Both the position numbers and the translations under genes were made by a program. Shown piece by piece: positions 1-64,000 of a stretch of 64,000 nucleotides of DNA; positions within the stretch are counted from its first letter, which is position 1; every line of letters starts with the position of its first letter. The stretch is taken from contig DASWJN010000069.1 of NCBI GenBank assembly GCA_036397135.1, positions 1,500-65,499 on the forward strand, given 5' to 3'. Source of the DNA: Candidatus Methylomirabilota bacterium. Lineage in GTDB: Bacteria > Methylomirabilota > Methylomirabilia > Rokubacteriales > CSP1-6. The notes below the pieces were generated by a model. The model did not search any database. It saw only the letters and a program-made list of their open reading frames with translations, and was not told the origin of the DNA.

Positions 1-817
1 TGGCCTCGTCGACGCGAGCGGGATCGACCAGGGCGGCCTTCACCTCGCGATCGAGGTCGAGCGAGCGGACGAAGCCGCTCCACAGGTCGCTGACGTAGGG
101 CGCCGGCCGGTACTCCGCCAGGCGGCTGATCACGTGGGCGGCCTTGACCAGCGCATTGTCGGCGCCGTAGGGCATCGAGCCGTGGCCGGGCGTGCCCTTG
201 ACGCGCAGGCGGCGCCAGGCCACGCCCTTCTCGCCGACGTGCACGGTGACGCTCAGCTCGCTGCCGTGCGCGCTGACGGTGCCGCCGTTCTCGGTCAGCA
301 GGTAATCGGCCCGCAGCGCGTCCCAGTGCCGCTTGCACACGTGCCCGGCGCCCAGCGCGCCGCCGGCCTCCTCGTCGGCGCACGCCAGGTAGACGAGCGT
401 GCCCCGGGGCCGCCAGCCCTGGCGGGCCAGCGCCTTGAGCGCCACGGCCTGGGAGGCGGTGAGGTTCAGCATGTCGACCGCGCCGCGGCCCCAGACCTCG
501 CCGTTCACCAGCTCGCCCCCGAATGGGTCGCGGGTCCAGTGCTCGGGGGTGACGGGCACGACGTCGGTGTGGCCCATCAGGCACAGGGTCGGCGCGGCCG
601 GGTCGCTGCCCTCGATGCGGGCGACGAGACTGGTGCGGCCGGGAGCGCCGTCGGGCTGGAAGACCGCGAGGTCGAGCCCGCTGCCGTCCAGGTAGGCGCG
701 CAGCACGTCGGTGGTGCGCACCTCCTGGCCGGAGGCGACGGTGCCGTCGTTCACGCACCGGTTGCGGATGAGCTGCTGCAGCAGCTCCACGGTCTGGGCG
801 GTCAGTCCGTCGTTCAC
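1..817 (-). CDS. M20 family metallopeptidase (ArgE/DapE/CPG2-like), 5' part only; gene continues beyond window start
   Basis: Reverse-strand translation from GTG (RC of 815-817), preceded by GGAGGAA SD, gives VNDGLTAQTVELLQQLIRNRC...TLCLMGHTDVVPVTPEHW...GRGAVDMLNL, the canonical M20 H-x-D-V-V metal-binding motif. The ORF stays open to position 1. Confidence 0.8.
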   Translation of the reverse strand, partial: MNDGLTAQTVELLQQLIRNRCVNDGTVASGQEVRTTDVLRAYLDGSGLDLAVFQPDGAPGRTSLVARIEGSDPAAPTLCLMGHTDVVPVTPEHWTRDPFGGELVNGEVWGRGAVDMLNLTASQAVALKALARQGWRPRGTLVYLACADEEAGGALGAGHVCKRHWDALRADYLLTENGGTVSAHGSELSVTVHVGEKGVAWRRLRVKGTPGHGSMPYGADNALVKAAHVISRLAEYRPAPYVSDLWSGFVRSLDLDREVKAALVDPARVDEA

Positions 818-851
818 TCGCGGTTCCTCCGGACGTTGAGCCGCCGCCCGC

Positions 852-1256
852 TCACCACAGGGGCGTCTCGTTCTTGGTCGAGACGTGCGCACTCACCACT
901 TTCCAGCCGAGATCCGGAAAGCGCACCCACGTCTGGCTCTGGCGGCCGATCAGGTCGCGCCCGCGCACCGTGAACTCGAGGTTCACGGTGGCGAGGTCGC
1001 GGCCGAGCGTGAGGATCTCCAGGCGGATGCGTTTCTCCTTGATGCCCGCCCCGGGCGGCCGCGCCACCCGGTGGGCGTGGATCTCGCCGAACCCGTAGCC
1101 GTTCTCGTGCAGCGCGTAGCGGACGGTGTGCGGGCTGTCCCAGAACGTCGCGTCGAGCACCGCCACGTCCTTGTCCACCAGCGCCTGCTCGTACCGCTCG
1201 AACAGGGCGCGCACCTCCGCCACCACCGCGGGGATGTTGGGCGTCAGGTCGGTCAT
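852..1256 (-). CDS. NTF2-like / SnoaL-like small protein (AtzH/DUF3225-like), 134 aa
   Basis: ATG at 1254-1256 overlaps the amidase stop (ATGA). Protein MTDLTPNIPAVVAEVRALFERYEQAL...GRQSQTWVRFPDLGWKVVSAHVS. Same strand as, and immediately downstream of, the amidase, as in the atzE-atzH arrangement. Confidence 0.7.
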   Translation of the reverse strand: MTDLTPNIPAVVAEVRALFERYEQALVDKDVAVLDATFWDSPHTVRYALHENGYGFGEIHAHRVARPPGAGIKEKRIRLEILTLGRDLATVNLEFTVRGRDLIGRQSQTWVRFPDLGWKVVSAHVSTKNETPLW

Positions 1257-2419
1257 CGGCGAGCCTCCAGGGCGCCGGCGACCGCCACCAGCGTCGCGTC
1301 GCTGCCGCGCGCGCCGACGATGGACAGGCCCACCGGCAGCCCGTCCACCGTCGCGCCCGGCACGCTCACCTGCGGCACGCCGGTGAGGCCCCCGTGCGCG
1401 GTCAGGCAGCCGATGCGCGCGCGCAGCGGCTCGAGCGCCGCCAGCGAGAGCCCCGTGCGCGGCGCCGGGAACGGCGTCGTCGGCATGCACAGGATCGCCC
1501 CGGGCGGGACGAGCCAAGCCAGGCGGGCGCGCGCCTCCGCGCGCATCAGCGCGGCCCACTGCCGGTCGCTCTCGGGGATGGCGGCGGCGAGGGCCAGGCC
1601 CCGGGCGACGCTGAACTGCAGGCGCGGGTTGTCGCGATCGAGCCAGTCCTTGAACGTGAGCCACGCCTCGGAGGGCTGCAGCGTGCGCTGGGCGCGCGAC
1701 CACACGGACAGCCCGGGCGGCGCCAGGAGATCCTCGCGCACGTAGCCCACCAGCATGGACAGCGCGCGCACCATCGGCTGCAGCGCGGCGGCCGTCTCGG
1801 CGTCCGCCAGGCCGAAGGCGTCCACCGCCACCACGAGCGTGGCGGGCAGGGCGGCCGGGATCGGCTCGCCGAGCAGCACCTCGGAGACGCGCGCGAAGGT
1901 GGCGGCGTCGCGCGCGAACCAGCCGGTCGTGTCGGAGCTGGGCGCCTGCGGCATCATGCCGGCGAGGTCGAGCCGGCCGTGGGTGGGCCGGATGCCGTAG
2001 AGGCCGCAGAAGCTCGCGGGCACGCGCACCGAGCCGCCGGTGTCGGTGCCGAGCGCGGTGTCGCAGAGCCCCTGGGCGACGGCCGAGGCCGAGCCCGACG
2101 AGGAGCCGCCGGGCACCCGGTCGGGGGCGCGCGGGTTCGGCGGCGTGCCGTCGAACGGGTTCTCGCCGAGGATGCCGAGCGAGACCTCGTCGGTGATGGT
2201 CTTGCCGATCAGCGTCGCGCCGGCGTCGAGCAGGCGCTGCACCGCCCACGCATGACGCGTGGGGATCGGGTGCTGCCGCGCCCAGTCCGGGTTGCCGCCG
2301 CCCGTCGGCTGGCCGGCGACGTCGAAGAGATCCTTGGCGGCGAACGTCAGGCCGGCGAGAGGACCGGCCGGCGCGCCGGGGACGTGCACCGGCGGTCCAG
2401 GGACGAAGGGGCTGGTCAC
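1253..2419 (-). CDS. amidase signature (AS) family enzyme, 388 aa
   Basis: Contains GGSSSGSA and FAAKD (Ser-cisSer-Lys triad elements). ATGA overlap with the upstream VOC gene at 2416-2419 and with the downstream NTF2-like gene at 1253-1256. Confidence 0.85.
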   Translation of the reverse strand: MTSPFVPGPPVHVPGAPAGPLAGLTFAAKDLFDVAGQPTGGGNPDWARQHPIPTRHAWAVQRLLDAGATLIGKTITDEVSLGILGENPFDGTPPNPRAPDRVPGGSSSGSASAVAQGLCDTALGTDTGGSVRVPASFCGLYGIRPTHGRLDLAGMMPQAPSSDTTGWFARDAATFARVSEVLLGEPIPAALPATLVVAVDAFGLADAETAAALQPMVRALSMLVGYVREDLLAPPGLSVWSRAQRTLQPSEAWLTFKDWLDRDNPRLQFSVARGLALAAAIPESDRQWAALMRAEARARLAWLVPPGAILCMPTTPFPAPRTGLSLAALEPLRARIGCLTAHGGLTGVPQVSVPGATVDGLPVGLSIVGARGSDATLVAVAGALEARR

Positions 2420-3378
2420 GCCGGGATCTCGACCAGCTCAACCGCCTCGCGGCTCGGGCCCTCGATCATCACCGCGCGTGTGTCGCCCAGCCGGTAGGGC
2501 GGCTCGAGGAACGTGACGCCCTCGCGGCGCAGCTTGGCCACCCAGGCGTCGAGGTCGGTGACGCTGAGCGCGATGTGATCGCAGAGGTGCCCGCGCGTGC
2601 TCGCGAGCGCGCGGTCGTCCTGGCGCATGTACCAGGGCAGCGCCACGTCACCGAAGACCACCGCGGCCGACGGCACACGGAACATCCCCTCCCGGTCGAG
2701 CGCCGGCCAGCTCGGCTCGGGCCCGCGCGGCACCGTGCAGGTGACCTCGGTCAGCGGCGTGGGGCTGGTGCGCCCGGCGAAGACCGGCGCGTCGAGGTGC
2801 TTCTGATACCAGAGCTGCGCGCAGAAGGGGTCGTCCTGGTACAGGTGCACGTGGTTGAAGCGCTCGGCCGGGTGGTTGCCCGCGTACTCCACGAGGGCGC
2901 CGTCCGGACCGCGCATGTAGCCGAAGCCGCCGGCGCGCGTGGGCCGGATGCCGCCGGCCCTGGCCTCGGCGATCTGCGCCTTCGTCCGGCCCGGGACGCC
3001 GCCGGTGCCGGGCCAGGAGTCGCTGCTGATCCACACGGAGCCGCCCTCGTCCGTCGTGTAGAGCGGCAGGAGCGCGACGTCCGGCCTGCTCGTGTAGGTC
3101 TCGAGACTCGCGCGCGTGTCGGCGACGTGCCAGCCGAAGTGCCAGATCGCGGTCGGCGGCGACGTCGCGGGTGGCGTGGCGACGCGGGTGAAGAGAACGA
3201 GGACGTCGGTCGGCGCCGCGAGCGCCGGCAGGCCGCCCCAGCTCGTCTTCGCGGACCTGGGAAACTGCCGGACGTAGAAGTCGATCGCGGCATCGGGGTC
3301 GACCGAGTTCAGGTGGAGGTGATGGAAGCCCGGTGTCGGGAGCATGTCGGGATGCGCGGAGTATACTCTGCCCGCCAT
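2416..3378 (-). CDS. VOC (glyoxalase/bleomycin-resistance/dioxygenase) family protein, two-domain
   Basis: ORF 2416..3441 with HHLHLNSVDPDAAIDFY and a second DHIALSVTDLDAWVAKLRREGV module. Start uncertain: MAGRV at 3378, or 3345, or 3441. The stop overlaps the amidase ATG. Confidence 0.7.
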   Translation of the reverse strand: MAGRVYSAHPDMLPTPGFHHLHLNSVDPDAAIDFYVRQFPRSAKTSWGGLPALAAPTDVLVLFTRVATPPATSPPTAIWHFGWHVADTRASLETYTSRPDVALLPLYTTDEGGSVWISSDSWPGTGGVPGRTKAQIAEARAGGIRPTRAGGFGYMRGPDGALVEYAGNHPAERFNHVHLYQDDPFCAQLWYQKHLDAPVFAGRTSPTPLTEVTCTVPRGPEPSWPALDREGMFRVPSAAVVFGDVALPWYMRQDDRALASTRGHLCDHIALSVTDLDAWVAKLRREGVTFLEPPYRLGDTRAVMIEGPSREAVELVEIPA

Positions 3379-4606
3379 CGTGAGTGACGCCGGCCTCCGG
3401 CAGCGTCCGTGGCGGGCGGTCGCGGCAGCCACCGCGCTCAACCTGCCGCTCGGCTCGCTCTACGCGTTCAGCGTGTTCCTGAAACCGCTCGAGACCCTGC
3501 TGGCGCTGAGCCGCGCCGACCTCGCGCTCGTCTTTGCCCTCGCCGCCGCCGGGTTCGGCGCCGGCATGAACCTCGCGCCCCACGTCTACGGCCTCGCGTC
3601 CACCCCGGCGCTGCTGCTGGGCTGCGCGGTCGCGAGCAGCCTGGGCATCGCGCTCGCCGCCACGGCGGGCGGCCTGGTTCAGCTCGCGCTCGGCTACGGC
3701 GTGCTCTTCGGCGTCGGCGGCGGCGCGGCCTACATCCTCGTGCAGCAGGCCGTGAACCTGGCGGTGACGCGCCGCCACGGCCTGGTGAACGGCTACGTCG
3801 TGGCGCTGTACCCGGCCGGCGCCATGATCGCCGCGCCCCTGTTCGGGTGGGCCGTCCGCGAGCTGGGCGTCCGCGTGACGCTCGGCGGACTCGCGACCGC
3901 GCTGGCCGTCACCGGCGCGACGAGCGCGTGGCTGATCGCGCAGTCGGGCGTCACGCTGGCGGCGGCCGGCGCGGCCGCGGTGCCGGACGCTCGAGAGCGA
4001 CGCCGGACGGTGTTCTGGCGGCTGTGGCTCGTCTTCTTCCTGGCGGCGTCCGCCGGGCTGATGGTGCTCAGCCAGGCTGCCGGCATCATCACGGCCTACG
4101 GCGGCGCGACCGCGCTGGCGGTCTATGGCACGACGTTCATCGCCGGCACGATCGCCGCCGCCCGGCTGGCGGGCGGCTGGATGGTCGACTGGCTGAGCAT
4201 TCCCACGCTGGCTGCCGGCGCCCACGCCGTCGCGCTCGCGGGCAACGTGGCGCTGACGCTGTGGCCGGGCCCCGGCGTGTCCGTGCTCGCGCTGGCGCTG
4301 GTGGGACTGGGCTACGGGTTGATCTCCGGCGTCACGGCGGCGGCGGTGGCCGTCTACTGGCGGCGGGCGCTGTACGGGCGCATGGCCAGCCGGATCTACC
4401 TGGCGTGGTGCGCCGCCGCCGTCGTCCTGCCGATCGCCGCCGGCCGCCTGTTCGACCTGACCCAGGGCTATGCCACGGCAGTCCTGATCGCCGCCGGGGG
4501 CAACGTCCTGGGCGTCCTCGTGGCGCTGGGGCTGCCCCGCGAGCGCGCGGCTCGAACCCAGGCCGAGCCCCGGTCGGGCCAGGCGGCGTCGCCGGCCGCC
4601 CGCTGA
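3344..4606 (+). CDS. MFS transporter (oxalate/formate antiporter-like)
   Basis: 12-TM hydrophobic profile. ATG 3344 overlaps the divergent VOC start region; an alternative GTG at 3380 is possible. Confidence 0.75.
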   Translation: MSGCAEYTLPAIVSDAGLRQRPWRAVAAATALNLPLGSLYAFSVFLKPLETLLALSRADLALVFALAAAGFGAGMNLAPHVYGLASTPALLLGCAVASSLGIALAATAGGLVQLALGYGVLFGVGGGAAYILVQQAVNLAVTRRHGLVNGYVVALYPAGAMIAAPLFGWAVRELGVRVTLGGLATALAVTGATSAWLIAQSGVTLAAAGAAAVPDARERRRTVFWRLWLVFFLAASAGLMVLSQAAGIITAYGGATALAVYGTTFIAGTIAAARLAGGWMVDWLSIPTLAAGAHAVALAGNVALTLWPGPGVSVLALALVGLGYGLISGVTAAAVAVYWRRALYGRMASRIYLAWCAAAVVLPIAAGRLFDLTQGYATAVLIAAGGNVLGVLVALGLPRERAARTQAEPRSGQAASPAAR

Positions 4607-4611
4607 CCTTC

Positions 4612-4863
4612 CTAGCGCGGACTATTCGGGAACGCCATGGTGCGCCTCGCGCGGGCCCTGGGGAGTGGGTGCGTGGGTTCCGGGGGCCGCCGGCGTTCCG
4701 TTGGCCTCGATGGTCTAACCGTCTCGCGCGCCGAACTCACCAAACCTCAGCAGGCGCAGCGGCCGGAATTGCGCGGAACGGCTGGCGGCTCCCGGAACCC
4801 ACGCACCCACCCCCAGGGCCGGCCCGGCGGTGTGTGTCGCCGTTCGTGAATAGTCCGCGCTAG
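4612..4863. repeat. ~250-bp imperfect palindromic intergenic element (MITE/REP-like hairpin) between convergent genes
   Basis: Terminal inverted repeats CTAGCGCGGACTATTC (4612-4627) and GAATAGTCCGCGCTAG (4848-4863). Inner inverted repeat CCCTGGGGAGTGGGTGCGTGGGTTCCGGGGGCCGCC versus GGCGGCTCCCGGAACCCACGCACCCACCCCCAGGG. The right terminus CTAG contains the TAG stop of the DsbA-like gene. Confidence 0.7.
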
Positions 4864-5486
4864 CCCTCGGCCTCGCTCGGCGACGCGGCTCTCTTCACGA
4901 GCTGCTCCAGCACCTCGTACGGCTGCGCGCCGACGACGCCGTGGCGGCCGGCGACGAACGTCGGCACGCCGGTCACGCCGATACGGCGCGAGATCTCCCA
5001 GTCCGCATCGATGGCAGCCTTGAACGTCCGCTGCTCCAGCACCTCGCGCGCGCCGTCCACCGACAGGCCCAGGCGCTCGACGACGTCCAGGAGGACGGCG
5101 GGCTGGGAGATGTCGCGCGCCTCCACGAAGTAGGCGCGGAACAGCGCATCGTGGAGGGCCTCGCCGCCCGGCTGCGTGTCGGCCCACTTGCCCAGCTCCT
5201 GGGCCAGGCGACTGTTGTAGGTCATCGTCCGATCGCCGTAGGGCAGGCCCTCGGCGTCCATGCGCGCCTTCATCTGGGCGTGCATGGCCTTGGGGTCCAC
5301 GTTGCGCCCCGCGAACAGGTCGGCCAGCGAGCGGCCTTCCGCCGGGGTGTCCGGGTGCAGGGGGAAGTGCACCCACTCGACCTTCACGTCGTGCTCGGCC
5401 CGGAGCTTCTCAATACGCACGGTACTGAGGTAGCACCAGGGTCAGACGTAGTCGGAGAAGACCTTCAGCGTCACCGGCCGGGTCAT
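4860..5486 (-). CDS. DsbA/FrnE-like thiol-disulfide oxidoreductase with in-frame TGA at the first Cys of the CxxC motif (selenoprotein candidate, or pseudogene)
   Basis: ATG (RC of 5484-5486) preceded by AGGAGG 5 nt upstream. Translation is MTRPVTLKVFSDYV-[TGA at 5442-5444]-PWCYLSTVRIEKLRAEHD..., matching the DsbA/FrnE N-terminal consensus ...SD..CPWCYiG. The remainder (GTG 5420 onward) is the 186-aa DsbA-family ORF in the track. Confidence 0.6.
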
Positions 5487-5596
5487 CACGCCTCCTGTCG
5501 TTGTATCCAGGTCGCAACCTCTTTGGAGAACGCCTCGAGGTCGGCCACGCCGGCCGTCGTTGCCTTCCGTCGTCGCGTGGCAGGCACGAGGGCGAG

Positions 5597-6172
5597 CTAT
5601 GGCAGCAGCTCGGCGACCGTGAGCCTCACGGACGGCAGGGCCAGCGGCGCGACCGTGCTCGCCGGCGCCAGCCTCTGCGCCGATCGGTATCGCCAGCCGT
5701 AGGGCGCGGTCGGATCCGGGCCCGGATCGCGGTAGACCTCGAGCACCCGATCGACCAGGTTGACGATCCAGTAGTCCTGCGCTCGGGCGCGGGCGTAGAG
5801 GCTGCCCTTGTGCTCCCGGTCGAAGGCAAGACTCGAGTCGGCCACCTCGACGATCAGCGCGGGAAGCGCGGGGTGAGCGTCGCGGTAGTCGGCCCGCGTT
5901 CCGCGAACCACGGCCAGGTCGGGCTCGGGCGCCGACTCGTCGTCGAGCGCCAGGGGCGCCTGCGACCGCACGATCCAGCCCGGCGGCAACGCGGCCCTGA
6001 GCCGGTCGTCGATCATGCCGACCGCGGTGACGTGATAGCTTCCCGGCGGCTCCGCGACGACGAGCTGCCCGCCGATGAGCTCGACGGGGTCGCCGCGGAA
6101 CACGTCGAGATCGACGAGCCGCTCGTACTCGGCGCGCTTCCAGCGCCGGAGTGTCAGCGGCGCCTGGGCCAT
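5597..6172 (-). CDS. Uma2 family endonuclease (DUF820, restriction-endonuclease-like fold)
   Basis: MAQAPLTLRRWKRAEYERLVDLDVF...ELIGGQLVVAEP...ALIVEVADSS is the typical Uma2 architecture. Confidence 0.65.
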   Translation of the reverse strand: MAQAPLTLRRWKRAEYERLVDLDVFRGDPVELIGGQLVVAEPPGSYHVTAVGMIDDRLRAALPPGWIVRSQAPLALDDESAPEPDLAVVRGTRADYRDAHPALPALIVEVADSSLAFDREHKGSLYARARAQDYWIVNLVDRVLEVYRDPGPDPTAPYGWRYRSAQRLAPASTVAPLALPSVRLTVAELLP

Positions 6173-6227
6173 GGTCGCCAGCCTAGAGGGCCCGACCGCC
6201 GCCGTCAATGTCGATGGATGCGGACGG

Positions 6228-7196
6228 TCAGGGCACCTTCACCAGCTTCTGGAGGCTGCGCAGCCCCGGGGGCGGTGGCGGCTGGCCCCTGTACCGGTTG
6301 CCCCAGTTGGTGTACGAGACCTCGCCGACGTAGATGTCGCCGCGCGAGTCGACGGCCAGGCCGTGCGGGGAGATGAACTGGCCCGGTTCCAGGCCGGCCG
6401 GGCGCCGGCCCAGCCGCGCCAGCAGCTCGCCCTTCTCGCCGTAGATGCTCACCCGCGGGCCGATGTTGGGCATGTCGAAGTTGACGCCGAGGCCGCCGCC
6501 GATCTCGCCGACGTAGAAGCGCGGGGAGGCGCCGCGCTCCAGGAACAGCCCGGACGGGCGGTGCATGTTCACCCACTGCGTCTCGAACCGCCCGGTGCCG
6601 TCGAACACCTGGATGCGGTGGTTCTCGCGGTCGGCCACGTAGACCCAGCCGTCGAGGTCGCAGCAGATATTGTGCGGGATGTTGAACTGGCCGGGATCGG
6701 TGCCCGGCTCGCCCCACGAGGAGAGCCGGGTGCCGTCCGGCGCGAACCTGTGCACGCGCGCGTTGCCGTAGCCGTCGGCGACGTAGAGGTCGCCCTGCGG
6801 CGAGAGCGCCGTGTGCGTGCAGCGGTGGAACGGCTCGCCGCTCATGTACGGCTGCGGCGCGCCGGGGATGCCGAGCGTCAGCAGCACCTTGCCGTCGAGC
6901 GTGCAGTGGCGGACGGTGTGGTCCCCGTCGTCGGTCAGCCACAGCGTGTCGTCGGGCGCCATGTGCACACCGTGCGCCCGGCGGAACACCCCTTCGCCCC
7001 ACGAGCGCCGGAAGTTGCCGTCGCGGTCGAGGACGACCATCGGGTGCGCGCCGCGGTTGAACGCGTAGACGCGGTCCTGCGCGTCCACCCCGACCGCGGC
7101 GACGTCGGCGTTGAACTCGCGCCCGGGCGGCAGCTTCGCCCAGTTGTCCACGACCTCGTAGCGATAGGCGCCCGTGCCCAGGATGACCGGCGTCAC
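6228..7196 (-). CDS. NHL-repeat beta-propeller protein (peptidylglycine amidating lyase-like)
   Basis: GTG (RC 7194-7196) after a GGGAGG SD. Repeated YVADxxNxRIQVFD-type NHL motifs (DLYVADGYGNARVHRF, VYVADRENHRIQVFD, IYVGEV). GTGA overlap with the PTE stop. Confidence 0.75.
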   Translation of the reverse strand: MTPVILGTGAYRYEVVDNWAKLPPGREFNADVAAVGVDAQDRVYAFNRGAHPMVVLDRDGNFRRSWGEGVFRRAHGVHMAPDDTLWLTDDGDHTVRHCTLDGKVLLTLGIPGAPQPYMSGEPFHRCTHTALSPQGDLYVADGYGNARVHRFAPDGTRLSSWGEPGTDPGQFNIPHNICCDLDGWVYVADRENHRIQVFDGTGRFETQWVNMHRPSGLFLERGASPRFYVGEIGGGLGVNFDMPNIGPRVSIYGEKGELLARLGRRPAGLEPGQFISPHGLAVDSRGDIYVGEVSYTNWGNRYRGQPPPPPGLRSLQKLVKVP

Positions 7197-8146
7197 GCGT
7201 CGCCTCCCTTCCGCGCCTCGAAGATCGCGCGCGGGTTGCGCACGAGCATCTGCTCGATCTGGTCCTCGCTCACGCCCGCCTTGCGGAGGGCGGGGAGGAT
7301 GTCGTCGGGGATGTGGTTGTAGTGCCAGAGCGGGCGCGTCCGGCGCTTGTCGTCCTCGGAGAGCATGTCGGTCCAGCAGTTGGCGTCGTGCGAGAGGACC
7401 ATCCGGCCCGCGTAGCCCTCGGCGCAGAGCCGGGCGAGCACCTCCACCCGCTTCGCCGTCGGCAGGAAGTTCTCGAGGCCGAAGCGGTCCATCCCGATCG
7501 TGCTGCCCCGCTCCATCAGGCCGCGCAGGTAGCCCAGGTCCTTGCTGTCGCCGCTGTGGCCGATGATCACGCGGCCGAGGTCCACTCCCTCCTGCGCGAA
7601 GATCGCCTGCTGCATCTCGCCGGTCCGGCCCGCGGCCCAGGTGTGGGTCGAGATCGGCACCCCGGTCGCCCGCTGGGCCCGCGCGGCCGCGCGCAGGATG
7701 TTGTCGATCACCGGCGTCACGCCGGCGGTGTCGGTGGCGCACTTGATGATGGCCGCCTTGACGCCGCTCGTCCCGATGCCCTGGGTGATGTCGCGGATGA
7801 ACAGGTCGGCCACCGCGTCCACGCCGTGGGCGCTGAAGTACCGCTGGGGCATCCACCAGACGCCGGTGGCCACGACGATGTGGACGCGCGAGCGCCGGGC
7901 CACGCCGGCGATGAGGTCGATGTCGCGCCCGAGATCGACGGTGGTCAGGTCCACGATCGTCCGGATGCCCCGGCCGTGGAGGTCGGCCAGCTTGCGCTCG
8001 GCGAGGTCGAGGATGGCCGCCCGGTCCCAGAGATGGGGCCAGTTCTCCTGCACCCCCGGCGAGCGCGTGACGACGTGCTCGTGCATCAGTGTCGGCCCCA
8101 GCTCGGCCGTGGCCACCGGCCCGCGCGCTGTCTCCACCGTGGTCAT
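7193..8146 (-). CDS. phosphotriesterase-like protein (PTE/PLL amidohydrolase-superfamily lactonase family)
   Basis: MTTVETARGPVATAELGPTLMHEHVV... carries the His-x-His metal motif and a TIM-barrel PTE family signature. GGAGGAGG SD upstream. Confidence 0.85.
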   Translation of the reverse strand: MTTVETARGPVATAELGPTLMHEHVVTRSPGVQENWPHLWDRAAILDLAERKLADLHGRGIRTIVDLTTVDLGRDIDLIAGVARRSRVHIVVATGVWWMPQRYFSAHGVDAVADLFIRDITQGIGTSGVKAAIIKCATDTAGVTPVIDNILRAAARAQRATGVPISTHTWAAGRTGEMQQAIFAQEGVDLGRVIIGHSGDSKDLGYLRGLMERGSTIGMDRFGLENFLPTAKRVEVLARLCAEGYAGRMVLSHDANCWTDMLSEDDKRRTRPLWHYNHIPDDILPALRKAGVSEDQIEQMLVRNPRAIFEARKGGDA

Positions 8147-8291
8147 GCGGCCTCCTCCGGATCCGAGAGTGTCCCCGCCTGCGACCGGCGTAGGGTAGCA
8201 CTCACGCCGGCCCGAGCGGCGATCGGGTTACTATCGCGCCGGGACTCGTGAGCCACTGACCCTGCCACCCCCACAGGAGCCATCGTCCGAC

Positions 8292-10223
8292 ATGAAGCCG
8301 CTCGATCCCGCCGCCCGGGTGTCGCGCCCCGAGTTCGACGTGCACCTGACCGAGAACGTGCCGGTGCCCATGCGCGACGGCGTGCGCCTGGCCACCGACG
8401 TCTATCGTCCGGCCCGCGACGGGCGGCCCGTGTCCGATCGGCGCCCGGTCCTCCTGCATCGCACGCCCTACAACAAGACGGAGACCGAGGCCACGCTCGG
8501 CCAGTGCCGCTGGTTCGCCGCGCGCGGCTGGGTGGTGGTCAACCAGGACTGCCGCGGCTGCTTCCGCTCCGAGGGCGAGGTGAACTTCCTGGCGCCCGAG
8601 GCCGAGGACGGCGCCGACACGATCGCGTGGATCCGCCGCCGGGAGTGGGCGAACGGGACGGTGGGCTCCTTCGGCACCTCGTGGTCGGGCTGGACGCAGA
8701 CCGCCATGGCCGCGCTGGGGCCCGAGGGCCTCGCGACGATGGTGCCGAACATGAGCGGCGCCGATGCCCACGAGAGCTCGGTCCGGCACGGCGGCGCCCT
8801 CGAGCTGCGCTTCCTCGCCTGGGCTTTCTGGCACTCGGCGTACAACACCCGGGCCGCGCTCGAGACCTCGCCCGCCGTCACGCCCGCGCTCAACGTGGGC
8901 GCCCCGCCGTTCTCGGACTGGCTCCAGCGCATGCCCATCCGGCCGGGCCAGACCCAGCTCGCGCTGGTGCCGCCCTACGAGAAATGGGCGCTGGAGATCC
9001 TCACCCGCGCGGACTACGACGACTACTGGAAGCACCCGAGCCTCAACCCGCGGCTGCACTGGGACCGGTTCCCCGACATGCCGATCCTCTTCGTGGGCGG
9101 CTGGTACGACTCGTACACGCGGGCGACCTTCCAGAACTTCGTCGGCCTCCAGGCGGGCGGGCGGCGGACGGTTCGCGCGCTCGTCGGCCCGTGGACGCAC
9201 GGGGCGAGGACCGCGGAGCTGTCCCACGCCGGCGACGTGGAGTTCGGGCGCGAGGCGGCGCTGCCGAGCTTCGACGAGGTGCATCTGCGCTGGTTCGACC
9301 GGTGGCTGCGCGGCGTGGACAACGGCCTGGACGGCGAGGCGCCGCTGCGCATCTTCGTGATGGGCGGTGGCTCGGGGCGGCGCTCGGGCGCCGGCCGGCT
9401 CGTGCACGGCGGGCGCTGGCGCGACGAGCGCGAGTGGCCGCTGGCGCGCACGCGATTCACCGAATTCCACCTGCACGGCGACGGGTCGCTCCGTCCCGAG
9501 CCGCCGCGCGAGGAGCGCTCGTCCACCGCCTACAGCTTCGATCCCGCCCACCCGGTGCCGTCCATCGGCGGCAACGTCTCGTCGCTGCGCGACGTGCTGC
9601 CGCTGCCGGCCGGCATCGCGGATCCGAGCTACGCCGGGCGGGGCGAGCGGACGGCGGACGTCATGGCCCCGGGCGGCTTCGACCAGCGCGAGGGGCCGGC
9701 CTTTCATGGCTGCCGCCCGCCGTACCTGCCGCTCGGCTCCCGCCCCGACGTCCTCGTCTTTCAGACGGAGCCTCTGCGGGAGCCGACCGAGGTGACCGGG
9801 CCCATCGAGGTCGTCCTGTGGGTCGCGACATCCGCGGCGGACACCGACTTCACGGCCAAGCTCGTCGACGTCTATCCGCCGAGCCCGTGGCATCCGCTCG
9901 GCTACGCGCTCAACCTGACCGACAGCATCGCCCGCCTGCGCTATCGCAACGGCCGCGAGCGCGGGGAGCTCGCGACGCCGGGCGTTCCCGTCCAGGTCAC
10001 CATCACGCTGTACCCGACGAGCAACCTCTTCGTGCCCGGCCACCGGATCCGCCTGGACATCTCCAGCTCGAACCACCCCCGGTTCGACGTCAACCCCAAC
10101 ACGGGCGAGCCGATCGGGCGCGAGCGTCGCCGCGTCGTCGCCGACAACACCGTGTTCCACGAGCGCGGCCGCGCATCCCGGATCGTCCTGCCGATCATCC
10201 CGCTCGAACCGTCACACCCCTGA
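8292..10223 (+). CDS. CocE/NonD family hydrolase (S15 X-Pro dipeptidyl-peptidase-like)
   Basis: 643 aa with HRTPYNKTE, GSFGTSWSGW (nucleophile elbow) and a C-terminal CocE beta-sandwich. Confidence 0.85.
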   Translation: MKPLDPAARVSRPEFDVHLTENVPVPMRDGVRLATDVYRPARDGRPVSDRRPVLLHRTPYNKTETEATLGQCRWFAARGWVVVNQDCRGCFRSEGEVNFLAPEAEDGADTIAWIRRREWANGTVGSFGTSWSGWTQTAMAALGPEGLATMVPNMSGADAHESSVRHGGALELRFLAWAFWHSAYNTRAALETSPAVTPALNVGAPPFSDWLQRMPIRPGQTQLALVPPYEKWALEILTRADYDDYWKHPSLNPRLHWDRFPDMPILFVGGWYDSYTRATFQNFVGLQAGGRRTVRALVGPWTHGARTAELSHAGDVEFGREAALPSFDEVHLRWFDRWLRGVDNGLDGEAPLRIFVMGGGSGRRSGAGRLVHGGRWRDEREWPLARTRFTEFHLHGDGSLRPEPPREERSSTAYSFDPAHPVPSIGGNVSSLRDVLPLPAGIADPSYAGRGERTADVMAPGGFDQREGPAFHGCRPPYLPLGSRPDVLVFQTEPLREPTEVTGPIEVVLWVATSAADTDFTAKLVDVYPPSPWHPLGYALNLTDSIARLRYRNGRERGELATPGVPVQVTITLYPTSNLFVPGHRIRLDISSSNHPRFDVNPNTGEPIGRERRRVVADNTVFHERGRASRIVLPIIPLEPSHP

Positions 10224-10232
10224 GGAGGTCTC

Positions 10233-11147
10233 ATGGCACCGCTCGAAGCTCACGACCCGGGTCTCCACGATCTCGTCGCCTCCGACGCGCCCCTCGACCG
10301 CATCGCCGGCGGGCTCGGCTTCACCGAAGGGCCGGTGTGGCGCGGTGGCGCGCTGCTCTTCAGCGACATCCCGAACAAGCGCATCGTGCGCTGGCGCCGG
10401 CTGCCGGAGGGCCCGGAGCTGACCACCTTCGCCACGGGCACGTCCAACGGCCTGACGCTGGACCGCCAGGGCCGGGTGCTGGCGGCGGAGCACGACGGCC
10501 GCCGCGTGGCCCGCGTCGCCGACGACGGCACGCGCACCGTCCTGGCCGAGCAGTTCCAGGGCAAGCGGCTCAACAGCCCCAACGACATCGTGGTCAGGTC
10601 CGACGGTTCCATCTATTTCACCGACCCGCCGTACGGCGTTCGGCCTGTCGCGCCGGGCACGGTGCGGCCCGCGGGCTGGTGGACCAGGCCGATCGAGGGC
10701 AAGGAGCAGCCGTGTCACGGCGTGTACCGGATCTCGCCCGACGGAACCCTTCACCTGCTGGTGGACGACTTCGCGCTGCCCAACGGCCTGGCCTTCTCGC
10801 CCGACGAATCCGTCCTCTACGTCGACGACTCGGCCCACAAGCATATCCGCGCGCTGGACGTGCGGCCGGACGGCACCCTGACCGGCAGCCGCATCCTGCT
10901 CGACATGGCGTCGGAGGATCCCGGCGTGCCCGACGGCCTCAAGGTGGACGTGCACGGCCACGTGTTCTGCACGGGGCCGGGCGGCGTCTGGGTGTGCCGG
11001 CCGGACGGCGCGTTGCTCGGGCGGATCGTCCTGCCGGAGCTGCCGGCGAACCTGGGCTGGGGCGAGGACGGCAGCGTCCTCTACGTGACGGCGCGCACCA
11101 GCGTCTACCGGCTGCCGACCCGGACGCGCGGGATGTTGCCGGGCTGA
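10233..11147 (+). CDS. SMP-30/gluconolactonase/LRE family protein
   Basis: 304 aa. GFTEGPVW...NGLTLD...SPNDIVV...NGLAFSPDE, a six-bladed propeller lactonase signature. Confidence 0.85.
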   Translation: MAPLEAHDPGLHDLVASDAPLDRIAGGLGFTEGPVWRGGALLFSDIPNKRIVRWRRLPEGPELTTFATGTSNGLTLDRQGRVLAAEHDGRRVARVADDGTRTVLAEQFQGKRLNSPNDIVVRSDGSIYFTDPPYGVRPVAPGTVRPAGWWTRPIEGKEQPCHGVYRISPDGTLHLLVDDFALPNGLAFSPDESVLYVDDSAHKHIRALDVRPDGTLTGSRILLDMASEDPGVPDGLKVDVHGHVFCTGPGGVWVCRPDGALLGRIVLPELPANLGWGEDGSVLYVTARTSVYRLPTRTRGMLPG

Positions 11148-11189
11148 GCGCGTCAACAGCGACAAGGAAAGGGGAGGGCGGTCAACGGA

Positions 11190-11250
11190 GTGCGACTGCA
11201 CTATCTCATCGGCGGCGAGGGCAGCCCGGTGGTCCTGCCGCCGATGCGGC
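11190..11250 (+). pseudogene. 5' remnant of an alpha/beta-hydrolase gene (N-terminal fragment only)
   Basis: GGGGAGGG SD, then GTG 11190 encoding VRLHYLIGGEGSPVVL, the hallmark N-terminus of epoxide-hydrolase/haloalkane-dehalogenase-type alpha/beta hydrolases. It then degenerates into low-complexity sequence overlapping the 3' end of the convergent DMFase gene. Confidence 0.5.
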
Positions 11251-11253
11251 CGG

Positions 11254-13449
11254 TCACCGCCGCATCCGGAAGCGGTCGATCACGTTCTCGAGAATGCGCG
11301 AGACGTTGTTGTCGTAGCGGTTGTGCGACAGGCTGCCGCAGAAGGTGATGGACCCCACGGCGAAGATGGCGCCGCCGCCGGGCAGCTCGGCGTAGGTCAT
11401 GTCCGCCCGCAGCAGGCGGGCGGGCGGATCGCCCGTGACGGTCGAGATGTGGGAGAGCAGCTCCTCGGGGACCACGATGAAGCTCGGGCCGTGCCCCTCG
11501 GAGCTGGCGATCGTGATCGCGCCGGCGGGCGTGCCGAGTCGCGGGTCGGCCCGGTCGAGCTCGAACCCCGCCGCGCCTCCGCCCGACAGTCCGAAATCGC
11601 CGATGATGTCGTCCTTGACCCCGTCGAGGATCCACGCGGCCCGGGGGTCGTCGGCGCCGGGCTGGCGGCGATAGTACGAGCCCTCGAACAGCCCCTGCGC
11701 CGAGAAGCCGACGGCGGCGAGCTGCTGCGGCGGCCGCCCGTTGCGCCGCCAGAGCCCGCCGTAGGCGCCGTCGAGCGCGTGATAGTACTCGCCCACCTGG
11801 GCGTCCCAGGTCCGGATGCCGCCCTCGGCGCGCCGCACCTCGAGGACGCCGGGCACGGCCGGGCTGGTGGCGATGCGCCAGTAGAAGCCGTTGCCGCCGA
11901 GGTAGATCAGGCGCCCGCCGCCGTCGAGGTAGCCCGCGTGGGCGTCGAGCGTGCGGGCGGTGTGGTACTCGGGGTGGGAGCCGGTCAGCACGGTCGCGTA
12001 GGGAGCGAGCAGGGCCGAGCCCTCGGCGTCGACGTCCTCGTCGGTGACGACGTCGTGGCGGATGCCCTGCGCGTCGAGCCAGCCGAGCAGGTGCGTGTCG
12101 GCCGGGTAGTGACGCAGGCCCGAGCCGCGCGCGTCGTGGAAGGTGAGATAGCGCGGCCGGAAGGTCAGCACCGGACGCAGCCGCGAGGAGTAGCAGATGC
12201 CGCTGCCGTCGCGGTGCCGGTTGTAGGTCGACCGGCCGTACTCGGGATGATCGTCCGCGTTGTGCGGGTAGGCGCCCCAGGCGGCGATGCGCGCGCGGAA
12301 GGCGTCGTCCAGGCTGCTGCGGGCGTGATTGGCGTAGGCCTGGTAGGTGTAGGTCGACGCGATGAAGAGCACGTCCGCCCCCGGACGTCCGCGGGGCGGG
12401 CGCACGTAGAACGGCAGCTCGTCCGCGTGGCCCTCGGCGGCCAGGCGCATGACGTAGGCGCCGCTCGGCAGGTCCTCGGGCACCGTGAACTCGAAGTCGG
12501 TCGCCCAGCCGGCGTCGTGGAGGTCGTCGTCGTGGAAGTGAATGGCCGCGTACTCGCGCGGCGCGTGCCGCCAGCACATCTCGCGTCCCGTCCAGCGGGC
12601 GCCGGTGACCGCGCGGGTGGGCAGGTTGACCAGCCGCCCGCCGAGCCGGTGGGGGCCGACGTCGACGACGTCGAGCCCCTCGATGCCCTGCGAGAAGTCC
12701 CAGCCCGCCACCAAGCCGTCGGGCGGCAGCAGGGGATCGAGCACCAGCGCCTCCGGCGCCGCTGCCGCGACGGCGAGCAGCATGGGGTCCTCGATCCTGC
12801 CGTTGAAGTGCTCGCACGCGTCGGGCGCCAGGCGCGCGCCGAGCAGCAGCGGGACCGCCGCGTCGAGCCGGGCGCCGCGCGGCAACGGCGCCGTCACCTC
12901 GTGGCGCTCGCCCCGGGCGCCGCCGGCGAGCGAGGCGTGGCCGGCGCGCAGCGTGTCCGCCTCCGGGTCGGCCACCAGCCAGACCCGGTACCACCGGCGA
13001 AGCGTCAGGGGGCGCGCCGTGGCGAGCGCGAGCGGCGCGCCGCCGGGAACGCCGACGCGCGCGGTGACGCCGCCGGGGCCCACCGACAGCGCCCACCCCG
13101 CGCCGCCCGCCTCGTCCCAGCGCGAGACCACGCACTGCTCGCCGCGGGCCAGCGTCGGCCAGACCAGGGCGGTCACGGTGAGCGGGCCGGCGGTGCGCAG
13201 CGCGGCGGCACCGTCGACGCGCGCGTGGGAGCCCAGCGCGATCGGCTGCACGCGCGAGGGCCGCTCGATGGCAAAGCGATGAACGAGGTCCTCGACCTTC
13301 ACGCCGGGCCCGGCCGGGTTGGGATCGGCGTGCACCACGCGCGCCAGGCTGGCGCGATAGGGACCGGCCGCGGCGCTCGAGATCTTGAAGGCGAGACGCT
13401 CGCCGGCCGCGGCCGAGAGCCGGTCGGTGTAGCCGGTCAGCGGGATCAC
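11254..13449 (-). CDS. N,N-dimethylformamidase large (beta) subunit family protein
   Basis: GTG start (RC 13447-13449) encoding VIPLTGYTDRLSAAAGERLAFKISS..., then FIASTYTYQAYANH, LIYLGGNGFYWRIA and a C-terminal ...FAVGSITFCGSL. Full-length match to the DmfA2-like family (~731 aa). The remainder of the 1507-aa track ORF is antisense read-through. Confidence 0.8.
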   Translation of the reverse strand: MIPLTGYTDRLSAAAGERLAFKISSAAAGPYRASLARVVHADPNPAGPGVKVEDLVHRFAIERPSRVQPIALGSHARVDGAAALRTAGPLTVTALVWPTLARGEQCVVSRWDEAGGAGWALSVGPGGVTARVGVPGGAPLALATARPLTLRRWYRVWLVADPEADTLRAGHASLAGGARGERHEVTAPLPRGARLDAAVPLLLGARLAPDACEHFNGRIEDPMLLAVAAAAPEALVLDPLLPPDGLVAGWDFSQGIEGLDVVDVGPHRLGGRLVNLPTRAVTGARWTGREMCWRHAPREYAAIHFHDDDLHDAGWATDFEFTVPEDLPSGAYVMRLAAEGHADELPFYVRPPRGRPGADVLFIASTYTYQAYANHARSSLDDAFRARIAAWGAYPHNADDHPEYGRSTYNRHRDGSGICYSSRLRPVLTFRPRYLTFHDARGSGLRHYPADTHLLGWLDAQGIRHDVVTDEDVDAEGSALLAPYATVLTGSHPEYHTARTLDAHAGYLDGGGRLIYLGGNGFYWRIATSPAVPGVLEVRRAEGGIRTWDAQVGEYYHALDGAYGGLWRRNGRPPQQLAAVGFSAQGLFEGSYYRRQPGADDPRAAWILDGVKDDIIGDFGLSGGGAAGFELDRADPRLGTPAGAITIASSEGHGPSFIVVPEELLSHISTVTGDPPARLLRADMTYAELPGGGAIFAVGSITFCGSLSHNRYDNNVSRILENVIDRFRMRR

Positions 13450-13563
13450 GGCAGGCCGGATTCTAGCATTGGCTTTACCTTTCCCCCGGGGCTGGTGTAT
13501 CGTCCCTCCACATTCGCCCGGGCCGCTGCCGTCCCGTCGCACAGTTCGAAGGAGGATACCCTT

Positions 13564-15096
13564 ATGAGGCGTTGGTTCCCCGGCCTTCTGACCCTGGCTC
13601 TCGCCGCGCTCGTCGCCATGCCGACCGGCGTTGCCGCGCAGGGCAAGGACACGCTCACCGTCGCGCTGCCGTCGCACGCGCCGACCCTGGACCCCCACAT
13701 GCACTTCGAGCGGGTCGGCATCCTGGTCAACATCAACATGTTCGACTCGCTCTTGCACCGCTCCGCCAAGCTCGAGTTCGAGCCCTCGCTGGCCCTGTCG
13801 TGGAAGGCGCTGAACGACACGACGTGGGAGTTCAAGCTCCGCAAGGGCGTCAAGTTCCACGACGGCTCGACCATGACCGCCGAGGACGTGAAGTTCTCCT
13901 TCGACCGGGTGCTGGAGCCGGGCAAGGAGAAGAAGAAGTCGCCCCAGTACGGCAACGTGCGGGCGATCAAGGAAGTGAGGATCGTCAACCCGGACACGAT
14001 CCACCTGTTCACCGACAAGCCCTTCCCCCTGCTGCTCGAGCGCCTGGTGTTCTTCCCCATCGTCCCCAGGAAGCACCTCGAGAAGGTGGGTGACGAGGCG
14101 TTCGGCAGCACGGCCGCCGTGGGCACCGGCCCCTGGAAGCTCGTGGAGTGGAAGCGCGACCAGCACATCCGGCTGGAGGCCTTCGACCAGCACTGGCGCG
14201 GGAAGCCGGCGTTCAAGCACCTCGTCTTCCGAGCGATCCCCGAGGTGGCGACCTCGGTGGCCGAGCTCAAGACGGGCGGCGTCGACATCATCCGCAACGT
14301 CAACGCCGATCTCCTCCCCGACCTCAAGGCCCATCCGCTGACGCGCATCAGCACGACGCCGATCCTGCGCGTGCACTACATCATGCTCGACATGCGGAGC
14401 GCGCCGTTCGACAAGAAGGCCGCCCGCCAGGCCGCCAACTACGCCATCGACCGGCAGGCGATGATCCAGAAGATGATGGCAGGCCTGGGGCAGCAGGTGG
14501 CCACGGTCGTCCAGCCGGCCGCCTTCGGGCACGATCCGTCCGTGCAGCCGTACACGTACGATCCGAAGAAGGCCAGGGAGCTGCTCGCCCAGGCCGGCTA
14601 CCCGAACGGCGTCGACATCACCCTGCACAGCGCCGCGGTGGACTGGCGCCCGCACTTCGAGGCCCTGGGCCAGATGTTCACGGAGGTCGGGCTCCGGACG
14701 ACCGTGAAGATGTGGGACCCGGGCCCGGCCTGGAACAAGTTCTTCCAGGGGGAGGGCAAGGCGGCCAACGGCGCGTACGGCAGCTGGGGCAACTACTCCG
14801 TGTTCGACGCCGACGCCGTGCTGCACCCGCTCTATCACACCGAGCCCGGCGGCTGGATCGGCAAGCACTACGCGCGGGTGGAGGGTCTCGACAAGCTCGT
14901 CGACGAGGCTCGCTCGATCGTCGACCAGCCCCGACGCAAGCAGATCTACGCGCGGATCCAGGCCATGCTCCGCGAGGAGGCGCCGTCGGTCTTCCTGTGG
15001 ACGCAGAACGACACGCTCGGCATCTCCCGCAAGGTCGCCTACGAGGCGCGCCCCGACGAGTGGCTGTGGCTCTTCGCGGCCAAGCCGCAGAACTGA
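13564..15096 (+). CDS. ABC transporter substrate-binding protein, family 5 (DppA/OppA-like)
   Basis: AAGGAGG SD, then ATG 13564 encoding MRRWFPGLLTLALAALVAMPTGVAAQ (signal peptide). Cluster-C SBP motifs follow. Confidence 0.85.
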   Translation: MRRWFPGLLTLALAALVAMPTGVAAQGKDTLTVALPSHAPTLDPHMHFERVGILVNINMFDSLLHRSAKLEFEPSLALSWKALNDTTWEFKLRKGVKFHDGSTMTAEDVKFSFDRVLEPGKEKKKSPQYGNVRAIKEVRIVNPDTIHLFTDKPFPLLLERLVFFPIVPRKHLEKVGDEAFGSTAAVGTGPWKLVEWKRDQHIRLEAFDQHWRGKPAFKHLVFRAIPEVATSVAELKTGGVDIIRNVNADLLPDLKAHPLTRISTTPILRVHYIMLDMRSAPFDKKAARQAANYAIDRQAMIQKMMAGLGQQVATVVQPAAFGHDPSVQPYTYDPKKARELLAQAGYPNGVDITLHSAAVDWRPHFEALGQMFTEVGLRTTVKMWDPGPAWNKFFQGEGKAANGAYGSWGNYSVFDADAVLHPLYHTEPGGWIGKHYARVEGLDKLVDEARSIVDQPRRKQIYARIQAMLREEAPSVFLWTQNDTLGISRKVAYEARPDEWLWLFAAKPQN

Positions 15097-15117
15097 GGCG
15101 CTGAGGGAGGAGGCGCC

Positions 15118-16032
15118 GTGTCGGCGTTCCTGGTGCGGCGCCTCCTTCGGTTCGTCGTCGTCTGCATCGGCGTCTCCCTCGTCACCTTCGCCATCCTCCA
15201 CGCCAGCGGCGACCCGGTGGCCTTGATCATGCCGGAGGCGCCCGAGGCCGATCGCGCCATGCTCCGGGAGGCGCTGGGACTCTCCGATCCGCTGCCGACG
15301 CAGTTCGTCCGCTTCGTCGCCAACGCGACGCGTGGCGACTTCGGCAACTCGTTCTTCCACCGCGAGCCGGCGTTCGCCCTCGTCATCGAGCGCATGCCGA
15401 CGACGCTCGCGCTCACCTGCCTCGCCGTCCTGCTGGCGCTCGCGGTCGCCCTGCCCGTCGGCATCTACAGCGCCGTGCGGCGCAACACGCTCCTGGACCA
15501 CGTGGCGACGGTGGTCGTCTTCCTCGGGCAGTCCATGCCGGTGTTCTGGATCGGCATCATGCTCATGCTGCTCTTCGCGGTGCAGTGGCGGCTGCTGCCG
15601 GTCTCCGGCTGGGAGTCGTGGGCGTCGATGGTGCTGCCGGCGGTGACCCTGGGCGCCTTCACCATGCCGCTGTTCATGCGGCTCGTTCGCTCTAGCATGC
15701 TGGAGGTCATCAACCTCGACTACGTGCGGACGGCCCGGGCCAAGGGGGTGTCGGAATGGCTGGTGGTCTGCCGCCACGCGCTGCGGAACGCGGCGCTGCC
15801 GATCGTCACCGTGATCGGCCTGCAGTTCGGGCTCCTGCTCGGCGGGGCCGTGCTGACGGAGACGGTGTTCGCGGTCCCCGGCGTCGGGCGCCTGATCGTC
15901 GGGGCGATCCGGCAGCTCGATTTTCCGATCGTGCAGGCCGGCGTGTTCCTGCTCGCGATCATCATCGTGACCGTCAACTTCCTGGTGGACGTGCTGTACG
16001 TCTACCTGAACCCGACGATCCGGCTGCGCTGA
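15118..16032 (+). CDS. ABC transporter permease (DppB/OppB-like)
   Basis: GTG start after GAGGGAGGAGG. Six TM segments with the EAA-like motif region. Confidence 0.85.
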   Translation: MSAFLVRRLLRFVVVCIGVSLVTFAILHASGDPVALIMPEAPEADRAMLREALGLSDPLPTQFVRFVANATRGDFGNSFFHREPAFALVIERMPTTLALTCLAVLLALAVALPVGIYSAVRRNTLLDHVATVVVFLGQSMPVFWIGIMLMLLFAVQWRLLPVSGWESWASMVLPAVTLGAFTMPLFMRLVRSSMLEVINLDYVRTARAKGVSEWLVVCRHALRNAALPIVTVIGLQFGLLLGGAVLTETVFAVPGVGRLIVGAIRQLDFPIVQAGVFLLAIIIVTVNFLVDVLYVYLNPTIRLR

Positions 16033-16937
16033 TGGCCGTCACGTTCCCGCGCGAGACGCTCGCGTACGACGCGTCGGCGCCGGTGGCGTCCGGCTCGCGC
16101 GCCTGGCGCCGGTTCGCCTTCAACCCGGCGGCGCTGGCGGGGACGCTGATCCTCCTCGTCGTCGTGGGCGCGGCGCTGGCCGCTCCCTGGGTGGCGCCCC
16201 ACGATCCGGCCAAGCAGACGCTGCTGCGGCGCTTCACCCCGCCGGTGTGGCAGGCCGGGGGCAACGCCGCGCATCCGCTCGGCACCGACCAGGTCGGCCG
16301 TGACGTGCTGAGCCGGATCATCCACGGCGCCCGCATCTCGCTGCTCGTCGGCGTGGCGGCGGTCGTCGTCAGCCTCCTCGTGGGCGTCACCGCGGGCCTG
16401 ATCAGCGGCTTCGTCGGCGGCAAGGTGGACACCGTCATCGGCACCATCGTCGACGTCACCCTGTCGTTTCCCCAGATCCTCCTCGCGCTCGCCTTCGTGG
16501 CCGCGCTGGGCCCGAGTCTCGTCACCATCATCGTCGTGCTCGGCCTCACCGGCTGGGAGCGCTACACGCGCATCGTGCGGGCCGAGGTGATGGCGCTGCG
16601 CGAGAAGGAGTTCGTGGAGGCGGCGCGGGCGATCGGGGTGGGCCGGCTGCGCATCATCTTCCGGCACGTGCTGCCCAACACGGTGTCCTCGATCGTGGTG
16701 CTGTCCACCCTGCAGGTGGCGCAGGCCATCCTGGCGGAGGCGGCGCTGTCGTTCCTCGGCGTGGGGTCCGGGCGCGCCTACCCGACGTGGGGCCAGATGA
16801 TCTCCCTGGGGCGCGACTTCGTGACCGTCGCCTGGTGGCTTCCGACGCTCCCCGGGCTCGCGATCCTCCTTACCGTGCTGGCGATCAACCTCGTGGGCGA
16901 CCGGCTGCGCGACGCCCTGGACCCGCGGGCGACGTGA
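16032..16937 (+). CDS. ABC transporter permease (DppC/OppC-like)
   Basis: ATG 16032 overlaps the previous stop (TGATG), encoding MAVTFPRETLAYDAS... No ATPase genes follow. Confidence 0.85.
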   Translation: MAVTFPRETLAYDASAPVASGSRAWRRFAFNPAALAGTLILLVVVGAALAAPWVAPHDPAKQTLLRRFTPPVWQAGGNAAHPLGTDQVGRDVLSRIIHGARISLLVGVAAVVVSLLVGVTAGLISGFVGGKVDTVIGTIVDVTLSFPQILLALAFVAALGPSLVTIIVVLGLTGWERYTRIVRAEVMALREKEFVEAARAIGVGRLRIIFRHVLPNTVSSIVVLSTLQVAQAILAEAALSFLGVGSGRAYPTWGQMISLGRDFVTVAWWLPTLPGLAILLTVLAINLVGDRLRDALDPRAT

Positions 16938-16980
16938 TCGGGGTGGCGGAGGGCGTGGCGCCGGCCGGGATCCGGGGAAC

Positions 16981-17076
16981 GAAGCTGGTCGGGAGCACCC
17001 GCATGCCCAGCCGCGTGTAGCGCTCGACGTTGCCCGCGGCCTCGGCGCGCGTGGTGACGCGCGGCACCACGATGCC
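16981..17076 (-). pseudogene. internal fragment of an HpcH/HpaI-aldolase (PEP-utilizing/citrate-lyase beta) family gene
   Basis: The reverse strand encodes GIVVPRVTTRAEAAGNVERYTRLGMRVLPTSF, matching the conserved ...IMVPMVETAEEA...YPPLGIRG core. It is an isolated fragment without a start or the remaining domain. Confidence 0.4.
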
Positions 17077-17168
17077 CTGACGCCCCGATCGCCCGGCGGC
17101 GCCCCCGCCAAGGCCTCCCAGGGGTACGAGCCCAGCCCATATATGCTGGAGTCCGGAGCCATGGACGA

Positions 17169-18593
17169 ATGACCGTCCCCCTGCGGTTGAGCGAGGGCGA
17201 CGCCCGGACGTTGCTCTTGATCCAGGCCATCGATGACACGGACCAGGAGGGCGTGCTGCTGCCACCGCGGACGCGTGCCGCGGCGACCCGTCGCGCGTTC
17301 GACGATCTGTCGCGGCCCACCGACGACCTCGCGCGGCTGAGCAAACGCGCATCCCTCCTGCAGGACGACCTGCTGCGTGAGGCACCGGCCCTCAGGCGTG
17401 TGCTGCACCCACCACGGTTGCGAGGGGCCTTCGTCCTCGCGACGATCGCGGTGGCCGCGGTCGCCGGCGCGTCGACGAACGTCTTCGGCCCCGAGCGTCA
17501 CGTGAGCGTGCTGGCCTTTCCACTTGCCGGCATCCTCGCGTGGAACCTCGCCGTCTACGCCGCCCTCGTCGCCCGGGCGGTCGCCCGCACGGTGGCACGC
17601 TCGCGGGGGACGGGCCCGACGCGCAGTCGTCTTGCGCTCCTGGGGCGGTGGCTGGAAGGCGCGTGGCTGTCAGGCCTCGCGCGCCGGCTGGGCGCGAGCG
17701 CGCGATCGGTCGCGGTGACCGAGGCCGTCCGGCGATTCCAGCAGCTGTGGCTCCCGACGGCCGCGCCGCTGGTCGCGGCGCGCGCGCGGACCGTGCTCCA
17801 CCTCGCCGCGCTCGCGATGGCGCTGGGCGCGGCCGTCGGGATGTACGTGTCGGGCATCGCCTTCGAGTACCGCGCGACCTGGGAGAGCACCTGGCTGGAT
17901 GCCCCGGCGGTGCAGCGATATCTCGACGTGGCGCTCGGGCCGGCGGCGCGCGTGCTGGGCATGCCGGTTCCGGACGTTGCTCCCCTGCGCGGCCCCGCCG
18001 GCGAGGGGAGCGCGGCGCCCTGGATCCACCTCTGGGGGACGACCCTGGGCGTCTTCGTCCTGATCCCGCGGGCGGCGCTGGCCCTCCTCGACGCCCTGAC
18101 CGCCGCGCGTCTCTCGCGGCGGTTGCCGGTCCACGTCGACGCCGGTTACGTCCGGCGCGCGCTCCACAGCGGTCGTGGGGCGGCGACGCTCGTGGAGATC
18201 GTCTACTACAGCTGCCGTCCGGACACGGGTCTGCGCGAGCGGCTGCACACGACGCTCCAGGAGGAGGTCGGCGCGCGCGCCGTGATCCGCGATGGCGCGC
18301 ACCTGGACTACGGCGACGGACCCGAACGCGTCGCGGTGCCCGACGACACGTCGCGCTCGGGCCTGATCGTGCCGGTGTTCACCCTGGCCCAGACCCCGGA
18401 GCCCGAGGTGCATGGCGAGTTCGTGGAGCGCCTGCGGGACCGCCTCGACCGGGCGGGCGTCCGGATGCTGGTGGTCCTCGAGACGGCGACGTACCGGCAG
18501 CGCGTCGGCTCGGAGGACCGCGTGCGCGAGCGGCGGGCGACGTGGGATCGCCTGCTGCGCGATCTGCAACTGATCGCGATCGACCTCGCGTAG
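17169..18593 (+). CDS. DUF2868 domain-containing membrane protein
   Basis: 474 aa. An N-terminal soluble region, then several TM helices (FVLATIAVAAVAGA, LAFPLAGILAWNLAVYAAL, LHLAALAMALGAAVGMYV, LWGTTLGVFVLIP). It pairs with the downstream GTPase. Confidence 0.65.
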   Translation: MTVPLRLSEGDARTLLLIQAIDDTDQEGVLLPPRTRAAATRRAFDDLSRPTDDLARLSKRASLLQDDLLREAPALRRVLHPPRLRGAFVLATIAVAAVAGASTNVFGPERHVSVLAFPLAGILAWNLAVYAALVARAVARTVARSRGTGPTRSRLALLGRWLEGAWLSGLARRLGASARSVAVTEAVRRFQQLWLPTAAPLVAARARTVLHLAALAMALGAAVGMYVSGIAFEYRATWESTWLDAPAVQRYLDVALGPAARVLGMPVPDVAPLRGPAGEGSAAPWIHLWGTTLGVFVLIPRAALALLDALTAARLSRRLPVHVDAGYVRRALHSGRGAATLVEIVYYSCRPDTGLRERLHTTLQEEVGARAVIRDGAHLDYGDGPERVAVPDDTSRSGLIVPVFTLAQTPEPEVHGEFVERLRDRLDRAGVRMLVVLETATYRQRVGSEDRVRERRATWDRLLRDLQLIAIDLA

Positions 18594-18596
18594 CCC

Positions 18597-20066
18597 GTGA
18601 CGACGGTGACGCTCAGCCTCATCTCGCACACCAACGCCGGCAAGACGACGCTCGCCCGCACGCTGCTGCGCCGCGACGTCGGCGAGGTGCGAGACGAGCC
18701 CCACGTGACGACGGTCGCGGAGGCGCACGTGCTGATCGAGACCGACGCCGCCCGCCTCCTGCTCTGGGACACGCCGGGCTTCGGGGACACCGTGCGGCTG
18801 ATGACGCGTCTCCGCCACGAGGGCGACCCGATCGGCTGGGTCCTGCACCAGGCGTGGGACCGGGTGCTCAACCGCCCCCTCTGGTGCAGCCAGGAAGCGG
18901 TGCGCAACGTCCGGGACGAGGCGGACGTCGTCCTCTATCTGGTGAACGCGACCGAGGATCCCGAGGCGGCCGGGTACACGAAGCACGAACTCGAGCTGCT
19001 GTCGTGGATGAACCGTCCCGTCCTGGTCGTCCTGAACCAGGTCGGGGCGGAGAACGCCCGCCGAACGGTGGAGCACTGGCGCAGTCACCTCGCGTCGTTC
19101 GAGATCGTCCGCGGGGTGCTCTCGCTCGACGCGTTCAGCCGCGCGTGGGTGGAAGAGAGCCTCGTGCTCGAACGCGTGGTGGGCCTGCTCGACGGCGAGA
19201 AGCGGAACGCGATGGTCGGCCTCCTGCGGGCCTGGAACGACCGGAACCTGCGCATCTTCGACGCTTCGATCGAGGCGATCGCGCAGTATCTCGCGGGGAT
19301 CGGGGTCGACCGCGAGCCCATCGGGTCAGCGTCGAGCGCGGGAGCCTCCTGGATGGGCGAGCGACTCGCCGATCTTCGCGCGCTGTCCCGCGTCGACCGC
19401 GAGCGTGCCATGGGCGCCCTGTTCGACCGGGTGCAGGCGGCCACCCGACGGCTGATGGATCGGCTGATCGAGCTGCATCAGCTCTCGGGCGCGAGCCGGG
19501 CCCAGGTCGAGCGCCGCCTCGAGGACGCCACGGTCCAGGGCCACGCGGCGATCAATCCGACGACGGGAGCGATCGCCGGGGGGGCCGTCAGCGGCCTGCT
19601 GGCCGGCCTCGGCGCCGACGTCCTGGCGGGAGGGCTCTCGCTCGGCGGCGGCGCCATCGTAGGGGCGATGCTCGGCGCGCTCGGAGGCTACGCGTTCGGG
19701 GGCGCCTACAAGCTCGCCACGGGCGGTGAATCGGGCATCCAGTTCCAGCCGGCCGCGCTGGACCGTCTCGCGCGCGAGGCCGTGATGCGCTATCTCCTGG
19801 TCGCCCATCATGGCCGCGGTCGCGGCGACTACGCCGACCTCGAGTATCCGGCGCACTGGGCGGCCGACGTCGACGCCGAGGTCGCGCGGCGGCGCGACGC
19901 GTTGCACGCGGCCTGGCGCCAGGCCGCGCGAGGCGGCAGTGGATCAGCCCCGGTGGTGGCCGACCGCCTCCGGCTTGTGCTGCGCGAGATCATACGCGAC
20001 GTGCTCCGGCGGCGGTTCCCCGCCGCGGCGGTCCTGTCCGACGATCACGCCGAGCTCGCCCCCTGA
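18597..20066 (+). CDS. DUF3482 domain-containing GTPase
   Basis: GTG 18597. P-loop LISHTNAGKTTL, switch II DTPGFGD and NQVG (NKxD-like). A C-terminal Gly-rich hydrophobic segment GAIAGGAVSGLLAGLGADVLAGG. Confidence 0.7.
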   Translation: MTTVTLSLISHTNAGKTTLARTLLRRDVGEVRDEPHVTTVAEAHVLIETDAARLLLWDTPGFGDTVRLMTRLRHEGDPIGWVLHQAWDRVLNRPLWCSQEAVRNVRDEADVVLYLVNATEDPEAAGYTKHELELLSWMNRPVLVVLNQVGAENARRTVEHWRSHLASFEIVRGVLSLDAFSRAWVEESLVLERVVGLLDGEKRNAMVGLLRAWNDRNLRIFDASIEAIAQYLAGIGVDREPIGSASSAGASWMGERLADLRALSRVDRERAMGALFDRVQAATRRLMDRLIELHQLSGASRAQVERRLEDATVQGHAAINPTTGAIAGGAVSGLLAGLGADVLAGGLSLGGGAIVGAMLGALGGYAFGGAYKLATGGESGIQFQPAALDRLAREAVMRYLLVAHHGRGRGDYADLEYPAHWAADVDAEVARRRDALHAAWRQAARGGSGSAPVVADRLRLVLREIIRDVLRRRFPAAAVLSDDHAELAP

Positions 20067-20104
20067 CTCACCGGCTCACCACGTCACGCACGGCACGGCC
20101 GCTC

Positions 20105-21982
20105 TCATCGGGCCTCGGTGGCCTCGACGAGCAGCTCGGCCAGGCGGCGGCTGAACCCGGCGGGGTCGGGCAGCGTGCCCCCCTCGGCGAGGATGGCCTG
20201 GCCGTGGAGCAGCTCGGCGTAGCGCTTGAGGCGCTCGTCGCCGGGGTGCGCGGCGTGGAACGCCTGCAGGCGCGTCACCAGCGGGTGCGCGGGGTTCAGC
20301 TCGAGCACGCGCTTGACCTTCGGCACCTCCTGGCCGCTGCGGCGGAGCATCTCCTCGAGGTGCGGGCTGAGGTCGCCGGTCTCGCCGACCAGGCAGGCGG
20401 GTGACGAGGTCAGGCGGCCCGACAGCCGCACGTCGCGGACGTCGTCCTGCAGCGCCGCCCGCAGGGCCAGCAGCAGATCCTTGAGGCGCTCGCCCGTCTC
20501 CTCGCGCGCCGTCTCCTCCTGCTTCTGCTCCGCCTCGGTGCCGAGCTCGACGGCGCCGCTGGCCACCGAGACGAGCTTCTTGCCCTCGACCTCGCGCGGC
20601 AGGCGCAGCCAGAGCTCGTCGATCGGGTCGAGGAAGAAGAGCACCTCGTAGCCGCGCGCGCGGAAGGCCTCCAGATGGGGCGAGCGCTCGGCGGTCTCGC
20701 GGGCGGGGGCCGTCACGTAATAGATGGCGGGCTGCGCCTCCTTCATGCGGCTGACGTAGTCGCCGAGCGAGGTGGGCGTGGGCCCGTCGGTCGACGGCGC
20801 CAGGACCAGCTCCAGGAGCTTGTCGTGGCCCTCCTCGAAGGCCACGAGCCCCTCCTTCAGCACCGCGCCGAACTCGGTCCAGAACGTCCGGTACTTCTCC
20901 GGCCGCTGCTCCTTCATCTCCTTGAGAGCGCCCAGGATCCGGCGCACGAGGTGCTTCCGGATCGCCTGGACCTGGCGGTCCTTCTGGAGGATCTCGCGCG
21001 AGACGTTCAGCGAGAGGTCGTCGGAGGACACGACGCCGCGCACGAAGCGCAGGTGGGCGGGCAGGAGGTCCCGCCAGTCGTCCATGATGAAGACGCGCTT
21101 GACGTAGAGCGACAGCCCGCGGTGGCCGCCATCACGGTGGTGGAGGTCGAAGGGCGCCTTCGCGGGGATGTAGAGCAGGGCGCGCGCCTCGAGCCCCCCT
21201 TCCATGTGCACGCTCAGGTGCTCGAGGGGGTCGTTCCAGTCGTGGCTGATGTGCTTGTAGAACTCCCGGTGCTCGGCCTCGGTGACCTCGTCCTTGCCCC
21301 GCGCCCAGATCGCCTTCATCGAGTTGAGCGTCTCGCCCTTGAGGCGGATGGGGTAGGAGACGAAGTCGGAGTAGCGCTTGACGATGTCCTTCAGCACCCG
21401 CTCCTGGGTGTAGTCCTGGAGCCCGTCCTCCTCGTCCTTCGGCTTGAGGTGCAGGGTGACGGTGGTCCCGGCGCCCGGCCGGTCGGCCGGGCCGAGCGTG
21501 TAGCCGCCGGCGCCGGTGGATTCCCAGCGCGTGGCCTCCTCCGTGCCCGCCCGTCGCGTGACGACCGTGATGTGGTCGGCCACCATGAAGCTCGAGTAGA
21601 AGCCGACCCCGAACTGCCCGATCAGCTCGGGGGCGGCGGCGGCCTGGGCCTCGCGGACGGCCCGGAGGAACTCGCGGGTGCCGGAGCGCGCGATCGTGCC
21701 GAGGTTCTCGACGACCTCCTCCCGGCTCATGCCGATGCCGTTGTCGCGCACGGCCAGGGTGCGGGCCTCCGGGTCGACCTCCAGCGCGATCTCCAGCTCC
21801 CCGATCGGCGCCAGCTCCGGCCGGCTCACCGCCTCGAAGCGGACCTTGTCGAGAGCGTCGGAGGCGTTGGAGACCAGCTCGCGCAGGAAGATGTCCTTGT
21901 GCGAGTAGAGGGAGTGGATCATGAGGTCCAGCAGCTCGCGGACCTCCGTCTGGAACTCGTGGCGCTCGGCCTGGTCGCTCAT
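20105..21982 (-). CDS. htpG: molecular chaperone HtpG (Hsp90)
   Basis: MSDQAERHEFQTEVRELLDLMIHSLYSHKDIFLRELVSNASDALDKVRF..., the canonical HATPase N-domain through the C-terminal dimerisation domain. The ATG overlaps the upstream amidase stop (ATGA). Confidence 0.95.
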   Translation of the reverse strand: MSDQAERHEFQTEVRELLDLMIHSLYSHKDIFLRELVSNASDALDKVRFEAVSRPELAPIGELEIALEVDPEARTLAVRDNGIGMSREEVVENLGTIARSGTREFLRAVREAQAAAAPELIGQFGVGFYSSFMVADHITVVTRRAGTEEATRWESTGAGGYTLGPADRPGAGTTVTLHLKPKDEEDGLQDYTQERVLKDIVKRYSDFVSYPIRLKGETLNSMKAIWARGKDEVTEAEHREFYKHISHDWNDPLEHLSVHMEGGLEARALLYIPAKAPFDLHHRDGGHRGLSLYVKRVFIMDDWRDLLPAHLRFVRGVVSSDDLSLNVSREILQKDRQVQAIRKHLVRRILGALKEMKEQRPEKYRTFWTEFGAVLKEGLVAFEEGHDKLLELVLAPSTDGPTPTSLGDYVSRMKEAQPAIYYVTAPARETAERSPHLEAFRARGYEVLFFLDPIDELWLRLPREVEGKKLVSVASGAVELGTEAEQKQEETAREETGERLKDLLLALRAALQDDVRDVRLSGRLTSSPACLVGETGDLSPHLEEMLRRSGQEVPKVKRVLELNPAHPLVTRLQAFHAAHPGDERLKRYAELLHGQAILAEGGTLPDPAGFSRRLAELLVEATEAR

Positions 21983-23643
21983 ACCGGGACTCCTGCCGTC
22001 CTCCCTGTGGATGGTGGAAAGCTGAAGACGTTCGCGGGTTCGTGGTGGAGGGCGTGGTCGCGGCGGAGGCGTTGCACCATGCCCAGCGCGAACGGCGCTC
22101 CTTCCAGGAGCTGGGCCAGCATCAGCTCGTCGAGCATCAGGCCCGCGCGCCGGGCGGCCTTCGTGCACAGATCGCGCGTCTCCGCGTCGACATGATCGAC
22201 GCGCTCCGACAGCACGGGCGGCGGCGTGACGGGCGGTGCCGTGGCGCCGCGCCCGAGCGGCGGCCGGCGCCCGTGCCACTCGGTGGCCCGCTCGTAGGCG
22301 TGGCCGATGCGGAGGATCGTGGGCTCGTCGAACGGCCGGCCGACGATCTGCATGCCGAGCGGCAGGCCGTTGCGCCCGACGCCGTTGGGGAGCGCGAGCA
22401 CCGGCTGGCCGGTGACGTTCCAGGCGGTGAGCAGGCTCGGCTTCTGCCAGAACGAGACGCTGCGGTAGTCGGCCAGCCGCGGCGCCTCGCCCAGGCCCGC
22501 GGTGACGAACGCGTCGAACCTGGAATAGAGCGGCTCCATCTCCACCATCATCCGGCGATGCTCACGCGTGGCCTGCACGTAGTCGCCGGCCGTGAACAGC
22601 ACGGACGGCAGCACGCGCGCGCGGAAGTCGGCGCCGAAGTCCTTGGGCCGCGCGATGAGATTCTTCTCGTGGACGCTGAAGATCTCGCTCTCGGCGATGA
22701 TGATCTTGACGTCGAAGTAACTCGCCAGTGGCCGCACGCGGCACTCCTCCAGCTCGGCCCCCAGCCGGCGCAGGACGTCGAGCGCGGCGTCCATGGCCCG
22801 GCGCACGTCCTCGGAGGCCGGGATGTCCTCCTCCCAGTGGTGCCGCAGCACGCCGATCCTGAGGCCACGCAGGTCCTCGCCGAGGGCGTCGCGATACGAC
22901 GGGATCGGCCGCCGCAGGCTTCCCGCGTCCCGGGGGTCGTAGCCGGCCAGCGCCTGCAGCACGAGCGCGCAGTCCTCGACGGTCCGCGCCAGCGGCCCGC
23001 AGTGGTCGAACGTGTACGAGTTGGTGATGACACCCGCCCGGCTCACCAGGCCGGACGTCGGCACGAGGCCGACGACGCCGCAATGCGACGCGGGACCGCG
23101 GATCGATCCGCCGGTGTCGGAGCCGAGCGCCACCGGGACCAGGCCGGCCGCCAGGGCGGCTCCTGACCCGCTCGACGAGCCTCCGGTGAAGTGGGCGAGG
23201 TTCCACGGGTTGCGCGCCGGAGGCCAGGGCAGATCGAACGAGGGGCCCGCGTGCGCCATCTCGTGCGTGGCCAGCTTGCCGAGCAGCACCGCGCCGGCCT
23301 CGTAGAGCTTGCGCGTCGCGGTGGCGTCCTCCGCGGGAACCCGGTCGATGAAGACGCGCGAGTGGCCGGAGGTGAGAATGCCCTTCGTGTCGTAGATGTC
23401 CTTGAGCGCGAACGGGATCCCGTGCAGGGCGCCCCGGTACTTGCCGGCCGCGATCTCGGCCTCGGCCTCCCTGGCCTGCCGCCGGGCCAGGTCGAACGTG
23501 GGCGTGATGAAGGCGTGCGTCTGCGCACCGTCCTGCTCGGCGCGCCGGATCAGCACGTCGACCAGCTCCACGGGCGAGAGCCGCCGCGCGGAGATCAAGC
23601 CGGCCAGGTCGACGATCGACAGGTCGTGGAGTTCAGCGGTCAT
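21979..23643 (-). CDS. amidase signature family enzyme (GatA-like) with ~80-aa C-terminal GatC/AtzG-like extension
   Basis: ATG (RC 23641-23643) encoding MTAELHDLSIVDLAGLISARRLSPVELVDV..., GGSSSGSGAALAAG and FALKD. The ORF continues in-frame, without a stop, through ...RVDHVDAETRDLCTKAARRAGLMLDELMLAQLLEGAPFALGMVQRLRRDHALHHEPANVF to the TGA at 21979-21981. Confidence 0.8.
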   Translation of the reverse strand: MTAELHDLSIVDLAGLISARRLSPVELVDVLIRRAEQDGAQTHAFITPTFDLARRQAREAEAEIAAGKYRGALHGIPFALKDIYDTKGILTSGHSRVFIDRVPAEDATATRKLYEAGAVLLGKLATHEMAHAGPSFDLPWPPARNPWNLAHFTGGSSSGSGAALAAGLVPVALGSDTGGSIRGPASHCGVVGLVPTSGLVSRAGVITNSYTFDHCGPLARTVEDCALVLQALAGYDPRDAGSLRRPIPSYRDALGEDLRGLRIGVLRHHWEEDIPASEDVRRAMDAALDVLRRLGAELEECRVRPLASYFDVKIIIAESEIFSVHEKNLIARPKDFGADFRARVLPSVLFTAGDYVQATREHRRMMVEMEPLYSRFDAFVTAGLGEAPRLADYRSVSFWQKPSLLTAWNVTGQPVLALPNGVGRNGLPLGMQIVGRPFDEPTILRIGHAYERATEWHGRRPPLGRGATAPPVTPPPVLSERVDHVDAETRDLCTKAARRAGLMLDELMLAQLLEGAPFALGMVQRLRRDHALHHEPANVFSFPPSTGRTAGVPV

Positions 23644-23660
23644 CGAACATCGATCGTCCT

Positions 23661-25367
23661 TCAGCCACCGGGCGCCGTCAAGCCGTGGCCGCCCGCCGGG
23701 TCGGCCATCGGCCCCGCCGGAGCGCCCCCGACCAGGGTGAGCTCGACGGTGAGGTGCTCCAGCCGCTCCTCGGGGCAGGTGAGCGGGTCCTCCGAGAGGA
23801 CGGCGAGGTCGGCCAGCTTGCCGACCTCGATCGAGCCCAGCCGGTCCTCGGCCCACGTCAACCGGTGGCCGGTCTGGACGGAGAGCCGCAGCGCCTCCTC
23901 GCGCGTCAGCCGGCTGTCGCCCAGGCGCCTCTTGCCGTCGCCGTCCCACCGCGCGAGCGCCTCCCACAGCGTCCACGTCATCGCGGGGGGGACGCCGTCG
24001 GTGCCGAGCGCCACCGGGATGCCGGCGTCGAGCATCTCGCGGAGCGGGATCGCGGCGGGCCCCACGGCGTCGAGGCCATAGCGGTCGCCCGCCATGTAGA
24101 GAAAGCCGGGCGTCGCGGTGACGATGACGCCGAGCGCCTTCATCCGCCGCAGCTGCGCCGGCGTCGCCTGGTTCACGTGGATGAGCACCCAGCGCCGGTC
24201 GCGGATCGGGACCTCCCGGTCGACCGTCTCGAACGCGGCCAGCGCGTACTCGAGGTCGCGGCTGACGATGGTCCCCACCCGTAGGCCAAGGCGCGCGGCT
24301 TCCAGGGCCAGCCGCGTGAACCGCGCGGGCGCCATCGCGGGATTGTAGTGGCCGGCCCACTGCTCGTACGGATAGCCGCCGGCCACGATCTCCGCCACCC
24401 GCTCGTCGCCGGCGCCGCCGAGCGTGAGCCCTTCCACGCGGAACGTGTCGTCGCCCAGGCCCCGGCCGCCGGCGACGGCCGCCCACTGGCGCATGAGGTC
24501 GACGATGTGGGCGTCGTCGAAGGCCGAGGTGGGCAGGCTCACCGGCGCGTGCAGGCGGAGCGGCAGGCCCTCGCGCTCGTGCACCTCGCGGTAGGCGCGC
24601 AGCAGCGCCGGCGTCAGCCCGTGGCCCTCCCAGCCGGCGGTGGTGCCGGCGGCGCGGTAGCGCCGCGTGCCGGCCCGCACGCTCTCGACCCGGTCGGCGG
24701 CGGTGAACCGCGGCAGGCAGCGGAACAGCGTGTACTCGAGCACGGGCACGAAACTGCGCTCGAGGAAGACGCCGGTGGGCTCGCCGCGGCCGTCACGGAG
24801 AATCTCGACGCCGGGCGGGGCCGGCGTGTCGCGCGTGACGCCGGCCAGCCGGAGCGCCGCCGTGCCGGCGACCGAGGGGAACGGCCGGCGGCTCCACCAG
24901 CCCCACACGGCGCGGACGTAGACGGGGTGGCCGGGCGCGGCCGCGTCGAGGTCGTGCCGGGTCGGAAAGCGACCCTCGCGGAGCTGATCCGGCCGGCTGA
25001 CGTAGTCGTGCGGCGGCGAGCCCATCGGCATGAGCACGATCCACTCGCCGGGCCTCGTCGTCGCCGCCGCCTCGCGCACGACGTCGACGATCTCCGCCAC
25101 GGAGGTGAGACCGGCGATGGGGATCCCGCCCCGCGTCTTCAAGCCCTCGCGGTCGACGTGGGGATGCGCGTCGAAGAACCCGGGAACGACCGCCCGGGCT
25201 GAGAGATCGAGGGTGCGCGTGGCCGGCGAGGCATCGCACAGGAGCGCCGCGGAGTCGCCGACCGCGACGATGCGCCCGCCGCGGACCGCAACCGCCTCCG
25301 CGAGGCGGGAGCCCGCGTCGAGCGTGATGACCTTGCCTCCGTGCAGGATGAGGTCGGGCGCCGGCAA
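23661..25367 (-). CDS. amidohydrolase family protein (Amidohydro_3, N-acyl-D-amino-acid deacylase-like)
   Basis: 568 aa. FFDAHPHVD (HxH metal site) and GTDGVP. Confidence 0.8.
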   Translation of the reverse strand: MPAPDLILHGGKVITLDAGSRLAEAVAVRGGRIVAVGDSAALLCDASPATRTLDLSARAVVPGFFDAHPHVDREGLKTRGGIPIAGLTSVAEIVDVVREAAATTRPGEWIVLMPMGSPPHDYVSRPDQLREGRFPTRHDLDAAAPGHPVYVRAVWGWWSRRPFPSVAGTAALRLAGVTRDTPAPPGVEILRDGRGEPTGVFLERSFVPVLEYTLFRCLPRFTAADRVESVRAGTRRYRAAGTTAGWEGHGLTPALLRAYREVHEREGLPLRLHAPVSLPTSAFDDAHIVDLMRQWAAVAGGRGLGDDTFRVEGLTLGGAGDERVAEIVAGGYPYEQWAGHYNPAMAPARFTRLALEAARLGLRVGTIVSRDLEYALAAFETVDREVPIRDRRWVLIHVNQATPAQLRRMKALGVIVTATPGFLYMAGDRYGLDAVGPAAIPLREMLDAGIPVALGTDGVPPAMTWTLWEALARWDGDGKRRLGDSRLTREEALRLSVQTGHRLTWAEDRLGSIEVGKLADLAVLSEDPLTCPEERLEHLTVELTLVGGAPAGPMADPAGGHGLTAPGG

Positions 25368-25407
25368 GGGGCTTACGGGCCGCGTCGGAGGCGATCGTCC
25401 TCCTGCA

Positions 25408-28400
25408 TCAGCCGAGCCCCGCCTCCCCGGGCGCCGGGCTCACCATGTGGTGCACGGAATAGCGGCTGACCAGCGTCGAGACCTCCCGGAGCGCGTCGAT
25501 CTCCAGATCATTCTTGCCGTGCGAGAACTCGCGCAGCGCCTCCAGCGTCGTCTGCCAGGTCTCGTCGCCGTCGCCGAAGCTCTCCACCAGGTCGGACAGC
25601 CGGTTCGCCGGACCGCCTTCGCGCCCGTGCAGCTCGCGGAACACGCGCTGCGCGAACCGAGGGGCCCCGGTGACCAGCGCCAGCAGCACCTGGACGGCCC
25701 GGAAGTTGCCGGGCCGATCCGGCGTTCCCACGAACCGCGCCAGCGCCGGGTGCGAGAGCGCGGCCTTGTACAGCCGGTAGATGTTCACGAAGCGCTTCAC
25801 GGACCTCGGTGTGCGGGGCATCAGCGGCGCCACCTCGTCCATGAACTGCAGCTCGGCCTCGGTGATCTTCAGGCTCTCGGTGGGCGCGGCCAGCCCCTCG
25901 CCGCCGATGAATTCGTCCTCGCCCTCGGCCTCGGCCGTGGCGCGCTTCGCCGCCGCCCGGGCGGGCGCCTCGGCGGTCGTGCCCTCGGCCGCGCGCGCGG
26001 TCGAACCCGGATCGTCCGCGGGATCGTCGGGCGGCGGAGGCACGGCGGCGACTGGAGCCGGAGCCGTCTCCACCTCCTCCGACGAGATCAGCGCGTGGAT
26101 CAGGCGCCGGACCCCGGCGGGCTCCATGCGGCGCAGCCAGAACGGCACCTGGAAGATCTTTTCCAGGAAGTCCTGGCTCTCGGCGGGCGCGCGCTCCAGC
26201 CCCTCCGGCGTTTCGCCGGACGGGATCGATTCGTCGGCCAGCATGCCCTGGTAGTGCTTGTGGAGGGCCCGCGAGACCCAGCGCGAGTCCACGCCGACCA
26301 CCACGACGAAGAGCGGGAAGAACAGGAGCAGGTGCACGGCCTCGAGCACGCGGACGACCTTCTCCGGGGGGTGGCACCGGTCGAGGTCGTCGATGTAGAG
26401 GACGATCCGATCGATCCGCGGCAGCCCGGGATCGCCCTGGTTCGTCCTCGCCGCCTCCATCAGCGCGGACAGCCGCTCGAAATCTCGGTGGATCATCGCG
26501 ATCAGCCCGAGATGCTTGTCGTAGTCGGCGCTCGAGGTGCGCTCCCGGATGAAACGTCCGAGGCGCGCCTGGGACGTCGAGTCGCGCACGACCTCGGCGG
26601 CCTGCCGCTCTGCCTCCGCCGCCTGCTCCTGCTCACGCCGCGCCTGCTCGAGCCGGGCCCGGGCCTCCTGCTCGTTCGCCAACGCCGCCTCCCGGTCCTT
26701 CTCGAACGCCCGGAGGTCCTTGCTGCGCGCCTCCTCGATCCGTCGCGTGACGTTCGCCTGCAGGGCCGACAGCCGGTCGAACACCGTGCTGGCTCCGGCG
26801 AGACGTGAGCGAGCCCAGGCGACCGCCGCCCCGAGCACGGTGAGGGCCTCGCCGACCACGGTCCACAGGTGCGCCCAGCCCTCGGGCAGCTCCTGCCACT
26901 GGGCCACTCCGAAGACCATCATCGGAATCGCCACCAGCATGGCGACCACGATCCAGAAGCCCCGGGTGGTGTGCAGCCGGGCCCCGCTCAGCACGCGCCA
27001 CCAGAACCCCGCCCGTGACGCGAGCGCTCGCGCTTCGTCGAGCAACGCCTGGGCGTCGGCCACGGTCGCCTCGCCCGACCCCAGGCGGTCCGCCGCCGTC
27101 CTGAACTCCGGCCGTCCCGACCACTCCGCCGCCGACCTCATGAGCTCGATCAGCGTGGCGCGATCGGTGCCGGCGACGTCGGCGACGCTCTCCCCGAGGA
27201 TCTTCCGCAGCTCCGCGTCCGACGGCGGCGGTGGCGGAGGCAGCCGCGCGAGCTGCCGCTCGGCCTCCGCGACCTTCTGGCGCGCCTCCCCATGGCGCTT
27301 CTCGGCGTCCTCGAGCCGCTGCTCCGCTTCCTTGCGCAGCTCGCGGACGATCTCCAGCCGGTTGAGCAGGCGGTTGAAGTCGTCGGCGTCGTTCTGGCGC
27401 CCGTCGAGGAAGATGCACAGCTGGCTGAAGATCGTGCTGACCAGGCTGGCCCACAGGTTCGTTTCCGTGTAGTGCCAGGCGTTGAAGCGTATCTGAGAGA
27501 TCCGCGGCCAGTAGAGCGGCACCGTCGCGTCCTGTGCCTGCGAGAGCTGCTCGATCCTGTCGTAGAGGCGGTCCATGAAGAACGTCTTGCCCGAACCCCA
27601 GTCGCCGAACAGGCCGATCGACAGCGGTGGCGTGAGGTTGCGCGAGGCCATCACCCGCGCGAAGGCGTCCACGTAGCGGTCGACCTGGAGGCGGTCGCGG
27701 GTGCCGCCCGTGTCGGCGTCGAAGCGGGCGATCCACTGGCGCCGCTCGAGGTCCGGCAACCGGTCATCGCCCAGGCCGTGCGCGTGCCGGGCCCATGCGC
27801 GCGGCCACGCCTCCTCGAGCCGCTGGGTCACGGTCGAGTCCAGGGCGACGCCGCCGGAGGGGCTGGACCAGACGGTCGAGTCGCCCGTCTCCTCGATCAG
27901 GCGCGGCAGGTCGAGAAACGGCTCACGGGACAGGGCCGTCCAGCGGACGTCGACCAGGAACGACGTGCGGCCCCGATGGCTCTCGGCGGGGTCCCAGTGC
28001 GGTCCTTCCACGACGCTGCCGTGGACCTCGCCCACGCCGACCAGACCCCGCGGTTCCGGTCCCTGGCGGACGAGGAAGACGCGCTCGCCCCGCGACATCG
28101 TGCGGCGGGTCCCGGTGCTCCAGCGCACGACCGTCGAGCCGTCCTCCCGGACCTCCTGCGCGCGGCCCTCCAGCTCGGGGAAGGGGAACCGCGCCGGGTT
28201 CCAGGTGAACAGGTACGCCGCCGCGGCCGGCTTGTCCTCGGCCGGCAGCGGAACGCCGGCGCCCCGCCACCACCGTTGCCAGGCATCCGGCGTGCGGCGC
28301 TGGTCGCTGGACCGGAGGAAGTTGAGCCACTCGCGACGGAGCGTGTCGACATCCGAGCCCGCCGCGCGCGCGATCTCGGGCAGCGACGGGTCGTCCTTGG

Positions 28401-28758
28401 CGAGCAACGCCAGGGTCACGTAGTCGCGTCCCCACACCGTTTTCTTGTCGCCCAGGAAGCCCTCGGCGACCGAGAACGAGTCCGCCAGGGGTTTGCTCAG
28501 CGGCATCGCCGCGAGATCGGGCGGCGGCACGTCGGTCGTCTTCACGTCCGGTCGGCTCGGCAGCGGCAGCAGGGAGGCAAGCTTCACGAAGGCGGCGGAG
28601 CGATCGGTCCGCGCCACGCGCAACGCCCCCTCGAGCAGATGGCCGGCGCTGAGCGGCCGGCCGCCCGCCAGCGCCCACGCCCGGTGGAGCGCCTTCTGGA
28701 CGTGGGCTTCCAGCTGGAACTGCGTGAAATTGACGACGACGGCGGTGAGCGCTGGCAT
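25408..28758 (-). CDS. KAP family P-loop NTPase with N-terminal Clp_N-like double repeat and EVE/PUA-like domain (1116 aa)
   Basis: ATG (RC 28756-28758) after GGGAG. Clp_N-like repeats at aa 1-150 (LSAGHLLEGALRVAR; VTLALLAKDDPSLPEIARAAG). An EVE-like region at aa ~181-320 (YLFTWNP...GERVFLVRQGPEPRGLVGVGEV...FLVDVRWTALSREPFLDLPRL). Walker A LFGDWGSGKT. TM helices inserted in the NTPase domain (FWIVVAMLVAIPMMVFGVAQW, WTVVGEALTVLGAAVAWA), the KAP hallmark. Walker B IVLYIDDLDRC. The rest of the 1817-aa track ORF is antisense of hyuA. Confidence 0.8.
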   Translation of the reverse strand: MPALTAVVVNFTQFQLEAHVQKALHRAWALAGGRPLSAGHLLEGALRVARTDRSAAFVKLASLLPLPSRPDVKTTDVPPPDLAAMPLSKPLADSFSVAEGFLGDKKTVWGRDYVTLALLAKDDPSLPEIARAAGSDVDTLRREWLNFLRSSDQRRTPDAWQRWWRGAGVPLPAEDKPAAAAYLFTWNPARFPFPELEGRAQEVREDGSTVVRWSTGTRRTMSRGERVFLVRQGPEPRGLVGVGEVHGSVVEGPHWDPAESHRGRTSFLVDVRWTALSREPFLDLPRLIEETGDSTVWSSPSGGVALDSTVTQRLEEAWPRAWARHAHGLGDDRLPDLERRQWIARFDADTGGTRDRLQVDRYVDAFARVMASRNLTPPLSIGLFGDWGSGKTFFMDRLYDRIEQLSQAQDATVPLYWPRISQIRFNAWHYTETNLWASLVSTIFSQLCIFLDGRQNDADDFNRLLNRLEIVRELRKEAEQRLEDAEKRHGEARQKVAEAERQLARLPPPPPPSDAELRKILGESVADVAGTDRATLIELMRSAAEWSGRPEFRTAADRLGSGEATVADAQALLDEARALASRAGFWWRVLSGARLHTTRGFWIVVAMLVAIPMMVFGVAQWQELPEGWAHLWTVVGEALTVLGAAVAWARSRLAGASTVFDRLSALQANVTRRIEEARSKDLRAFEKDREAALANEQEARARLEQARREQEQAAEAERQAAEVVRDSTSQARLGRFIRERTSSADYDKHLGLIAMIHRDFERLSALMEAARTNQGDPGLPRIDRIVLYIDDLDRCHPPEKVVRVLEAVHLLLFFPLFVVVVGVDSRWVSRALHKHYQGMLADESIPSGETPEGLERAPAESQDFLEKIFQVPFWLRRMEPAGVRRLIHALISSEEVETAPAPVAAVPPPPDDPADDPGSTARAAEGTTAEAPARAAAKRATAEAEGEDEFIGGEGLAAPTESLKITEAELQFMDEVAPLMPRTPRSVKRFVNIYRLYKAALSHPALARFVGTPDRPGNFRAVQVLLALVTGAPRFAQRVFRELHGREGGPANRLSDLVESFGDGDETWQTTLEALREFSHGKNDLEIDALREVSTLVSRYSVHHMVSPAPGEAGLG

Positions 28759-28884
28759 GGCGACTCCCGGATCCCTGGAGCGAGGCTGGCCCAGCGGCGG
28801 CCGGACTGTCAAGAGGCAAAGGTGCGGTCGAGCCTGGCGGCGCGCGATTGACTTCGCCCGGCCGTCGCGGTACAGCAACGAGCT

Positions 28885-30993
28885 GTGACTCCGGGTCGGA
28901 CCCTGCTCGTCGGTGTGGATGTCGGCGGCACCTTCACGGACCTCGTGCTGTTCGACGAGGCGACCGGCGCCGTGCGGGTGGCCAAGGTGCCGACGACCGT
29001 GCGCAACCAGGCCGACGGTGTCCTGGCCGCCCTCGCCGGGGCCGGGGCCACGCCCGCCGACCTGAAGATCATCGTGCATGGAACGACGACCGCCACCAAC
29101 GCTCTCCTCGAGCGCAAGGGGGCGAGCACGGGGCTCATCACCACGCGCGGATTCCGCGACGTCCTGGAGCTGGGCCGGCGCACCCGGCCGACGCCCTACG
29201 GGCTCAAGGGCACGTTCGAGGCGTTGATCCCGCGCGAGCTGCGCCTCGAGGTCACCGAACGGCTGGACGCCGAGGGACAGGTGGTGACGCCGCTCGACGA
29301 GGCCGAGGTGCGGCGCGCCGCGGCGTGGCTCCGCGAGCGCGGCGTCGAGGCGCTGGTGATCCACTTCATCCACTCGTACGTCAACGACGCGCACGAACGC
29401 CGGGCTCGCGAGGTGGCCGCCGCCGTGTGGCCGAACGCGTATCTCACCGTGGGGGCGGAGCTGCTGCCCGAGTACCGGGAGTTCGAGCGCGGGACGACGG
29501 CCGCCATCAACGGCTTCGTCCAGCCGGTGATCGACCGTTACCTGCGCCGGCTGGCCGGTGAGCTGGCCGGCCAGGGCTACCAGCACGAATTGCTCGTGAT
29601 GCAGGGCAACGGCGGCACGATGTCCGTCGACGTGGCCGCGCGTCACGCCGTCAACACGCTCATGTCGGGACCGGCGGCCGGCGTGAAGGCCGCCGCCTTC
29701 ACCGCGCTCGCCGCCGGCCACGGCAACGCGATCTCGTGCGACATGGGTGGCACGAGCTTCGACGTCGGCGTGATCGTGGGCGGCGCGCCGGCGGTCAGCG
29801 CCGACAAGGAGATGGGCTACGGCCTGCCCGTGCGCGTGCCGATGATCGACATCCACACCATCGGCGCCGGCGGCGGCTCGATCGCCCGGGTGTCGAGCGC
29901 GGGGATTCTCCAGGTCGGGCCGGAGAGCGCGGGGGCCGAGCCCGGCCCCATCGCCTACGGCCGCGGCGGCCAGGAGCCCACGATCACCGACGCCAACCTG
30001 CTCCTGGGCCGGCTCAACCCCGACGGGCTCCTCGGCGTGGCGGGCGGCGCGCGGCTCGACCGGGTGCGCGAGATCGTCGACAAGAAGATCGGCGCCCACC
30101 TGGCCCTCGACCCGGTGGCCGCGGCCGCGGCGATCGTGCGGGTGGCCAACGACCGGATGGCCGGCGCCATCCGGCTGGTGTCGCTCCAGCGGGGGCGCGA
30201 CCCGCGCGACTTCATCCTGTTCGCCTTCGGGGGCGCGGGGCCGCTGCACGCCGTGGCGCTGGCCCGCGAGCTGGCGATCCCGAAGGTGCTGGTGCCGGCG
30301 CGGCCTGGCATCACCTCGGCCCTGGGCTGCCTGGTGGCCGACGTGCGTCACGACTTCGTGCGGACCATCAACCAGGGGCTCCTGCATCTGGACGTGGCCG
30401 AGGCGCGGTCCATCCTGGCCGCCCAGATCGCCGAGGGGCGCCGCCTGCTCGCCACCGAGGGCGTCGAGGTCGAGACGGTGACCGTCCAGCACGAGGCCGA
30501 CATGCAGTTCGCCGGGCAGACCCATGTGCTCACCGTGCCCATCGCCCGGACGGAGTTCACGCGCGAGGATCTGGCGGAGACGTTCGAGCGCGCCTACCGC
30601 GAGCGCTTCGGCGTGGAACTGCGCGAGATGCGCGCCCTGGTCATGAGCCTGCGCACCGCGGTGATCGGCCGCCGCCGCCCCATCGCGCTGGACGGCCTCG
30701 GCGGAGCCGTGACGGCCGGCGGCCCGATCGGCACCCGCCCGGTATGGTTCGGAACGAGCGACGTTGCGCCAGACCCCCGACGGGGGGGTGTGGGGGGAGC
30801 CGGAGGGGCCCCCCACCAAGAACAAGCCTGGCACGACACGCCGATCTACCGGCGCGAGCACCTGCCCGCCGGCGCGACGCTGGTGGGCCCGGCGATCGTG
30901 GAGCAGCTCGACGCGACCACGGTGATCGAGCCGGGCGATCGGGTGCGCGTGGACGCCCTCGGCAACCTCGAGATCACGGTGAGGGGAGTGTGA
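28885..30993 (+). CDS. hyuA: hydantoinase/oxoprolinase family protein, A (beta) subunit
   Basis: GTG 28885 encoding VTPGRTLLVGVDVGGTFTDLVLFD, the actin-like ATPase N-terminus of HyuA/OplA/acetone carboxylase beta. A possible TTGACT-17-TACAGC promoter lies at 28848-28876. Confidence 0.85.
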   Translation: MTPGRTLLVGVDVGGTFTDLVLFDEATGAVRVAKVPTTVRNQADGVLAALAGAGATPADLKIIVHGTTTATNALLERKGASTGLITTRGFRDVLELGRRTRPTPYGLKGTFEALIPRELRLEVTERLDAEGQVVTPLDEAEVRRAAAWLRERGVEALVIHFIHSYVNDAHERRAREVAAAVWPNAYLTVGAELLPEYREFERGTTAAINGFVQPVIDRYLRRLAGELAGQGYQHELLVMQGNGGTMSVDVAARHAVNTLMSGPAAGVKAAAFTALAAGHGNAISCDMGGTSFDVGVIVGGAPAVSADKEMGYGLPVRVPMIDIHTIGAGGGSIARVSSAGILQVGPESAGAEPGPIAYGRGGQEPTITDANLLLGRLNPDGLLGVAGGARLDRVREIVDKKIGAHLALDPVAAAAAIVRVANDRMAGAIRLVSLQRGRDPRDFILFAFGGAGPLHAVALARELAIPKVLVPARPGITSALGCLVADVRHDFVRTINQGLLHLDVAEARSILAAQIAEGRRLLATEGVEVETVTVQHEADMQFAGQTHVLTVPIARTEFTREDLAETFERAYRERFGVELREMRALVMSLRTAVIGRRRPIALDGLGGAVTAGGPIGTRPVWFGTSDVAPDPRRGGVGGAGGAPHQEQAWHDTPIYRREHLPAGATLVGPAIVEQLDATTVIEPGDRVRVDALGNLEITVRGV

Positions 30994-32747
30994 TGGACGC
31001 CATCGACCCGGTCACCCTCGTCGTCGTCCAGAACGGCCTGCAGCAGGTGGCCAGCGAGATGGACCTCACCTTCGAGCGGGCCGCCTTCTCACCGGTCATC
31101 TCCGAGGGCTTCGACCGTTCGGACGGGATCTACGACCGCGACACCGGCGACGTCATCGCCCAGGGCGAGCTGGGCCTGCCGATCTTCGTCGGGGTGATGC
31201 AGTTCACCACGCGCGCCGTCATCGAGCGGGCGCGCGACGTCGTGCCCGGCGACATCTTCCTGGTCAACGACCCCTATTGCGGCGGCACCCATCTCATGGA
31301 CGTGAAGATGGTGCAGCCGTTCTTCTACCGCGGCCGGCACTGGGCGTGGCTGGCCAACACCGGCCACTGGCCGGACACGGGGGGCTCGGTGCCCGGCGGG
31401 TTCTCGACGCGGGCCACCGAGGTCCAGCAGGAGGGGCTGCGGCTGCCGCCGGTCAAGCTCTTCCGCGCCGGCGTGATGGACGACGACATCTTGCAGATCG
31501 TCCTGGCCAACATCCGCGTGCCGGAAGAGCGGATCGGCGACATCAAGGCCCAGGTGGCCGCCCTCACCGTGGGCGAGCGGCGGCTCACCGCGCTGCTGGA
31601 CCGCTACGGCGCCGATACCGTCGCGGCCTGTATCACCGAGCTGCGCCGGCGCTCCGAGCAGATGATGCGGGCCCACCTCGCCACGATCCCCGACGGCGTC
31701 TACCGCGGCGAGGCGTTCGTGGATTCCGACGGCGTGGACCCCGACCCGCTGGCCATCCGCCTCACGATCCGGAAGGAGGGCACCGACCTCCACTTCGACT
31801 TCTCGGAGTCGAGCCCGCCGTGCCGCGGCCCCCTCAACAGCGTCATCGCGACGACCAGGGCCGCCGTCTACCTGGCCGTCAAGCACATCTTTCCCGACGT
31901 GCCCATCAACGCCGGCTGCTTCGAGCCGCTGAAGGTCGCCGACCCGCACGGGACGTTCCTCTACGCGCGCTACCCGCGGCCCGTCTCCGGCTGCGCCGCC
32001 GAGGTCAGCTCGCGCATCGCCGAGAGTGTGTTCACCACGCTGGCCCGGGCCATTCCCGAGGACCTCTTCGCCGCGCCGGCCGGCACCAGCGGCAACCTGA
32101 CGCTGGGCGGCTACGATCCGCTGAAGGAGCGGCACTACATCATGTACGTCTTCTCCGGCGGCGGCTACGGCGGCAGCGCCGGGGACGACGGCCTCACCAA
32201 CGGCTGCTCCACCATCGGCATCTCCAAGACCCAGCCGGTCGAGGTGCTGGAGCAGCACTACCCGGTCCTGTTCGAGCAGTACGCGCTGCGCGAGCGCTCG
32301 GGCGGTGCCGGCCGGACGCGCGGCGGCTTCGGCGTCGACTACACGGTGCGCGTCCGGCGCGGCGAGGCGCTGCTGTCGTTCCTGATGGACCACGGCCGCT
32401 TCGGCCCGCCCGGGCTGTTCGGCGGCAAGGACGGCGCCCCCAACGAGGTCGTGGTCGAGCGGGAGGGCGCCCGGTACCGCTCCCCGCACTGGTCCAAGGA
32501 CGAGGACATCCGCGTGGTCGGCGGCGACGCCGTGCGCGTGCGCACGCCCGGGGGCGGCGGCTACGGCGATCCGCTCACCCGCGACCCCGAGCTGGTGCGG
32601 CGCGACGTGGCGCGCGGCTACCTCACCGTGGAGGACGCCGCGCGCGACTACGGCGTCGTGCTCGGCGGCGAGCCGCCGGCGGTGGACCGGGACGCCACCG
32701 GCCGCCTCCGGCGCGAGCGGGGTCCGCTCGGCGCCGTCGGCGACTGA
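30993..32747 (+). CDS. hyuB: hydantoinase B/oxoprolinase family protein
   Basis: TGATG overlap with hyuA. MDAIDPVTLVVVQNGLQQVASEMDLTFERAAFSPVISEGFD...NDPYCGGTHLMD. Confidence 0.85.
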   Translation: MDAIDPVTLVVVQNGLQQVASEMDLTFERAAFSPVISEGFDRSDGIYDRDTGDVIAQGELGLPIFVGVMQFTTRAVIERARDVVPGDIFLVNDPYCGGTHLMDVKMVQPFFYRGRHWAWLANTGHWPDTGGSVPGGFSTRATEVQQEGLRLPPVKLFRAGVMDDDILQIVLANIRVPEERIGDIKAQVAALTVGERRLTALLDRYGADTVAACITELRRRSEQMMRAHLATIPDGVYRGEAFVDSDGVDPDPLAIRLTIRKEGTDLHFDFSESSPPCRGPLNSVIATTRAAVYLAVKHIFPDVPINAGCFEPLKVADPHGTFLYARYPRPVSGCAAEVSSRIAESVFTTLARAIPEDLFAAPAGTSGNLTLGGYDPLKERHYIMYVFSGGGYGGSAGDDGLTNGCSTIGISKTQPVEVLEQHYPVLFEQYALRERSGGAGRTRGGFGVDYTVRVRRGEALLSFLMDHGRFGPPGLFGGKDGAPNEVVVEREGARYRSPHWSKDEDIRVVGGDAVRVRTPGGGGYGDPLTRDPELVRRDVARGYLTVEDAARDYGVVLGGEPPAVDRDATGRLRRERGPLGAVGD

Positions 32748-33616
32748 CCCCCGAGGCCGCGGGCCTGGATCCAGCGAACCATCGTTCGCGCGAGGACATC
32801 CTCGCGGCCGGCGAACCCGTGGGGGGCTCCGGGGACGACGACGCCGGTGAACGACCGCGCCCGGATCGCGTTCCGCTCGAACGCCTCCAGCAGCTCCGCC
32901 GGCCGCCGATCGAGGTACTCGTCGCGGCTGCCGACGATGACGGCGACGGGCACGCGGACCCGTCGGAGCGCCGCCCAGCGGGCGTGGGGCCGGTAGTAGG
33001 GAAAGACGTCCTCGGCCTCGCCCGGCCGGTAGAGCGAGATGTAGCGCCGGGCGCTCCAGAAGCCGAAGGCCCGCGGCACCAGCGCCTCCGGATCACGCCT
33101 GGCGATCCGTTCCGCCACGGCCACGCGGCGCCGAAGCTCGCGGCGGCCGAGCCGCTTCGCCTCCCCCGCGATGTCCGACACGGGCCCGAGCAGCATCAGC
33201 CCGCGCACCCGCCGGTCGCGGACGCGGGCCGCGTAGTGGAGGACCTTGTTGGCGCCCGTCGAGTGCCCGGCCAGGATCACCGTGCGATGGCCGGCGCGGC
33301 GGGCGAGGGCGACCATCGCCCGGAGGTCCTCGACGCTCTGGCCGAAGCGCTCGAAGGCGGCGCCGGCGAGCCGCTTGCCGGCGCGCGCGACCGTGTCGTG
33401 GCCGCGGGTATTGAGCTTGAAGTAGGCGATGCCCGCCGCGTCGAGGCGAGCCGACAGCGCCTGGACGAGCGGCTGCCCGGATGCGAATGCCGAGCCGAGG
33501 CCGTGGACCCAGACGAGCGCGGCGCCCCGCCGGCGCCTCGGCTCGGCGACCACGCCGTCGAGCCACACGCCGTCCCGCGTGCGGACCCGGACGAGCGAGA
33601 CCGGTATGCGCTGCAT
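32648..33616 (-). CDS. alpha/beta hydrolase fold protein
   Basis: GHSTGANKV nucleophile elbow. A low-complexity C-terminal tail overlaps the convergent hyuB 3' end by ~100 nt. Confidence 0.65.
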   Translation of the reverse strand: MQRIPVSLVRVRTRDGVWLDGVVAEPRRRRGAALVWVHGLGSAFASGQPLVQALSARLDAAGIAYFKLNTRGHDTVARAGKRLAGAAFERFGQSVEDLRAMVALARRAGHRTVILAGHSTGANKVLHYAARVRDRRVRGLMLLGPVSDIAGEAKRLGRRELRRRVAVAERIARRDPEALVPRAFGFWSARRYISLYRPGEAEDVFPYYRPHARWAALRRVRVPVAVIVGSRDEYLDRRPAELLEAFERNAIRARSFTGVVVPGAPHGFAGREDVLARTMVRWIQARGLGGQSPTAPSGPRSRRRRPVASRSTAGGSPPSTTP

Positions 33617-33732
33617 CGCGCGACTCTAGCCAGTTCCGGAGCCGGCAATCAAGTCACTCCTTGCGAGCGAGCGGGCGGCGCCACCGCTCCGTCACCCCGG
33701 GGTATCATCCCGCCAGGACGAAGGGAGGCGCC

Positions 33733-35154
33733 ATGCTCGATCTGGTGATCCGAGGCGGACAGGTCGTGACCCCCCACGGCGTCGGCGCCTGGGACGTCGG
33801 CATCGAAGGCGAACGCATCGCCGCCGTCGCCGCGCCCGGTACGCTGCCCCGCGACGCCGGCCGCATCGTCGACGCCACCGGCCGGCTCGTCATCCCCGGC
33901 GGGATCGATCCGCACGTGCACACGCACTGGCCCATCCCGGCGCTCGGCGGCGGCCACACGACCAGCGCGCCGCCCGAGCAGGTCAGCCGCGCCGCCATCC
34001 ACGGCGGCACCACCACGCTCGTCGACTTCGCCGTGTGGGAACCGGACATGACGATCGCCCGGGCCATCGAGGACAAGGAGGCGGTCTGGCGCCGGGGCTT
34101 CACGGACTACGGCCTGCACGTGATGCTGCAGGGCGCGGTCCCGCCGGCGGTCATCGACCAGATTCCCGAGGCCATCCAGGCCGGCTTTCCGAGCCTCAAG
34201 ATCTTCACGACCGACGTGCGTCCCATCGGCCAGGGGCGGATGATCCGCCTCGGCCACCTGTGGGCCATCATGGAGACGGCGGCCAGGCACGGCGGCGTGC
34301 TCGCCATCCACGCCGAGGACGACGACCTCGTCATGTACATGTACGAGCGCCTGGAGCGGGAGGGCCGCACCGACATCCAGCACATGCCGCTCGTCCACAG
34401 CGTGATGTCGGAAGACATCTCGTTCCGCCGCGTGCTGCGCCTGGCGCGCTACGTCGAGGGCGCCGCCGTGTACTTCGTGCACGTGAGCGCCGGGGCGGGG
34501 GTGGAGGCCATCGCGGAAGCCCGCGCCGAAGGCCGCGCGATCTACGGCGAGACCCTGCACCATTACGCGACCTTCACCGCCGAGGCCTACCTGCGGCCCG
34601 ACGGTGTCCTCTACCACACCTATCCCTCGCTCAAGCACGAGGAGGACCGCCAGCGCATCTGGAGCGGGCTCGCGACCGGCACGCTGAGCACGGTCGCCAC
34701 CGACGAGCTGTGCACGCCGCGGGCGGTCAAGGTGCGCAGCCGCCACGTCGCGGACGCCACCGGCGGCCACGTCGGCGTGGAGACGCGCGTGCCCATCATC
34801 TATACCGAGGGCGTCTCCAAGCGCGGGATGTCCCTCGAGCGCTTCGTCGCCGTGACCTCGACGAACGCGGCGAAGGTCCTCGGCCTCTATCCGCGAAAAG
34901 GCGTGATCGCCCCCGGCAGCGACGCCGACGTCGTCGTCTTCGACCCCACGGTCCGGCGCACGCTCCGCTCCGCCGACCTGCACGGCTCCGACTACAGCGC
35001 CTGGGACGGCTGGGAGGTGCACGGCTGGCCGGGCATGGTGATCCTGCGCGGGAAGGTCGTCGTCGAGAACGGCAAGCTCAGCGGGCAGGCGGGCGACGGC
35101 CGCCGCGTTCCCGGCAAGCTGGCGGCCGCCATCCAGGACGGCCCCGCGGTATGA
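33733..35154 (+). CDS. dihydropyrimidinase / D-hydantoinase (cyclic amidohydrolase)
   Basis: AAGGGAGG SD, then ATG 33733 encoding MLDLVIRGGQVVTPHGV...PGGIDPHVHTHWP (HxH)...FPSLKIFTT (carbamylated Lys)...HAED. 473 aa. Confidence 0.85.
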   Translation: MLDLVIRGGQVVTPHGVGAWDVGIEGERIAAVAAPGTLPRDAGRIVDATGRLVIPGGIDPHVHTHWPIPALGGGHTTSAPPEQVSRAAIHGGTTTLVDFAVWEPDMTIARAIEDKEAVWRRGFTDYGLHVMLQGAVPPAVIDQIPEAIQAGFPSLKIFTTDVRPIGQGRMIRLGHLWAIMETAARHGGVLAIHAEDDDLVMYMYERLEREGRTDIQHMPLVHSVMSEDISFRRVLRLARYVEGAAVYFVHVSAGAGVEAIAEARAEGRAIYGETLHHYATFTAEAYLRPDGVLYHTYPSLKHEEDRQRIWSGLATGTLSTVATDELCTPRAVKVRSRHVADATGGHVGVETRVPIIYTEGVSKRGMSLERFVAVTSTNAAKVLGLYPRKGVIAPGSDADVVVFDPTVRRTLRSADLHGSDYSAWDGWEVHGWPGMVILRGKVVVENGKLSGQAGDGRRVPGKLAAAIQDGPAV

Positions 35155-35167
35155 GCGCCCGGCGAGC

Positions 35168-36085
35168 GTGCGGGGAGGCGGGCGCGACGAGACGGGGGCG
35201 GCGGCGGTGAGCGACGACCGGGCGGTCCGGACGCGGGTCCACTGGCTCGACACGCTCGCCCGGTACAAGCGCGACCCGGACGGGCCGGGCTCCGCCGAGT
35301 ACTGGTCGCCGTCGCTCGACTGCGCGAGCCGCGACGAGCTGCGGGCCATCCAGGACGCGAAGCTGGCGGCGCTCAGGCCCTTCTTCTACGAGAACAGCAC
35401 GTTCTATCGCCGCCGGTTCGACCGGCTCGGCGTGCTGCCGACCGACCTCCGCACGGTCGACGACCTGCCGAAATGGCCGGTGGTCGACAAGGCCGAGATG
35501 ATGGCGGACGTGCAGGCCGCGCCGCCGTTCGGCACCTACACCAGGCACGACGACGCCCTGTGGGCGGCGCGCGGCTGGATGATGTTCTCGTCCTCGGGCT
35601 CGACCGGCATGCCGAGGGTCTTCCGCGAGGGCACCCGCGGCCTCACCGTCTGCACGAGCCTCAACTCGGAGAGCTCGCCGCCGCTGCGGTTCCTGGTCGG
35701 CGACTACGCGACCTTCACCTCGGCGCGGTGCGAGTGCGGGCGGACGCACCTGCGGGCCGTGGGCGCGTTCGCGGGGCGGGCCGACGAGCTGATCAACCTG
35801 CGCGGCGTGAAGATGTATCCCGTCCAGCTGGAGGCGGCCGTGCGCGCCGTGCCCGGGGTGGGCGACGAGTACGAGATCGTGCTGGCGACCACCGCCGGCG
35901 GGCTCGACGTGCTGACGGCGCGGGTGGAGCACGCGGACGGCTCGATCGCCGCCCGGGTGGCCCGGGAGATCCAGGCGCGCTGCGAGGTGCGGTGCGACGT
36001 CGAGGTGCTGGCGCCCGGCACGCTGCCGAAGACGGAGTTCAAGGCGCGGCGGGTTCGCGACATGCGCCGCGCCAGCGGAGCGTGA
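35168..36085 (+). CDS. phenylacetate-CoA ligase (PaaK)/F390-synthetase-like protein, internally shortened (possible deletion remnant)
   Basis: An N-terminal PaaK region through the P-loop FSSSGSTGMPRV joins directly to a C-terminal domain (CECGRT...ELINLRGVKMYP). The ~150-200 aa central adenylation core is absent. Only 305 aa versus ~430. Confidence 0.55.
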   Translation: MRGGGRDETGAAAVSDDRAVRTRVHWLDTLARYKRDPDGPGSAEYWSPSLDCASRDELRAIQDAKLAALRPFFYENSTFYRRRFDRLGVLPTDLRTVDDLPKWPVVDKAEMMADVQAAPPFGTYTRHDDALWAARGWMMFSSSGSTGMPRVFREGTRGLTVCTSLNSESSPPLRFLVGDYATFTSARCECGRTHLRAVGAFAGRADELINLRGVKMYPVQLEAAVRAVPGVGDEYEIVLATTAGGLDVLTARVEHADGSIAARVAREIQARCEVRCDVEVLAPGTLPKTEFKARRVRDMRRASGA

Positions 36086-36948
36086 CGCCGCCCGGCACCG
36101 CCGTCCGCGTGACGCCGAGCCGCCGGCAGGCCGACGAGTGGGCCGTCGTGCTCGCCGCCGCCGACATCGAGCACTGGATGCGTCAGCGGCTCGAGGGGTG
36201 GGCGCTGATCGTGCCCGCGGCCGACGCCGCCCGGGCCCTGGCGACCCTCGACGCCTACGACCTGGAGAACGCCCGGGACGCGCGCGCCGCCCCCGTCGTG
36301 CCGTCACGCCCCCTGACGATCGTCGGCGTCGTCGTGGCGCTGCTGCTGCTCGGGTTCTTCGCGATCACGGGGCCGCGCGCCGGGCGCAGCGCGTGGTTCG
36401 AGCACGGCAGCGCCGACGCGGGACGCATGCTGGCCGGCGAGTGGTGGCGCGCCGTCACCGCGCTCACGCTGCACGCCGACGCGCCCCACGTGCTCGGCAA
36501 CGCCGTGGCCGGGGCGCTGCTGCTCACCGTGACGTGCTCGCACCTCGGGCCCGGGGTCGGCCTGTGGCTGCCGCTCCTGGCGGGCGCCGGCGGCAACGTC
36601 CTCACCGCCGCCACCCACGGCGCCGATCACGTGTCCGTCGGCGCGTCCACGGCCGTCTTCGGGGCCGTGGGCATCCTGGCCGTGCTGCGGAGCGTCAGCC
36701 CGGGCCGGATGGGAATGGGCGTGCGACGATCCTGGGTGGTTGTCGCGGCCAGCCTGGCCCTGCTCGCGCTGCTCGGCACCGGGCCGGGCACCGATCTCCT
36801 CGCCCACCTGTTCGGCCTGGTCGTCGGTGCCGGGCTGGGGCCGGTCGCGGCGCTCGCGCTGCGATGGATGCCGGGGGCGCCGGCCCAGTGGCTACTGGTG
36901 CTGGCGGCCGGCGCGGCCGTGGCCGGCGCCTGGCGGCTGGCCTTCTGA
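36082..36948 (+). CDS. rhomboid family intramembrane serine protease (GlpG-like, with N-terminal cytoplasmic domain)
   Basis: GTG 36082 overlaps the preceding stop. Catalytic GASTAVFG (Ser) and AHLFGLVVG (His), six TM segments. The N-domain resembles GlpG (WAVVLAAADIEHWMRQRLEG). Confidence 0.75.
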   Translation: MTPPGTAVRVTPSRRQADEWAVVLAAADIEHWMRQRLEGWALIVPAADAARALATLDAYDLENARDARAAPVVPSRPLTIVGVVVALLLLGFFAITGPRAGRSAWFEHGSADAGRMLAGEWWRAVTALTLHADAPHVLGNAVAGALLLTVTCSHLGPGVGLWLPLLAGAGGNVLTAATHGADHVSVGASTAVFGAVGILAVLRSVSPGRMGMGVRRSWVVVAASLALLALLGTGPGTDLLAHLFGLVVGAGLGPVAALALRWMPGAPAQWLLVLAAGAAVAGAWRLAF

Positions 36949-36955
36949 ACGGCCG

Positions 36956-38140
36956 TCAGCCGGCCGCGCCGCTCCGGGCCTTGCGGAAGGCGCGCTCGAA
37001 GCCGGGGAGCGCGCGCACCACCGTGTCGCGCTCCACCGTGAGCGAGATGCGGATGTGGCCGGGCATGCCGAAGCCGGAGCCGGGGACCGTGAGCACGCCC
37101 TCCTCGGCCAGGAGGCGCACGAAGGCCACGTCGTCGTCGATGGGCGTGCGCGGGAAGACGTAGAATGCCCCCTGGGGCTTGACGCACTGGTAGCCGATGC
37201 GGGTGAGCCCCTCGTACATGAGGTCGCGCTTCTCGCGATAGGGCGCGACGTCGATGACCTGATCGCCCACCTCGGCCACCACCCACTGCCAGAGCGCCGG
37301 CGCGTTCACGAAGCCGAGCACCCGGCTGGTGAACGTGCAGGCCTCGAACAGCTCGGCCGCCTCCGGCATGCGCGGCGAGATGGCCAGGTAGCCGATCCGC
37401 TCTCCCGGGATGGCCAGCGACTTGGACCAGGACGTCGCCACGATCGAGCGGGTCACCAGCGGCGGCACCTCGGGGGGCACCACGTCGTCGAAGACGAGCG
37501 CGCGATAGGGCTCGTCGCTGATGAGCACGATGGGCCGGGCGGCGCGGGCGAGCATCGCCTCGATCTCGACGAACGTCGACGCGGGGTAGACGACGCCGCT
37601 CGGGTTGTTCGGCGAGTTGACCAGGATCGCGCGCGTCCGTGGGGTGAGGGCGGCCTCGAGCCGGGCGACGTCCGGGATGAGGTCGGCCCCGGGTGGCACG
37701 ACGACCAGGCGGCCGCCGTGGTTCTCGGCGTAGAACGTGTACTCGACGAAGAACGGGGCCACCGTGAGGACCTCGTCGCCGGGGTCGAGCAGGGCCTTGA
37801 GGACCGTGTTGAGCGCGGCGCCGGCGCCCACCGTCATGAGGACGTGATTGGCGGTGTACGGCAGTCCGGTCGCGGCGGCGAGCCGCCGGGCCACCGCCTC
37901 GCGCACGCGGGGATGGCCGGCGTTGGGCATGTAGGCGTGCAGGTGGGGGACGTCGCTGTCGAGCACCCGCCGCGCCGCCGCCAGCACGGCCGCCGGCGGC
38001 TCGATCTCGGGGTTGCCCAGCGTGAAGTCGAAGACCTTGTCGCTGCCGCGCTCCTGCTTGAGGCGAGCCCCTTCCTCGAACATGCGGCGGATCCACGACG
38101 CCTTCGCGAGGTTGTCGGCCACGGCCCGGGAGACGATCAC
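36956..38140 (-). CDS. pyridoxal phosphate-dependent aminotransferase, class I/II
   Basis: 394 aa. The SWSKS PLP-lysine motif, NPxGxV (NPSGVVY) and DEPY. Confidence 0.85.
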   Translation of the reverse strand: MIVSRAVADNLAKASWIRRMFEEGARLKQERGSDKVFDFTLGNPEIEPPAAVLAAARRVLDSDVPHLHAYMPNAGHPRVREAVARRLAAATGLPYTANHVLMTVGAGAALNTVLKALLDPGDEVLTVAPFFVEYTFYAENHGGRLVVVPPGADLIPDVARLEAALTPRTRAILVNSPNNPSGVVYPASTFVEIEAMLARAARPIVLISDEPYRALVFDDVVPPEVPPLVTRSIVATSWSKSLAIPGERIGYLAISPRMPEAAELFEACTFTSRVLGFVNAPALWQWVVAEVGDQVIDVAPYREKRDLMYEGLTRIGYQCVKPQGAFYVFPRTPIDDDVAFVRLLAEEGVLTVPGSGFGMPGHIRISLTVERDTVVRALPGFERAFRKARSGAAG

Positions 38141-38165
38141 GGCTGCGAGTATAGCCGGCGGGCGG

Positions 38166-38579
38166 CTACACGTACATCGGGCGCCGGTCGATCAGGCGAA
38201 GCCAGCCGCGCACGATCCGGTAGATGAACCACAGCCCGACGACGGCGAGCGGCAGCCAGGCGACGAGCAGGCCGATGCCGAGCGTGGCCACCACGAAGAG
38301 CAGGCAGAGCGTCACCCACAGCAGGCCGAACCAGAACGTGCGGATCTGCCAGCGGAAGTGCGACTCGAGCCAGGTCCCCCGCGCCTCGCTCCGCTTCACG
38401 TAGTTCAGGATCACGGCGATGAGCGAGGGCCAGCCGGTAAGGAATGCCCCGACCACGGTGGCGGCGCCGATGATCCCCGTGATCAGGCTGACGGCGTGCA
38501 GGGCATAGATGCCGTGCGTCCAGGTGACCAGCGACGGGCTCGGCTCCGGGGGGGCCACCAGCAAGCGCTCCTCACGCAT
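38166..38579 (-). CDS. small integral membrane protein (2-3 TM), function unknown
   Basis: ATG (RC 38577-38579) encoding MREERLLVAPPEPSPSLVTWTHGIYALHAVSLITGIIGAATVVGAF...LLWVTLCLLFVVATLGIGLLVAWLPLAVVGLWFIY. Divergent from the GntR regulator. Confidence 0.6.
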   Translation of the reverse strand: MREERLLVAPPEPSPSLVTWTHGIYALHAVSLITGIIGAATVVGAFLTGWPSLIAVILNYVKRSEARGTWLESHFRWQIRTFWFGLLWVTLCLLFVVATLGIGLLVAWLPLAVVGLWFIYRIVRGWLRLIDRRPMYV

Positions 38580-38627
38580 GCGCCCATTGTCTCCCCGGCC
38601 GGGCTCTTGACGTGGAGGACAGTAGAT

Positions 38628-38635
38628 TGTATACA
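38628..38635. promoter_or_regulatory. TGTATACA perfect palindrome (candidate GntR/FadR-type operator) in divergent promoter region
   Basis: ATTGTATACAG lies 12 nt upstream of the GntR ATG and downstream of TTGACG (38607-38612). The GT-n-AC cores are typical of GntR-family operators. Confidence 0.45.
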
Positions 38636-38646
38636 GCGTATTCAAT

Positions 38647-39396
38647 ATGCAGTCTCGGCGGGAACCGGGGGCGGCGGCGCGGGCCGGCGTGCGGAAAGCG
38701 GCGGGGGCGGGCGCGCCGCGCGAGGCGGTCGAGGCCGTGGGCCTCTTCGAGACGCCGCTCAGGCGCCAGACCCTCGAGGAGCTGGCGTACCAGCACATCC
38801 GCACCGCCCTCGTCCAGGGCAAGCTGGCGCCCGGGCAGAAGATCGTAGCCGCCGCCGTGGCCCGGGCGGCCGGGATCAGCCGGATTCCCGTGTTGCAAGC
38901 GCTCCGTCGCCTGGAGAGCGAAGGCTTCGTCCGGATCAATCCCCACCGTGACGTGGTCGTTTCCGGCCTGTCGCCCGAGGAGTTCCGGGAGCGCTTTCTC
39001 CTGATGGCCGCCCTGGAAGCGCTCTGCCTGCGCGAGGCCGACGGGAAGATCGCCCCCCTGACGCTGCGGCGCCTGCGCGAGGTCCAGGCCGAGATCGTCG
39101 CCGCGCGGCGCGCCGGGGACACGGCGCGCGCCGTCAACGCCGACGGCCGGTTCCACCGGATGCTGTGGGAGGTGTCCGGGCTGCGCCAGGTCGTGCAGGT
39201 GCTGCAGAACGTCTGGGATCGCGGCGAGTACTACCGCGTGATCATGCACGCCCGGCGGGGCGGCTTCGCGGCCGAGTCGCTCGCCGAGCACGAGGAGATC
39301 CTGCGCGCGCTCGAGGCCGGCGACACGGCCCGGGCGGCGCGCGCCGTCGAGCGCCACCGCCTCCGCGCGATGGAGCGGCTGGCCACGACGACCTGA
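38647..39396 (+). CDS. GntR family transcriptional regulator (FadR/FCD subfamily)
   Basis: wHTH LEELAYQHIRTALVQGKLAPGQKIVAAAVARAAGISRIPVLQALRRLESEGFV, plus a C-terminal all-helical FCD domain. Confidence 0.85.
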   Translation: MQSRREPGAAARAGVRKAAGAGAPREAVEAVGLFETPLRRQTLEELAYQHIRTALVQGKLAPGQKIVAAAVARAAGISRIPVLQALRRLESEGFVRINPHRDVVVSGLSPEEFRERFLLMAALEALCLREADGKIAPLTLRRLREVQAEIVAARRAGDTARAVNADGRFHRMLWEVSGLRQVVQVLQNVWDRGEYYRVIMHARRGGFAAESLAEHEEILRALEAGDTARAARAVERHRLRAMERLATTT

Positions 39397-39433
39397 GCAG
39401 CGCAACCCTGCAGGGTCACGGGAGGACACGGCA

Positions 39434-40717
39434 ATGACGAGCGGCATCTCGCGACGCACACTGCTGGTCAACGGCGCGCTGGTGGGCGGGGCCACGTTCT
39501 TCGGCCCCTGGCGACGCCATCACGTCTACGCCCAGAAGACGGACAAGCCCATCCTCATCGGCCTCACCCACGACGCCAGCGGGCAGTTCGCCAACAGCGG
39601 CCAGGACGAGCAGCGCGGCACCATCATGGCCCTCGAGGAGGCCAACGCCCGGGGCGGCGTCCTCGGCCGCAAGCTGGCGTACATCGCGGCCGACACCGAG
39701 ACGACCCCGGCCACCGGCTCCCGGGTGGCCGAGCGCATGATCACCCGCAACGAGGTGGCGTTCCTGGTCGGGGCGATCCAGTCGGGCGTGGCCAACGCCA
39801 TCGGCCAGGTCGCGCAGAAGTACGGCTGCGTGTACTTCAACACCAACTCCAGCTCGCCCACCGAGTCGGGGAAGGACTGCAAGCGGGTGAAGTTCGTCTG
39901 GGACGGCAGCGGCGCCAACTTCGCGCTGGCCGCCGCCGACAACGCCGTGCGCACCTTCGGCAAGCGCTGGCAGCTGCTCACCAACGACTACGTCTGGGGC
40001 CACAACACCTCGAAGGCCACCCGCGAGATCGCCTCGCGCTTCGGCGCCCAGATCATCGACGAGATCCTGGTGCCCGTCGGCACCCGGGACTTCTCCCCGA
40101 TCCTGCTCAAGGTCCAGCAGGCCAAGCCGGACGTCGTGGCCGCCGCCGTCGGCGGTGACGACTTCAAGGTCATGCGCCAGGAGGTGGTCAAGCTCGGCCT
40201 CGACCAGAAGCCGGCCTGGCTCAACAACCAGCAGGACTGGCCGGACATCTACGGGCTCGGCATCGAGTCGGTGTTCGGCGTGTTCGGGACGACCTGGTAC
40301 CACAAGCTGCCGCTGCCCGGCGTGGCGGATCTGGGGCGCCGTTACCGGCAGCGCTGGCCCGAGACGCGCATCGACGTCCCCGGCAACGTCTTCTACAACG
40401 GCTACATGGCGATGTGGGAGCTGGTGCGGGCCATCGAGCGCGCCGGCAGCACGAACAACATCAAGGTCATCAAGGCGCTCGAGGGCCACAAGATGCCCGC
40501 GCGCGACCGCCTGCAGCACCACGAGGCGTGGATCGACCCCGAGACGCACCACGTGCAGCAGACCGTCTACCTGGCCGCCCGCAACGACAAGCCGGCCGAC
40601 CCCACCGACTATTTCAAGATCCTCTCGTGGGCCGAGCCCACCAAGGTGCGCGACCCCGAGTCGGCCAAGACCTGCAAGCTGCAGTCGTACGAGAGCACGC
40701 CGACCTACGAGCAGTAA
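39434..40717 (+). CDS. ABC transporter substrate-binding protein, LivJ/amide-urea (PBP1) family, Tat signal
   Basis: MTSGISRRTLLVNGALVGGA twin-arginine signal. Type I periplasmic binding fold motifs. Confidence 0.85.
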   Translation: MTSGISRRTLLVNGALVGGATFFGPWRRHHVYAQKTDKPILIGLTHDASGQFANSGQDEQRGTIMALEEANARGGVLGRKLAYIAADTETTPATGSRVAERMITRNEVAFLVGAIQSGVANAIGQVAQKYGCVYFNTNSSSPTESGKDCKRVKFVWDGSGANFALAAADNAVRTFGKRWQLLTNDYVWGHNTSKATREIASRFGAQIIDEILVPVGTRDFSPILLKVQQAKPDVVAAAVGGDDFKVMRQEVVKLGLDQKPAWLNNQQDWPDIYGLGIESVFGVFGTTWYHKLPLPGVADLGRRYRQRWPETRIDVPGNVFYNGYMAMWELVRAIERAGSTNNIKVIKALEGHKMPARDRLQHHEAWIDPETHHVQQTVYLAARNDKPADPTDYFKILSWAEPTKVRDPESAKTCKLQSYESTPTYEQ

Positions 40718-40770
40718 GATGTCCCCGGCCGGGCCCGGCATCCCGGGCCCGGCCATGGGCGGAACGCGAC

Positions 40771-41700
40771 ATGGACCTGCTCATCACGCTGGGACCGCAC
40801 CTGCTGAACGGAGTGGCGCTGGGGCTGCTGTTCGCCCTGGTGGCGCTCGGCTTCATGCTCATCATCGGCGTGATGGAGGTCATCAACCTCGCTCACGGCT
40901 CGCTCTTCGCGCTGGGCGCCTACGTCGCCGTCGCCCTCGTCACGCCGGAGGGCGGGCTGCGGCTGGCCGCGCTCGCGACCTACTTCGCGTTCCCGCTGCC
41001 GGCGCGCTTCGTCGTGGCCCTGGTGGTCGCCCCCATCGTGGTCGGCGGCGTCGGCATGGTGCTGGAGGTCTGCCTGCGCCGGACCTACGGGCGCGACCCG
41101 CTGTACGGCCTGCTGCTGACCTTCGGCGCCGCGCTCGTCCTCGAGGAGCTGATCCGGCTGGTCTGGGGGCCCACCGAGCGCTTCCTGCCGGTGCCGGCGG
41201 CGATCACCGGCGGCATCACGCTCGGCGGGCTCGTCTACTCCGTCTACCGGTTCTTCGCGTCCGCCTTCGCGGTCGGAATGATCGTGCTCCTGTGGCTGTT
41301 CCTGCAGCGGACGCGGTACGGCGCGCTCATCAAGGCGGGCGCCCATGACAGCGAGATGGTGCGCGCGCTCGGCGTCAACCTCACCCGCCTCCGCCTCCTC
41401 GTGTTCGCGCTCGGCACCGCGCTGGCCGCGGTGGCCGGGATCGTCATGGCGCCGATCTGGGGTGTGCGGCCGCACGTGGGCGTCGACGCGGTGGTACCGG
41501 CCTTCGTGGTCATCGTGCTCGGCGGCGTCGGCAGCTTCTGGGGCGCGGTCATCGCCGGGCTGCTGGTCGGCATGGTGGTCGGGATCACCGGCGCCTTCGC
41601 CACCGCGTGGTCGCTCGTGTCGATGTACGTCCTGCTGATCCTCGTCGTCACCGTCCGCGGCCGCGGCCTGCTGGGCAAGAAGAGCGTGCTGGAGCGATGA
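40771..41700 (+). CDS. branched-chain amino acid-type ABC transporter permease (LivH-like)
   Basis: ATG 40771 encoding MDLLITLGPHLLNGVALGLLFALVALGFMLIIGV... Confidence 0.85.
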   Translation: MDLLITLGPHLLNGVALGLLFALVALGFMLIIGVMEVINLAHGSLFALGAYVAVALVTPEGGLRLAALATYFAFPLPARFVVALVVAPIVVGGVGMVLEVCLRRTYGRDPLYGLLLTFGAALVLEELIRLVWGPTERFLPVPAAITGGITLGGLVYSVYRFFASAFAVGMIVLLWLFLQRTRYGALIKAGAHDSEMVRALGVNLTRLRLLVFALGTALAAVAGIVMAPIWGVRPHVGVDAVVPAFVVIVLGGVGSFWGAVIAGLLVGMVVGITGAFATAWSLVSMYVLLILVVTVRGRGLLGKKSVLER

Positions 41701-42725
41701 GGATCGGGGCCCTCGCGCGTGGGATGATGGGATGGCTGTCGCCGGCCATGCTGGTGGCCTTCGCGCTGTTCGGCACGCTGCCGCTGTGGATCGAGGCGGT
41801 GGGGCTCTACCGCTACCTCGGCATCGAGATCCTGATCTGGTGCATCTTCGCGCTCGGCTTCAATCTGTTGCTCGGGTACACCGGCCTGCCCTCGTTCGGC
41901 CACGGCGCCTACTTCGGCATCGGGGCCTACGCGCTGGGGCTCACGCAGTTTCACCTCGCCGCCAGCCTGTGGGTCGGCCTGCTGGCGGCCACCCTGGCGG
42001 CGGCGGTGATGGGCGGCGGCGTCGCGCTCTTCATCTCGCACCGCCGGGGAATCTACTTCGCGCTCATGACCATCGCCTTCGGCCAGATGTTCTTCTTCAT
42101 CGCCAGCAAGTGGACGTCGGTCACCGGCGGCGAGGATGGCCTGCTCGACATCCGCCGGCTGCCCGCCCACGTCGGATTCGCCGCCTTCGACCTCACCGGC
42201 AACCTGGCGATGTCGTACTTCACCTTCGCGACGTTCGCCGTCGTGACGGTGCTCCTCTGGCGGCTGGTCCATTCGCCGTTCGGCAAGGTGCTGCGGGCCA
42301 TCAAGCAGAACGAGACCCGGATGGCGTACCTCGGCTACCGGGTGTTCGCCTACAAGTGGGCGAGCTTCACGCTGTCGTGCGCCGTCGCCGGGCTGGCGGG
42401 CGGGCTCTTTGCCATGGCGCAGCACGGCGCCTACGTGCAGGTCATGAATCTCCAGTGGTCGGGGGTGGTGGTCCTCATGACGCTCGTCGGCGGCGGCCTC
42501 GTGAGCTTCTGGGGGCCGGTGGTGGGAACGGTCCTCTACTTCGTCGCGCGCGACCTGCTGGGCATGTACACGGAGTCGTGGCTCCTGTGGTTCGGGCTCA
42601 TGTTCATGCTGGTCGTCATGTTCAAGCCCGAGGGCGTGGCCGGCATCTGGCAGGCGGCCGCCGCGCGCGCGGGCGCGCGGCGGCGCGCCCGCGCCGTGGC
42701 GCTGCAGCCGGCCGGGGGGAAGTGA
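41697..42725 (+). CDS. branched-chain amino acid-type ABC transporter permease (LivM-like)
   Basis: ATGA overlap with the previous gene, encoding MRIGALARGMMGWLSPAMLVAF... Confidence 0.85.
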   Translation: MRIGALARGMMGWLSPAMLVAFALFGTLPLWIEAVGLYRYLGIEILIWCIFALGFNLLLGYTGLPSFGHGAYFGIGAYALGLTQFHLAASLWVGLLAATLAAAVMGGGVALFISHRRGIYFALMTIAFGQMFFFIASKWTSVTGGEDGLLDIRRLPAHVGFAAFDLTGNLAMSYFTFATFAVVTVLLWRLVHSPFGKVLRAIKQNETRMAYLGYRVFAYKWASFTLSCAVAGLAGGLFAMAQHGAYVQVMNLQWSGVVVLMTLVGGGLVSFWGPVVGTVLYFVARDLLGMYTESWLLWFGLMFMLVVMFKPEGVAGIWQAAAARAGARRRARAVALQPAGGK

Positions 42726-43471
42726 GGGTGGCGTTGCTCGAGGCTCACGGCCTGCACAAGCGCTTCGGCGACCACGTGGTCCTCGAGGACATCAGCCTGG
42801 CGTTCCCGGCCGGACGGCTGAGCGGCATCATGGGCCCCAACGGCGCCGGCAAGACCACCTGCTTCAACGTCCTCACCGGCGGCGTCCGTCCCGACCGTGG
42901 CCGGGTCGTCTTCGACGGCGAGGACATCACGGGGTTCCCCCCGCACGCCGTCGCGCGGCGGGGCCTCGCCCGGTCGTTCCAGCTCATGAACCTCTTCGAC
43001 GAGTATTCCGCGCTCGAGAACGTGCTCCTGGCGGCGCCGGCGGTGCGCGCCCGCTCCTTCGACATGCTCCGCGACCTGCGGCGCGACGCGGATGCCCAGG
43101 ACCGGGCGGCCACGGTGCTCGGGCGCGTCGGCCTCCGGGGCAAGGAGCGGGTGCCGGCGGGACGGCTGTCGTACGGCGACCGCCGGGCGCTGGAAATCGG
43201 CCTCGCCGTCGCGGCCGAGCCCCGCATGCTCTTCCTCGACGAGCCGACCTCGGGGCTCGGCGGCGAGGGGACGGCCCGCCTGGCCGAGCTGGTCCAGGAG
43301 CTGCGGCGCGTGCTGACGATCGTGGTGATCGAGCACGACATGGCGTTCCTGTTCCGGCTGGCCGACCGCATCTCGGTCATCCACTGGGGGCAGGTGATCG
43401 CCGAGGGCACGCCCGACGCGCTGCGCGCCGACCCGTGGCTGGCCCGCTCGGGGCTCGGAGCCGCGGTGTGA
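42722..43471 (+). CDS. ABC transporter ATP-binding protein (LivG-like)
   Basis: GPNGAGKTT Walker A, LSYGDRRALEIG signature and LLFLDEP Walker B. Start GTG 42722 (or TTG 42734). Confidence 0.85.
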   Translation: MRVALLEAHGLHKRFGDHVVLEDISLAFPAGRLSGIMGPNGAGKTTCFNVLTGGVRPDRGRVVFDGEDITGFPPHAVARRGLARSFQLMNLFDEYSALENVLLAAPAVRARSFDMLRDLRRDADAQDRAATVLGRVGLRGKERVPAGRLSYGDRRALEIGLAVAAEPRMLFLDEPTSGLGGEGTARLAELVQELRRVLTIVVIEHDMAFLFRLADRISVIHWGQVIAEGTPDALRADPWLARSGLGAAV

Positions 43472-44166
43472 TGCTCGACGTCGCCGGGATCGACGTCTCC
43501 TACGGCGAGACCCAGGTGCTGTTCGGCGTCTCGCTGACGGTGGGGCCCGGCGAGATCGTCTGCCTCCTGGGGCCCAACGGGGCGGGCAAGACGACGACGT
43601 TGCGCGCCATCCTCGGGCTCACGCCCGCCCGGGCCGGGCGCATTCGCTTCGCCGGCCGCGACATCACGCGCGCGGCGACCCATGCCATCGCGCGGGCGGG
43701 CGTGGCCTGGGTGCCCGACGACCGGCGGATCTTCCCGACGCTCACCGTGGAGCGGAACCTCGCCATCGCGATCAAGCGCACGCCGTTTCGGGCCTGGAGC
43801 CTCCAGGAGGTGCTCGGCTGCTTCACGGCCCTGGAGTACCTGCGCCATCGCGAGTGCGAGAACCTCTCCGGCGGCGAGATGCAGATGGTCGCGATCGCGC
43901 GGGCGCTCCTCGGCTCGCCCGGCCTGGTGCTCTTCGACGAGCCGTCGCAGGGCCTGGCCCCCAAGGTCGTCCGCGACGTGGTGGGCCTCATCGGCCGCCT
44001 CAAGGCCGAGGGCGTGGCCGCGCTGCTGGTCGAGCAGAATGCGCCGACGGCGCTGGCCGTCTCCGACCGCGTGTACGTGATGGACCGCGGCACGATCGTG
44101 CACGAGGGCCCGGCCCGCGAGCTGCGCGACGACGCCGGCCGGCGCCGACGGCTGCTCGGGGTGTGA
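43471..44166 (+). CDS. ABC transporter ATP-binding protein (LivF-like)
   Basis: TGATG overlap. GPNGAGKTT, LSGGEMQMVAIARAL and LVLFDEP. Confidence 0.85.
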   Translation: MLDVAGIDVSYGETQVLFGVSLTVGPGEIVCLLGPNGAGKTTTLRAILGLTPARAGRIRFAGRDITRAATHAIARAGVAWVPDDRRIFPTLTVERNLAIAIKRTPFRAWSLQEVLGCFTALEYLRHRECENLSGGEMQMVAIARALLGSPGLVLFDEPSQGLAPKVVRDVVGLIGRLKAEGVAALLVEQNAPTALAVSDRVYVMDRGTIVHEGPARELRDDAGRRRRLLGV

Positions 44167-44168
44167 GG

Positions 44169-44804
44169 GTGGCCGGACCCGTGCCCTTGCTGGTTCTCGA
44201 CCGCGTCCGCAAGGAATACGCCCGCGGCTGGCTGCGCCGCCAGGTCACCTTCTCGATCGAGGCCGATCTGGTCTTCGCCGAGCCGGCGATCGTCGGCCTG
44301 ATGGGCGCCAACGGCGCCGGCAAGACGACACTGTTCGAGCTGATGACCGGCACCCGGTCCCCGACCTCGGGGCGCGTGCTGTGCCTGGGCCAGGACGTCA
44401 ACACCGTCAAGCGCCGTGAGCGCGATCGGCTGGCGGTCCACTATCACCAGTCCTACCAGGTGCGGCGCGTGGCACGGACGAAGCCCGACGCGCTGCTGGC
44501 CCCGGCGGTGTCGCGGACGCCGGTCGTGCACCTCTTCGACGAGCCGCAGTTCAGCACCCAGGACGGCTACATCGGCTTCATGATCGAGTTCTTCCGCCGG
44601 CTGCGGCGCGACGGCCGCCTGGTGCTCGTCTGCCTGCACCCCACCGAGAGCTACCACCTCGACATCCTCCGCCAGCTGTGCGAGCGCTTCGTGTTCGTCC
44701 ACGAGGGGCGGGCGTGGGAGGTGCCCGACTTCGCGAGCCTGCTCGCCGACGCGCGCGTGCGCGCCTATCTCGGTGGGCTGGTCGGGGCCACGCCCACCGG
44801 CTGA
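44169..44804 (+). CDS. degenerate ABC-type NBD lacking the LSGGQ signature motif
   Basis: Walker A GANGAGKTT, Q-loop, Walker B VVHLFDEP and H-loop LHPTESYH are present, but there is no C-motif between the Q-loop and Walker B. 211 aa. Start GTG 44169 or 44181. Confidence 0.6.
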   Translation: MAGPVPLLVLDRVRKEYARGWLRRQVTFSIEADLVFAEPAIVGLMGANGAGKTTLFELMTGTRSPTSGRVLCLGQDVNTVKRRERDRLAVHYHQSYQVRRVARTKPDALLAPAVSRTPVVHLFDEPQFSTQDGYIGFMIEFFRRLRRDGRLVLVCLHPTESYHLDILRQLCERFVFVHEGRAWEVPDFASLLADARVRAYLGGLVGATPTG

Positions 44805-44921
44805 ACCAGCGCCACCTCGTCCACGGCCTTCGCTGGACTCCACGGTCGTGCTGCGGCAGGATACTCGACGCGGTGCCGTGCCCGCCCCGGGGCCGACGAG
44901 CCCGCGATGAAAGGACGTCTC

Positions 44922-46325
44922 ATGGCACGCACGCTGCTCGACAAGGTGTGGGACGCGCACACGGTCCGGACGCTGCCGTCCGGCCAGACCCAGCTCCTGA
45001 TCGGCCTGCATCTGATCCACGAGGTGACGACGCCCCAGGCGTTCCAGATGTTGAAGGATTCCAAGCTCAAGGTGCGCATGCCCGAGCGGACCTTCGGCAC
45101 GCTCGACCACATCATCCCCACGACCGACCAGACCCGCCCCTACGCCGACCCCATGGCGGAGGACATGGCGGCGCACATGTACCGGAACATGAAGGAGTTC
45201 GGCCTGCCGCTGTTCGACATGGCGAGCGGCAAGCAGGGCATCGTCCACGTCATCGGCCCCGAGCTGGGCCTCACCCAGCCGGGCATGACGATCGCGTGCG
45301 GCGACAGCCACACCTCCACCCACGGCGCCGTCGGCGCCATCGCCTTCGGCATCGGCACCACCCAGGTGCGCGACGTGCTGGCCACGCAGTGCCTGGCCAT
45401 GGCCAAGCCCAGGCTGCGGCAGGTGCGGGTGGAGGGCGCGCTGGCCAGCGGCGTCTACGCCAAGGACGTGATCCTCGCCATCATCAACCAGCTCGGCGTG
45501 AAGGGCGGCGTGGGCTACGCCTACGAGTACGCCGGCCCCGTCATCGAGCGCATGACGATGGAGGAGCGGCTGACCGTCTGCAACATGTCCATCGAGGGCG
45601 GCGCGCGCTTCGGCTACGTCAACCCCGACGCGACGACCATCGAGTATCTCCGCGGCCGGCAGTATACGCCCACGGGTGAGGCGTTCGACCGGGCGGCCGC
45701 CTGGTGGACGGCGATGGCGACCGAGCCGGCTGCCGCGTTCGACGACGTCGCGCGCCTGGACGGCGGGGCCATCGAGCCGGTGGTGACATGGGGCATCAAC
45801 CCCGGCATGTCGGTGGGTGTGGGGCAGACGATCCCCAGGCCCGAGTCCCAGCCCGAGCCCGAGCGGCCGACCTTCCGCGAGGCGCTGGCCCACATGGGCT
45901 TCACGGCGGGCCAGCCGATCAAGGGCGCGAAGATCGACGTGGCCTTCGTCGGCTCGTGCACGAACGGCCGCCTGTCCGACCTTCGCGCCGCCGCCGAGGT
46001 GGCGAAGAAGGGCAAGGTGGCCGGGCACGTGCGCGCGCTCATCGTGCCGGGCTCGCAGCAGGTGGCCAGGGCCGCCGAGGCCGAGGGCCTGCACGAGATT
46101 TTCCAGGCGGCGGGCTTCCAGTGGCGCAAGGCCGGCTGCTCGATGTGCCTGGGCATGAACGACGACAAGCTGCAGGGCCGCGAGATGAGCGCGTCGTCCA
46201 GCAACCGCAACTTCATCGGCCGGCAGGGGAGCCCCACGGGCCGCACGCTCCTCATGAGCCCGGCCATGGTCGCCGCCGCCGCGATCACCGGCGCCGTCGC
46301 CGACGTGAGGGAGATCCTGAAATGA
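44922..46325 (+). CDS. leuC: 3-isopropylmalate dehydratase large subunit
   Basis: Aconitase-family motifs ([20 protein letters not shown] and GSCTNGR cluster-ligand Cys). ATG 44922 after AAAGGA; the track ORF starts at 44907. Confidence 0.9.
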
Positions 46326-46924
46326 CGCTGACGACCGACGTCGAGCGGCGACAGGTGTCGGGGCGCGGCATCCCGGTGCCCGGCAACGACATCGACACCG
46401 ACCGCATCATCCCCGCCCGCTACCTCAAGGCCGTCACCTTCGAGGGCATGGGCGAGCACGCCTTCGAGGACGCGCGCAAGCAGAACCCCGAGCACCCCTT
46501 CAACTCGCCCGCCTACCGGGGCGCGTCGGTGCTGGTGGTCGGCCAGAACTTCGGCTGCGGCTCCTCGCGCGAGCACGCCCCCCAGGCCCTCATGCGCTGG
46601 GGCATCCGGGCCATCGTGGGCGGGTCGTTCGGCGAGATCTTCTTCGGCAACTGCGTGATGCTGGGGATCCCGTGCCTGGTCGTGACGCAGGCGGATCTCG
46701 AATGGCTGCAGAAGGCGATCGAGCGGGCGCCGCAGGCCCCCGTGAGGGTGGACGTGGAGAAGCAGGAAGTCCGCTTCGGCGACCGCGTGATCAAGGCGAC
46801 GGTGCCGGACGGGCCGCGCAACCAGCTGGGGGCGGGGACGTGGGACTCCACGGCGGTGCTCCTGGAAGCCGGCGCGGCGATCGAGGCGACGGCGGGCAAG
46901 CTGCCGTACGTGAAGGGGTACTGA
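46322..46924 (+). CDS. leuD: 3-isopropylmalate dehydratase small subunit
   Basis: ATGA overlap with leuC, encoding [36 protein letters not shown]...[14 protein letters not shown]. Confidence 0.9.
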
Positions 46925-46934
46925 GCGCGGAATT

Positions 46935-47150
46935 GCAGCGGCGATGGGCGCGGTCACCCGCTGCTGGGCGTCGATGAGGATGCGCTTGCCGGCCGAGGGC
47001 GTGCCGTCCTTGAGCTTCACTGTCAGATTTTGCCAGGCAATGAGGTAGCCGACCGGATAGCCACTCAAAGTCGGTCGAGCAGGCTCCGCACCTTCGTGGC
47101 CTCCCACGGGAACGGTCGCCGGATCTCCGGGCTGGCGATCTCGACCACAT
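46935..47150 (-). pseudogene. frameshifted/truncated remnant of a DUF262 (GmrSD/ParB-like nuclease N-domain) gene
   Basis: One frame gives ...[19 protein letters not shown] (YQR.Y.W...LLDS-like) and the adjacent frame gives [13 protein letters not shown]...[13 protein letters not shown] (the DGQQR motif). There is no intact ORF or start. The region has lower GC. Confidence 0.45.
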
Positions 47151-47153
47151 CAC

Positions 47154-47405
47154 TCAGGTCAGCACCGTCCCGATGAAATGGGTGTTACGGAATAACGCTG
47201 AGGCGCCATGGTCAAAGCTCCCCCTTGAAGGGTGGGGAGAGGCTGAGCCTGTGCAAAGCGGCACAATCTGGTCCTCCTGCACCAGCGGAGAGAGCAGCTG
47301 ATAGAGGAGAAACGTGGTCAGAATGCTGGTTTTGTTCGGTCGGAGGATCATTACCCGCTGTCCCAAACTGAAGCGCTGCTTGCGACAGGTGTCGGCCTCG
47401 TTCAT
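47154..47405 (-). pseudogene. orphan fragment resembling the C-terminal conserved region of a type I R-M specificity (HsdS) subunit
   Basis: 83-aa ORF in a low-GC segment: ...QRVMILRPNKTSILTTFLLYQLLSPLVQEDQIVPL (compare HsdS ILRP...FLYY.L.S and PL.EQ..IV motifs). No TRD or partner hsdM/R. Confidence 0.3.
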
Positions 47406-47423
47406 CTACGCTCGTCGCATCCG

Positions 47424-47852
47424 CTAACCCGTGAGCTCGAGCGCCAGCCCCTCGGCCCGAGCGGCGTCGTTCAGCCGCTCGTCGTAGGCCAGGAGACGTA
47501 CTTCCTCGCTCGCCTGCCGGTGGAGGTACAGGCACGACGCGAGCTGAACGGAATCGCCCGCCCGCAGCCGATGTCGTGTCAGCAGCGCAACCGCCTCCCT
47601 GGTGACTTCCTCGTCGAGCTCGATCAGAGCGATCGATCTGATGTCCTCGCGAAGCGAGCTCAACGCCCGGCCGAGGTGACTCGGCGAGAGGCCGCCCTCC
47701 CGGGAACGGCGAGCTAGGCCTGACGCAATCTCGACCTCGGACAGTCGGCTGGTGGCCACGGCCTGGCGCTCGAGGACCGCACGGACGGTGACGCTTCCCG
47801 GCTCGTCGACGTAACGCTTCACCAGCGCGCTGGCGTCGACATAGAGAATCAG
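47424..47852 (-). CDS. vapC: type II toxin VapC (PIN-domain ribonuclease); apparent CTG start in CTGA overlap with antitoxin stop
   Basis: Sequence LILYVDASALVKRYVDEPGS... with the PIN acidic residues D5, E (ELDEE), D (AGDSVQ) and D (AYDERL). The first in-frame ATG/GTG (47822) lies after the essential first Asp, so translation must begin at or before CTG 47850-47852. Confidence 0.7.
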   Translation of the reverse strand: MILYVDASALVKRYVDEPGSVTVRAVLERQAVATSRLSEVEIASGLARRSREGGLSPSHLGRALSSLREDIRSIALIELDEEVTREAVALLTRHRLRAGDSVQLASCLYLHRQASEEVRLLAYDERLNDAARAEGLALELTG

Positions 47853-48154
47853 ACGCGATCCTCCCGGTCCTCGACGATCGCCTCGGACACCGGGCGCCCG
47901 TTCAGTCTGATGGGGCGGAACGGCGCAAGTGGCCCCTTGGACGTCCGGGTCAAGCGGCCGAGGGCGACGAGCCGGTCGATCTCTCCCTGGCTCCCCGACC
48001 CCCCGAGGGAGACGGGCCGCAGCTCGGCCACCGGCTCACCCCGGTCGGTGATGACGATCGTCTGCCCCCTCCGGACCTCGCGGAGGTAGCGACCCAGCCG
48101 GGTCTTCAACTCCCGGACGCCGACCACGTTCTTCTTCGAGTTACGTGAACTCAT
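47849..48154 (-). CDS. vapB: type II antitoxin, Phd/YefM (VapB-type) family
   Basis: 101 aa, MSSRNSKKNVVGVRELKTRLGRYLREVRRGQTIVITDRGEPVAEL, the Phd/YefM fold signature. Upstream of vapC. Confidence 0.8.
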   Translation of the reverse strand: MSSRNSKKNVVGVRELKTRLGRYLREVRRGQTIVITDRGEPVAELRPVSLGGSGSQGEIDRLVALGRLTRTSKGPLAPFRPIRLNGRPVSEAIVEDREDRV

Positions 48155-48158
48155 CGAG

Positions 48159-48177
48159 TGTGGTCATTGTGACCACA
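48159..48177. promoter_or_regulatory. TGTGGTCA-TTG-TGACCACA inverted repeat (candidate vapBC operator)
   Basis: A perfect 8-bp arms palindrome 5 nt upstream of the vapB ATG. Confidence 0.5.
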
Positions 48178-48624
48178 TCGGAGGGTGCCGTCAATGACAT
48201 TCAGAATCCCGAGCATCCGGTCGGCTCGCCCGCGAACCTGAGCCGTCTACCTCACCAAGGGGTGCAAGACATCGATCGCCCACGGGTCGTCGGGCACCTC
48301 CCGAGGAGACGGGACCTCGGGCAGCCGGGGAACCGGCAGCCGCGGTCCCGATGGTGCAGCGCCCGCCGTGGCGCCGGCGGAATCGTGCGGGTCCGGGCGC
48401 CGATGGACCGCCGGGATCGATGCGTGCAAGGCCGTCCGCGAGCAGCCCGAGCACGTCCGCATGCTGGACCCATTGTCGGCGGATCGCCCTCCGCCCGCGG
48501 ACAATGACGGCCACGCGGTCAGGGCCGGACTCCCCGCGGGCAAGCGGAGACCGGCCGTCGGCGACAGCTCCCCGACCGGTTCGAGCGGGCGGCGCGCCTG
48601 GACACCCCCGACCGGTCCTCGTCC

Positions 48625-49496
48625 TCAGGCGAGGTGCTTCCTGAAGAAGGCCATCGTCCGCTCCCAGGCCAGCCTGGCCGACGCCTCGTGGTAACGCGGC
48701 GTCGAGTTGTTGTGACAGCCATGCTGGGTGCCGGGATACATGTGCATCTCGTACTGGGCGCCGCTGGCCTTCAGGGCCGCCTCGAAGGCCGGCCACATCG
48801 CGTTGATGCGCTCGTCGCTCTCGGCGTACTGGATCAGCAGCGGCGCCTTGATGGCCGGCACTCGGGCCGTCTCGGCCGCCGCGCCGTAGAACGGGACGCC
48901 CGCGTTCAGCTCCGCGCCGAGCATGACCGCCAGGAAGTTCGTCGTGCTGCCGCCCCAGCAGAAACCCGTGACCCCGAGCTTGCCGGCGGACAGGGCGTGC
49001 CCCGCAGCTTGGCCTGGTCGAGGCCGGCCTGGAGGGCGCGGCCATCGTCGTCGTTGCCCGGGTGCCCGCCGACGGGCGACAACCCGTCGGGAGCGAGGGC
49101 CACGAACCCCTCGGTCGCGGCTCGGCGAGCCACGTCCTCGATGTACGGATTGAGCCCGCGGTTCTCGTGGATCACCCGCACGGCGGGGAACGGCCCCTGC
49201 ACATTCGGCTGCACCAGGTAGCCGCGCATGGTGCCGGAGGTGCCGCCGGGCGAGGGGTAGGTCACGTACCGGGCCTTGATCCGCTGGTCGGTGAAGGAGA
49301 TCGTCTGCGCCAGCGCATAGCGGGGCAACAGCGCCTGCGCCATGGCCAGCGCCGACGCGCCGCCGACCGTCAGCACGCCGGCCCGCTGCAAGAACTCGCG
49401 CCGGTCGATGCGCCCATGGCAGTACTCGTCGTAGAGATCGAACACGCGCCGGTCGATCTCGCTCTGGGTCAGCGCCGGCGCCACGTCCGGTGCCAC
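48625..49496 (-). pseudogene. dienelactone hydrolase family gene with -1 frameshift at a C/G run (~49000)
   Basis: N-terminal half (GTG 49496, MAPDVAPALTQSEIDRRVFDLYDEY...GLDQAKL) in one frame; C-terminal half (...GHALSAGKLGVTGFCWGG...HGC) in the -1 frame. The junction is at the run gtgCCCCgc, 49000-49003. Confidence 0.6.
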
Positions 49497-49551
49497 TGAT
49501 CCGCATTCCCCTGCTCAGCCATGGCTGGCCTCCTTCGCTCGGGTCGGGATT

Positions 49552-49830
49552 CTGATGAATCTCGTGAAACGTGGTGACGCCGGGGGCGGGGCACGGGGGC
49601 CCTGCGCGCGCCACGTCGATGGCGAGCCGTCGTCGCCGTGGCGCGCGCTGGGCTCGGCGAGCGCGCGATCGGCGATTCGACTCACTCCGGGCCAGCCCCC
49701 TTCAGGGGATGGGGGGCTCGCGCTCGCCGAGCCCGGCGCGAGCGTACGGCGACCGGCGAGCCATCCGTGGCGCGCGCAGGGCTCCCGTGCCCCGCCCCCG
49801 GCGTCACCGGATTCCACGAGAGTCATTAGC
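49552..49830. mobile_element. MITE-like ~280-bp hairpin element, copy A (~65-bp terminal inverted repeats)
   Basis: Near-identical to 61654-61934. Termini ATGAATCTCGTGAAACGTGGTGACGCCGGGGGCGGGGCACGGGGGCCCTGCGCGCGCCACG ... CGTGGCGCGCGCAGGGCTCCCGTGCCCCGCCCCCGGCGTCACCGGATTCCACGAGAGTCATTAGC. The right end CATTAGC supplies the TAA stop (49826-49828) of the adjacent gene. Confidence 0.8.
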
Positions 49831-50563
49831 TCACGGCAGGCGCGACGGAGATGCCACGGGCGCCCGTCTTGTCGATCGCGCGGGCGACGAGCCCCGACGC
49901 CTTCGCGTCCTCGACGACGCGCCGGAGGTAGGCGAGGCCCGCGTCGCGGCCCTTGGGCACGGCGATGGACTGCTGGACGCCCATGAAGCGCCCCTCGACG
50001 ATGCGCGATCCGGGCAGCGCCGGGGCCCGGTCCAGCAGGGCCTGCGTCAGGCCGGCGAGGGCCTCGACCTTGCCCGTCACCAGCAGGTCGAACGCCGAGT
50101 CGCCCCCCGGCGTCGACACGAGCTGCGCCCGCCTGAGATTGCGGCTCAGGAACAGCTCGTAGTTGGCACGGGCGGGCGCCGCGACGCGCACGCCCTCGCG
50201 GTCCACGTCCGCCGCCGTGCGCAGCGGTGAGTTGCCGGACACGAGATAGGTCGCCTCGATCTCGAGGTACGCCGCGGTGAAGCTCATCAGCGCCTCGCGC
50301 TGCGGATCGGAGCCGAGGAACGCGATGTCCCACATCCCGGCCGGGGCGGCGTCGCCCATGACGGCGACGCTGTCGAAGGCGACGATCTCGACGGGCACGC
50401 CGAGCCGCCGGCCCAGCTCCTGCGCCAGGTCGACCGCCACGCCGCGCGACTCCCCGGTGGCCCGGTCCTTGGTGGCGAGGATGAAATTCCCGTAGTTGAT
50501 CCCGGCGCGCAGCTTCCCGGTCGGGGCGAGGTCGGCGCGAACGGCGGGCGTGATGTCCGTCAT
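49826..50563 (-). CDS. transporter substrate-binding domain protein (PBP family 3-like), no signal peptide detected
   Basis: 245 aa, MTDITPAVRADLAPTGKLRAGINYGNFILATKD... Its stop codon lies inside the MITE terminus. Confidence 0.6.
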   Translation of the reverse strand: MTDITPAVRADLAPTGKLRAGINYGNFILATKDRATGESRGVAVDLAQELGRRLGVPVEIVAFDSVAVMGDAAPAGMWDIAFLGSDPQREALMSFTAAYLEIEATYLVSGNSPLRTAADVDREGVRVAAPARANYELFLSRNLRRAQLVSTPGGDSAFDLLVTGKVEALAGLTQALLDRAPALPGSRIVEGRFMGVQQSIAVPKGRDAGLAYLRRVVEDAKASGLVARAIDKTGARGISVAPAVS

Positions 50564-50623
50564 GGTTGCGCACGATGCCGGCAGGATCGCCGCGCAAAGT
50601 CCCCCGGCTGTCGATTCACGGGG

Positions 50624-50872
50624 TCAGCGCGGCTCCTTGGTCTTCAGCTGGGCGTCGTGCTTCGTGATGAAAGCCCGGATGTCGCCGGCCATGTCGAGCA
50701 GCTTTGCCCACTGTTCCTTGTACAGGGTGACGGGGAAGCGGCCGAGCCCGTAGACGGAGACTCCACCCTTCTCGCTGACCTTGATCGAAACGCCGCGCGT
50801 GGCGTGGGCCTTCAGCGCCGCGTTCTCCGCCCTGAGCCGATCGACCTCTGCTTGCAGCGCGTCCTCTGCCAT
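50624..50872 (-). CDS. small hypothetical protein (82 aa), N-terminal coiled coil plus C-terminal beta-rich region
   Basis: GGGAGGAG SD, then ATG encoding MAEDALQAEVDRLRAENAALKAHATRGVSIKVSEKGGVSVYGLGRFPVTLYKEQWAKLLDMAGDIRAFITKHDAQLKTKEPR. Confidence 0.5.
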   Translation of the reverse strand: MAEDALQAEVDRLRAENAALKAHATRGVSIKVSEKGGVSVYGLGRFPVTLYKEQWAKLLDMAGDIRAFITKHDAQLKTKEPR

Positions 50873-51008
50873 CGTCGCTCTCCTCCCGGCGGCTCCTGGC
50901 TCATCCCGGCAGCCTCCGGTCGAGCCAGTTGCAGAGCTCCATGATGAGTGGCTGTCCTCGTCGTAGGATAGTGCCTCTTCAGCCGCGCGCAAGCGAGAGG
51001 AGCAGAGC

Positions 51009-52115
51009 GTGAAGATCACGGACGTGACGGTGAAGCGGTACAGTGCCTCGCGTGACCTCCGGGCCTACGGGGGTGACATCCAGATCGTCGAAGTCCACAC
51101 GGATGCGGGCGTGAGCGGCAGGGGATTCGTGAGCGCGGCCGGCGCCACCAGCGACGTCGCGGCGACCCTGGTGCGGCGGAATCTGAAGGCCGTGGTCGTG
51201 GGGGAGAATCCGCTCTTGACGGACGACCTCTGGCGGCGGATGCACGAGGCCGTTCCGCGCCGGGGTGGCGAGGGCATCGTGCGGATGGGCATGGCGGGCA
51301 TCGACTTTGCCCTCTGGGACCTCAAGGGCAAGCTCCTGAACAGCCCGGTCTGGGCCGTGCTCGGCGGCCGGCGCCCTCGGGTCGCGACCTACGCGAACTG
51401 CGCCCACCATCTGCCGCCCGAGACGCTGGCGGCGAAGGCGGCCGAGTACGTGAAGCGAGGTCACACCGCTGTGAAGATCCGCGGCTCCGCGACCTATGTC
51501 TCGCTGAATGAGGCGACCGAGCGAGTGAAGCACGTCCGCGAAGCCATCGGGCCCGACGTGAAGCTGATGGTGGACGTGAACGGGACCTGGGACGTCGATA
51601 GCGCGATCCAGCAGCTCAAGCGCTGGGAGCGCCATGACGTGTACTGGCTGGAAGAGCCGGTGCCGCCCGACGACATCCCCGGCTACGTTCGGATCCGGCA
51701 GCGGGCCGGGCGCACCTACATCGCCGGCGGCGAGCAGCACGTGGGCGTGCTGGAGTTCCGCCAGCTCGTCGAGCAGGGGGCCGTCGACGTCGTGCAGCCC
51801 AACGCGGCGATCACGGGCGGCATCACCGACTGGCTCCGCATCCACGCCCTCGCCACGCTTGCGAGCGTGCCGGTGTCGCCGTGGAACCTCCAGATGGTCC
51901 ACATCCACCTGGCGGCCGGGCTGCCCAACGTCAAGTGGATCGAGTACTTCATGCCGGACAACCCGCTGCTGGAGTTCCAGAGCCGGCTCTTCAAGGGACC
52001 GGTTTTGCGCGAGGAGGCCACGCAGGAGGGGATCTTCCTCGTCCCGCCGGACGGACCGGGCCTGGGCCTGGAGCTGGACGAGGCCGTGGCCGCCGCCAGC
52101 CTGGTGCCGGAGTAA
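51009..52115 (+). CDS. enolase superfamily enzyme (mandelate racemase/muconate lactonizing enzyme family)
   Basis: GTG 51009. KIRG...DVNGTWD...LEEP...GGEQ carries the metal-ligand D/E/D pattern of MR/MLE. Confidence 0.8.
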   Translation: MKITDVTVKRYSASRDLRAYGGDIQIVEVHTDAGVSGRGFVSAAGATSDVAATLVRRNLKAVVVGENPLLTDDLWRRMHEAVPRRGGEGIVRMGMAGIDFALWDLKGKLLNSPVWAVLGGRRPRVATYANCAHHLPPETLAAKAAEYVKRGHTAVKIRGSATYVSLNEATERVKHVREAIGPDVKLMVDVNGTWDVDSAIQQLKRWERHDVYWLEEPVPPDDIPGYVRIRQRAGRTYIAGGEQHVGVLEFRQLVEQGAVDVVQPNAAITGGITDWLRIHALATLASVPVSPWNLQMVHIHLAAGLPNVKWIEYFMPDNPLLEFQSRLFKGPVLREEATQEGIFLVPPDGPGLGLELDEAVAAASLVPE

Positions 52116-52132
52116 GGCCCCGAGACCTTCGC

Positions 52133-52882
52133 CTAGTGGCTGCCTCGTCGAGGCTGCGCGGCAAGCCACTCCGCGGCCGACGGCACGTCCGGATCGCGCG
52201 GGCGCAGGTTGTAGTACGGCACCAGCGGGAAATATGCGTCGGCCAGCCGGCGGAGCTCGGCGACGGGCTCGGGATGCAGGTCGACCCGCAGATCGACCAT
52301 GGCGTAGGGTTCGCGGTCCACGACGAAGAGCCCGCTGGACACCTCGCCGTTCGGTTGGCCTCCGGCCGCCTTCCCCGCCTCGAGGGATCGGAGCAGTCGC
52401 TCCCAGAGCGCGAGGTCGGCGCCCTGCTGAAAGGCTTCGAACATCGCCGTGGCGACCTCCGCCCCCGCGACCGCGTTGGCCGCGACGACCACGTTGCGCT
52501 CGACGCGATGGCCGGCCCACGGCTTGTTCCCCGACCCGGTGCGGGCGGCGGCCAGCCCGCTCACGTCGAGGCACCCGAGCTGACGGCGCTCGACGAACTG
52601 GTCGCTCGCCGCGATCTCCGCCAGGACGCGCGGCGCCGAATAGCCGGCGCTCAGGAGGTTCAGGCCGAGATGGCCCAGGCGCGGATTGGTGCTGGCCTGA
52701 GTGACGACGGCACCCACCCCCGGCGCGACGTGAATGCACCGCGAGCCGACGGCCATCTCGCTGGTCGCGATGGCGATCCCGAACATCCCGGTGCGCTCGC
52801 ACCGGCCGATGAGTGAGAACGTCGTGAACTCGATGCCGATCAACGCCAGATACCCGGCATGGCCGATCACCTCGGCGGGCAT
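52133..52882 (-). CDS. DUF1028 family protein (Ntn-hydrolase-like)
   Basis: TFSLIGRCERTGMFGIAIATSEMAVGSRC resembles the DUF1028 N-terminal MTFSIVARD...GVAV.S pattern. Confidence 0.6.
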   Translation of the reverse strand: MPAEVIGHAGYLALIGIEFTTFSLIGRCERTGMFGIAIATSEMAVGSRCIHVAPGVGAVVTQASTNPRLGHLGLNLLSAGYSAPRVLAEIAASDQFVERRQLGCLDVSGLAAARTGSGNKPWAGHRVERNVVVAANAVAGAEVATAMFEAFQQGADLALWERLLRSLEAGKAAGGQPNGEVSSGLFVVDREPYAMVDLRVDLHPEPVAELRRLADAYFPLVPYYNLRPRDPDVPSAAEWLAAQPRRGSH

Positions 52883-52948
52883 GATACCTGATGGGCTTCT
52901 CGCGGTCTGGCTGGACCGCTGATCCTCGGGAAGGCGGGCGCTCCGGCG

Positions 52949-53068
52949 TTACTTCTTGATGCCGTCCACCGTGTTGTCGATCTTCCGGCCGGCCTTTTCC
53001 GCGGGGCCGCTGCCGATCAGCTTGTCCTGCCCGGTGACCTCGTCGACCTTTCCCCCCGCCTTTTGCAT
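52949..53068 (-). CDS. CsbD-like general stress protein (39 aa)
   Basis: MQKAGGKVDEVTGQDKLIGSGPAEKAGRKIDNTVDGIKK, the CsbD KxxG repeat pattern. Confidence 0.5.
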   Translation of the reverse strand: MQKAGGKVDEVTGQDKLIGSGPAEKAGRKIDNTVDGIKK

Positions 53069-53153
53069 CGCCCGCTCTCGGGGGACTCGCGAGCCGATGT
53101 AGCAAAAAAGTCCTGCCGCGATGGCCCGCGTGGGTCTCTGTCCGGCGGCGCTC

Positions 53154-55316
53154 CTACAGGACCATGTTCTCGGGCGAGTCGAGGACGACCGCGGGAATGC
53201 CGCCCGTGAAGCGCTCCTCGGCCCCCTCCCGTTCCAGCACGTCCCAGTCACGGAAGGATCCGAAGGTCAGATGGGTCTTCGATTCCAGATCTCTGACCCT
53301 CACCTGGACGGCCTTGTACTCGCCGACCTGGAATTCCTCCTCCAGATCCGCGATCAGATCCGCCTGAGACAGCACGAAGGCGGCGGCGGCCGGATCGCCG
53401 GTGTCGCTGGCGAATACGACCACCTTCCAGAACTCCCGAGGGATCTTCACGCCCCGGTGTGGCTCGTCCGACGCCCGGAACACCGGACCGTTGAAGACGC
53501 ACAGCTTCCGCCGGTGCTTCTTCCCCTGCGCGGCGACGTGATCCTCGAGCCGGCCCCACAGCTTGAGGCCCGGCGGAGCCTGCTTCACCTGGCCCTGGTT
53601 GGTGATGGCGTGCTGCGGTGAGCAGTTGGTGAAGTGGAACGTGTCGTCGTTGGCCAGCTTGGCTTCCTGCCTGGTCGCACCCCAGCCAGCGTCGGCCCGG
53701 CGCACCAGGTGGCCGCGGTCGAGCGGATTGCCGGCGTAGAGCCTCTCCCCGGCCTGGAAGGCTCCATTGTCCGAGACCCGCGGGTCGAAGTACCACTTGT
53801 CGCCGTCCTTGTCGCGGGGGTGCTGCACGGGGGCCGTCGGATCGTAGTTCACCGCCGCCAGGAACGCGAGCTTGCGCTCCTTGTTCAGGATCACGCTGAA
53901 GTGGTGGTACTTGAGCTCGAACCGGGCGTCGCCGCGCCGCCCCGGGAGCGCGAACGCTTTCGACGTGACCGCGTTGGTCAGCCGCGGGAAGGGCACGTTG
54001 AACCCGAGGGAGTCCCGTTGATACCCCGGCCGGCGCTCGTAGTCGGGGTCACTCGTGTCCGGCTCCACTTTCTCGAGTTCGACTTCGCTTGAATCCGACG
54101 GTGCCCCGGCCAGGGAGACGGCCACGGCTCCGGCCCCTGGAGTGCCCAACGAGACGGTGATGTGCAGGGGTACGGTCACGGTCACCCTGGCGTCACCGGG
54201 CCTGGAAGGCCCGGGCCCGATCGCCTCCGGCGGCGCCGGCGGCTTCGAATCCAGGAACTCCCTGAGCAGCGGCGCCTCGGCATCCGTCACCTGCGCCCGG
54301 GAGATGAACTCGACGATCCTGGACACCCGGATGCCTTCGTTCGCGACCCAGTCGAGCAGCTCGGGCGGGTCCCCCGTGCGCCACACGGTCCCGTCCTTCC
54401 GCAGCGGCTCGCCGTCGGGGTTCCTCCGGGGCACTCCGCTGTGGTGCAGGGCCACCACCTCCCACTCGTTGTTGAACACCGGCGACCCGGACGACCCCGG
54501 CTCGGTGTCGGCCTCGTAGTGGGCGTGCAGCTCGAGCAGGTCGACCAGCCGGTTCTCCCGGATGATGACCTGCTTCATCTCGCCCTTCGGATGCTGCACG
54601 ATGTTGATGGGCTCCCCGACCACGATCTTGCCTTCCTCCTGGATCATCGGGCACCAGCCGTAGTCGGCCAGCGGCCGGCCGGACCCGCCGGGGGCCACCG
54701 CCACCACGGCGAAGTCGTGCTCCGCGTCGGCGAGGAAGAACGTGCCCGGGGCGAGCTGGAACGCCCGGAGGGCGACCGGCCGGCCGAACCGGTCCCGCTG
54801 GTAGTCGAACTGGACGACGCTGCGGCCGGCGTCGTCGCGCGACCTCAGGACGTGGTGGTTGGTCATCAGCAGCTGCGGGGACACCATGAACCCGGTGCCG
54901 TAGCTGACGCGGCCGTCGCCCAGCTTCGTGACGATCCGGCCGATCGCCCGGCTCGCGTGCACCGCCTGCTCGAGGAACTCGACGAAGAGGAAGTCGCGCG
55001 TCTCGCCGATGACGCGCTCCAGCAGGTGGTCGTCGATGGTGGCGGGCGAGACGGCCGCCCGCGAGATCTGCCGGGCGGTCGACTCCGTGAACTCGCTGGC
55101 GATTTCCTCGGCCGCCTGGGGCGCGGCCTTCCGCAACCTGGCCAGAAGCCGGTTGGCTCGCTTGGCCCGCCGCTCCGGCGTGTCGAGATCGGAGTATTTC
55201 TTGCGCCGCGCCGCCCGCTCGAACCGCGCGTGCGTCTCCTCCCGGGTCCCCCACCGTCTGGCGGCCGCGATCGCGACGTCGAGGTCGAAGGCGTACTCGT
55301 TCCGAGGTGCTGGCAT
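53154..55316 (-). CDS. fusion protein: trypsin-like serine protease domain + DNA/RNA non-specific endonuclease (NucA/Serratia-nuclease family) domain, no signal peptide
   Basis: 720 aa. Protease triad context MTNHHVL (His), DFAVVAV (Asp) and TEPGSSGSPVF (Ser). Nuclease motif NPLDRGHLVRR plus FHFTNCSPQHAITNQG (the Mg-binding Asn). The N-terminus MPAPRNEYAFDLDVAIAAARRWG is not signal-peptide-like. Confidence 0.8.
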   Translation of the reverse strand: MPAPRNEYAFDLDVAIAAARRWGTREETHARFERAARRKKYSDLDTPERRAKRANRLLARLRKAAPQAAEEIASEFTESTARQISRAAVSPATIDDHLLERVIGETRDFLFVEFLEQAVHASRAIGRIVTKLGDGRVSYGTGFMVSPQLLMTNHHVLRSRDDAGRSVVQFDYQRDRFGRPVALRAFQLAPGTFFLADAEHDFAVVAVAPGGSGRPLADYGWCPMIQEEGKIVVGEPINIVQHPKGEMKQVIIRENRLVDLLELHAHYEADTEPGSSGSPVFNNEWEVVALHHSGVPRRNPDGEPLRKDGTVWRTGDPPELLDWVANEGIRVSRIVEFISRAQVTDAEAPLLREFLDSKPPAPPEAIGPGPSRPGDARVTVTVPLHITVSLGTPGAGAVAVSLAGAPSDSSEVELEKVEPDTSDPDYERRPGYQRDSLGFNVPFPRLTNAVTSKAFALPGRRGDARFELKYHHFSVILNKERKLAFLAAVNYDPTAPVQHPRDKDGDKWYFDPRVSDNGAFQAGERLYAGNPLDRGHLVRRADAGWGATRQEAKLANDDTFHFTNCSPQHAITNQGQVKQAPPGLKLWGRLEDHVAAQGKKHRRKLCVFNGPVFRASDEPHRGVKIPREFWKVVVFASDTGDPAAAAFVLSQADLIADLEEEFQVGEYKAVQVRVRDLESKTHLTFGSFRDWDVLEREGAEERFTGGIPAVVLDSPENMVL

Positions 55317-55363
55317 ATCTACCTCACGGCGTGCTTGTTACCATGGTCTGGTCGCCATTCGCA

Positions 55364-55380
55364 GTCGGGGAAACCCCGAC
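55364..55380. other. GTCGGGG-AAA-CCCCGAC perfect hairpin in intergenic region (no U-tract)
   Basis: A 7-bp stem with a 3-nt loop between the protease-nuclease start and the proline racemase end. Confidence 0.3.
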
Positions 55381-55410
55381 AGCCCGCCGCCGGCTGGTCG
55401 ACCCACGTGC

Positions 55411-56433
55411 TCAGGCGAACCACAGGTCGGGCAACGTGTAGCCGCCCCCGAACGGATCGGACGGATCGAGGCCGTGCTGGAACACGCCGGTGATCCACGC
55501 CTGGCCGGCGATGGTGGGGACGATGGCGGGCCTTCCCCCCACCGTGGTCTCGCCGGCGATGCCGGCCTCGAACCGCGAGCCGATGATCGACTCGTGGACG
55601 AACCCCTGGCCCGGGGCCAGCTGCCCGCGCGCGTGCAGGACGGCCAGCCGCGCGCACGTGCCGGTGCCGCAGGGGCTGCGGTCGATGCGGCCGGGCGCGA
55701 CGATCACCGCGTTGCGGCTCACCGTGCCCGGGCCCGCGAACGGCATGGCGAACTCGGTGAAGGTCACGCCCTGGATGTCCGGGTTCTCCGGATGGCGCAC
55801 GGGGAGTTGGAGGGCGGCGGCGGCGGTGATCCGGTGGCCGAGGGCGACCAGGTCGCGCGCCTCCTTCGGCTCCACCGCGAAGCCGAGCGAGGGCGCATCG
55901 ACGATCGCGAAGAAGGCGCCGCCGTAGGCCAGGTCGACCGCGACCGGCCCCAAGCCCTCGACGTCGACGATCGCCCCGAGATGCGTGGCGAAGCACGGGA
56001 CGTTCGTGAACTGCACCCGCTCCACCTTGCCGCCGCGGCAGCTGGCCTCGACGGGCACGGGTCCCGCCGGCGTATCGAGCGTCAGCGCCGTCACCGGCTC
56101 GCGCATCGGGAGCATGCCGGTCTCCAGGAGGACGGTGACGGTGCAGATGGTGTTCGAGCCGGACATCGGCGGATAGTCGGCGGACTCCATGATGATCAGG
56201 CCCGCGTCGCAGTCGGGCCGGGTGGGCGGCGTCACGAGATTCACGCAGAGCGTGGGCTTCCCCCGCGGCTCGAACAGGAGCCAGCGCCGCAGCTCGTCGC
56301 CGTGCGACTCGAGGTAGCGCTTCTTGTCGAACATGGTCGCGCCCGGCGGCGGCAGCACGCCGCCGACGATCACGTGGTTGTCCTCTCCGCCGACGTGGCA
56401 GCCGATCACCGTCACCGTGCGGTCCCATCTCAT
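55411..56433 (-). CDS. proline racemase family protein (4-hydroxyproline epimerase/dehydratase-like)
   Basis: MRWDRTVTVIGCHVGGE...DRSPCGTGTCA, the catalytic Cys motif of proline racemase-like enzymes. Confidence 0.8.
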   Translation of the reverse strand: MRWDRTVTVIGCHVGGEDNHVIVGGVLPPPGATMFDKKRYLESHGDELRRWLLFEPRGKPTLCVNLVTPPTRPDCDAGLIIMESADYPPMSGSNTICTVTVLLETGMLPMREPVTALTLDTPAGPVPVEASCRGGKVERVQFTNVPCFATHLGAIVDVEGLGPVAVDLAYGGAFFAIVDAPSLGFAVEPKEARDLVALGHRITAAAALQLPVRHPENPDIQGVTFTEFAMPFAGPGTVSRNAVIVAPGRIDRSPCGTGTCARLAVLHARGQLAPGQGFVHESIIGSRFEAGIAGETTVGGRPAIVPTIAGQAWITGVFQHGLDPSDPFGGGYTLPDLWFA

Positions 56434-56486
56434 CGCGGATCTCCCGTGTGCACGGGCGGATGGTACCATTCGGGCGCATCGCGATC

Positions 56487-56573
56487 ATGGGGCCCGCACT
56501 CCCGGTGAACGTCGTCGGCGCGCCGATCAAGCGTCTCGAGGACCCGCGCCTGCTCGCCGGCGGCGGACGGTAA
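56487..56573 (+). pseudogene. N-terminal 28 codons of xanthine dehydrogenase-family large subunit, terminated by in-frame TAA at conserved Tyr
   Basis: MGPALPVNVVGAPIKRLEDPRLLAGGGR-TAA-VDDLARPGM..., whereas the family consensus is ...GRGQYVDDL. The TAA at 56571-56573 is in frame with the downstream ORF. Confidence 0.6.
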
Positions 56574-58796
56574 GTGGACGACCTCGCCCGGCCCGGGATG
56601 GCGCACGCGGTGATCGTGCGGAGCCCCCACGCCCATGCCCGCGTGCGTCGCGTGGACGCGCGCGGCGCTCTCGCGCAGCCGGGCGTGCTCGCCTGCCTGA
56701 CGGCGGCCGACCTCGCCGGAGTGCCGCCCATCCCCATCCGCGTGGGCGAAAAGCCCGCCCACGCGGCCTACCTGCAACCGCCGCTGGCCGGTGACACGGT
56801 CCGCTACGCCGGCGAGCCGGTGGCGGTCGTCGTCGCGACCGATCGCGCCGGCGCCGTCGACGCGAGTGAGCGGGTGGAGATCGAGTACGAGGTCCTGCCC
56901 CCGCTCGTCGAGGCCGGGGACGCCGAACGGCCCGGGGGTCCGCTCCTCTTTCCCGAAGGCAACGTGGCCGACTCGTGGACCACGGCCCTCGGGGACGTCG
57001 ACGCCGCGCTGCGGGAGGCGGCCTGCGTCGTGCGCGAGCGCTTCTCCGTCGGGCGCCAGACCGCCGCGCCGCTGGAGACCCGCGGGCTGCTGGCCGAGTG
57101 GGATGCCGCATCCGGGCGCCTCACGGTGTGGGGCACGACGAAGGTCCCGTACTTCAATCGCCGGACGCTGGGCGCCATGCTGGGTCTCGAGGAGACGCAG
57201 ATCGACTTCGCGGAGTCGGACGTCGGCGGCGGCTTCGGCGCGCGCGGGGAGTTCTATCCCGAGGACTTCCTCGTGCCCTGCCTGGCCCGGCGCCTGGATC
57301 GCCCCGTCAAGTGGGTGGAGGATCGGCGCGAGCACTTCCTGGCCATCAACCACTCGCGGGAACAGCAGTGGTCGGTCGTGGCCGCCGCCGATGGGCAGGG
57401 GCGGCTGCTGGCGCTCGACGCCAGTCTGGTCAACGTGATGGGCGGCTACCTGCGCACGCACGGCATCTGGGTCGCCGCGCTCGCCGCGTCTTACCTCCCG
57501 GGACCGTACCGGTGGCCGAGCTACCGCTGCCGCGTCTCCTGCGTCATGACGAACAAGACCCCGACGGGGACGGTGCGCGCGCCCGGATTCTACGAGGGCA
57601 CCTTCGTGCGCGAGCGGCTCCTCGACCTGCTCGCCGGGCGCCTCGGGCTGGACCCGGCCGAGATCCGCCGCCGCAACCTGCCCCGGCCGGAGGACGCGCC
57701 GTACACGGTCAACACGGTGGCCTCGGCGATCACCGGGCGCGACGCCGACTTCGCCGGCGAGGACTTCGGCGCGATGTTCGAGCAGGCGCTGAAGGCCGGC
57801 CAGTACGAGGCGCGGCTGGCCGCCTGTCGCGAGCGGAACGCCGCCGGCGGCGACGTGCGGTTCGGCGTCGGGCTGGCGGCGTTCGTGGAGACCTCCGGCA
57901 CCGGTCCGTTCGAGAGCGCGCGGGTGACGCTGACCGCCGAGGGGACGCTCGTGCTGGCGGCGGGGGCCACGTCGGTGGGGCAGGGGATCGCGACCACGCT
58001 CGCGCAGGTCTGCGCCGAGGTGCTTCGAATCCCGCCGGCCGCCATCGCCGTGCACCTGGGCGACACCCGCTTCATGCCTCACGGCGTCGGCAGCTCCGCC
58101 AGCCGTTCGGCGGTGATGGCCGGCAGCGCCGTGCACCACGCGTCCACGCGCCTGCGGGAGCGGATCGTGGCGCTCGCCGCCGCGCACTTCGAGGCGAGCC
58201 CGGCCGACGTCACGCTCCAGGACGGCGCGGCCGTCGTCCGCGGCGTGCCCGATCGGCGCTGCACGCTGCGCGAGGTGGCGGCGCTCGCCGGGGCCCCGCT
58301 GGAGGCGGAATGGCGCCACGAGACGGCGCGCGCCATCGGCTCGTTCGGCGTGCATCTCTCCGTGGTCGGGGTCGACGTCACGACGGGCGAGGTCCATCCC
58401 GAGACGCATTTCGTCCTGTGCGACGTGGGGCGCGCGATCAACCCGACGATCGTGGAGGGCCAGCTGGTGGGCGCGGTGATCCAGGGGCTGGGTCACGCGA
58501 CGATGGAGGAGCTGGTCTACGATCCGGGCGGCCAGCTCCTCACCGGCACCTTCATGGATTACGCGATGCCCACCGCGGGCCGCACGCCGTCCGTCGAGAT
58601 CCAGCTGCACGAAGCGCCGGCTCCCTCGAATCCCCTCGGCGTGAAGGGCGCCGGGGAGGCCGGGACGACCGGCGTCGGCGCCGCCGTCGCCAACGCCGTG
58701 GCCGGCGCGGTCGGCGCCGCCGCCGCCAGCCATCTCCCGGTGACCGCCCCGCGCGTCATGGCAGCGCTCGAAACGTCCCGGCCTCGCGGGTGGTGA
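56574..58796 (+). CDS. xanthine dehydrogenase/aldehyde oxidase family molybdopterin-binding large subunit (CoxL-like), body of the gene after the nonsense codon
   Basis: 740 aa from GTG 56574: ...GGGFGAR...RAPGFYEGTFVRE...GQGIATTLAQ...GAGEAGTTGV. No adjacent small (2Fe-2S) or medium (FAD) subunit genes. Confidence 0.75.
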   Translation: MDDLARPGMAHAVIVRSPHAHARVRRVDARGALAQPGVLACLTAADLAGVPPIPIRVGEKPAHAAYLQPPLAGDTVRYAGEPVAVVVATDRAGAVDASERVEIEYEVLPPLVEAGDAERPGGPLLFPEGNVADSWTTALGDVDAALREAACVVRERFSVGRQTAAPLETRGLLAEWDAASGRLTVWGTTKVPYFNRRTLGAMLGLEETQIDFAESDVGGGFGARGEFYPEDFLVPCLARRLDRPVKWVEDRREHFLAINHSREQQWSVVAAADGQGRLLALDASLVNVMGGYLRTHGIWVAALAASYLPGPYRWPSYRCRVSCVMTNKTPTGTVRAPGFYEGTFVRERLLDLLAGRLGLDPAEIRRRNLPRPEDAPYTVNTVASAITGRDADFAGEDFGAMFEQALKAGQYEARLAACRERNAAGGDVRFGVGLAAFVETSGTGPFESARVTLTAEGTLVLAAGATSVGQGIATTLAQVCAEVLRIPPAAIAVHLGDTRFMPHGVGSSASRSAVMAGSAVHHASTRLRERIVALAAAHFEASPADVTLQDGAAVVRGVPDRRCTLREVAALAGAPLEAEWRHETARAIGSFGVHLSVVGVDVTTGEVHPETHFVLCDVGRAINPTIVEGQLVGAVIQGLGHATMEELVYDPGGQLLTGTFMDYAMPTAGRTPSVEIQLHEAPAPSNPLGVKGAGEAGTTGVGAAVANAVAGAVGAAAASHLPVTAPRVMAALETSRPRGW

Positions 58797-58853
58797 CGGG
58801 CTGGTCCCTGGCCTTCCCCTCCCGTCGGTCGATGGCACCTGCCCGGTGCGGGA

Positions 58854-60129
58854 TTATGACCCGGGCGGCGGTCCGAGCGGCACCAGGTAACCGAGCTGAT
58901 CCGGCAGCAGGCGGCGGATGATCCCGAACCGCACGCGCTCGGCCGCGGGCAGGGCCCAGCGCTCCATGAGCTGCGCCACCGTCGCGCCCCGCCGGGCCAG
59001 GCCGAGGGTGACGGACAGCCCCGCCGGCAGCTCGACCTCGGTCTCCTCGCCGTAGAACGGCTCGTAGCGAAGCCGGAGGACGTCCCGTGCGCACCACGCG
59101 ACGCGCGCGGGCCGCGCGCGCGTGATGCGGCCGTCGCGCACCTGGTAGCGCGTTCGCGCCGTGAGGCCGACCACCGCCAGACGCCGGATCTCCTCGTCAC
59201 GCCAGGGCGGCGGCGAGGGGAGCGCCGGCTTCTCGACGACGAAGCGAAAGAGCGGACTGGCCCGGGCCCCGAGCCAGTACACGACGCGCCATTGATCGAT
59301 GGGGGCCAGCCTCGCGAGCTGGCGGTGGACGCGCGGGCTGTCGAAGTAGCGCTGGGGGTGCCAGTCGGCCGGGCGCGCCCAGCTCCCGAACCGGAAGCCG
59401 CCCGCGCGAACGAAGGCCATGAGCTCGTCGATGTCGAAGTGACGTTCGTGAGGGTGGAGGAGCGTGTCGGCGAAGGTCGGGAGGTCACGCCGCCGCTCCC
59501 GGCCCACCCCCCGCAGTTCCTCGGCGAGAAGGGGCCGACACCGCGATCCGAGCACCGCCCGCAGCAATGTCATGGTGGTCCGCACATCGGGCGCTCGCCC
59601 GGACGCACCGCCCCGGAACGCGCGCGCGCCGTTTCTGAAGTGTTCGAACCCGAGCCGGTGCACGCGGCTGTACAGCATGAGGACGGCGGCGCCGTCCGGC
59701 GCGAGCGCGCGCTCCAGCGTCCGCAGGCCGGACAGGGGGTCCTCGAGGTGATGCAGCACACCGGTGCAGAAGATCAGATCGAAGGCGCCGGTCGCGCGAC
59801 AATCGAGCAGATCGGCGCGCTCGAACCGCACGCTCGCGAGCCCGAGTTGCCGGGCCAGGCGCCGGGCGATCCGCACGCTTTCCCCGGAGACGTCGGTCCC
59901 GATCACGTCGGCCCCGCCGAACGCCAGCGCGATCTGCACCGCCTGCCGGGTCCCGCACCCCGCGACCCAGATTCGCAGTGGCCGGCCGGACAGCGCCCGG
60001 CGCCCGCGCCGGTGCAGGAGCCAGTCGAGCGCGCCGGCGATGCGGCCGGTCGGCTCCTCGCGCTGGAGCTCGACGACCCGCGGGTAGGGGAACGCCGTGT
60101 AGTGGCGCGCGACGCTCCCCGAGACCGCC
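58854..60129 (-). CDS. class I SAM-dependent methyltransferase domain protein; no canonical start before motif I (possibly fused to upstream FliB-family gene through a frameshift)
   Basis: The frame reads ...HYTAFPYPRVVELQREEPTGRIAGALDWLLHRRGRRALSGRPLRIWVAGCGTRQAVQIALAFGGADVIGTDVS (motif I GCGTG), with FDLIFCTGVLHHLEDP downstream. The only ATG/GTG/TTG is the GTG at 59939, after motif I. The frame is open back past the stop (60130) of the upstream gene. Confidence 0.55.
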
Positions 60130-61329
60130 TTACTCGGGCTGGCCGGCCTCAGGGACGTCCTCGACCAGCACCTCGAAATCCACCAGGCGCCGCACGACGG
60201 CGCGGTCGACCTCGAGCCCCGACTCGGCGGCGATCGCGGCCAGCGCCGACCGGGTGGGACGACCGTCGAAGTGGTGGAGGACGTCGCCGAGCGTCCGGGG
60301 AATCACGAGGGGATCGTAGGCCCGGTAGGCGGTCACGCGCAGCCGGTCGGGACCGAGGGGCGCGATCTGCACGGGGCCGACCCGCAGGCGGGCCGGCAAC
60401 GCCTCGGAGCGCAGCGCCCGGCAGGTTTCTTTCACGAGCGCCGCGGCCAGCTCGATCTCGGCGCCCCCCACGCGGGTGACGTCGCTCCAGCTGAAGCGCT
60501 CGACGAGCCGGGCCGACGCCGCATAGAACTCGCGCTCCCGGCCCGCGTAGCGTCCCCAGGCCGCCCGGTGTCGACCGGCGTCCGGCACGCCGTCGAGGTC
60601 GGCGGCCGACAGCCGCGGACCGGTGTCGCGGTCGGGCGGGACGACGATCCGCTCGAGGGCGCCGACGCCCGGGTTCAACTGCAGGACACAATGCGCCACC
60701 AGCGACCGCTCGACGGCCTCCAGCAGGTGGCGGAGCGCGGTCCAGAAGCGATGGCCGACCGTTCCGCGCACGTACTTGCAGAACCACGTCGTGCACGCCG
60801 ACTGGCGGTGGCGCCAGATGCCGCACGTCCCCGTGTCGGGCCGGTAGTGCGGGCAGCGCATCGCGACGCTCCGGCCGAAGGCGTCGGCGGCGTTCCGGTA
60901 GAGCAGGCCATAGGCCGGCGGCTGCGCGAGGCCGGCCGGGGTGACGCCCACCCCCGCCGCGATACGGGCCTCGACCGACGCGCGTCCGGCCGCGGACTCG
61001 GGCGCCCGGTCGAGCAGGATTCGGCCCACGAGAAAGTTGGGCAGGGCCGGCACGTACGTGCAGCACTTGATGCGGGGATCGAAGAAGAGCTCCCCGCCCG
61101 CGACCGGGTGGCGGTCCCTCCCCGCCGCCGGGGTCGGAGGCGGGGCAAGCATGGCGCAGCGGTCGCACGTCGCCTCGGACTCGGCGGGGATGGCGCCCCC
61201 GACGAGGGCCTCGATCCACGGCCGGTACAGCAGCGGGAGCGCGGCCCCCTCCGGGGGACCGCCGGGCCCCGGTGCCGGGCCGCGCCTGCGCGCGTCCCGA
61301 TCACCGGTTCCCGTGGTCCCGCGACTCAC
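60130..61329 (-). CDS. Cys-rich protein of the YkgJ/FliB (CxxCxxCC, PF03692-like; includes flagellin lysine-N-methylase FliB) family
   Basis: GTG (RC 61327-61329) 8 nt after the small-ORF stop. Cys clusters CDRC...KCCTYVPALP and CPHYRPDTGTCGIWRHRQSACTTWFC (compare FliB CPFLDEDRLCSIHKTFGGDALCSTC..YP and family C.IY..RP..CR.FP). The track ORF upstream of 61329 is a translation of the MITE. Confidence 0.6.
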   Translation of the reverse strand: MSRGTTGTGDRDARRRGPAPGPGGPPEGAALPLLYRPWIEALVGGAIPAESEATCDRCAMLAPPPTPAAGRDRHPVAGGELFFDPRIKCCTYVPALPNFLVGRILLDRAPESAAGRASVEARIAAGVGVTPAGLAQPPAYGLLYRNAADAFGRSVAMRCPHYRPDTGTCGIWRHRQSACTTWFCKYVRGTVGHRFWTALRHLLEAVERSLVAHCVLQLNPGVGALERIVVPPDRDTGPRLSAADLDGVPDAGRHRAAWGRYAGREREFYAASARLVERFSWSDVTRVGGAEIELAAALVKETCRALRSEALPARLRVGPVQIAPLGPDRLRVTAYRAYDPLVIPRTLGDVLHHFDGRPTRSALAAIAAESGLEVDRAVVRRLVDFEVLVEDVPEAGQPE

Positions 61330-61337
61330 GACACCAT

Positions 61338-61451
61338 CTACTTGTTGAGCCTGGTCGCGGAGAGTCCGCCCTTGACCGAGCCGCCCTTGGTGACCTTCAG
61401 GTCCGAGAGCTTGACCTTCTTCTGGCCGCCCTTGCCTTTCGTCGACGCCAT
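61338..61451 (-). CDS. small Lys-rich protein (37 aa, KGG-motif-like): MASTKGKGGQKKVKLSDLKVTKGGSVKGGLSATRLNK
   Basis: GGAGGG SD 6 nt upstream of the ATG. An extended -10 promoter lies ~30 nt further upstream. 9 Lys in 37 aa. Tightly coupled (8-nt gap) to the downstream FliB-family gene. Confidence 0.55.
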   Translation of the reverse strand: MASTKGKGGQKKVKLSDLKVTKGGSVKGGLSATRLNK

Positions 61452-61487
61452 CGCACGCCCTCCACGGTAGGGTTTCGGTCGGGCGGC

Positions 61488-61493
61488 ATTCTA
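61488..61493 (-). promoter_or_regulatory. extended -10 promoter element cTGcTAGAAT for the small-peptide operon
   Basis: On the minus strand, ...TTCTGCTAGAATGCCGCCCGACCGAAACCCTACCGTGGAGGGCGTGCG-ATG. It has TGn plus a TAGAAT hexamer. The SD GGAGGG follows. Confidence 0.4.
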
Positions 61494-61653
61494 GCAGAAC
61501 CTCGATGCCTTCGTGTCGGCCAGGGCTCCGCGAGCGTCGGCTATTGTGCGTGGGTGGCCAGCGTCGACTGGAGGACCGCGTCCACCCGCAGCCCGGCGAC
61601 GAAGGCGCCGAGCTCGACCGCCAGCGCCGCCGGGCGGCTCTTGACACAGCGAC

Positions 61654-61934
61654 GCTAATGAATCTCGTGAAACGTGGTGACGCCGGGGGCGGGGCACGGG
61701 GGCCCTGCGCGCGCCACGTCGATGGCGAGCCGTCGTCGCCGTTGCGAGCGCAGGGCTCGGCGAGCGCGCGATCGGCGATCCGACTCACTCCGGGCCAGCC
61801 CCCTTCAGGGGGAGGGGGGGCTCGCGCTCGCCGAGCCCGGAGCGAGCGTACGGCGACCGGCGAGCCATCCGTGGCGCGCGCAGGGCCCCCGTGCCCCGCC
61901 CCCGGCGTCACCGGATTCCACGAGATTCATTAGC
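61654..61934. mobile_element. MITE-like ~280-bp hairpin element, copy B
   Basis: ~95% identical to 49552-49830. Termini GCTAATGAATCTCGTGAAACGTGGTGACGCC... and ...GGCGTCACCGGATTCCACGAGATTCATTAGC. The right terminus supplies the TAA stop (61930-61932) of the esterase gene. Confidence 0.8.
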
Positions 61935-62967
61935 CGAGACGCCGGCGCAGGTAGTCGGCAATCTCCAGCGTGCAGGCCATGCCCTGCGGGATGGCCCTGG
62001 TCAGCATCACGAATGCGTGGATCTGGCCCGGGTACTCGCGGGAGACCACGTCCACGCCGGCCTTGCGCAGGCGATCGCCGTAGGCGCGGCCCTCGTCGCG
62101 CAGCGGATCGAAGCCGGCGGTGACGATCAAGGTCGGCGGCTGGCCGGCGAGGCTCGGCGCGCGCAGGGGAGAGGCACGCAGGTCGGCCTTGTCCATCTCG
62201 CCCCTGAGATATTGCTCCGTGTACCAGACGATGCGGTCGCGCGGGATCACGTGACCGTCCGCCAGGTCCCGGTGCGAGTCCGTGTCGAGCGAGAAGTCGA
62301 CAGCGGGGTAGATGAGGGCCTGGCACGTGGGCACGGGCGTGCCGCCGGCGGCGGCGAGCTGCGAGACGACCGCCGCGAGGTTGCCCCCGGCCGAGTCGCC
62401 GGCCACGGCCACGCGGGCGGGGTCGGCGCCGAGCTCGCCTCCGCGGGCCCGGAGCCACCGATAGGCCGCCACGCAGTCCTCGACGGCGGCCGGGAACTTG
62501 TGCTCGGGCGCCAGCCGGTAGTCCACGGCGACGACGAGCGCGCCCGCGTGCCGGGCCAGCCGCGCACAGACCCCATGATGGGTCTCGAGGTCCCCCTGCA
62601 CCCAGCCACCGCCGTGGAAATACAGCACGGCGGGCGGCGGCGGCCCCGCGGCGCCCGGGCCGTAGACCCGCGCCGGGATCTCGCCGGCGGGCCCCGGGAT
62701 GCCGATGTCCTCGACGCGCGGCAATGGCGGCGCCGGCTCGTCCATCAGCGTCACCATGGTCCGGAGTTGCTGGCGCAGCTCCGGCAACGGCGGAAAGTAG
62801 CCCGGCACGCGGATCGACTTGACGAACTCACCGACGATCTGGGCCTTGGGGTCCATCGTGCGGCTGCCCAGGCGGATGCGGTGACCGTCGAGGAAGCGCA
62901 GCGCCTCCTCCTCGCTCATCGCCGTGTGCGACAGCTCCAGCGGCGGATGCGAGCGTGGCTGGCTCAT
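61930..62967 (-). CDS. alpha/beta hydrolase, HSL-family esterase/lipase
   Basis: LYFHGGGW (HGGG oxyanion motif), GDSAGG (nucleophile elbow), and HAF (catalytic His region). Confidence 0.85.
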   Translation of the reverse strand: MSQPRSHPPLELSHTAMSEEEALRFLDGHRIRLGSRTMDPKAQIVGEFVKSIRVPGYFPPLPELRQQLRTMVTLMDEPAPPLPRVEDIGIPGPAGEIPARVYGPGAAGPPPPAVLYFHGGGWVQGDLETHHGVCARLARHAGALVVAVDYRLAPEHKFPAAVEDCVAAYRWLRARGGELGADPARVAVAGDSAGGNLAAVVSQLAAAGGTPVPTCQALIYPAVDFSLDTDSHRDLADGHVIPRDRIVWYTEQYLRGEMDKADLRASPLRAPSLAGQPPTLIVTAGFDPLRDEGRAYGDRLRKAGVDVVSREYPGQIHAFVMLTRAIPQGMACTLEIADYLRRRLG

Positions 62968-62974
62968 GCCGACG

Positions 62975-63535
62975 TCAGCGCTTCCGCTCGAGCTGCATGT
63001 CGATCTGCTTGAGGCGCTCGATGTCGGCGCGCAGGCGCTCGGCCTCGGCCTGCCGCACGGCCAGCTCCTGACGCGTGCGCGCCAGGTCGCCCTCGCGGCG
63101 TGTCAGCTCCTCGCGCAGCCGCAGCCGCTCGTCGCGCAGCCGGATCAGCTCGTCGCGCAAGCGGATGACCTCGTCCCGCAGCACCGTCGCCTCGGCGCGC
63201 AGGCGGGTTCCGCTCCTGCGCAGCCACGTCCCCTCGTCGCCCAGGGTGGCCAGCTCGTCGCGCAGCCGGGACACCTCTTCGCGCCGTCGCGTCAGCTCGG
63301 TCCGGGCCGTCAGCATCGCCGCCAGCGTGTCGCGGCTCTCCAGCACGCGCGGCGCCGCGCTGTCGTCGGGATAGCGCGCCAGGTACTGGTCGTACGATGC
63401 CACCGCCTCCTGCCAGGCGCCCTCGCGGGCCTGGCGGTCGGCCCGGGCGAGCAGGAGGGCGGGGCCGAGGACGGGCAGCGACGCGCACCCGGCCGTGGCC
63501 GCGAGCAGCAGCAGGGCGGTGAGCCGACGCCTCAT
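62975..63535 (-). CDS. lipoprotein with coiled-coil LRDE-repeat region
   Basis: MRRRLTALLLLAATAGC (lipobox LAATAG-C), then repeated VLRDEVIRLRDELIRLRDERLRLREEL heptad-like repeats. The DNA shows corresponding short tandem repeats. Confidence 0.65.
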   Translation of the reverse strand: MRRRLTALLLLAATAGCASLPVLGPALLLARADRQAREGAWQEAVASYDQYLARYPDDSAAPRVLESRDTLAAMLTARTELTRRREEVSRLRDELATLGDEGTWLRRSGTRLRAEATVLRDEVIRLRDELIRLRDERLRLREELTRREGDLARTRQELAVRQAEAERLRADIERLKQIDMQLERKR

Positions 63536-63701
63536 CGCTTGCCACCATCCTGGCCGCTGCCTGCCCCCCGCCGCGCGCCGGCGACGTCCACGGGCACACC
63601 TGTATCGCCACGCCCGCCGGGCTGTCAAGGCCGAAACCACCGAAGGCGACGCGAGGCGGGCATTGAGCGGCGGCCGCGGCTGCCGTATCGTGGCGGCAGC
63701 C

Positions 63702-63869
63702 ATGACGGCGCCCCCGGATCCCCTGGCCGAGTTCCGCCTCGACGGCGACGTCGCGGTCGTCACCGGCGGCGCCAGCGGCATCGGCCGTGTCGCGGCCGCC
63801 GCGTTCGCGGCCGCCGGCGCCCGGGTCGCGATCTTCGACGTGGCCGCGGCCGGCGGGGATGCCCAGTAG
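63702..63869 (+). pseudogene. truncated SDR-family oxidoreductase N-terminus (55 aa stub ending at TAG)
   Basis: MTAPPDPLAEFRLDGDVAVVTGGASGIGRVAAAAFAAAGARVAIFDVAAAGGDAQ*. It carries the Rossmann TGxxxGIG motif only; the next gene's ATG is 2 nt after the stop. Confidence 0.5.
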
Positions 63870-63871
63870 TC

Positions 63872-64000
63872 ATGGACGCATCGTTCCCGATCGTCAGGCG
63901 CCCCGCGCCCGGAAGGCGCACGCCGGTCCTGGTGAGCGTGCCCCACTACGGCACCGAACCGCTGCCCCACATCACCCGCGACGACTATTGCGAGCCCCGG
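63872..64000 (+). CDS. 5' end of a gene, possibly N-formylglutamate amidohydrolase (HutG-like) family; continues beyond window
   Basis: MDASFPIVRRPAPGRRTPVLVSVPHYGTEPLPHITRDDYCEPR. The VLVSVPHYGTE resembles the FGase N-terminal v.l..pHgGt motif. Confidence 0.35.
   Translation, partial: MDASFPIVRRPAPGRRTPVLVSVPHYGTEPLPHITRDDYCEPR

Follow-up and report, generated by a model that had tools for sequence, protein, structure and literature searches.

A predicted FrnE/DsbA-like selenoprotein with a UxxC motif, encoded across an in-frame TGA in a Methylomirabilota contig

Main finding

The gene at positions 4860..5486 (minus strand) of the window, i.e. the whole 64-kb stretch of DNA that was analysed, very probably encodes a genuine UxxC selenoprotein (estimated probability about 0.9). 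It would be FrnE/DsbA-like and have a Sec15-Pro-Trp-Cys18 active site, with UGA decoded as selenocysteine (Sec). Judged by its sequence, the predicted protein is a new member of the known DsbA-like selenoprotein family (COG2761, which we take to be the FrnE-type COG).

Sec decoding is supported by the pairing of Sec and Cys at the nucleophile position of CxxC, both with respect to FrnE and to natural Cys orthologues, and by a TGA and an upstream frame that are conserved over ~80 assemblies. Further support comes from a SECIS-like hairpin, which coincides with suppressed synonymous variation and fixed rare codons, and from two orthologous loci in which sel genes are physically linked to the gene. 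Moreover, DsbA-like selenoproteins with a UxxC motif are a family known from the literature.

Gene structure

All coordinates refer to the window, and all features described are on the minus strand. The full coding sequence of the predicted FrnE/DsbA-like selenoprotein (4860..5486) comprises 208 codons including the Sec codon and ends with a TAG stop (4862-4860). According to the translation, the start codon is an ATG (5484..5486), and the orthologues begin at the same place with ATG or GTG. An in-frame GTG immediately before the ATG (5489-5487) is an alternative start. The Shine-Dalgarno sequence AGGAGG that the original prediction had described ahead of this ATG was found in the sequence at 5491..5496, 4 nt before the start codon. 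Related loci carried a GGAGG-like sequence at the equivalent place, visible as a translated 'GG' or 'EA' ahead of the start.

Between the ATG and the TGA, there are 14 sense codons (MTRPVTLKVFSDYV), and PWCYLS... follows after the TGA. Translation confirmed that this frame continues into the 186-aa open reading frame (ORF), as had been claimed. The in-frame TGA (5442..5444) is predicted to encode Sec15, the nucleophile of a U-P-W-C redox motif, based on its conservation and the alignment with FrnE. The TGC at 5433..5435 encodes Cys18, the predicted resolving cysteine of UxxC, which is paired with the second cysteine of the CPWC motif in the FrnE alignment. All 78 distinct orthologous coding sequences had TGC at this codon. 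Sec15 and Cys18 are the only Cys/Sec residues of the 208-aa protein, whose C-terminus reads ...ASPSEAEG at residue 208.

The annotated start of the 186-aa ORF (4860..5420) is a GTG at 5418..5420, located in the apical loop of the SECIS-like hairpin. This GTG has no Shine-Dalgarno sequence of its own. Near the other end of the gene, the codon for Pro175 (4962..4964) is part of a GVTGVPTFV motif, which the alignment with FrnE suggests to be the cis-proline loop of a thioredoxin fold. The residues G173, V174, P175, T176 and F177 were invariant in the homologue alignment, and Pro175 may adopt the cis conformation.

A promoter/terminator consensus scan of positions 4600-5700 gave no match, and no Cys paralogue of the DsbA-like gene was found in the 64-kb window.

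Conservation of the TGA codon and the surrounding frame

The TGA was kept in 81 of 84 related loci, and the other three had TGT or TGC. The 84 loci came mostly from species-representative Rokubacteria/Methylomirabilota metagenome-assembled genomes (MAGs), and also from MAGs of beta- and alphaproteobacteria (68-72% identity). The original prediction had proposed an alignment with Cys-containing orthologues. This alignment was run and placed TGT or TGC at the position of the TGA in three loci (L074, L079 and L081), all from Burkholderiales. The Cys proteins P0002 and P0089 likewise matched a Cys to the TGA position.

Upstream of the TGA, 11-14 codons were conserved as protein and in frame, with synonymous variation, in ~80 assemblies. 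The upstream proline was 94% conserved and was spelled CCG (30), CCC (24), CCA (17) or CCT (2). These sequence patterns indicate that selection acts on the upstream 14 codons at the protein level. Purifying selection was also evident in the remaining gene, where 72 residues were invariant among the aligned homologues. Among the best 120 database homologues, 117 were truncated at the same GTG (V/MRIEKL... start).

UGA was the commonest stop codon among the likely genes of the window (24 of 40). As UGA is thus a normal stop codon here, and the commonest, there is no genome-wide reassignment. A second in-frame TGA in the window (10221-10223) was considered as a candidate and rejected: it falls between two complete genes of ordinary type, and the junction reads TGAGGAGGtctcATG.

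Protein family and predicted fold

When the stop was replaced by Cys, the resulting 208-aa protein matched the Pfam family DSBA (PF01323) over residues 6-197 (E=8.4e-35). The match covered profile positions 1-190 of 191 and scored 120.7 bits, compared with a cut-off of 25.6. As the match begins at residue 6, the 14 upstream codons belong to the domain.

The closest solved structure was FrnE of D. radiodurans (5CNW; E=1.5e-22, residues 5-193). In this alignment, SDIACPWCYIG of FrnE was paired with SDYV-TGA-PWCYLS, and the TGA took the place of the first Cys of CPWC. This is the nucleophilic Cys of CxxC, where the original prediction had put it. The motif GVTGVPTFV was aligned with GITGVPFFV of FrnE.

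No signal peptide was apparent in the product: the N-terminal MTRPVTLKVFSDYV leads directly to strand beta-1 and does not include a hydrophobic leader. The 208-residue product is probably a FrnE/DsbA-like thiol-disulfide oxidoreductase, and its cytoplasmic location is suggested by the absent signal peptide.

A structure prediction (AlphaFold, shallow homologue alignment) had a mean pLDDT of 62, with values <50 for the active-site segment and for residues 170-188. The order of secondary-structure elements in this low-confidence model was consistent with a thioredoxin fold with a helical insertion. When the model was searched with Foldseek, FrnE was top-ranked, but with a TM of ~0.4 and an rmsd of ~14 Å; DsbA structures were among the weaker fold matches. 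The Foldseek result is a mere echo of the sequence result.

SECIS-like hairpin downstream of the UGA

The UGA and the SECIS region form a near-invariant block of 36 nt (TGACCCTGGTGCTAYCTCAGTACCGTGCGTATTGAG; 5409..5444). When 57 distinct sequences were aligned over 51 columns, 28 of the 36 columns of the block were invariant and 4 more were at least 90% conserved. For the 11 codons that follow the TGA, the mean codon entropy was 0.26, compared with 0.77 elsewhere (Mann-Whitney p=1.5e-4). The rare codons AGT, CGT and ATT were fixed, although they account for just 2.2%, 4.2% and 2.3% of the respective synonymous sets among the genes of the window (joint expectation for all three: 2e-5). The GC content of the window's genome is 72%.

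Within this block, RNAfold gave a hairpin that is the predicted core of a bacterial SECIS element (5409..5429). It consists of an 8-bp stem (CUCAGUAC/GUAUUGAG) and a 5-nt apical loop CGUGC (5421-5417). The 8-bp hairpin was obtained in the window and in nearly all orthologues, and the RNAalifold consensus had 7 pairs. In three loci (L041, L053 and L066), the pair U21-A31 was replaced by C21-G31, and one of these changes costs an Ile-to-Val substitution. Covariation is thin, with this one compensated pair in three sequences, and shuffle controls were unimpressive. The hairpin was lost in the Cys orthologues L074 and L079, and their peptide diverges exactly at the hairpin.

The published bSECIS criteria (PMC13188914) comprise a loop of 3-9 nt, an upper stem of 4-16 bp, a G in the first two loop positions, a distance of 16-37 nt from the UGA and a minimum free energy (MFE) no higher than -7.5 kcal/mol. 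The hairpin in the window has a 5-nt loop, an 8-bp stem, a G at loop position 2 followed by a U, and a spacing of 20 nt. The bare hairpin is just at the energy threshold (-7.5 kcal/mol), and the 51-nt fold has -20.9 kcal/mol. These criteria are low in specificity, as ~17% of all UGA triplets in the GC-rich window pass by chance. The weight of the SECIS assignment therefore rests on nucleotide invariance, on rare-codon fixation and on the one compensated pair.

For the SECIS check suggested in the original prediction, the hairpin agreed with the published criteria, and no Rfam SECIS family matched it. In the whole window, no Rfam family reached its gathering score. A permissive Rfam search of positions 5340-5500 returned noise only (snoRNA families and RsmV, 7.6-12.9 bits), far below the gathering scores.

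Two small hairpins that the original prediction had listed after the UGA turned out not to be the relevant element, and the conserved 8-bp hairpin at 5429-5409 had been missed. The hairpin GGUGC-UACCUCA-GUACC excludes the conserved 8-bp stem. Its loop would begin only 9 nt past the UGA, and neither of the first two loop positions is a G. For the hairpin GCUC-CGGGCC-GAGC, column 42 was not C/U in 15 of 57 sequences, while column 49 stayed at least 90% G, i.e. without compensation.

The MFE fold of the window contained a longer helix around the core hairpin (5399..5440; -27.2 kcal/mol, z=-3.24). At the five outermost positions of this helix (columns 5-9 with 42-46), four pairs were broken in 13-38 of the 57 sequences, with no compensation. 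Such an extended lower helix, which would enclose the UGA, is possible and weakly supported.

Taken as a selenoprotein gene, the locus would work as follows. Translation would begin at ATG 5486, downstream of AGGAGG, and the ribosome would reach the UGA at codon 15. The mRNA hairpin starting 12 nt past the UGA, with its 8-bp stem and its CGUGC loop containing the invariant G followed by U, would be bound by SelB-GTP carrying Sec-tRNA(Sec). Selenocysteine would then be delivered in competition with release factor 2. In the product, Sec, placed where helix alpha-1 begins, would act as the attacking nucleophile, and Sec15 and Cys18 would form a selenenylsulfide during thiol-disulfide exchange.

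Selenocysteine machinery and other predicted selenoprotein genes

The window and the loci L001-L084 were searched for sel genes using ARAGORN and tblastn, and matches were confirmed with NCBIfam and Rfam. E. coli SelA, SelB and SelD sequences served as tblastn probes only. Neither the 64-kb window nor ~1.1 Mb of Rokubacteria-type loci yielded selA, selB, selC or selD.

Two orthologous loci had linked sel genes. In L075, selA (TIGR00474, 394 bits) and selB (TIGR00475, 373.5 bits) were located upstream of the orthologue together with a tRNA-Sec (ARAGORN anticodon tca; Rfam RF01852, 72 bits), and these genes ended ~530 nt upstream of it. In L078, selD (TIGR00476, 305 bits) was found ~2.7 kb upstream of the orthologous gene. 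No mobility genes were detected among the flanking ORFs tested around the L075 cluster.

Further selenoprotein candidates were present as well. Two Rokubacteria contigs (L055 and L069) carried a second TGA-interrupted gene, which is CMD/AhpD-like and has a CxxU motif; the Pfam CMD match spans its TGA (E ~3e-19). In one betaproteobacterial MAG, the DsbA-like gene was part of a compact cluster that comprised CMD-like(U), selA, selB, tRNA-Sec, Prx-like(U) and DsbA-like(U).

The block of UGA and SECIS was near-identical in Rokubacteria and in beta- and alphaproteobacterial MAGs, with proteins that are only 68-72% identical. The gene might be part of a horizontally transferred 'Sec starter kit', in which the decoding machinery and its redox selenoprotein clients moved between soil phyla and Rokubacteria kept the client after the machinery had moved elsewhere in the genome. 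We regard this scenario as speculative and rather unlikely.

A Methylomirabilota MAG has been predicted to have 63 selenoprotein genes (PMC13188914). Among the papers searched, none was about Sec use in Rokubacteria; the two naming both concern KSB1 and archaeal protein fusions.

Alternative explanations

The mechanical ORF listing and the public annotations give the 186-aa ORF, and UGA is the usual stop codon in the genome. Accordingly, the TGA could be a genuine stop, with a 186-residue protein made from GTG 5420 and the upstream 14 codons forming an untranslated leader or a short leader peptide. Such a protein would be left without strand beta-1 and without the entire CxxC active site. It would also have to start at a GTG inside a conserved hairpin loop, with no Shine-Dalgarno sequence to serve it. 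As the upstream codons vary synonymously and in frame across ~80 assemblies and the Cys orthologues read straight through, we consider a genuine stop very improbable. A sequencing or assembly error, or a pseudogene in which TGC/TGT was misread or mutated to TGA, was also considered. TGA is one base away from both Cys codons, and the related contig L085 has GGA here, which shows that single-base variants or errors arise at this position. However, 81 loci that were assembled independently, in short-read as well as long-read projects, have the identical TGA, which excludes a read error, and the rest of the gene, with its 72 invariant residues, is under purifying selection. By this cross-assembly conservation, the error and pseudogene explanations are effectively refuted.

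Read-through of the UGA could also occur without selenium, by a near-cognate tRNA (Trp/Cys) or a Cys-charged tRNA(Sec), with the hairpin acting as a read-through stimulator only. This explanation is improbable. The position is that of the catalytic Cys of CxxC, and its natural replacements are Cys and never Trp. If a lineage required Cys at this position, TGC would be the simple choice, cf. the three orthologues with a Cys codon. In favour of selenium-free read-through are the absence of Sec machinery from the 64-kb window and the Rokubacteria-type loci searched, and the unspecific fit of the hairpin to the SECIS model. On the other hand, selA, selB and tRNA-Sec adjoin one orthologue and selD is ~2.7 kb from another, and Methylomirabilota have been reported to be selenoprotein-rich (PMC13188914). 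Decoding of the UGA as Sec is the preferred reading.

Implications

The practical consequence concerns annotation. Gene callers routinely shorten such genes, and this gene and thousands of metagenomic relatives are listed in public databases as 186-residue proteins without an active site. Hence, functional or structural inference from such records is wrong. With this gene, the selenoproteome of Rokubacteria/Methylomirabilota gains a well-supported UxxC oxidoreductase, presumably cytoplasmic. This lineage is uncultured and abundant in soil, and an unusual richness in selenoproteins has recently been reported for it. The gene is also a clean example of overlapping constraints on protein and RNA. 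The knowledge of Sec decoding and of the DsbA-like selenoprotein family, described since 2005, is unchanged.

Comparison with known systems

The FrnE of D. radiodurans (DR_0659; 5CNW, 5CP1, 5CO3, 5COH, 5XWH) is a cytoplasmic disulfide oxidoreductase and shares the SD..CPWCY context and the GVP loop with the window protein. It has Cys instead of Sec and is 260 residues long (208 in the window protein), and the identity is ~30%. The C-terminal tail of FrnE carries a second CX4C motif. The window protein has no such motif, as it ends at residue 208 and contains no Cys except Cys18.

The periplasmic DsbA of E. coli (CPHC) belongs to the same Pfam clan and shares the predicted thioredoxin fold with a helical insertion. 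In contrast to it, the window protein has no signal peptide, and its dipeptide is PW and not PH. Similarity to DsbA sequences was restricted to the C-terminal ~50 residues (E ~1e-5). Membership in the periplasmic DsbA subfamily was ruled out by the missing signal peptide, the UPWC motif and this weak, C-terminal-only match.

Like the SECIS elements of the E. coli fdhF/fdnG type, which are recognised by SelB, the hairpin in the window lies in the coding sequence just 3' of the UGA and has a G followed by a U in its apical loop. Its spacing from the UGA is inside the consensus range of 16-37 nt. Unlike these elements, it has no evident bulged U in its upper stem, and there is no primary-sequence similarity to them.

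DsbA-like proteins (COG2761, UxxC) are an established bacterial selenoprotein family, as the original prediction had stated (PMC1088965, PMC1794560, PMC13188914). The 'DsbA-like protein form 1' (PF01323, COG2761, UxxC) was described by Zhang, Fomenko and Gladyshev in 2005 (PMC1088965) and is included in a 2026 review (PMC13188914). The Pfam family and the UxxC motif, with Sec in place of the first Cys, are common to this family and the window protein. The family also has a bacterial-type SECIS hairpin directly after the UGA whose small apical loop contains a G, as is predicted for the window gene, and Cys-containing homologues are widespread in the family, as they are here. Based on the shared Pfam family and motif, the window protein probably belongs to the same subfamily as the published AACY01178397 and NIP15863.1. 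Earlier DsbA-like selenoproteins came from marine metagenomes and from the anaerobes Anaeromyxobacter, Desulfovibrio and Desulfotomaculum (PMC1794560). Unlike these known examples, the clade of the window gene is made up of Rokubacteria/Methylomirabilota from soil and groundwater and has relatives among beta- and alphaproteobacterial MAGs.

Gene structure

The gene under study, on the minus strand at 5486–4860, encodes a selenocysteine (Sec) protein with a probability of about 0.9. Reading the minus strand of 4700–5700 and translating 5486–4860 bore out the layout of the original prediction. A Shine-Dalgarno sequence AGGAGG (5496–5491) precedes an ATG (5486–5484), 14 sense codons (MTRPVTLKVFSDYV) lead from there to an in-frame TGA (5444–5442), and the frame continues with PWCYLSTVRIEKL and runs uninterrupted to a TAG (4862–4860). 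The mechanical ORF list had only the part after the TGA, as a 186-aa ORF with a GTG start (4860..5420).

Read with Cys at the stop, the 208-residue translation matched Pfam DSBA (PF01323, E=8.4e-35) over residues 6–197, covering profile positions 1–190 of 191. The upstream piece thus supplies the first strand of the domain and its CxxC motif. No specific NCBIfam model matched the product at or above its cut-off. The G+C content was 70–74% across the whole window. Among the window's likely genes, TGA serves as an ordinary stop more often than TAG or TAA (24, 11 and 5 genes), so the genetic code is not reassigned.

Conservation of the TGA codon

A search of a 5.8-billion-protein collection gave 8000 matches, and the best 120 (75–99% identity) were examined. 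Of these, 117 covered only 87–89% of the query and began with V/MRIEKL, the same false start as in the window ORF. The other three were full length, with Cys at the Sec position in two and Gly in one. In species-representative genomes, 502 stretches coding for a relative turned up. Most of the best 80, which were kept, came from metagenome-assembled genomes (MAGs) labelled Candidatus Rokubacteria, Rokuibacteriota or Methylomirabilota; about ten, at 68–72% identity, were labelled Burkholderiales, Betaproteobacteria or Alphaproteobacteria.

Codons were counted over 84 loci, i.e. these 80 and four from an exact protein look-up. The Sec codon was TGA in 81 of the 84, so neither a sequencing error nor a private pseudogene can account for it. 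Three Burkholderiales MAGs (L074, L079 and L081) had TGT or TGC instead, which pairs the predicted Sec with the first Cys of the CxxC motif. The upstream Pro was 94% conserved and spelled CCG (30), CCC (24), CCA (17) or CCT (2), and Val11 was spelled GTC (71), GTG (3), GTT (3) or GTA (1). Upstream codons that are kept as protein and vary synonymously are translated in this frame.

Some loci deserve separate mention. A metagenomic contig (L085:898–1527, protein P0022) had GGA (Gly) at the Sec codon and an intact downstream hairpin with the same sequence as in L066; the explanation is either a sequencing error at one base or a rare variant that is presumably inactive. Two MAGs, OBJ2_061818_090_42 (L014 and L024) and SMAG_U15472 (L053 and L067), each had two TGA-containing copies on different contigs; these are real paralogues or else strains that were binned together. 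On a 3.28-Mb long-read Rokubacteria contig (L001/L017:9930–9976), the codons before the TGA were out of frame (...EAS*CRQ*RCRVFSDYV*). This looks like an assembly indel error and not a biological difference. Nine loci 75–86% identical to the Rokubacteria gene were titled outside Rokubacteria (L010, L013, L022, L026, L046, L053, L054, L066 and L076). Their MAGs were labelled Myxococcales, Acidobacteria, Deferrimicrobiaceae, Dormiibacterota, Verrucomicrobiia, Limnocylindria, Planctomycetota and even Enterobacteriaceae, probably reflecting binning or labelling noise and not the real distribution.

RNA element after the UGA

The 36 nt from the TGA onward were almost invariant (TGACCCTGGTGCTAYCTCAGTACCGTGCGTATTGAG). 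Mean synonymous codon entropy was 0.26 for the 11 codons after the TGA vs 0.77 for 130 other conserved codons (Mann–Whitney p=1.5e-4). The codons AGT (75/78), CGT (78/78) and ATT (75/75) were fixed there; in the window's own genes they make up 2.2, 4.2 and 2.3% of the Ser, Arg and Ile codons, giving a joint expectation of ~2e-5.

RNAfold and RNAalifold placed an 8-bp hairpin, CUCAGUAC-CGUGC-GUAUUGAG, at 5429–5409 on the minus strand. RNAfold gave it both in the window, where the 66-nt fold scored −27.2 kcal/mol (z=−3.24), and in almost all orthologues, and the RNAalifold consensus retained seven of its pairs. The two small hairpins named in the original prediction are not this conserved element. 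One pair was compensated: U21-A31 (alignment columns) became C21-G31 in L041, L053 and L066, and the A-to-G side of the change costs an Ile-to-Val substitution. The switch may have arisen twice, as L041 is not sister to L053/L066 in a neighbour-joining tree. Covariation statistics beyond this pair were weak, given how little the element varies. The gene caller's GTG start (5420–5418) falls in the apical loop, as its G-U-G. No Rfam family matched the hairpin region.

The bacterial SECIS model, as given in PMC13188914 (Fig. 2 legend), has an apical loop of 3–9 nt, an upper stem of 4–16 bp, a G at loop position 1 or 2 (usually with G or U after it), a UGA-to-loop distance of 16–37 nt and a minimum free energy of ≤−7.5 kcal/mol. 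In the window hairpin, 8 bp form the stem and 5 nt the loop, the spacing is 20 nt and the bare-hairpin energy is −7.5 kcal/mol; loop position 2 is an invariant G, followed by a U conserved at ≥90%. It agrees with the model in all four criteria, in energy only just. When the same test was applied to all 1189 UGA triplets of the GC-rich window as a control, 17% passed. Agreement with the model is therefore weak support by itself; the argument rests on the conservation data.

The Cys forms bear on the same point. In L074 and L079, the sequence at the hairpin was unrelated, and the peptide diverged over exactly that stretch (PWCYLASARVARL). L081 retained the 5' arm (CTCAGTAC), with the loop G and U lost, and looks like a recent Sec-to-Cys conversion with SECIS decay. 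The neighbour-joining tree groups the three as a single clade inside the TGA-bearing proteobacterial forms, which suggests a Sec-to-Cys replacement followed by relaxed RNA constraint. The conserved TGA, the constrained hairpin and the Cys orthologues together support the selenoprotein reading.

Sec machinery and other candidates

No sel genes or tRNA-Sec were found in the 64-kb window or in the Rokubacteria-type loci. The tblastn probes were E. coli SelA, SelB and SelD sequences; the identification of sel genes rests on curated models. Two TGA-carrying orthologous loci had Sec machinery. In L078, selD (TIGR00476, 305 bits vs a cut-off of 125) lay ~2.7 kb upstream of the DsbA-like gene. In L075, a 1.6-Mb contig of a betaproteobacterial MAG, selA-selB-tRNA-Sec ended ~530 nt upstream of it.

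The L075 cluster is compact (4971–10624). It begins with a CxxU gene (HQCVYU, TGA 5344–5346) without a Pfam match, on the minus strand, opposite to and adjoining selA. Then come selA (~6149–7480, apparently frameshifted in the long-read assembly; TIGR00474, 394 bits vs 268), selB (7489 to ~9340; TIGR00475, 373.5 bits vs 242) and tRNA-Sec (9374–9469; ARAGORN anticodon tca; Rfam RF01852, 72 bits vs 47). Between the tRNA and the DsbA-like gene (10001–10624) sits a Prx-like gene (FYRGHWUPYC, TGA 9645–9647, ending at 9995; AhpC-TSA E=2.5e-21). No integrase, transposase or other mobility gene was found among the tested ORFs flanking the cluster. The near-identical UGA and SECIS block across phyla and the L075 arrangement raise the idea that the gene travels between phyla within a compact cluster of selABC and clients, which we consider unlikely.

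All loci were scanned for in-frame TGAs flanked on either side by sequence of coding-like composition, which also gave the CxxU and Prx-like genes of L075. The most relevant outcome is a second predicted selenoprotein gene on two Rokubacteria/Methylomirabilota contigs, a CMD/AhpD-like gene with TGA in NACRYU (CxxU), on the minus strand in both (L055:18125–18719, on a 2.75-Mb contig, and L069:3781–4429). PF02627 matched across the TGA (E ~3e-19), 13 nt beyond the UGA a GC-rich hairpin (AUGCCGG-GGC-CCGGCAU) begins, and the best NCBIfam match, under its cut-off, was 'YciW-related (seleno)protein' NF053654. With the DsbA-like gene, contigs of this lineage thus hold at least two unrelated genes with TGA on the redox Cys of known selenoprotein families. 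A further candidate selenoprotein is the product of a PrdB-like gene with TGA in VPSUPVC (UxxC; L054:18348–19359, minus strand; TIGR04483 E=3.6e-26, under cut-off); its contig is labelled Candidatus Limnocylindria. PMC13188914 reports 63 predicted selenoprotein genes in one Methylomirabilota MAG, and a separate paper reports Sec-containing hydrogenases in Methylomirabilota.

Neighbourhood

Around the gene lie an MFS transporter, a Uma2-family gene, a phosphotriesterase-family gene and an amidase. Related loci have other neighbours, and there is no conserved operon partner. The Uma2-family gene (PF05685, putative restriction endonuclease fold; 5597–6208, minus strand) lies directly upstream on the same strand and was not among the genes tabulated for the related loci L001–L004.

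Elsewhere in the window, an S15-family peptidase gene (8292–10223, plus strand) and an SMP-30/gluconolactonase-like gene (10233–11147, plus strand) share a frame with a TGA between them (junction 10221–10235, cccTGAGGAGGtctcATG). This TGA was rejected as a selenoprotein codon: the stop overlaps the Shine-Dalgarno sequence of the next gene, and these are ordinary adjacent genes. An 84-nt 'tRNA-Ala (agc)' called by ARAGORN at 12610–12693 (plus strand) is probably a false positive, since long ORFs enclose it and Rfam gave no tRNA match at the gathering score.

Proposed mechanism and comparison with known systems

SelB-GTP with Sec-tRNA(Sec) would bind the hairpin as the ribosome approaches, and UGA-15 would be decoded as Sec in competition with RF2. 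Sec15 would attack substrate disulfides, with Cys18 resolving through a selenenylsulfide. When selenium is scarce, translation would end at the UGA and release a peptide of 14 residues.

The closest solved structure was the disulfide oxidoreductase FrnE of Deinococcus radiodurans (5CNW and related entries; E=1.5e-22, residues 5–193). Its SDIACPWCYIG aligns with SDYV-U-PWCYLS in the window protein, and its GITGVPFFV with GVTGVPTFV. FrnE has 260 residues, whereas the window protein stops at residue 208 and is not of the Deinococcus subtype as regards the C-terminal tail. Nor is it a periplasmic DsbA. No signal peptide is apparent, and Cys18 is its only Cys. The AlphaFold model of P0002, an 82%-identical Cys homologue, was of low confidence (pLDDT 62, active-site segment <50). 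Foldseek with this model ranked FrnE first (TM ~0.4), which is consistent with a FrnE-type assignment and nothing beyond.

'DsbA-like' selenoproteins are described as COG2761 plus PF01323 proteins with UxxC, Sec replacing the first Cys, and were first found in the Sargasso Sea analysis as nine sequences with predicted SECIS elements (PMC1088965). They were then reported in Anaeromyxobacter, Desulfovibrio and Desulfotomaculum (PMC1794560), and a 2026 review lists a 'DsbA-like protein form 1' (PMC13188914). The window gene shows every testable defining feature of this family. This will not surprise a specialist, and the case is unusually clean. Public records for the clade hold a shortened 'predicted DsbA family dithiol-disulfide isomerase', and the gene exposes systematic mis-annotation in an abundant soil lineage. 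Our literature search found no description of this Rokubacteria clade; the gene therefore adds to an already known selenoprotein family.

What the first reader, a model, noticed from the sequence alone, without database searches (positions are those of the whole stretch)
25408..28758. Defence-system candidate: Clp_N-like plus EVE/PUA-like domains fused to a membrane-inserted KAP P-loop NTPase
This single 1116-aa gene has two Clp_N-like helical repeats (aa ~1-150) and an EVE-like PUA domain (aa ~181-320, nt ~27799-28218; YLFTWNP...GERVFLVRQGPEPRGLVGVGEV...FLVDVRWTALSREPFLDLPRL). These are followed by a KAP NTPase with Walker A GDWGSGKT (nt ~27586-27609), two TM helices inserted inside the NTPase domain and Walker B YIDDLDRC. 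EVE domains read modified bases and are typically fused to restriction or abortive-infection effectors. KAP NTPases (including PifA) are recurrent phage-exclusion components. This combination is not a named defence system as far as I can tell. It may sense modified phage DNA or RNA and trigger a membrane-level response.
Basis: partly seen in the sequence, partly recalled or inferred. Interest (0 to 1): 0.75.

Follow-up and report, generated by a model that had tools for sequence, protein, structure and literature searches.

The report
Membrane KAP ATPase with modified-base reader
A strain-variable 1116-residue gene encodes a membrane-anchored KAP ATPase switch fused to a Clp-N-like domain and an EVE-like (modified-base-reader) domain; it is probably a single-gene phage or plasmid defence sensor of a type not yet described, but no experiment or defence-island context backs this yet.

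Summary
Window 25408-28758 (-) is a real gene of 1116 aa. [quoted passage not shown] The KAP part has Walker A GDWGSGKT and Walker B YIDDLDRC, with a ~330-aa helical insert between them that carries a two-helix membrane hairpin.

Relatives of the EVE-like domain are fused to McrA-type HNH, Mrr_N and McrB-like AAA_5 modules. The same KAP clade swaps N-termini: TIR, Clp_N, EVE, PG-binding, LRR and PNP. A close relative with 94% identical flanks lacks exactly this gene.

Against a defence role, the neighbours are housekeeping genes, no partner gene is conserved, and the defence-island signal is weak. It is not QatA, PifA, Tmn or a restriction enzyme.

Most likely it is a single-protein immune sensor: modified nucleic acid or nucleotide is sensed, the NTPase assembles, and the membrane is perturbed. 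I rate it a new variant of a known kind, of moderate to high interest.

The parts
25408..28758 (-). Complete gene, 1116 aa plus stop codon (25408-25410): Clp-N-like, EVE-like and membrane-inserted KAP NTPase.
28255..28731 (-). Clp-N-like helical domain with a double repeat, aa ~10-168. Conserved VWGRD (aa 108-112), W144, W160 and W163.
27781..28227 (-). EVE-like PUA-fold domain, aa ~178-326. Motifs: YLFTWNP, RWSTG, GERVFLVRQG-EPRGLVGVG, PHWD, W297. W186, W213, G238, G243 and W297 are invariant.
27394..27726 (-). N-terminal half of the KAP P-loop core, aa 345-455, including the conserved FDAD...D.L pre-Walker region.
27583..27606 (-). Walker A GDWGSGKT, aa 385-392. K391 is invariant.
26410..27393 (-). 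Helical and coiled-coil insert within the NTPase domain, aa 456-783, including a 97-residue helix (aa 629-725).
   Evidence: AF2 full-length model. Ala/Glu/Arg-rich composition.
26899..26970 (-). Transmembrane helix 1, aa ~597-620.
   Evidence: Kyte-Doolittle mean up to 2.5 over 19 residues. AF2 helix 599-621.
26803..26871 (-). Transmembrane helix 2, aa ~630-652, joined to helix 1 by a 9-residue loop.
26374..26397 (-). Walker B, the KAP signature YIDDLDRC, aa 788-795.
25411..26409 (-). C-terminal half of the KAP core plus a helical C-terminal domain, aa 784-1116. It contains a disordered Ala/Pro/acidic linker at aa ~895-960 (nt 25879-26076).
28759..28840 (-). Upstream 82 bp that belongs to the indel. 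It holds GGGAG (28768-28764) 5 nt before the ATG, and a lone TTGACA hexamer (28812-28807).
   Evidence: No full sigma-70 consensus was found.
25367..28840 (.). 3474-bp segment (the gene plus short flanks) that is present here and replaced by 27 bp in a close relative (L087).

Best explanation
This is a solitary, horizontally mobile, single-protein conflict or immune sensor of the KAP NTPase class.

Shown:
- It is a cytoplasmic two-domain N-terminal module (Clp-N-like plus EVE-like) attached to a KAP-type AAA+/STAND-like P-loop switch.
- The core of that switch is split by a long coiled-coil stalk that ends in a two-helix membrane hairpin.
- The domain combination is conserved.
- The EVE-like domain belongs to a family that is otherwise fused to type IV restriction nucleases.
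- The KAP clade exchanges N-terminal modules with TIR, PNP, LRR and WD40.
- The gene is an accessory insertion.

Inferred:
- The EVE-like domain binds a modified base. This could be in invading DNA or RNA, or a modified nucleotide released during infection.
- The Clp-N-like domain acts as a protein or peptide-binding adaptor, or as an autoinhibitory partner.
- Ligand binding licenses ATP-dependent oligomerisation of the KAP core.
- The stalk then transmits this to the membrane hairpins, so that ions or small molecules leak or the envelope is remodelled. The result would be growth arrest or abortive infection, as reported for PifA and Tmn.
For: Architecture and domain identity.

Conservation of the fusion: about 77 of the 120 best homologues have it. 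These include Roseibium sediminicola and MAGs labelled Bacteroidetes and Gammaproteobacteria, at 45-73% identity.

The Clp-N/EVE pair is followed by a KAP domain in 9 of 10 longer proteins tested. Some of these carry an extra TIR_2, a weak, sub-threshold trypsin-like match or PG_binding_1 domain. One relative is PNP_UDP_1 + EVE-like + KAP.

Of 60 relatives of the EVE-like domain, 11 carry HNH, 4 HNH_2, 3 Mrr_N, 2 AAA_5 and 8 a Pfam EVE domain. The HNH of P0190 matches EcoKMcrA.

Among N-termini of 77 KAP-clade loci, 17 carry TIR_2, 6 Clp_N, 5 EVE, 5 PG_binding_1, 3 ThsB_TIR, plus LRR and WD40.

The NTPase core resembles ORC/Cdc6, STAND immune receptors (CED-4, ZAR1, NRC, Apaf-1, Avs3), RADAR RdrA and BrxC.

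Accessory status: a relative with 96% identical HtpG and 93-94.5% identical flanking DNA has 27 bp in place of the 3474 bp that hold this gene.

Published work:
- KAP NTPase proteins protect against phage and need Walker B (PMC13552941).
- Tmn, a P-loop NTPase with a membrane hairpin inside the domain, senses a phage protein and causes Mg2+ export and plasmolysis (PMC13001434).
- PUA-like domains can sense a modified mononucleotide as a danger signal (10.64898/2026.01.15.699771).
- EVE-HNH enzymes cut DNA containing 5mC or 5hmC (PMC6765204).
Against: There is no defence-island context. In the window the gene lies between hydantoinase A/B and an amidohydrolase-amidase-HtpG run. In six loci examined (the window's own and five homologues), only one homologue (L085) has an RM-like methyltransferase next to it.

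Among 135 immediate neighbours of KAP-clade loci, no Pfam family recurs more than twice. Only about 5-7 hit PADLOC models at all: mad2 3, mad3 2, MTase_I 1, PbeA 1.

PADLOC and NCBIfam give only weak, partial matches to the KAP core: QatA 77 bits against a cut-off of 600, PifA E 3e-7, PDC-S20 E 1e-8.

The gene is rare on plasmids (8 partial hits) and absent from phages. No integrase or transposase accompanies it.

No ligand, ATPase activity, oligomer or phenotype has been measured. The one KAP defence protein tested for mode of action, EF_KAP, did not behave as abortive infection (PMC13552941).
Confidence: 0.55

Rival explanations
1. It is a housekeeping or regulatory membrane-associated NTPase. 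The EVE-like domain would read modified cellular RNA (tRNA or rRNA) or nucleotides, and the KAP switch would regulate a membrane complex or stress response unrelated to invaders.
For: The neighbourhoods are housekeeping and metabolic, with no conserved defence partner. Many prokaryotic EVE domains sit in housekeeping operons (PMC7641849). Codon usage is host-like.
Against: The gene is absent from a close relative at an otherwise identical locus. Distribution is patchy: one full-length match among the 80 loci kept from the scan of 185,579 representative genomes. Orthologues at about 50% identity are scattered across phyla. N-terminal modules are exchanged with TIR, PNP, LRR and HNH-linked EVE domains. 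A housekeeping factor would not be expected to show these features.
Confidence: 0.15
2. It is an immune or conflict protein, but the EVE-like domain does not read modified bases. It would bind unmodified nucleic acid, a nucleotide second messenger or a protein. The trigger would then be something else, for example a phage protein recognised by the Clp-N-like domain or the C-terminal helical domain, as in Tmn or Avs.
For: The domain is divergent from canonical EVE (Pfam sub-threshold; 13-17% identity to solved EVE and YTH structures). Tmn and Avs sense phage proteins (PMC13001434). Clp-N domains are protein or peptide-binding modules (established knowledge of ClpA/B/C N-domains). Some homologues keep the Clp-N-like domain but replace the EVE-like one.
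Against: The domain family keeps several invariant Trp and His residues (W186, W213, H254/W255, W297), as expected for an aromatic base cage. Its relatives are fused to McrA-type HNH, Mrr_N and McrB-type AAA_5, the typical partners of modified-base readers.
Confidence: 0.2
3. It is the sensor or regulator half of a multi-component system. The effector (nuclease, protease or Clp machinery recruited through the Clp-N-like domain) would be encoded elsewhere, and the membrane hairpin would serve only for localisation.
For: QatA, RdrA and BrxC are KAP-like or related NTPases that work with partner proteins. The protein has no recognisable enzymatic effector domain. Relatives that do carry effectors (TIR, PNP, and a weak trypsin-like match) have them fused in cis, which suggests the core itself may need one.
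Against: There is no conserved neighbour in 135 flanking genes. The 3.5-kb indel contains this gene alone. Single-gene KAP proteins were sufficient for defence in PMC13552941.
Confidence: 0.1

Closest known systems
KAP-family P-loop NTPases with transmembrane helices inserted in the NTPase domain (Pfam PF07693; Aravind et al. 2004, cited from memory). This includes the experimentally antiphage EF_KAP proteins (PMC13552941).
   Same: Pfam KAP_NTPase match, Walker A, the DDLDR Walker B signature, a membrane hairpin between the two motifs, and single-gene organisation. The class is shown to defend against phage in a Walker-B-dependent manner.
   Different: EF_KAP and the three metagenomic KAP proteins tested carry uncharacterised C-terminal regions. 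They have no N-terminal Clp-N-like or EVE-like module. This protein also has a ~330-aa coiled-coil stalk insert.
EVE-KAP proteins recognised by Pfam (PF01878 + PF07693; for example P0093, P0099, P0103 and locus L021).
   Same: The same KAP clade (29-35% identity over about 65% of the protein) and an EVE domain in the N-terminal region, next to a helical region.
   Different: The domain order is reversed: EVE comes first, then the helical domain. The EVE is canonical and Pfam-positive. They are uncharacterised, and I found no paper describing them.
EVE-HNH and PUA-HNH modification-dependent (type IV) restriction endonucleases, such as VcaM4I and the TspA15I group.
   Different: There is no nuclease domain. 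The output module is a membrane-anchored NTPase, so any restriction would have to work without cutting DNA.
[quoted passage not shown]
   Same: A two-helix membrane hairpin inside a P-loop domain, long helical cytosolic arms, single-gene defence and a membrane-level outcome.
   Different: It belongs to a different NTPase family; there is no YobI-ATPase Pfam hit here. Tmn has no accessory reader domains and senses phage proteins through a C-terminal solenoid.
PifA (F plasmid, exclusion of T7) and QatA (QatABCD).
   Same: KAP-type NTPase core (PADLOC PifA E 3e-7; QatA E 1e-16).
   Different: Only partial core matches. PifA lacks membrane helices (as stated in PMC13001434). QatA works with QatBCD, which are absent here. 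The NCBIfam QatA score is 77 against a cut-off of 600.
RADAR RdrA and STAND/Avs immune NTPases.
   Different: There is no RdrB partner. It is not a STAND family member by sequence. It is membrane-inserted.

Membership tests
KAP family P-loop NTPase (PF07693) | Profile match above the curated threshold. | tested here: met
   85.1 bits against a cut-off of 20, in two stretches split by the insert.
KAP family P-loop NTPase (PF07693) | Walker A GxxGxGK[ST] and Walker B hhhhDDLDR. | tested here: met
   GDWGSGKT at aa 385-392 and YIDDLDRC at aa 788-795, invariant in 65 sequences.
KAP family P-loop NTPase (PF07693) | Transmembrane helices inserted within the P-loop domain. | tested here: met
   Two hydrophobic helices at aa 597-620 and 630-652, between Walker A and Walker B. 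This is a prediction only.
KAP family P-loop NTPase (PF07693) | NTP hydrolysis and oligomerisation. | not testable with these tools
   Needs biochemistry.
EVE domain (PF01878, PUA-like superfamily) | Profile match above the curated threshold. | tested here: not met
   14.7 bits against a cut-off of 23, E 0.031, although it is the only Pfam hit for aa 172-335.
EVE domain (PF01878, PUA-like superfamily) | PUA-like pseudobarrel fold closest to EVE and YTH. | tested here: met
EVE domain (PF01878, PUA-like superfamily) | Sequence-profile homology to bona fide EVE domains. | tested here: met
   hhalign 94.4%, E 9e-8, against Pfam-positive EVE domains of KAP relatives. The only PDB hit of the family profile is 2eve, E 0.022. 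8 of 60 family members are Pfam EVE-positive.
EVE domain (PF01878, PUA-like superfamily) | Conserved aromatic pocket that binds a modified base. | tested here: inconclusive
   Invariant or near-invariant W186, W213, H254, W255 and W297. Ligand binding cannot be tested here.
Clp_N (PF02861) | Profile match. | tested here: not met
   No hit even at E 10.
Clp_N (PF02861) | Double four-helix repeat fold of Clp/Hsp100 N-domains. | tested here: met
QatA of the QatABCD system | NCBIfam equivalog score, and QatB, QatC and QatD neighbours. | tested here: not met
   77 bits against a cut-off of 600. The neighbours are hydantoinase and amidohydrolase.
PifA | Full-length similarity to PifA. | tested here: not met
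   PADLOC PifA E 3e-7 over aa 354-447 only.
Tmn / YobI-like NTPase (PF20693) | YobI-ATPase profile match. | tested here: not met
   Not among the Pfam hits at E <= 1. Some shorter relatives (P0137, P0128) do give weak YobI hits beside KAP.
Type IV (modification-dependent) restriction endonuclease | A modified-base reader plus a nuclease domain (HNH, PD-(D/E)XK or GIY-YIG), or a McrBC-type partner. | tested here: not met
   A reader-like domain is present. No nuclease domain appears in Pfam or in the AF2 model, and there is no McrC-like neighbour.
Defence-island resident | Recurrent co-location with known defence genes. | tested here: not met
   1 of 6 full-architecture loci is next to an RM-like gene. 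About 5-7 of 135 immediate neighbours hit PADLOC models. There was no formal background control.

The most novel reading that the evidence does not exclude
This is a nuclease-free, membrane-tethered counterpart of type IV restriction. A Clp-N/EVE reader on a ~100-angstrom coiled-coil stalk would detect hypermodified phage DNA, or modified nucleotides released during infection, close to the inner membrane. It would convert that signal, through ATP-driven assembly of KAP protomers, into opening or remodelling of the membrane hairpins. That would be a modification-triggered abortive-infection mechanism with no described precedent.
Probability: 0.3. Interest if true: 0.78.

Novelty: new variant of a known kind. 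Interest (0 to 1): 0.62.

Why it matters
KAP NTPases have only just been shown to be a class of antiphage proteins, and nobody knows what they sense or how they act. This family attaches a recognisable sensor, an EVE-like modified-base reader, to the KAP membrane switch. That gives a concrete, testable input for an otherwise opaque system.

If the reading is right, it links two areas that have been studied separately. One is modification-dependent recognition, so far coupled to nucleases or to dNTP depletion. The other is membrane-level immune effectors such as PifA and Tmn.

The modular N-termini of the clade (TIR, PNP, Clp_N, EVE, PG-binding, LRR, WD40) also suggest that membrane KAP proteins are a bacterial analogue of NLR/STAND receptors. 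They are abundant in soil phyla that are poorly covered by current defence catalogues.

Tried and rejected
- Pfam, PADLOC and NCBIfam on the whole protein name only the KAP core. Membership of QatA, PifA and PDC-S20/S49 was rejected as partial core matches.
- A sequence search of the PDB with the full-family profile found no solved homologue of the KAP part.
- I looked for a conserved partner gene. Pfam on 135 immediate neighbours of KAP-clade loci found none. PADLOC on the same set gave only scattered hits.
- I looked for mobility. Plasmids gave 8 partial hits and phages none. There is no integrase or transposase in the 3.5-kb indel, and no compositional anomaly.
- Promoter and terminator consensus scans were empty, as expected for a 72% GC genome.
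- Literature searches for an EVE-KAP or Clp_N-KAP description found nothing.
- Aravind et al. 2004 could not be retrieved and is cited from memory.
- One Pfam alignment scan failed because of the residue limit. One paper search failed because of a term-length limit.
- I considered and rejected that the long open frame up to 30861 is the real gene. Homologue N-termini and the SD-like site support the ATG at 28758.
Full report
OBSERVATION. The minus-strand frame is open from 30861, which is the usual over-extension in 72% GC DNA. The ATG at 28758 gives a 1116-aa product. A GGGAG sits five bases upstream, and homologues begin at the same place. Third-position GC is 0.93 in this frame, as in the flanking genes.

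Pfam names only KAP_NTPase: 85 bits in two stretches, because the domain is split. Walker B YIDDLDRC is aa 788-795. Both are invariant across 65 family members. Between them lie two strongly hydrophobic helices (aa ~597-620 and ~630-652) separated by nine residues. They sit inside a ~330-residue helical insert that includes one 97-residue helix.

THE TWO N-TERMINAL DOMAINS. Neither reaches a Pfam threshold. For aa 172-335 the only hit is EVE, at E 0.03. For aa 1-171 there is no hit. An AlphaFold2 model of aa 1-345, built on 58 homologues, is very confident (pLDDT 92.2, pTM 0.87).
- Foldseek against the PDB returns 2eve, 2ar1, THYN1 bound to 5mC DNA, YTH domains and ClpC/ClpC1 N-domains.

Sequence evidence agrees.
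- A profile of the second domain aligns with the Pfam-positive EVE domains of related KAP proteins at 94.4% probability, E 9e-8.
- A profile of the wider domain family hits only 2eve in the PDB sequence set.
- The HMM of the first domain weakly hits N-termini that Pfam calls Clp_N above threshold.

The correct wording is 'EVE-like' and 'Clp-N-like', meaning divergent members recognised by fold and by profile-profile comparison.

FAMILY AND ARCHITECTURE NETWORK. A search of 5.8 billion proteins found 1231 relatives. About 77 of the best 120 keep the same Clp-N-like + EVE-like + KAP order, at 45-73% identity. Named sources include Roseibium sediminicola and MAGs labelled Bacteroidetes and Gammaproteobacteria.

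Among one representative genome per species, at least 580 loci encode this KAP clade. Among the 80 best-scoring loci kept, only Roseibium has the full architecture. The others share aa ~340-1050 and differ at the N-terminus.

Pfam on 77 of those N-termini finds TIR_2 (17), Clp_N (6), EVE (5), PG_binding_1 (5), ThsB_TIR (3), LRR (2) and WD40 (1).

A full scan of 1.84 billion representatives with the N-terminal 345 residues gave 1679 hits. The Clp-N/EVE pair is followed by KAP in 9 of 10 longer proteins tested. Some have TIR_2 in front, PG_binding_1 in front, or a weak (sub-threshold, 21.1 bits against a cut-off of 27.6) trypsin-like peptidase match inserted. One genome has PNP_UDP_1 + EVE-like + KAP.

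The EVE-like domain also occurs alone, as proteins of about 150 aa. In 60 relatives sampled it is fused to HNH (11), HNH_2 (4), Mrr_N (3), AAA_5 (2) and NOV_C (2), and 8 are Pfam EVE-positive. The HNH of one such protein matches EcoKMcrA. This is the company kept by modified-base readers of type IV restriction systems (PMC6765204). TIR and PNP are typical immune effector domains; that statement rests on established knowledge.

No solved structure is a sequence homologue. The topology, with a hairpin and an ATP-binding core, puts the N-terminal module in the cytoplasm. This is inference.

CONTEXT. In the window the gene lies between divergent hydantoinase A/B genes and an amidohydrolase-amidase-HtpG run. 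HtpG is 89-90% identical to proteins from Rokubacteria/Methylomirabilota MAGs, so the window probably comes from an uncultured soil member of that phylum.

Five other full-architecture loci have unrelated neighbours: sulfatase-maturase and VWA; MetH; a sigma-54 activator; ATP synthase; and one RM-like methyltransferase. Among 135 genes immediately flanking KAP-clade loci, no Pfam family occurs more than twice. Only a handful hit PADLOC models: mad2 3, mad3 2, one type I methyltransferase and one PbeA. Plasmids give eight partial hits and phages none.

The gene is thus solitary, and it does not sit in defence islands.

ACCESSORY STATUS. A contig from a close relative (HtpG 96% identical) has the same hydantoinase and amidohydrolase genes, 93-94.5% identical in DNA. 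It carries 27 bp where the window has 3474 bp (25367-28840). That segment is the gene plus 82 bp upstream and 41 bp downstream. No recombinase is involved. The two ends share an imperfect 10-bp match: ATGCCAGCGC at the start of the KAP gene and TTGCCGGCGC at the start of the amidohydrolase gene. The same relative has a different 3-kb gene (Trans_reg_C + AAA_16) inserted two genes away. Presence or absence between near-identical loci, together with about 50% identity across phyla, argues for a horizontally exchanged accessory gene.

MECHANISM.
- Shown: the architecture; the conservation of the fusion; the kinship of the reader domain with restriction-enzyme readers; the modular exchange of N-termini; the AAA+/STAND-like core; and the accessory status.
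- Taken from the literature: KAP NTPase proteins defend against phage and need Walker B (PMC13552941). Tmn, with an analogous intradomain hairpin, forms a decamer, senses a phage protein and causes Mg2+ export and plasmolysis (PMC13001434). PifA is described there as causing membrane depolarisation. A PUA-like domain can sense m6-dAMP as a danger signal (10.64898/2026.01.15.699771).
- Inferred: the EVE-like domain binds a modified base in invader nucleic acid, or a modified nucleotide. Ligand binding licenses ATP-dependent oligomerisation, and the stalks transmit this to the membrane hairpins, which stops growth or phage replication.

I put the defence or conflict role at about 0.55 and this specific chain of events at about 0.3.

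COMPARISON AND NOVELTY. The protein is a member of the KAP family; all sequence-level criteria are met. It is not QatA, PifA, Tmn/YobI, RdrA or a type IV restriction enzyme, because defining features of each were tested and not met. The nearest relatives in architecture are uncharacterised Pfam EVE + KAP proteins with the opposite domain order.

I found no paper that describes an EVE-KAP or Clp-N-EVE-KAP protein. The EVE census (PMC7641849) does not mention KAP or P-loop at all, and the 2026 PUA paper lists HEPN, DrHyd, TIR, HNH and McrB fusions but not KAP. The searched library is incomplete, so this is absence of evidence only.

I rate it a new variant of a known kind: a known defence-class NTPase, a known class of reader, and a combination and output not yet described.

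VERDICT. Interest is 0.62. The anatomy is clear and gives a testable input for an otherwise opaque class of membrane immune proteins. However, the function rests on guilt by domain association, and the genomic context does not help.

Noticed in passing
window 25367-28840 compared with L087:3112-3138: The gene-sized indel has an imperfect 10-bp match at its two ends. ATGCCAGCGC is the start of the KAP gene, and TTGCCGGCGC is the start of the downstream amidohydrolase; in the relative that lacks the KAP gene the amidohydrolase starts ATGCCAGCGC. This may be microhomology used in the insertion or deletion, or it may be chance in GC-rich DNA.
   Followed up: partly
L087:6480-9455 (corresponds to the amidase/HtpG junction near window ~21985): The close relative that lacks the KAP gene carries a 991-aa Trans_reg_C + AAA_16 gene between amidase and HtpG. 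The window lacks it; there the two genes abut. The region therefore looks like a hotspot for single-gene indels of large NTPase genes.
   Followed up: no
P0093, P0099, P0103; L021:8930-10015: Related KAP proteins carry a canonical, Pfam-positive EVE domain at the extreme N-terminus, followed by a helical region.
   Followed up: partly
L029:9053-10555 (MAG Desulforhopalus sp.): Here the architecture is PNP_UDP_1 (nucleoside phosphorylase superfamily) + EVE-like domain + KAP. This is a possible nucleotide-degrading effector fused to the same reader and switch.
   Followed up: partly
P0154 (aa 165-220) and 5 of 77 KAP-clade N-termini: PG_binding_1 domains lie N-terminal to a module that should be cytoplasmic. 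Either these proteins have an extra membrane pass, or they sense peptidoglycan fragments inside the cell.
   Followed up: no
P0102 (1879 aa): A KAP-clade relative that keeps the Clp-N-like domain and also carries a large WD40 beta-propeller array.
   Followed up: no
window 17169-20066 (+), equivalent to L001:18687-21584: A conserved gene pair next to HtpG: a GTPase (MMR_HSR1 + DUF3482) and a 474-aa protein with no Pfam hit. The pair is kept in all three relatives examined (L087, L088, L089). It appears unrelated to the finding.
   Followed up: no
window 11254-15777: Very long open frames on both strands (1507 aa on the minus strand, 1257 aa on the plus strand). I did not check which of them, if either, is a gene.
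   Followed up: no
P0001 compared with window 25411-28758: The '100% identical' database protein is 1114 aa, not 1116. It has the same N-terminus but is not an exact substring of the window protein, so the ENA contig differs from the window by a small indel somewhere in the gene.
   Followed up: partly

Follow-up and report, generated by a model that had tools for sequence, protein, structure and literature searches.

Introduction

Insertion sequences of the IS630 family use TA as a target, duplicate it and prefer the tetranucleotide CTAG, as stated in PMC2170065 (citing Tenzen & Ohtsubo 1991). RUP of Streptococcus pneumoniae, which occurs with IS630-Spn1, is a bacterial MITE that is mobilised in this way and flanked by a TA duplication, and end-to-end hairpin folding of bacterial MITEs is established (PMC2229807). 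A connection between small repeats and stop codons has been noted for GTAG REPs, reported to supply neighbouring ORFs with TAG stops, and there are also tyrosine transposases with long terminal inverted repeats (TIRs) on either side and dispersed families of TIR repeats (PMC3733652). A 2024 review of prokaryotic MITEs leaves stop codons unmentioned (PMC10969869).

The window analysed here, a stretch of 64,000 nucleotides taken at its full length, carries two copies (W1 and W2) of a new non-autonomous MITE family of a familiar kind. In common with IS630 insertion sequences and related MITEs (RUP, and the eukaryotic Stowaway and Tc1-mariner elements), the family has a TA duplication, a CTAG target (as in IS630), TIRs and many short non-coding copies. 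Unlike them, it has TIRs of 64-65 nt, its whole length of 272-273 nt forms one covarying hairpin, it lives in an uncultured phylum of 72% G+C, and its target coincides with stop codons. To our knowledge, this phylum has no cultured representative. Sequence similarity to described elements was not found, either as an Rfam match or as a plasmid or viral one.

Correia elements (NEMIS) of Neisseria duplicate TA. They also resemble our family in forming an end-to-end hairpin when transcribed, in lying beside genes and in occurring as size variants made by internal deletion (PMC2229807). They differ in having 26-nt TIRs, an IHF site, promoter elements and RNase III processing; moreover, Neisseria is AT-richer, a systematic stop-codon register is not known there, and the sequences are unrelated. 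GTAG-tagged REPs/REPINs (RAYT) are 20-40 nt long, carry an unpaired GTAG and make no duplication, whereas our element is about 275 nt long, is paired to its last base and has its TA within CTAG. IS870 of Agrobacterium, an IS630-family element said to have been described by Fournier et al. in 1993, reportedly uses a CTAG target, and the TAG at its junction serves as a stop codon. That junction closes the transposase's own ORF, while here the junction closes the ORF of a host gene. Chunjie (Geobacter) and Nezha (cyanobacteria) are likewise bacterial MITEs with size variants (about 130-235 bp); they differ in termini and targets, and the descriptions found report neither a stop-codon register nor covariation over the whole length. 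A literature search found no paper linking Rokubacteria with MITEs.

Results and discussion

Two copies of one element close two genes in the window

The repeat finder aligned W1 with W2 in two direct-repeat blocks, 49552-49716 against 61655-61819 (96% identity) and 49696-49830 against 61800-61934 (94%). This agrees well with the initial annotation, which had described two copies of about 95% identity with TIRs of about 65 bp, as does the measured length of the TIRs (64 nt in W1 and 65 nt in W2, Table 1). A degenerate 22-nt terminus pattern matched the window four times, once per element end, against 0.03 matches expected by chance, and a family profile HMM run over the 64 kb recovered W1 and W2 and no further copy. 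Base composition is 68-75% G+C over the whole window. The orientation of the element can be defined only from its asymmetric apical region, in which the apex of W2 (61799-61820, CCCCC-TTCA-GGGGG-A-GGGGGGG) is near-invariant.

Table 1. Features of the two window copies and of the genes that they abut (strand relative to the window; a dot where none applies)
Feature	Position	Strand	Basis
W1 with flanking target bases, C-TG-[element]-TA-G	49552..49829	+	nhmmer 49553-49829, 219.7 bits
W1 element proper, 272 nt, ATGAATCTCGTG...CACGAGAGTCAT, flanking TA excluded	49555..49826	+	absent from empty orthologous site
W1 distal copy of duplicated target, TA decayed to TG	49553..49554	.	empty-site comparison
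W1 proximal copy of duplicated TA, bases 1-2 of SBP stop codon	49827..49828	.	empty site
W1 left TIR arm	49552..49615	+	repeat finder, 64 nt, 89% complementary
W1 right TIR arm	49766..49829	+	repeat finder, 64 nt, 89% complementary
W1 left GGCGAGCC box, opposite 49755-49762, tandem G·A internal loop	49621..49628	+	fold, alignment
W1 right GGCGAGCC box	49755..49762	+	fold, alignment
Gene upstream of W1, SBP_bac_3 solute-binding protein, 245 aa	49826..50563	-	ORF and domain match
TAA stop of SBP_bac_3 gene, host TA plus terminal base of element	49826..49828	-	TAG in four orthologues
W1 in-frame backup TGA from element terminus (TAA TGA)	49823..49825	-	sequence
W2 with flanking target bases, C-TA-[element]-TA-G	61655..61933	+	nhmmer 61655-61933, 228.6 bits
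W2 element proper, 273 nt, flanking TA excluded	61658..61930	+	sequence, fold
W2 distal copy of duplicated TA	61656..61657	.	sequence
W2 proximal copy of duplicated TA, within esterase stop codon	61931..61932	.	sequence, ORF list
W2 left TIR arm	61654..61718	+	repeat finder, 65 nt, 94% complementary
W2 right TIR arm	61870..61934	+	repeat finder, 65 nt, 94% complementary
W2 left GGCGAGCC box, tandem G·A loop with 61859-61866	61724..61731	+	fold, alignment
W2 right GGCGAGCC box	61859..61866	+	fold, alignment
W2 asymmetric apical region	61767..61820	+	fold, alignment
Gene upstream of W2, Abhydrolase_3 esterase, 345 aa	61930..62967	-	ORF and domain match
TAA stop of Abhydrolase_3 esterase, at native C-terminus	61930..61932	-	sequence, homologue alignment
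W2 in-frame backup TGA from element terminus	61927..61929	-	sequence

At both stop codons the plus-strand TTA sits in the terminal ...TCATTAG of the element, and the gene strand reads ...NNC TAA TGA..., with the TGA in frame with the TAA. At the opposite end, each copy faces the 5' region of the following gene, also on the minus strand; this is a dienelactone hydrolase gene, frameshifted in the window, in the case of W1 and a conserved 37-aa ORF in the case of W2. The esterase C-terminus (...YLRRRLG*) is shared by almost all of 120 homologues, the majority of which have 345 aa, and most homologues of the solute-binding protein (SBP) are 245 aa long with the same final residue. Since the homologues of both proteins end at the same residue as the window proteins, neither of the two has been truncated or extended.

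W1 entered the TA of a native TAG stop codon

An SBP orthologue (P0123, 90% identical) belongs to a syntenic SBP-hydrolase (DLH) locus without the element (L142-L144), where the site of W1 corresponds to a 30-nt operon spacer. The empty site of this relative reads ...GCGCGG TAG AATCCCGGTCCGAGCGGAGGA..., with AATCCCGG directly after the TAG (native-stop context ...CGG TAG AATCCC...). The filled site, on the gene strand of the window, reads ...GTGAGC TA[ATGACTC...GATTCAT]CA GAATCCCGACCCGAGCGAAGGAGG..., with GAATCCCGA after the CA. Removal of the element together with one TA restores the alignment across 190 nt, and TAG is invariant at the insertion column in four orthologues. As the empty site has a TAG and the loci are colinear after the removal, the element entered the TA of the native stop codon and duplicated this TA, the distal copy of which is now CA on the gene strand (TG on the plus strand). 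The earlier interpretation, a MITE that targets TA and recreates a stop codon upon insertion, is thus borne out by a native TAG at the exact position. The accompanying idea that the element donates the stop codon has to be amended: the stop does lie at the element's end, but its TA belongs to the host, and only the third base (A) and the backup TGA come from the element.

This one base-precise empty site is the basis of the TA duplication. When reconstructed empty sites of 46 copies were blasted against all fetched loci, that of W1 alone was recovered, and close strains yielded no polymorphic filled/empty pair in these loci. For W2, a base-precise empty site was not obtained because the closest esterase relatives (L139, L140 and L136) have a TGA stop and a diverged spacer, and others (L132-L134) carry a deletion of about 400 bp that fuses a new C-terminus.

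The same signature was apparent at the ends of other copies. The dinucleotide beside the terminus is TA at 78 of 128 distinct ends (61%) and a one-base variant of TA at 45 (35%), TG being the commonest variant (19 ends), followed by TC (11), CA (10) and GA (5). Base -1 outward is C in 119 of these ends (93%) and base -2 is G in 56%, right ends being the mirror image, with G after the TA. The first base of the element itself is A at 97 ends and G at 31, and every terminus starts with a purine and then TGA (TA-ATGA...). The target is CTAG with a 2-bp TA duplication, as for IS630. A 3-bp (TAA/TTA) and a 4-bp (CTAG) duplication were considered and rejected, as the flanks are inverted, not direct, at those lengths.

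The family is dispersed in Methylomirabilota/Rokubacteria, as far as the scans show

A terminus-pattern scan of one genome per species gave 13 loci, seven of which, from five Methylomirabilota/Rokubacteria MAGs, hold full or partial elements of 66-80% identity. Contigs of Halobiforma, Halopiger, Haloechinothrix, Acidobacteriota, Chthoniobacterales and Myxococcota gave only 22-33-nt matches, and these were treated as chance. In a metagenome scan at least 118 loci with the element were found, and many of the matches lay at contig ends, as expected of a repeat that breaks assemblies. At least 49 copies among the matches listed are 230 nt or longer, at least 10 of them being 94-97% identical to W2; samples with copies of 94% identity or more include Ga0214471, Ga0302046 and Ga0299906. 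Related elements measure 260-290 nt and have 66-97% identity. In the fetched loci the family profile produced 139 distinct matches, 46 of them full length. The TIRs are conserved across 33 aligned copies, and the terminus beside the flanking TA reads TA-ATGAnTCTCGTG... Short derivatives of 90-105 nt are internal deletions which keep only the termini of this first family (a second one is described below).

For each of the two flanking proteins, the closest homologues carry the label Rokubacteria/Methylomirabilota in their sources, and among the matches listed the family appears to be confined to Methylomirabilota/Rokubacteria, as far as these scans show. Loci chosen via proteins, not via the repeat, gave three matches in 64.6 kb. 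This density is like that of the window (2 per 64 kb) and, by extrapolation, would put the number of copies per genome in the order of a hundred or more. The element had no match in PLSDB plasmids and its terminus pattern none in viral contigs. Rfam 15, searched with the whole window at gathering score, gave no match, and the element itself gave only chance-level matches at permissive E-values (E≥0.24). Taken together, the family is non-coding, shorter than 500 bp and dispersed, with terminal inverted repeats and a TA duplication, and it thus has all the structural properties of MITEs that were tested.

The stop-codon register recurs across the family

We applied a coding-frame test (at least 50 open codons, GC3 of at least 0.85 and GC2 of at most 0.62) to the element ends, and at 49 of 125 of them a clearly coding frame reads into the element. 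As many as 42 of these 49 informative ends are in stop register (binomial p=5e-14 against the 1/3 expected). The frame terminates at the boundary triplet in 33 cases (TAA 23, TAG 6, TGA 4) and in nine at the TGA that the element itself supplies three bases deeper inside, the TA having decayed there; the remaining seven ends are in another register. The stop-codon coincidence, initially noted at the two window copies and said to be refutable at other ones, was therefore put to the test and not refuted. Two loci that had been fetched regardless of the element behave in the same way: in L137 a DUF1028 gene has its stop, TG+A, at the boundary of the element, and a copy of the second family likewise ends a gene at its boundary in L136. 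Three copies lie between convergent genes and close both of them.

The 0.9 Mb of loci contain 8,286 free TA sites, 4% of which are in stop codons by the same coding test. Free CTAG sites number 157, with 42 (27%) in stop codons, 16 intragenic and 99 elsewhere; the window itself has 544 TA and 9 CTAG. As CTAG is scarce and 27% of it lies in stop codons, a preference for CTAG will often bring the element to a stop codon. At least one end is at a stop in 29 of 45 full-length copies, which is above the share among free CTAG sites minus intragenic ones (42/141; odds ratio 4.3, p=4.5e-5) in these loci, selected as they were for carrying elements. Target preference alone, therefore, does not fully explain the location. 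The excess could come from purging of insertions in promoters and 5' regions, from an extended target preference, or from a benefit at gene 3' ends.

The whole element is a covarying hairpin with strand and orientation asymmetries

The initial annotation had proposed that the whole element can form a long hairpin, and folding supports this (z about -19): one end-to-end hairpin of about 125 pairs is predicted for RNA of the plus strand (-249.7 kcal/mol, z=-18.9) and of the minus strand (-242.2 kcal/mol, z=-19.2) as well as for DNA (-148.2 kcal/mol, z=-18.3). In an alignment of 33 full-length copies (pairwise identity 66-97%, median 83%), the consensus structure has 91 pairs, and compensatory double changes occur in 37 of them. 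Shuffled alignments gave 13.1±2.0 such pairs, with none of 500 reaching 37, and sliding the partners by 1-3 columns gave 9-16; paired cells amounted to 97.3%, against 91.7±0.2 in shuffles. The conserved blocks are the outer 30 nt or so, two GGCGAGC(C/G) boxes per arm and the apex CCCCCnnnGGGGGATGGGGGG. Boxes opposite each other form tandem G·A internal loops, and the GA columns of the GGCGAGCC boxes are unpaired and near-invariant in the 33-copy alignment. Covariation is free in the segment from the outer block to the first box, and the apical region varies in its 5' half. A cut-and-paste DDE mechanism has no obvious need for a 125-bp covarying hairpin.

Compensation is also visible among recent changes. 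Singleton changes within subfamilies comprise 15 compensated ones vs 42 single ones, while about 0.6 would be compensated by chance (our own estimate). An orthologous pair with the same flanks (L019/L102) presents a different picture, with one change compensated, four giving wobble and five leaving the pair broken. On this one informative pair, the constraint seems to act on propagating lineages rather than on resident copies. We infer that the long hairpin matters for the propagation of the element.

The two strands are not equivalent. In the stems G·U cells outnumber A·C cells 69:26 (p=1e-5, with two G·U-majority columns left out and relatedness uncorrected), and this excess points to the aligned strand, which is the plus strand of the window, as the one whose fold matters. 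The two ends are not equivalent either: among profile-oriented copies, 36 of 74 right ends abut a stop vs 13 of 65 left ends (p=6e-4), and both W1 and W2 are in the majority orientation, with the right end at the stop. This orientation makes the favoured strand antisense to the upstream gene, which argues against a hairpin at the 3' end of the upstream mRNA as the selected object. A promoter/terminator scan around W2 (61300-62100) found no promoter, no terminator-like site and no U-tract, and the element ends in CATTAG, without the T run of a Rho-independent terminator.

Open reading frames across the element are not genes

W2 and about a dozen copies contain a frame that starts at the left-end ATG and stays open up to the right-end TAG, and it might be supposed that the element codes for a small protein. 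Most copies, W1 among them, have this frame closed or shifted, however, the lengths of the copies (265-296 nt) vary by amounts that are not multiples of 3, and by our own estimate an open 90-codon frame occurs by chance in roughly one case in five at this G+C. The 91-aa translation had no match among 5.8 billion proteins, so the ORFs of the element are neither called nor conserved proteins. A coding function is effectively refuted already, with next to no probability left to it, and the earlier statement that ORFs across the repeat are not genes proved correct.

A second family shares the core and differs in its termini

Six loci carry a second family with about 79% identity to W2 over the inner 225 nt or so, a part that includes both G·A boxes and the apex. 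The termini of this family differ (TA-RCCCGGnnATTCRYGAAC...), the flanks are also of the CTA...TAG type, its copies are also found at stop codons, and 8-10 nt separate three of the six from a copy of the first family. In MITEs it is normally the termini that are conserved, and the retention of one core with two sets of termini is unusual.

The shared core consists of GGCGAGCC facing GGCGAGCC as tandem G·A boxes, covarying stems and a near-invariant CCCCCnnnGGGGGATGGGGGG apex. Mainly because it is kept with two sets of termini, it is conceivable that this core of about 200 nt is a functional, strand-specific structured nucleic acid, and more than transposon filler, but we hold this to be a long shot. 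In this reading, the core would be carried to gene 3' ends by at least two TA-targeting sets of termini, and it could be either a single-stranded hairpin substrate for propagation or a regulatory RNA/DNA module at stop codons. If true, this would account for the conservation between the two families and for the excess of compensated changes right out to the tips of the tree, as well as for the G·U bias, the orientation bias and the over-occupancy of stop codons. The family would then also serve as a natural carrier of a structured module to gene 3' ends.

Insertion of a MITE into TA is the most plausible origin of the copies

We regard insertion of a MITE into TA as a very probable explanation of the two copies. 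The element enters TA with a strong preference for 5'-CTAG-3' and duplicates the TA, in the manner of IS630/Tc1-mariner DDE transposases. In a genome of 72% G+C, TA is a rare dinucleotide, and TAG stops make up about a quarter of free CTAG sites. Insertion in a stop codon leaves one TA on the gene, and the terminus rebuilds TAA or TAG, with an in-frame TGA behind it; as a purine and TGA stand at every terminus, the stop is rebuilt and the protein is unchanged. Insertions in stop codons would thus be tolerated and those within genes or promoters purged, and copies would accumulate at gene 3' ends. Tolerance, rather than benefit, would then explain the location.

No autonomous element with these termini was found in the 0.9 Mb of loci. 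Pairs of termini 400-4000 bp apart occurred just twice, each enclosing a nested IS, and both candidates were rejected as an autonomous parent: the pair in L101 holds an IS110-family IS (DEDD_Tnp_IS110 and Transposase_20) in the C/G-run apical loop, and that in L034 an IS3-family IS. Clustering of all long ORFs in the 0.9 Mb gave no multicopy transposase, and no DDE_3 transposase gene with matching TIRs was seen in the fetched loci. Since no autonomous transposase was found, IS630-type mobilisation is something we can only infer; judging from the target-site signature alone, an IS630-type enzyme supplied in trans is a reasonably likely mobiliser.

A different mode of mobilisation might be proposed, in which a REPIN-like or TIR-repeat hairpin moves as single-stranded DNA by means of a tyrosine HUH transposase (RAYT/TIRYT, IS200/IS605) and lands beside CTA/TAG without a true duplication. 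The preservation of the whole hairpin by compensatory changes (97.3% paired; 37 double-change pairs vs 13.1±2.0) would be understandable in such a case, and so would the G·U excess over A·C on one strand, as if one strand folds. Copies of the two families 8-10 nt apart are reminiscent of REP clusters, the IS in the apical loop of one copy belongs to the IS110 family, known to target REPs, and there are the precedents of GTAG REPs that give TAG stops to flanking ORFs and of tyrosine transposases with long TIRs (PMC3733652). Yet TA on both flanks, with C and G outside it, makes up a symmetric CTAG with a 2-bp duplication, whereas IS200/IS605 types make none. The element also fails to resemble a REP in size (about 275 nt; REPs measure 20-40 nt and REPINs about 100 nt) and in lacking a subterminal hairpin with an unpaired GTAG/CGTC tag, as its perfect-type TIRs of 64-65 nt pair to the last base and the termini, CTA(A/G)TGA, pair with the opposite end. 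The 90-105-nt derivatives that keep only the TIRs behave like MITEs, and no tyrosine transposase was noticed on non-exhaustive inspection of the fetched loci. Altogether, we find mobilisation of this kind improbable.

Another possibility, compatible with transposition, is that a benefit to the host keeps copies at 3' ends, the element being a bidirectional terminator or a 3' stabiliser or regulator of mRNA; selection of the copies as terminators had been offered as an alternative in the initial annotation. On one hand, stop codons are occupied above the free-CTAG expectation, the excess of right over left ends at stops means that orientation is not neutral, the core is conserved at about 79% in a family with different termini, and hairpins of MITEs and REPs are reported to stabilise or destabilise mRNAs (PMC3733652, PMC10969869). 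On the other hand, there is no U-tract or terminator-like site, and the majority orientation puts the strand with A·C mismatches, not the one with G·U pairs, in the mRNA of the upstream gene. Changes that occurred in place in the L019/L102 pair are mostly uncompensated, and W1 itself looks like damage, having entered a site that in the relative is an operon spacer of 30 nt, with a frameshifted hydrolase gene downstream. A benefit of this kind is thus unlikely, albeit worth keeping in mind, and tolerated insertion into TA is the reading with which we proceed.

Understood in this way, the family would be a clean, quantified case of a safe harbour for a transposon, in which the TA/CTAG target coincides with stop codons by virtue of base composition. 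With termini that regenerate the stop (TAA TGA), hundreds of copies per genome could build up while proteins are left unchanged. For the annotation of Rokubacteria and other high-G+C MAGs, the family explains recurrent contig breaks at gene ends and spurious ORFs across the repeat, and also unusual TAA stops and some altered C-termini and deletions beside the element. Added interest comes from the family-wide stop register, the long covarying hairpin, the core with two sets of termini, and the asymmetries of strand and orientation. As to the latter, symmetric insertion into TA predicts neither the G·U strand bias nor the orientation bias.

Repeats related to the family-1 hairpin element

A second repeat family has a core of about 200 nt in common with the family-1 hairpin element, while its termini differ (TA-RCCCGGnnATTCRYGAAC). 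As with family 1, its copies, which carry CTA..TAG-type flanks, are located at stop codons, and in three of six cases a second-family copy lies 8-10 nt from a family-1 copy. Family 1 itself has miniature derivatives of 90-105 nt, in which little is found besides both terminal arms of the element.

Coordinates of the features discussed (L, locus from a related genome or metagenome)
Feature	Location	Strand	Remark
Second-family copy	L040 5340-5700
Second-family copy	L121 2100-2414
Second-family copy	L069 2996-3299
Second-family copy	L015 3646-3953
Second-family copy	L122 1357-1627
Second-family copy	L042 99-362
Second-family copy	L136 1460-1755
Miniature family-1 derivative	L066 5507-5615
Miniature family-1 derivative	L023 3050-3109
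Miniature family-1 derivative	L037 4155-4245
Miniature family-1 derivative	L098 444-534
IS110-family insertion sequence	L101 1523-3259		Pfam DEDD_Tnp_IS110 + Transposase_20
IS3-family element, OrfA/OrfB	L034 185-1865		integrase-like OrfB; assigned by eye
Element copies compared	L073 1356-1630; L079 5555-5829
Probable deletion site	L132-L134 4020-4060 vs window 61540-61945
Dienelactone hydrolase gene	window 48625-49496	(-)	directly downstream of W1
Conserved 37-aa ORF MASTKGKGGQKKVKLSDLKVTKGGSVKGGLSATRLNK	window 61338-61451	(-)	good ribosome-binding site
Small ORF pair, overlapping context	window 47424-48154	(-)	read by eye
21-nt periodic direct repeat, 8 copies	window 63071-63321		inside ORF 62975..63970(-)

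Insertions and a possible rearrangement at copies of the hairpin element

The apical C-run/G-run loop of the family-1 copy in L101, i.e., the tip of the hairpin, holds an IS110-family insertion sequence with a non-coding leader of about 250 nt ahead of its recombinase gene, and it may be that this loop is a specific target of the insertion sequence. An IS3-family element is nested in another copy of the hairpin element (L034), about 25 nt in. The copies in L073 and L079 have right flanks that are 99% identical and left flanks that are unrelated, a sequence pattern which suggests rearrangement or recombination at the element.

Genes beside the two window copies

The orthologue of the esterase adjoining W2, one of the two window copies, is a 349-aa protein (P0001, L132-L134) with a unique C-terminus, ...LTLATPDT. 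A stretch of about 400 bp that the window has is absent from these loci; it spans the native stop and the site of the element together with about 105 nt, and without it the P0001 ORF is fused to downstream sequence. The gap looks like a deletion that took out an element.

The hydrolase gene beside the other copy, W1, is split, with two frames sharing its coding sequence; near 49000 it lacks about 12 codons present in its 311-aa L142 orthologue, against which the start is also moved, to a GTG. This is either a pseudogene or an assembly error and, if it is a pseudogene, the W1 insertion had possibly first disrupted the SBP-hydrolase operon through a polar effect.

Other small ORFs and repeats

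The 37-aa ORF, which may encode a peptide precursor, is also present in L139 and in L132 (called gene 4141-4254), where a B12-binding radical SAM protein gene follows it; in the window, the gene that follows encodes a Cys-rich protein without a Pfam match. By eye, the small ORF pair resembles a toxin-antitoxin module in which the toxin, of PIN type, has 132 aa and the antitoxin 101 aa. The 21-nt repeat codes for an LRDE-rich, heptad-like coiled coil, and this protein segment is kept upstream of the esterase in L132 too.
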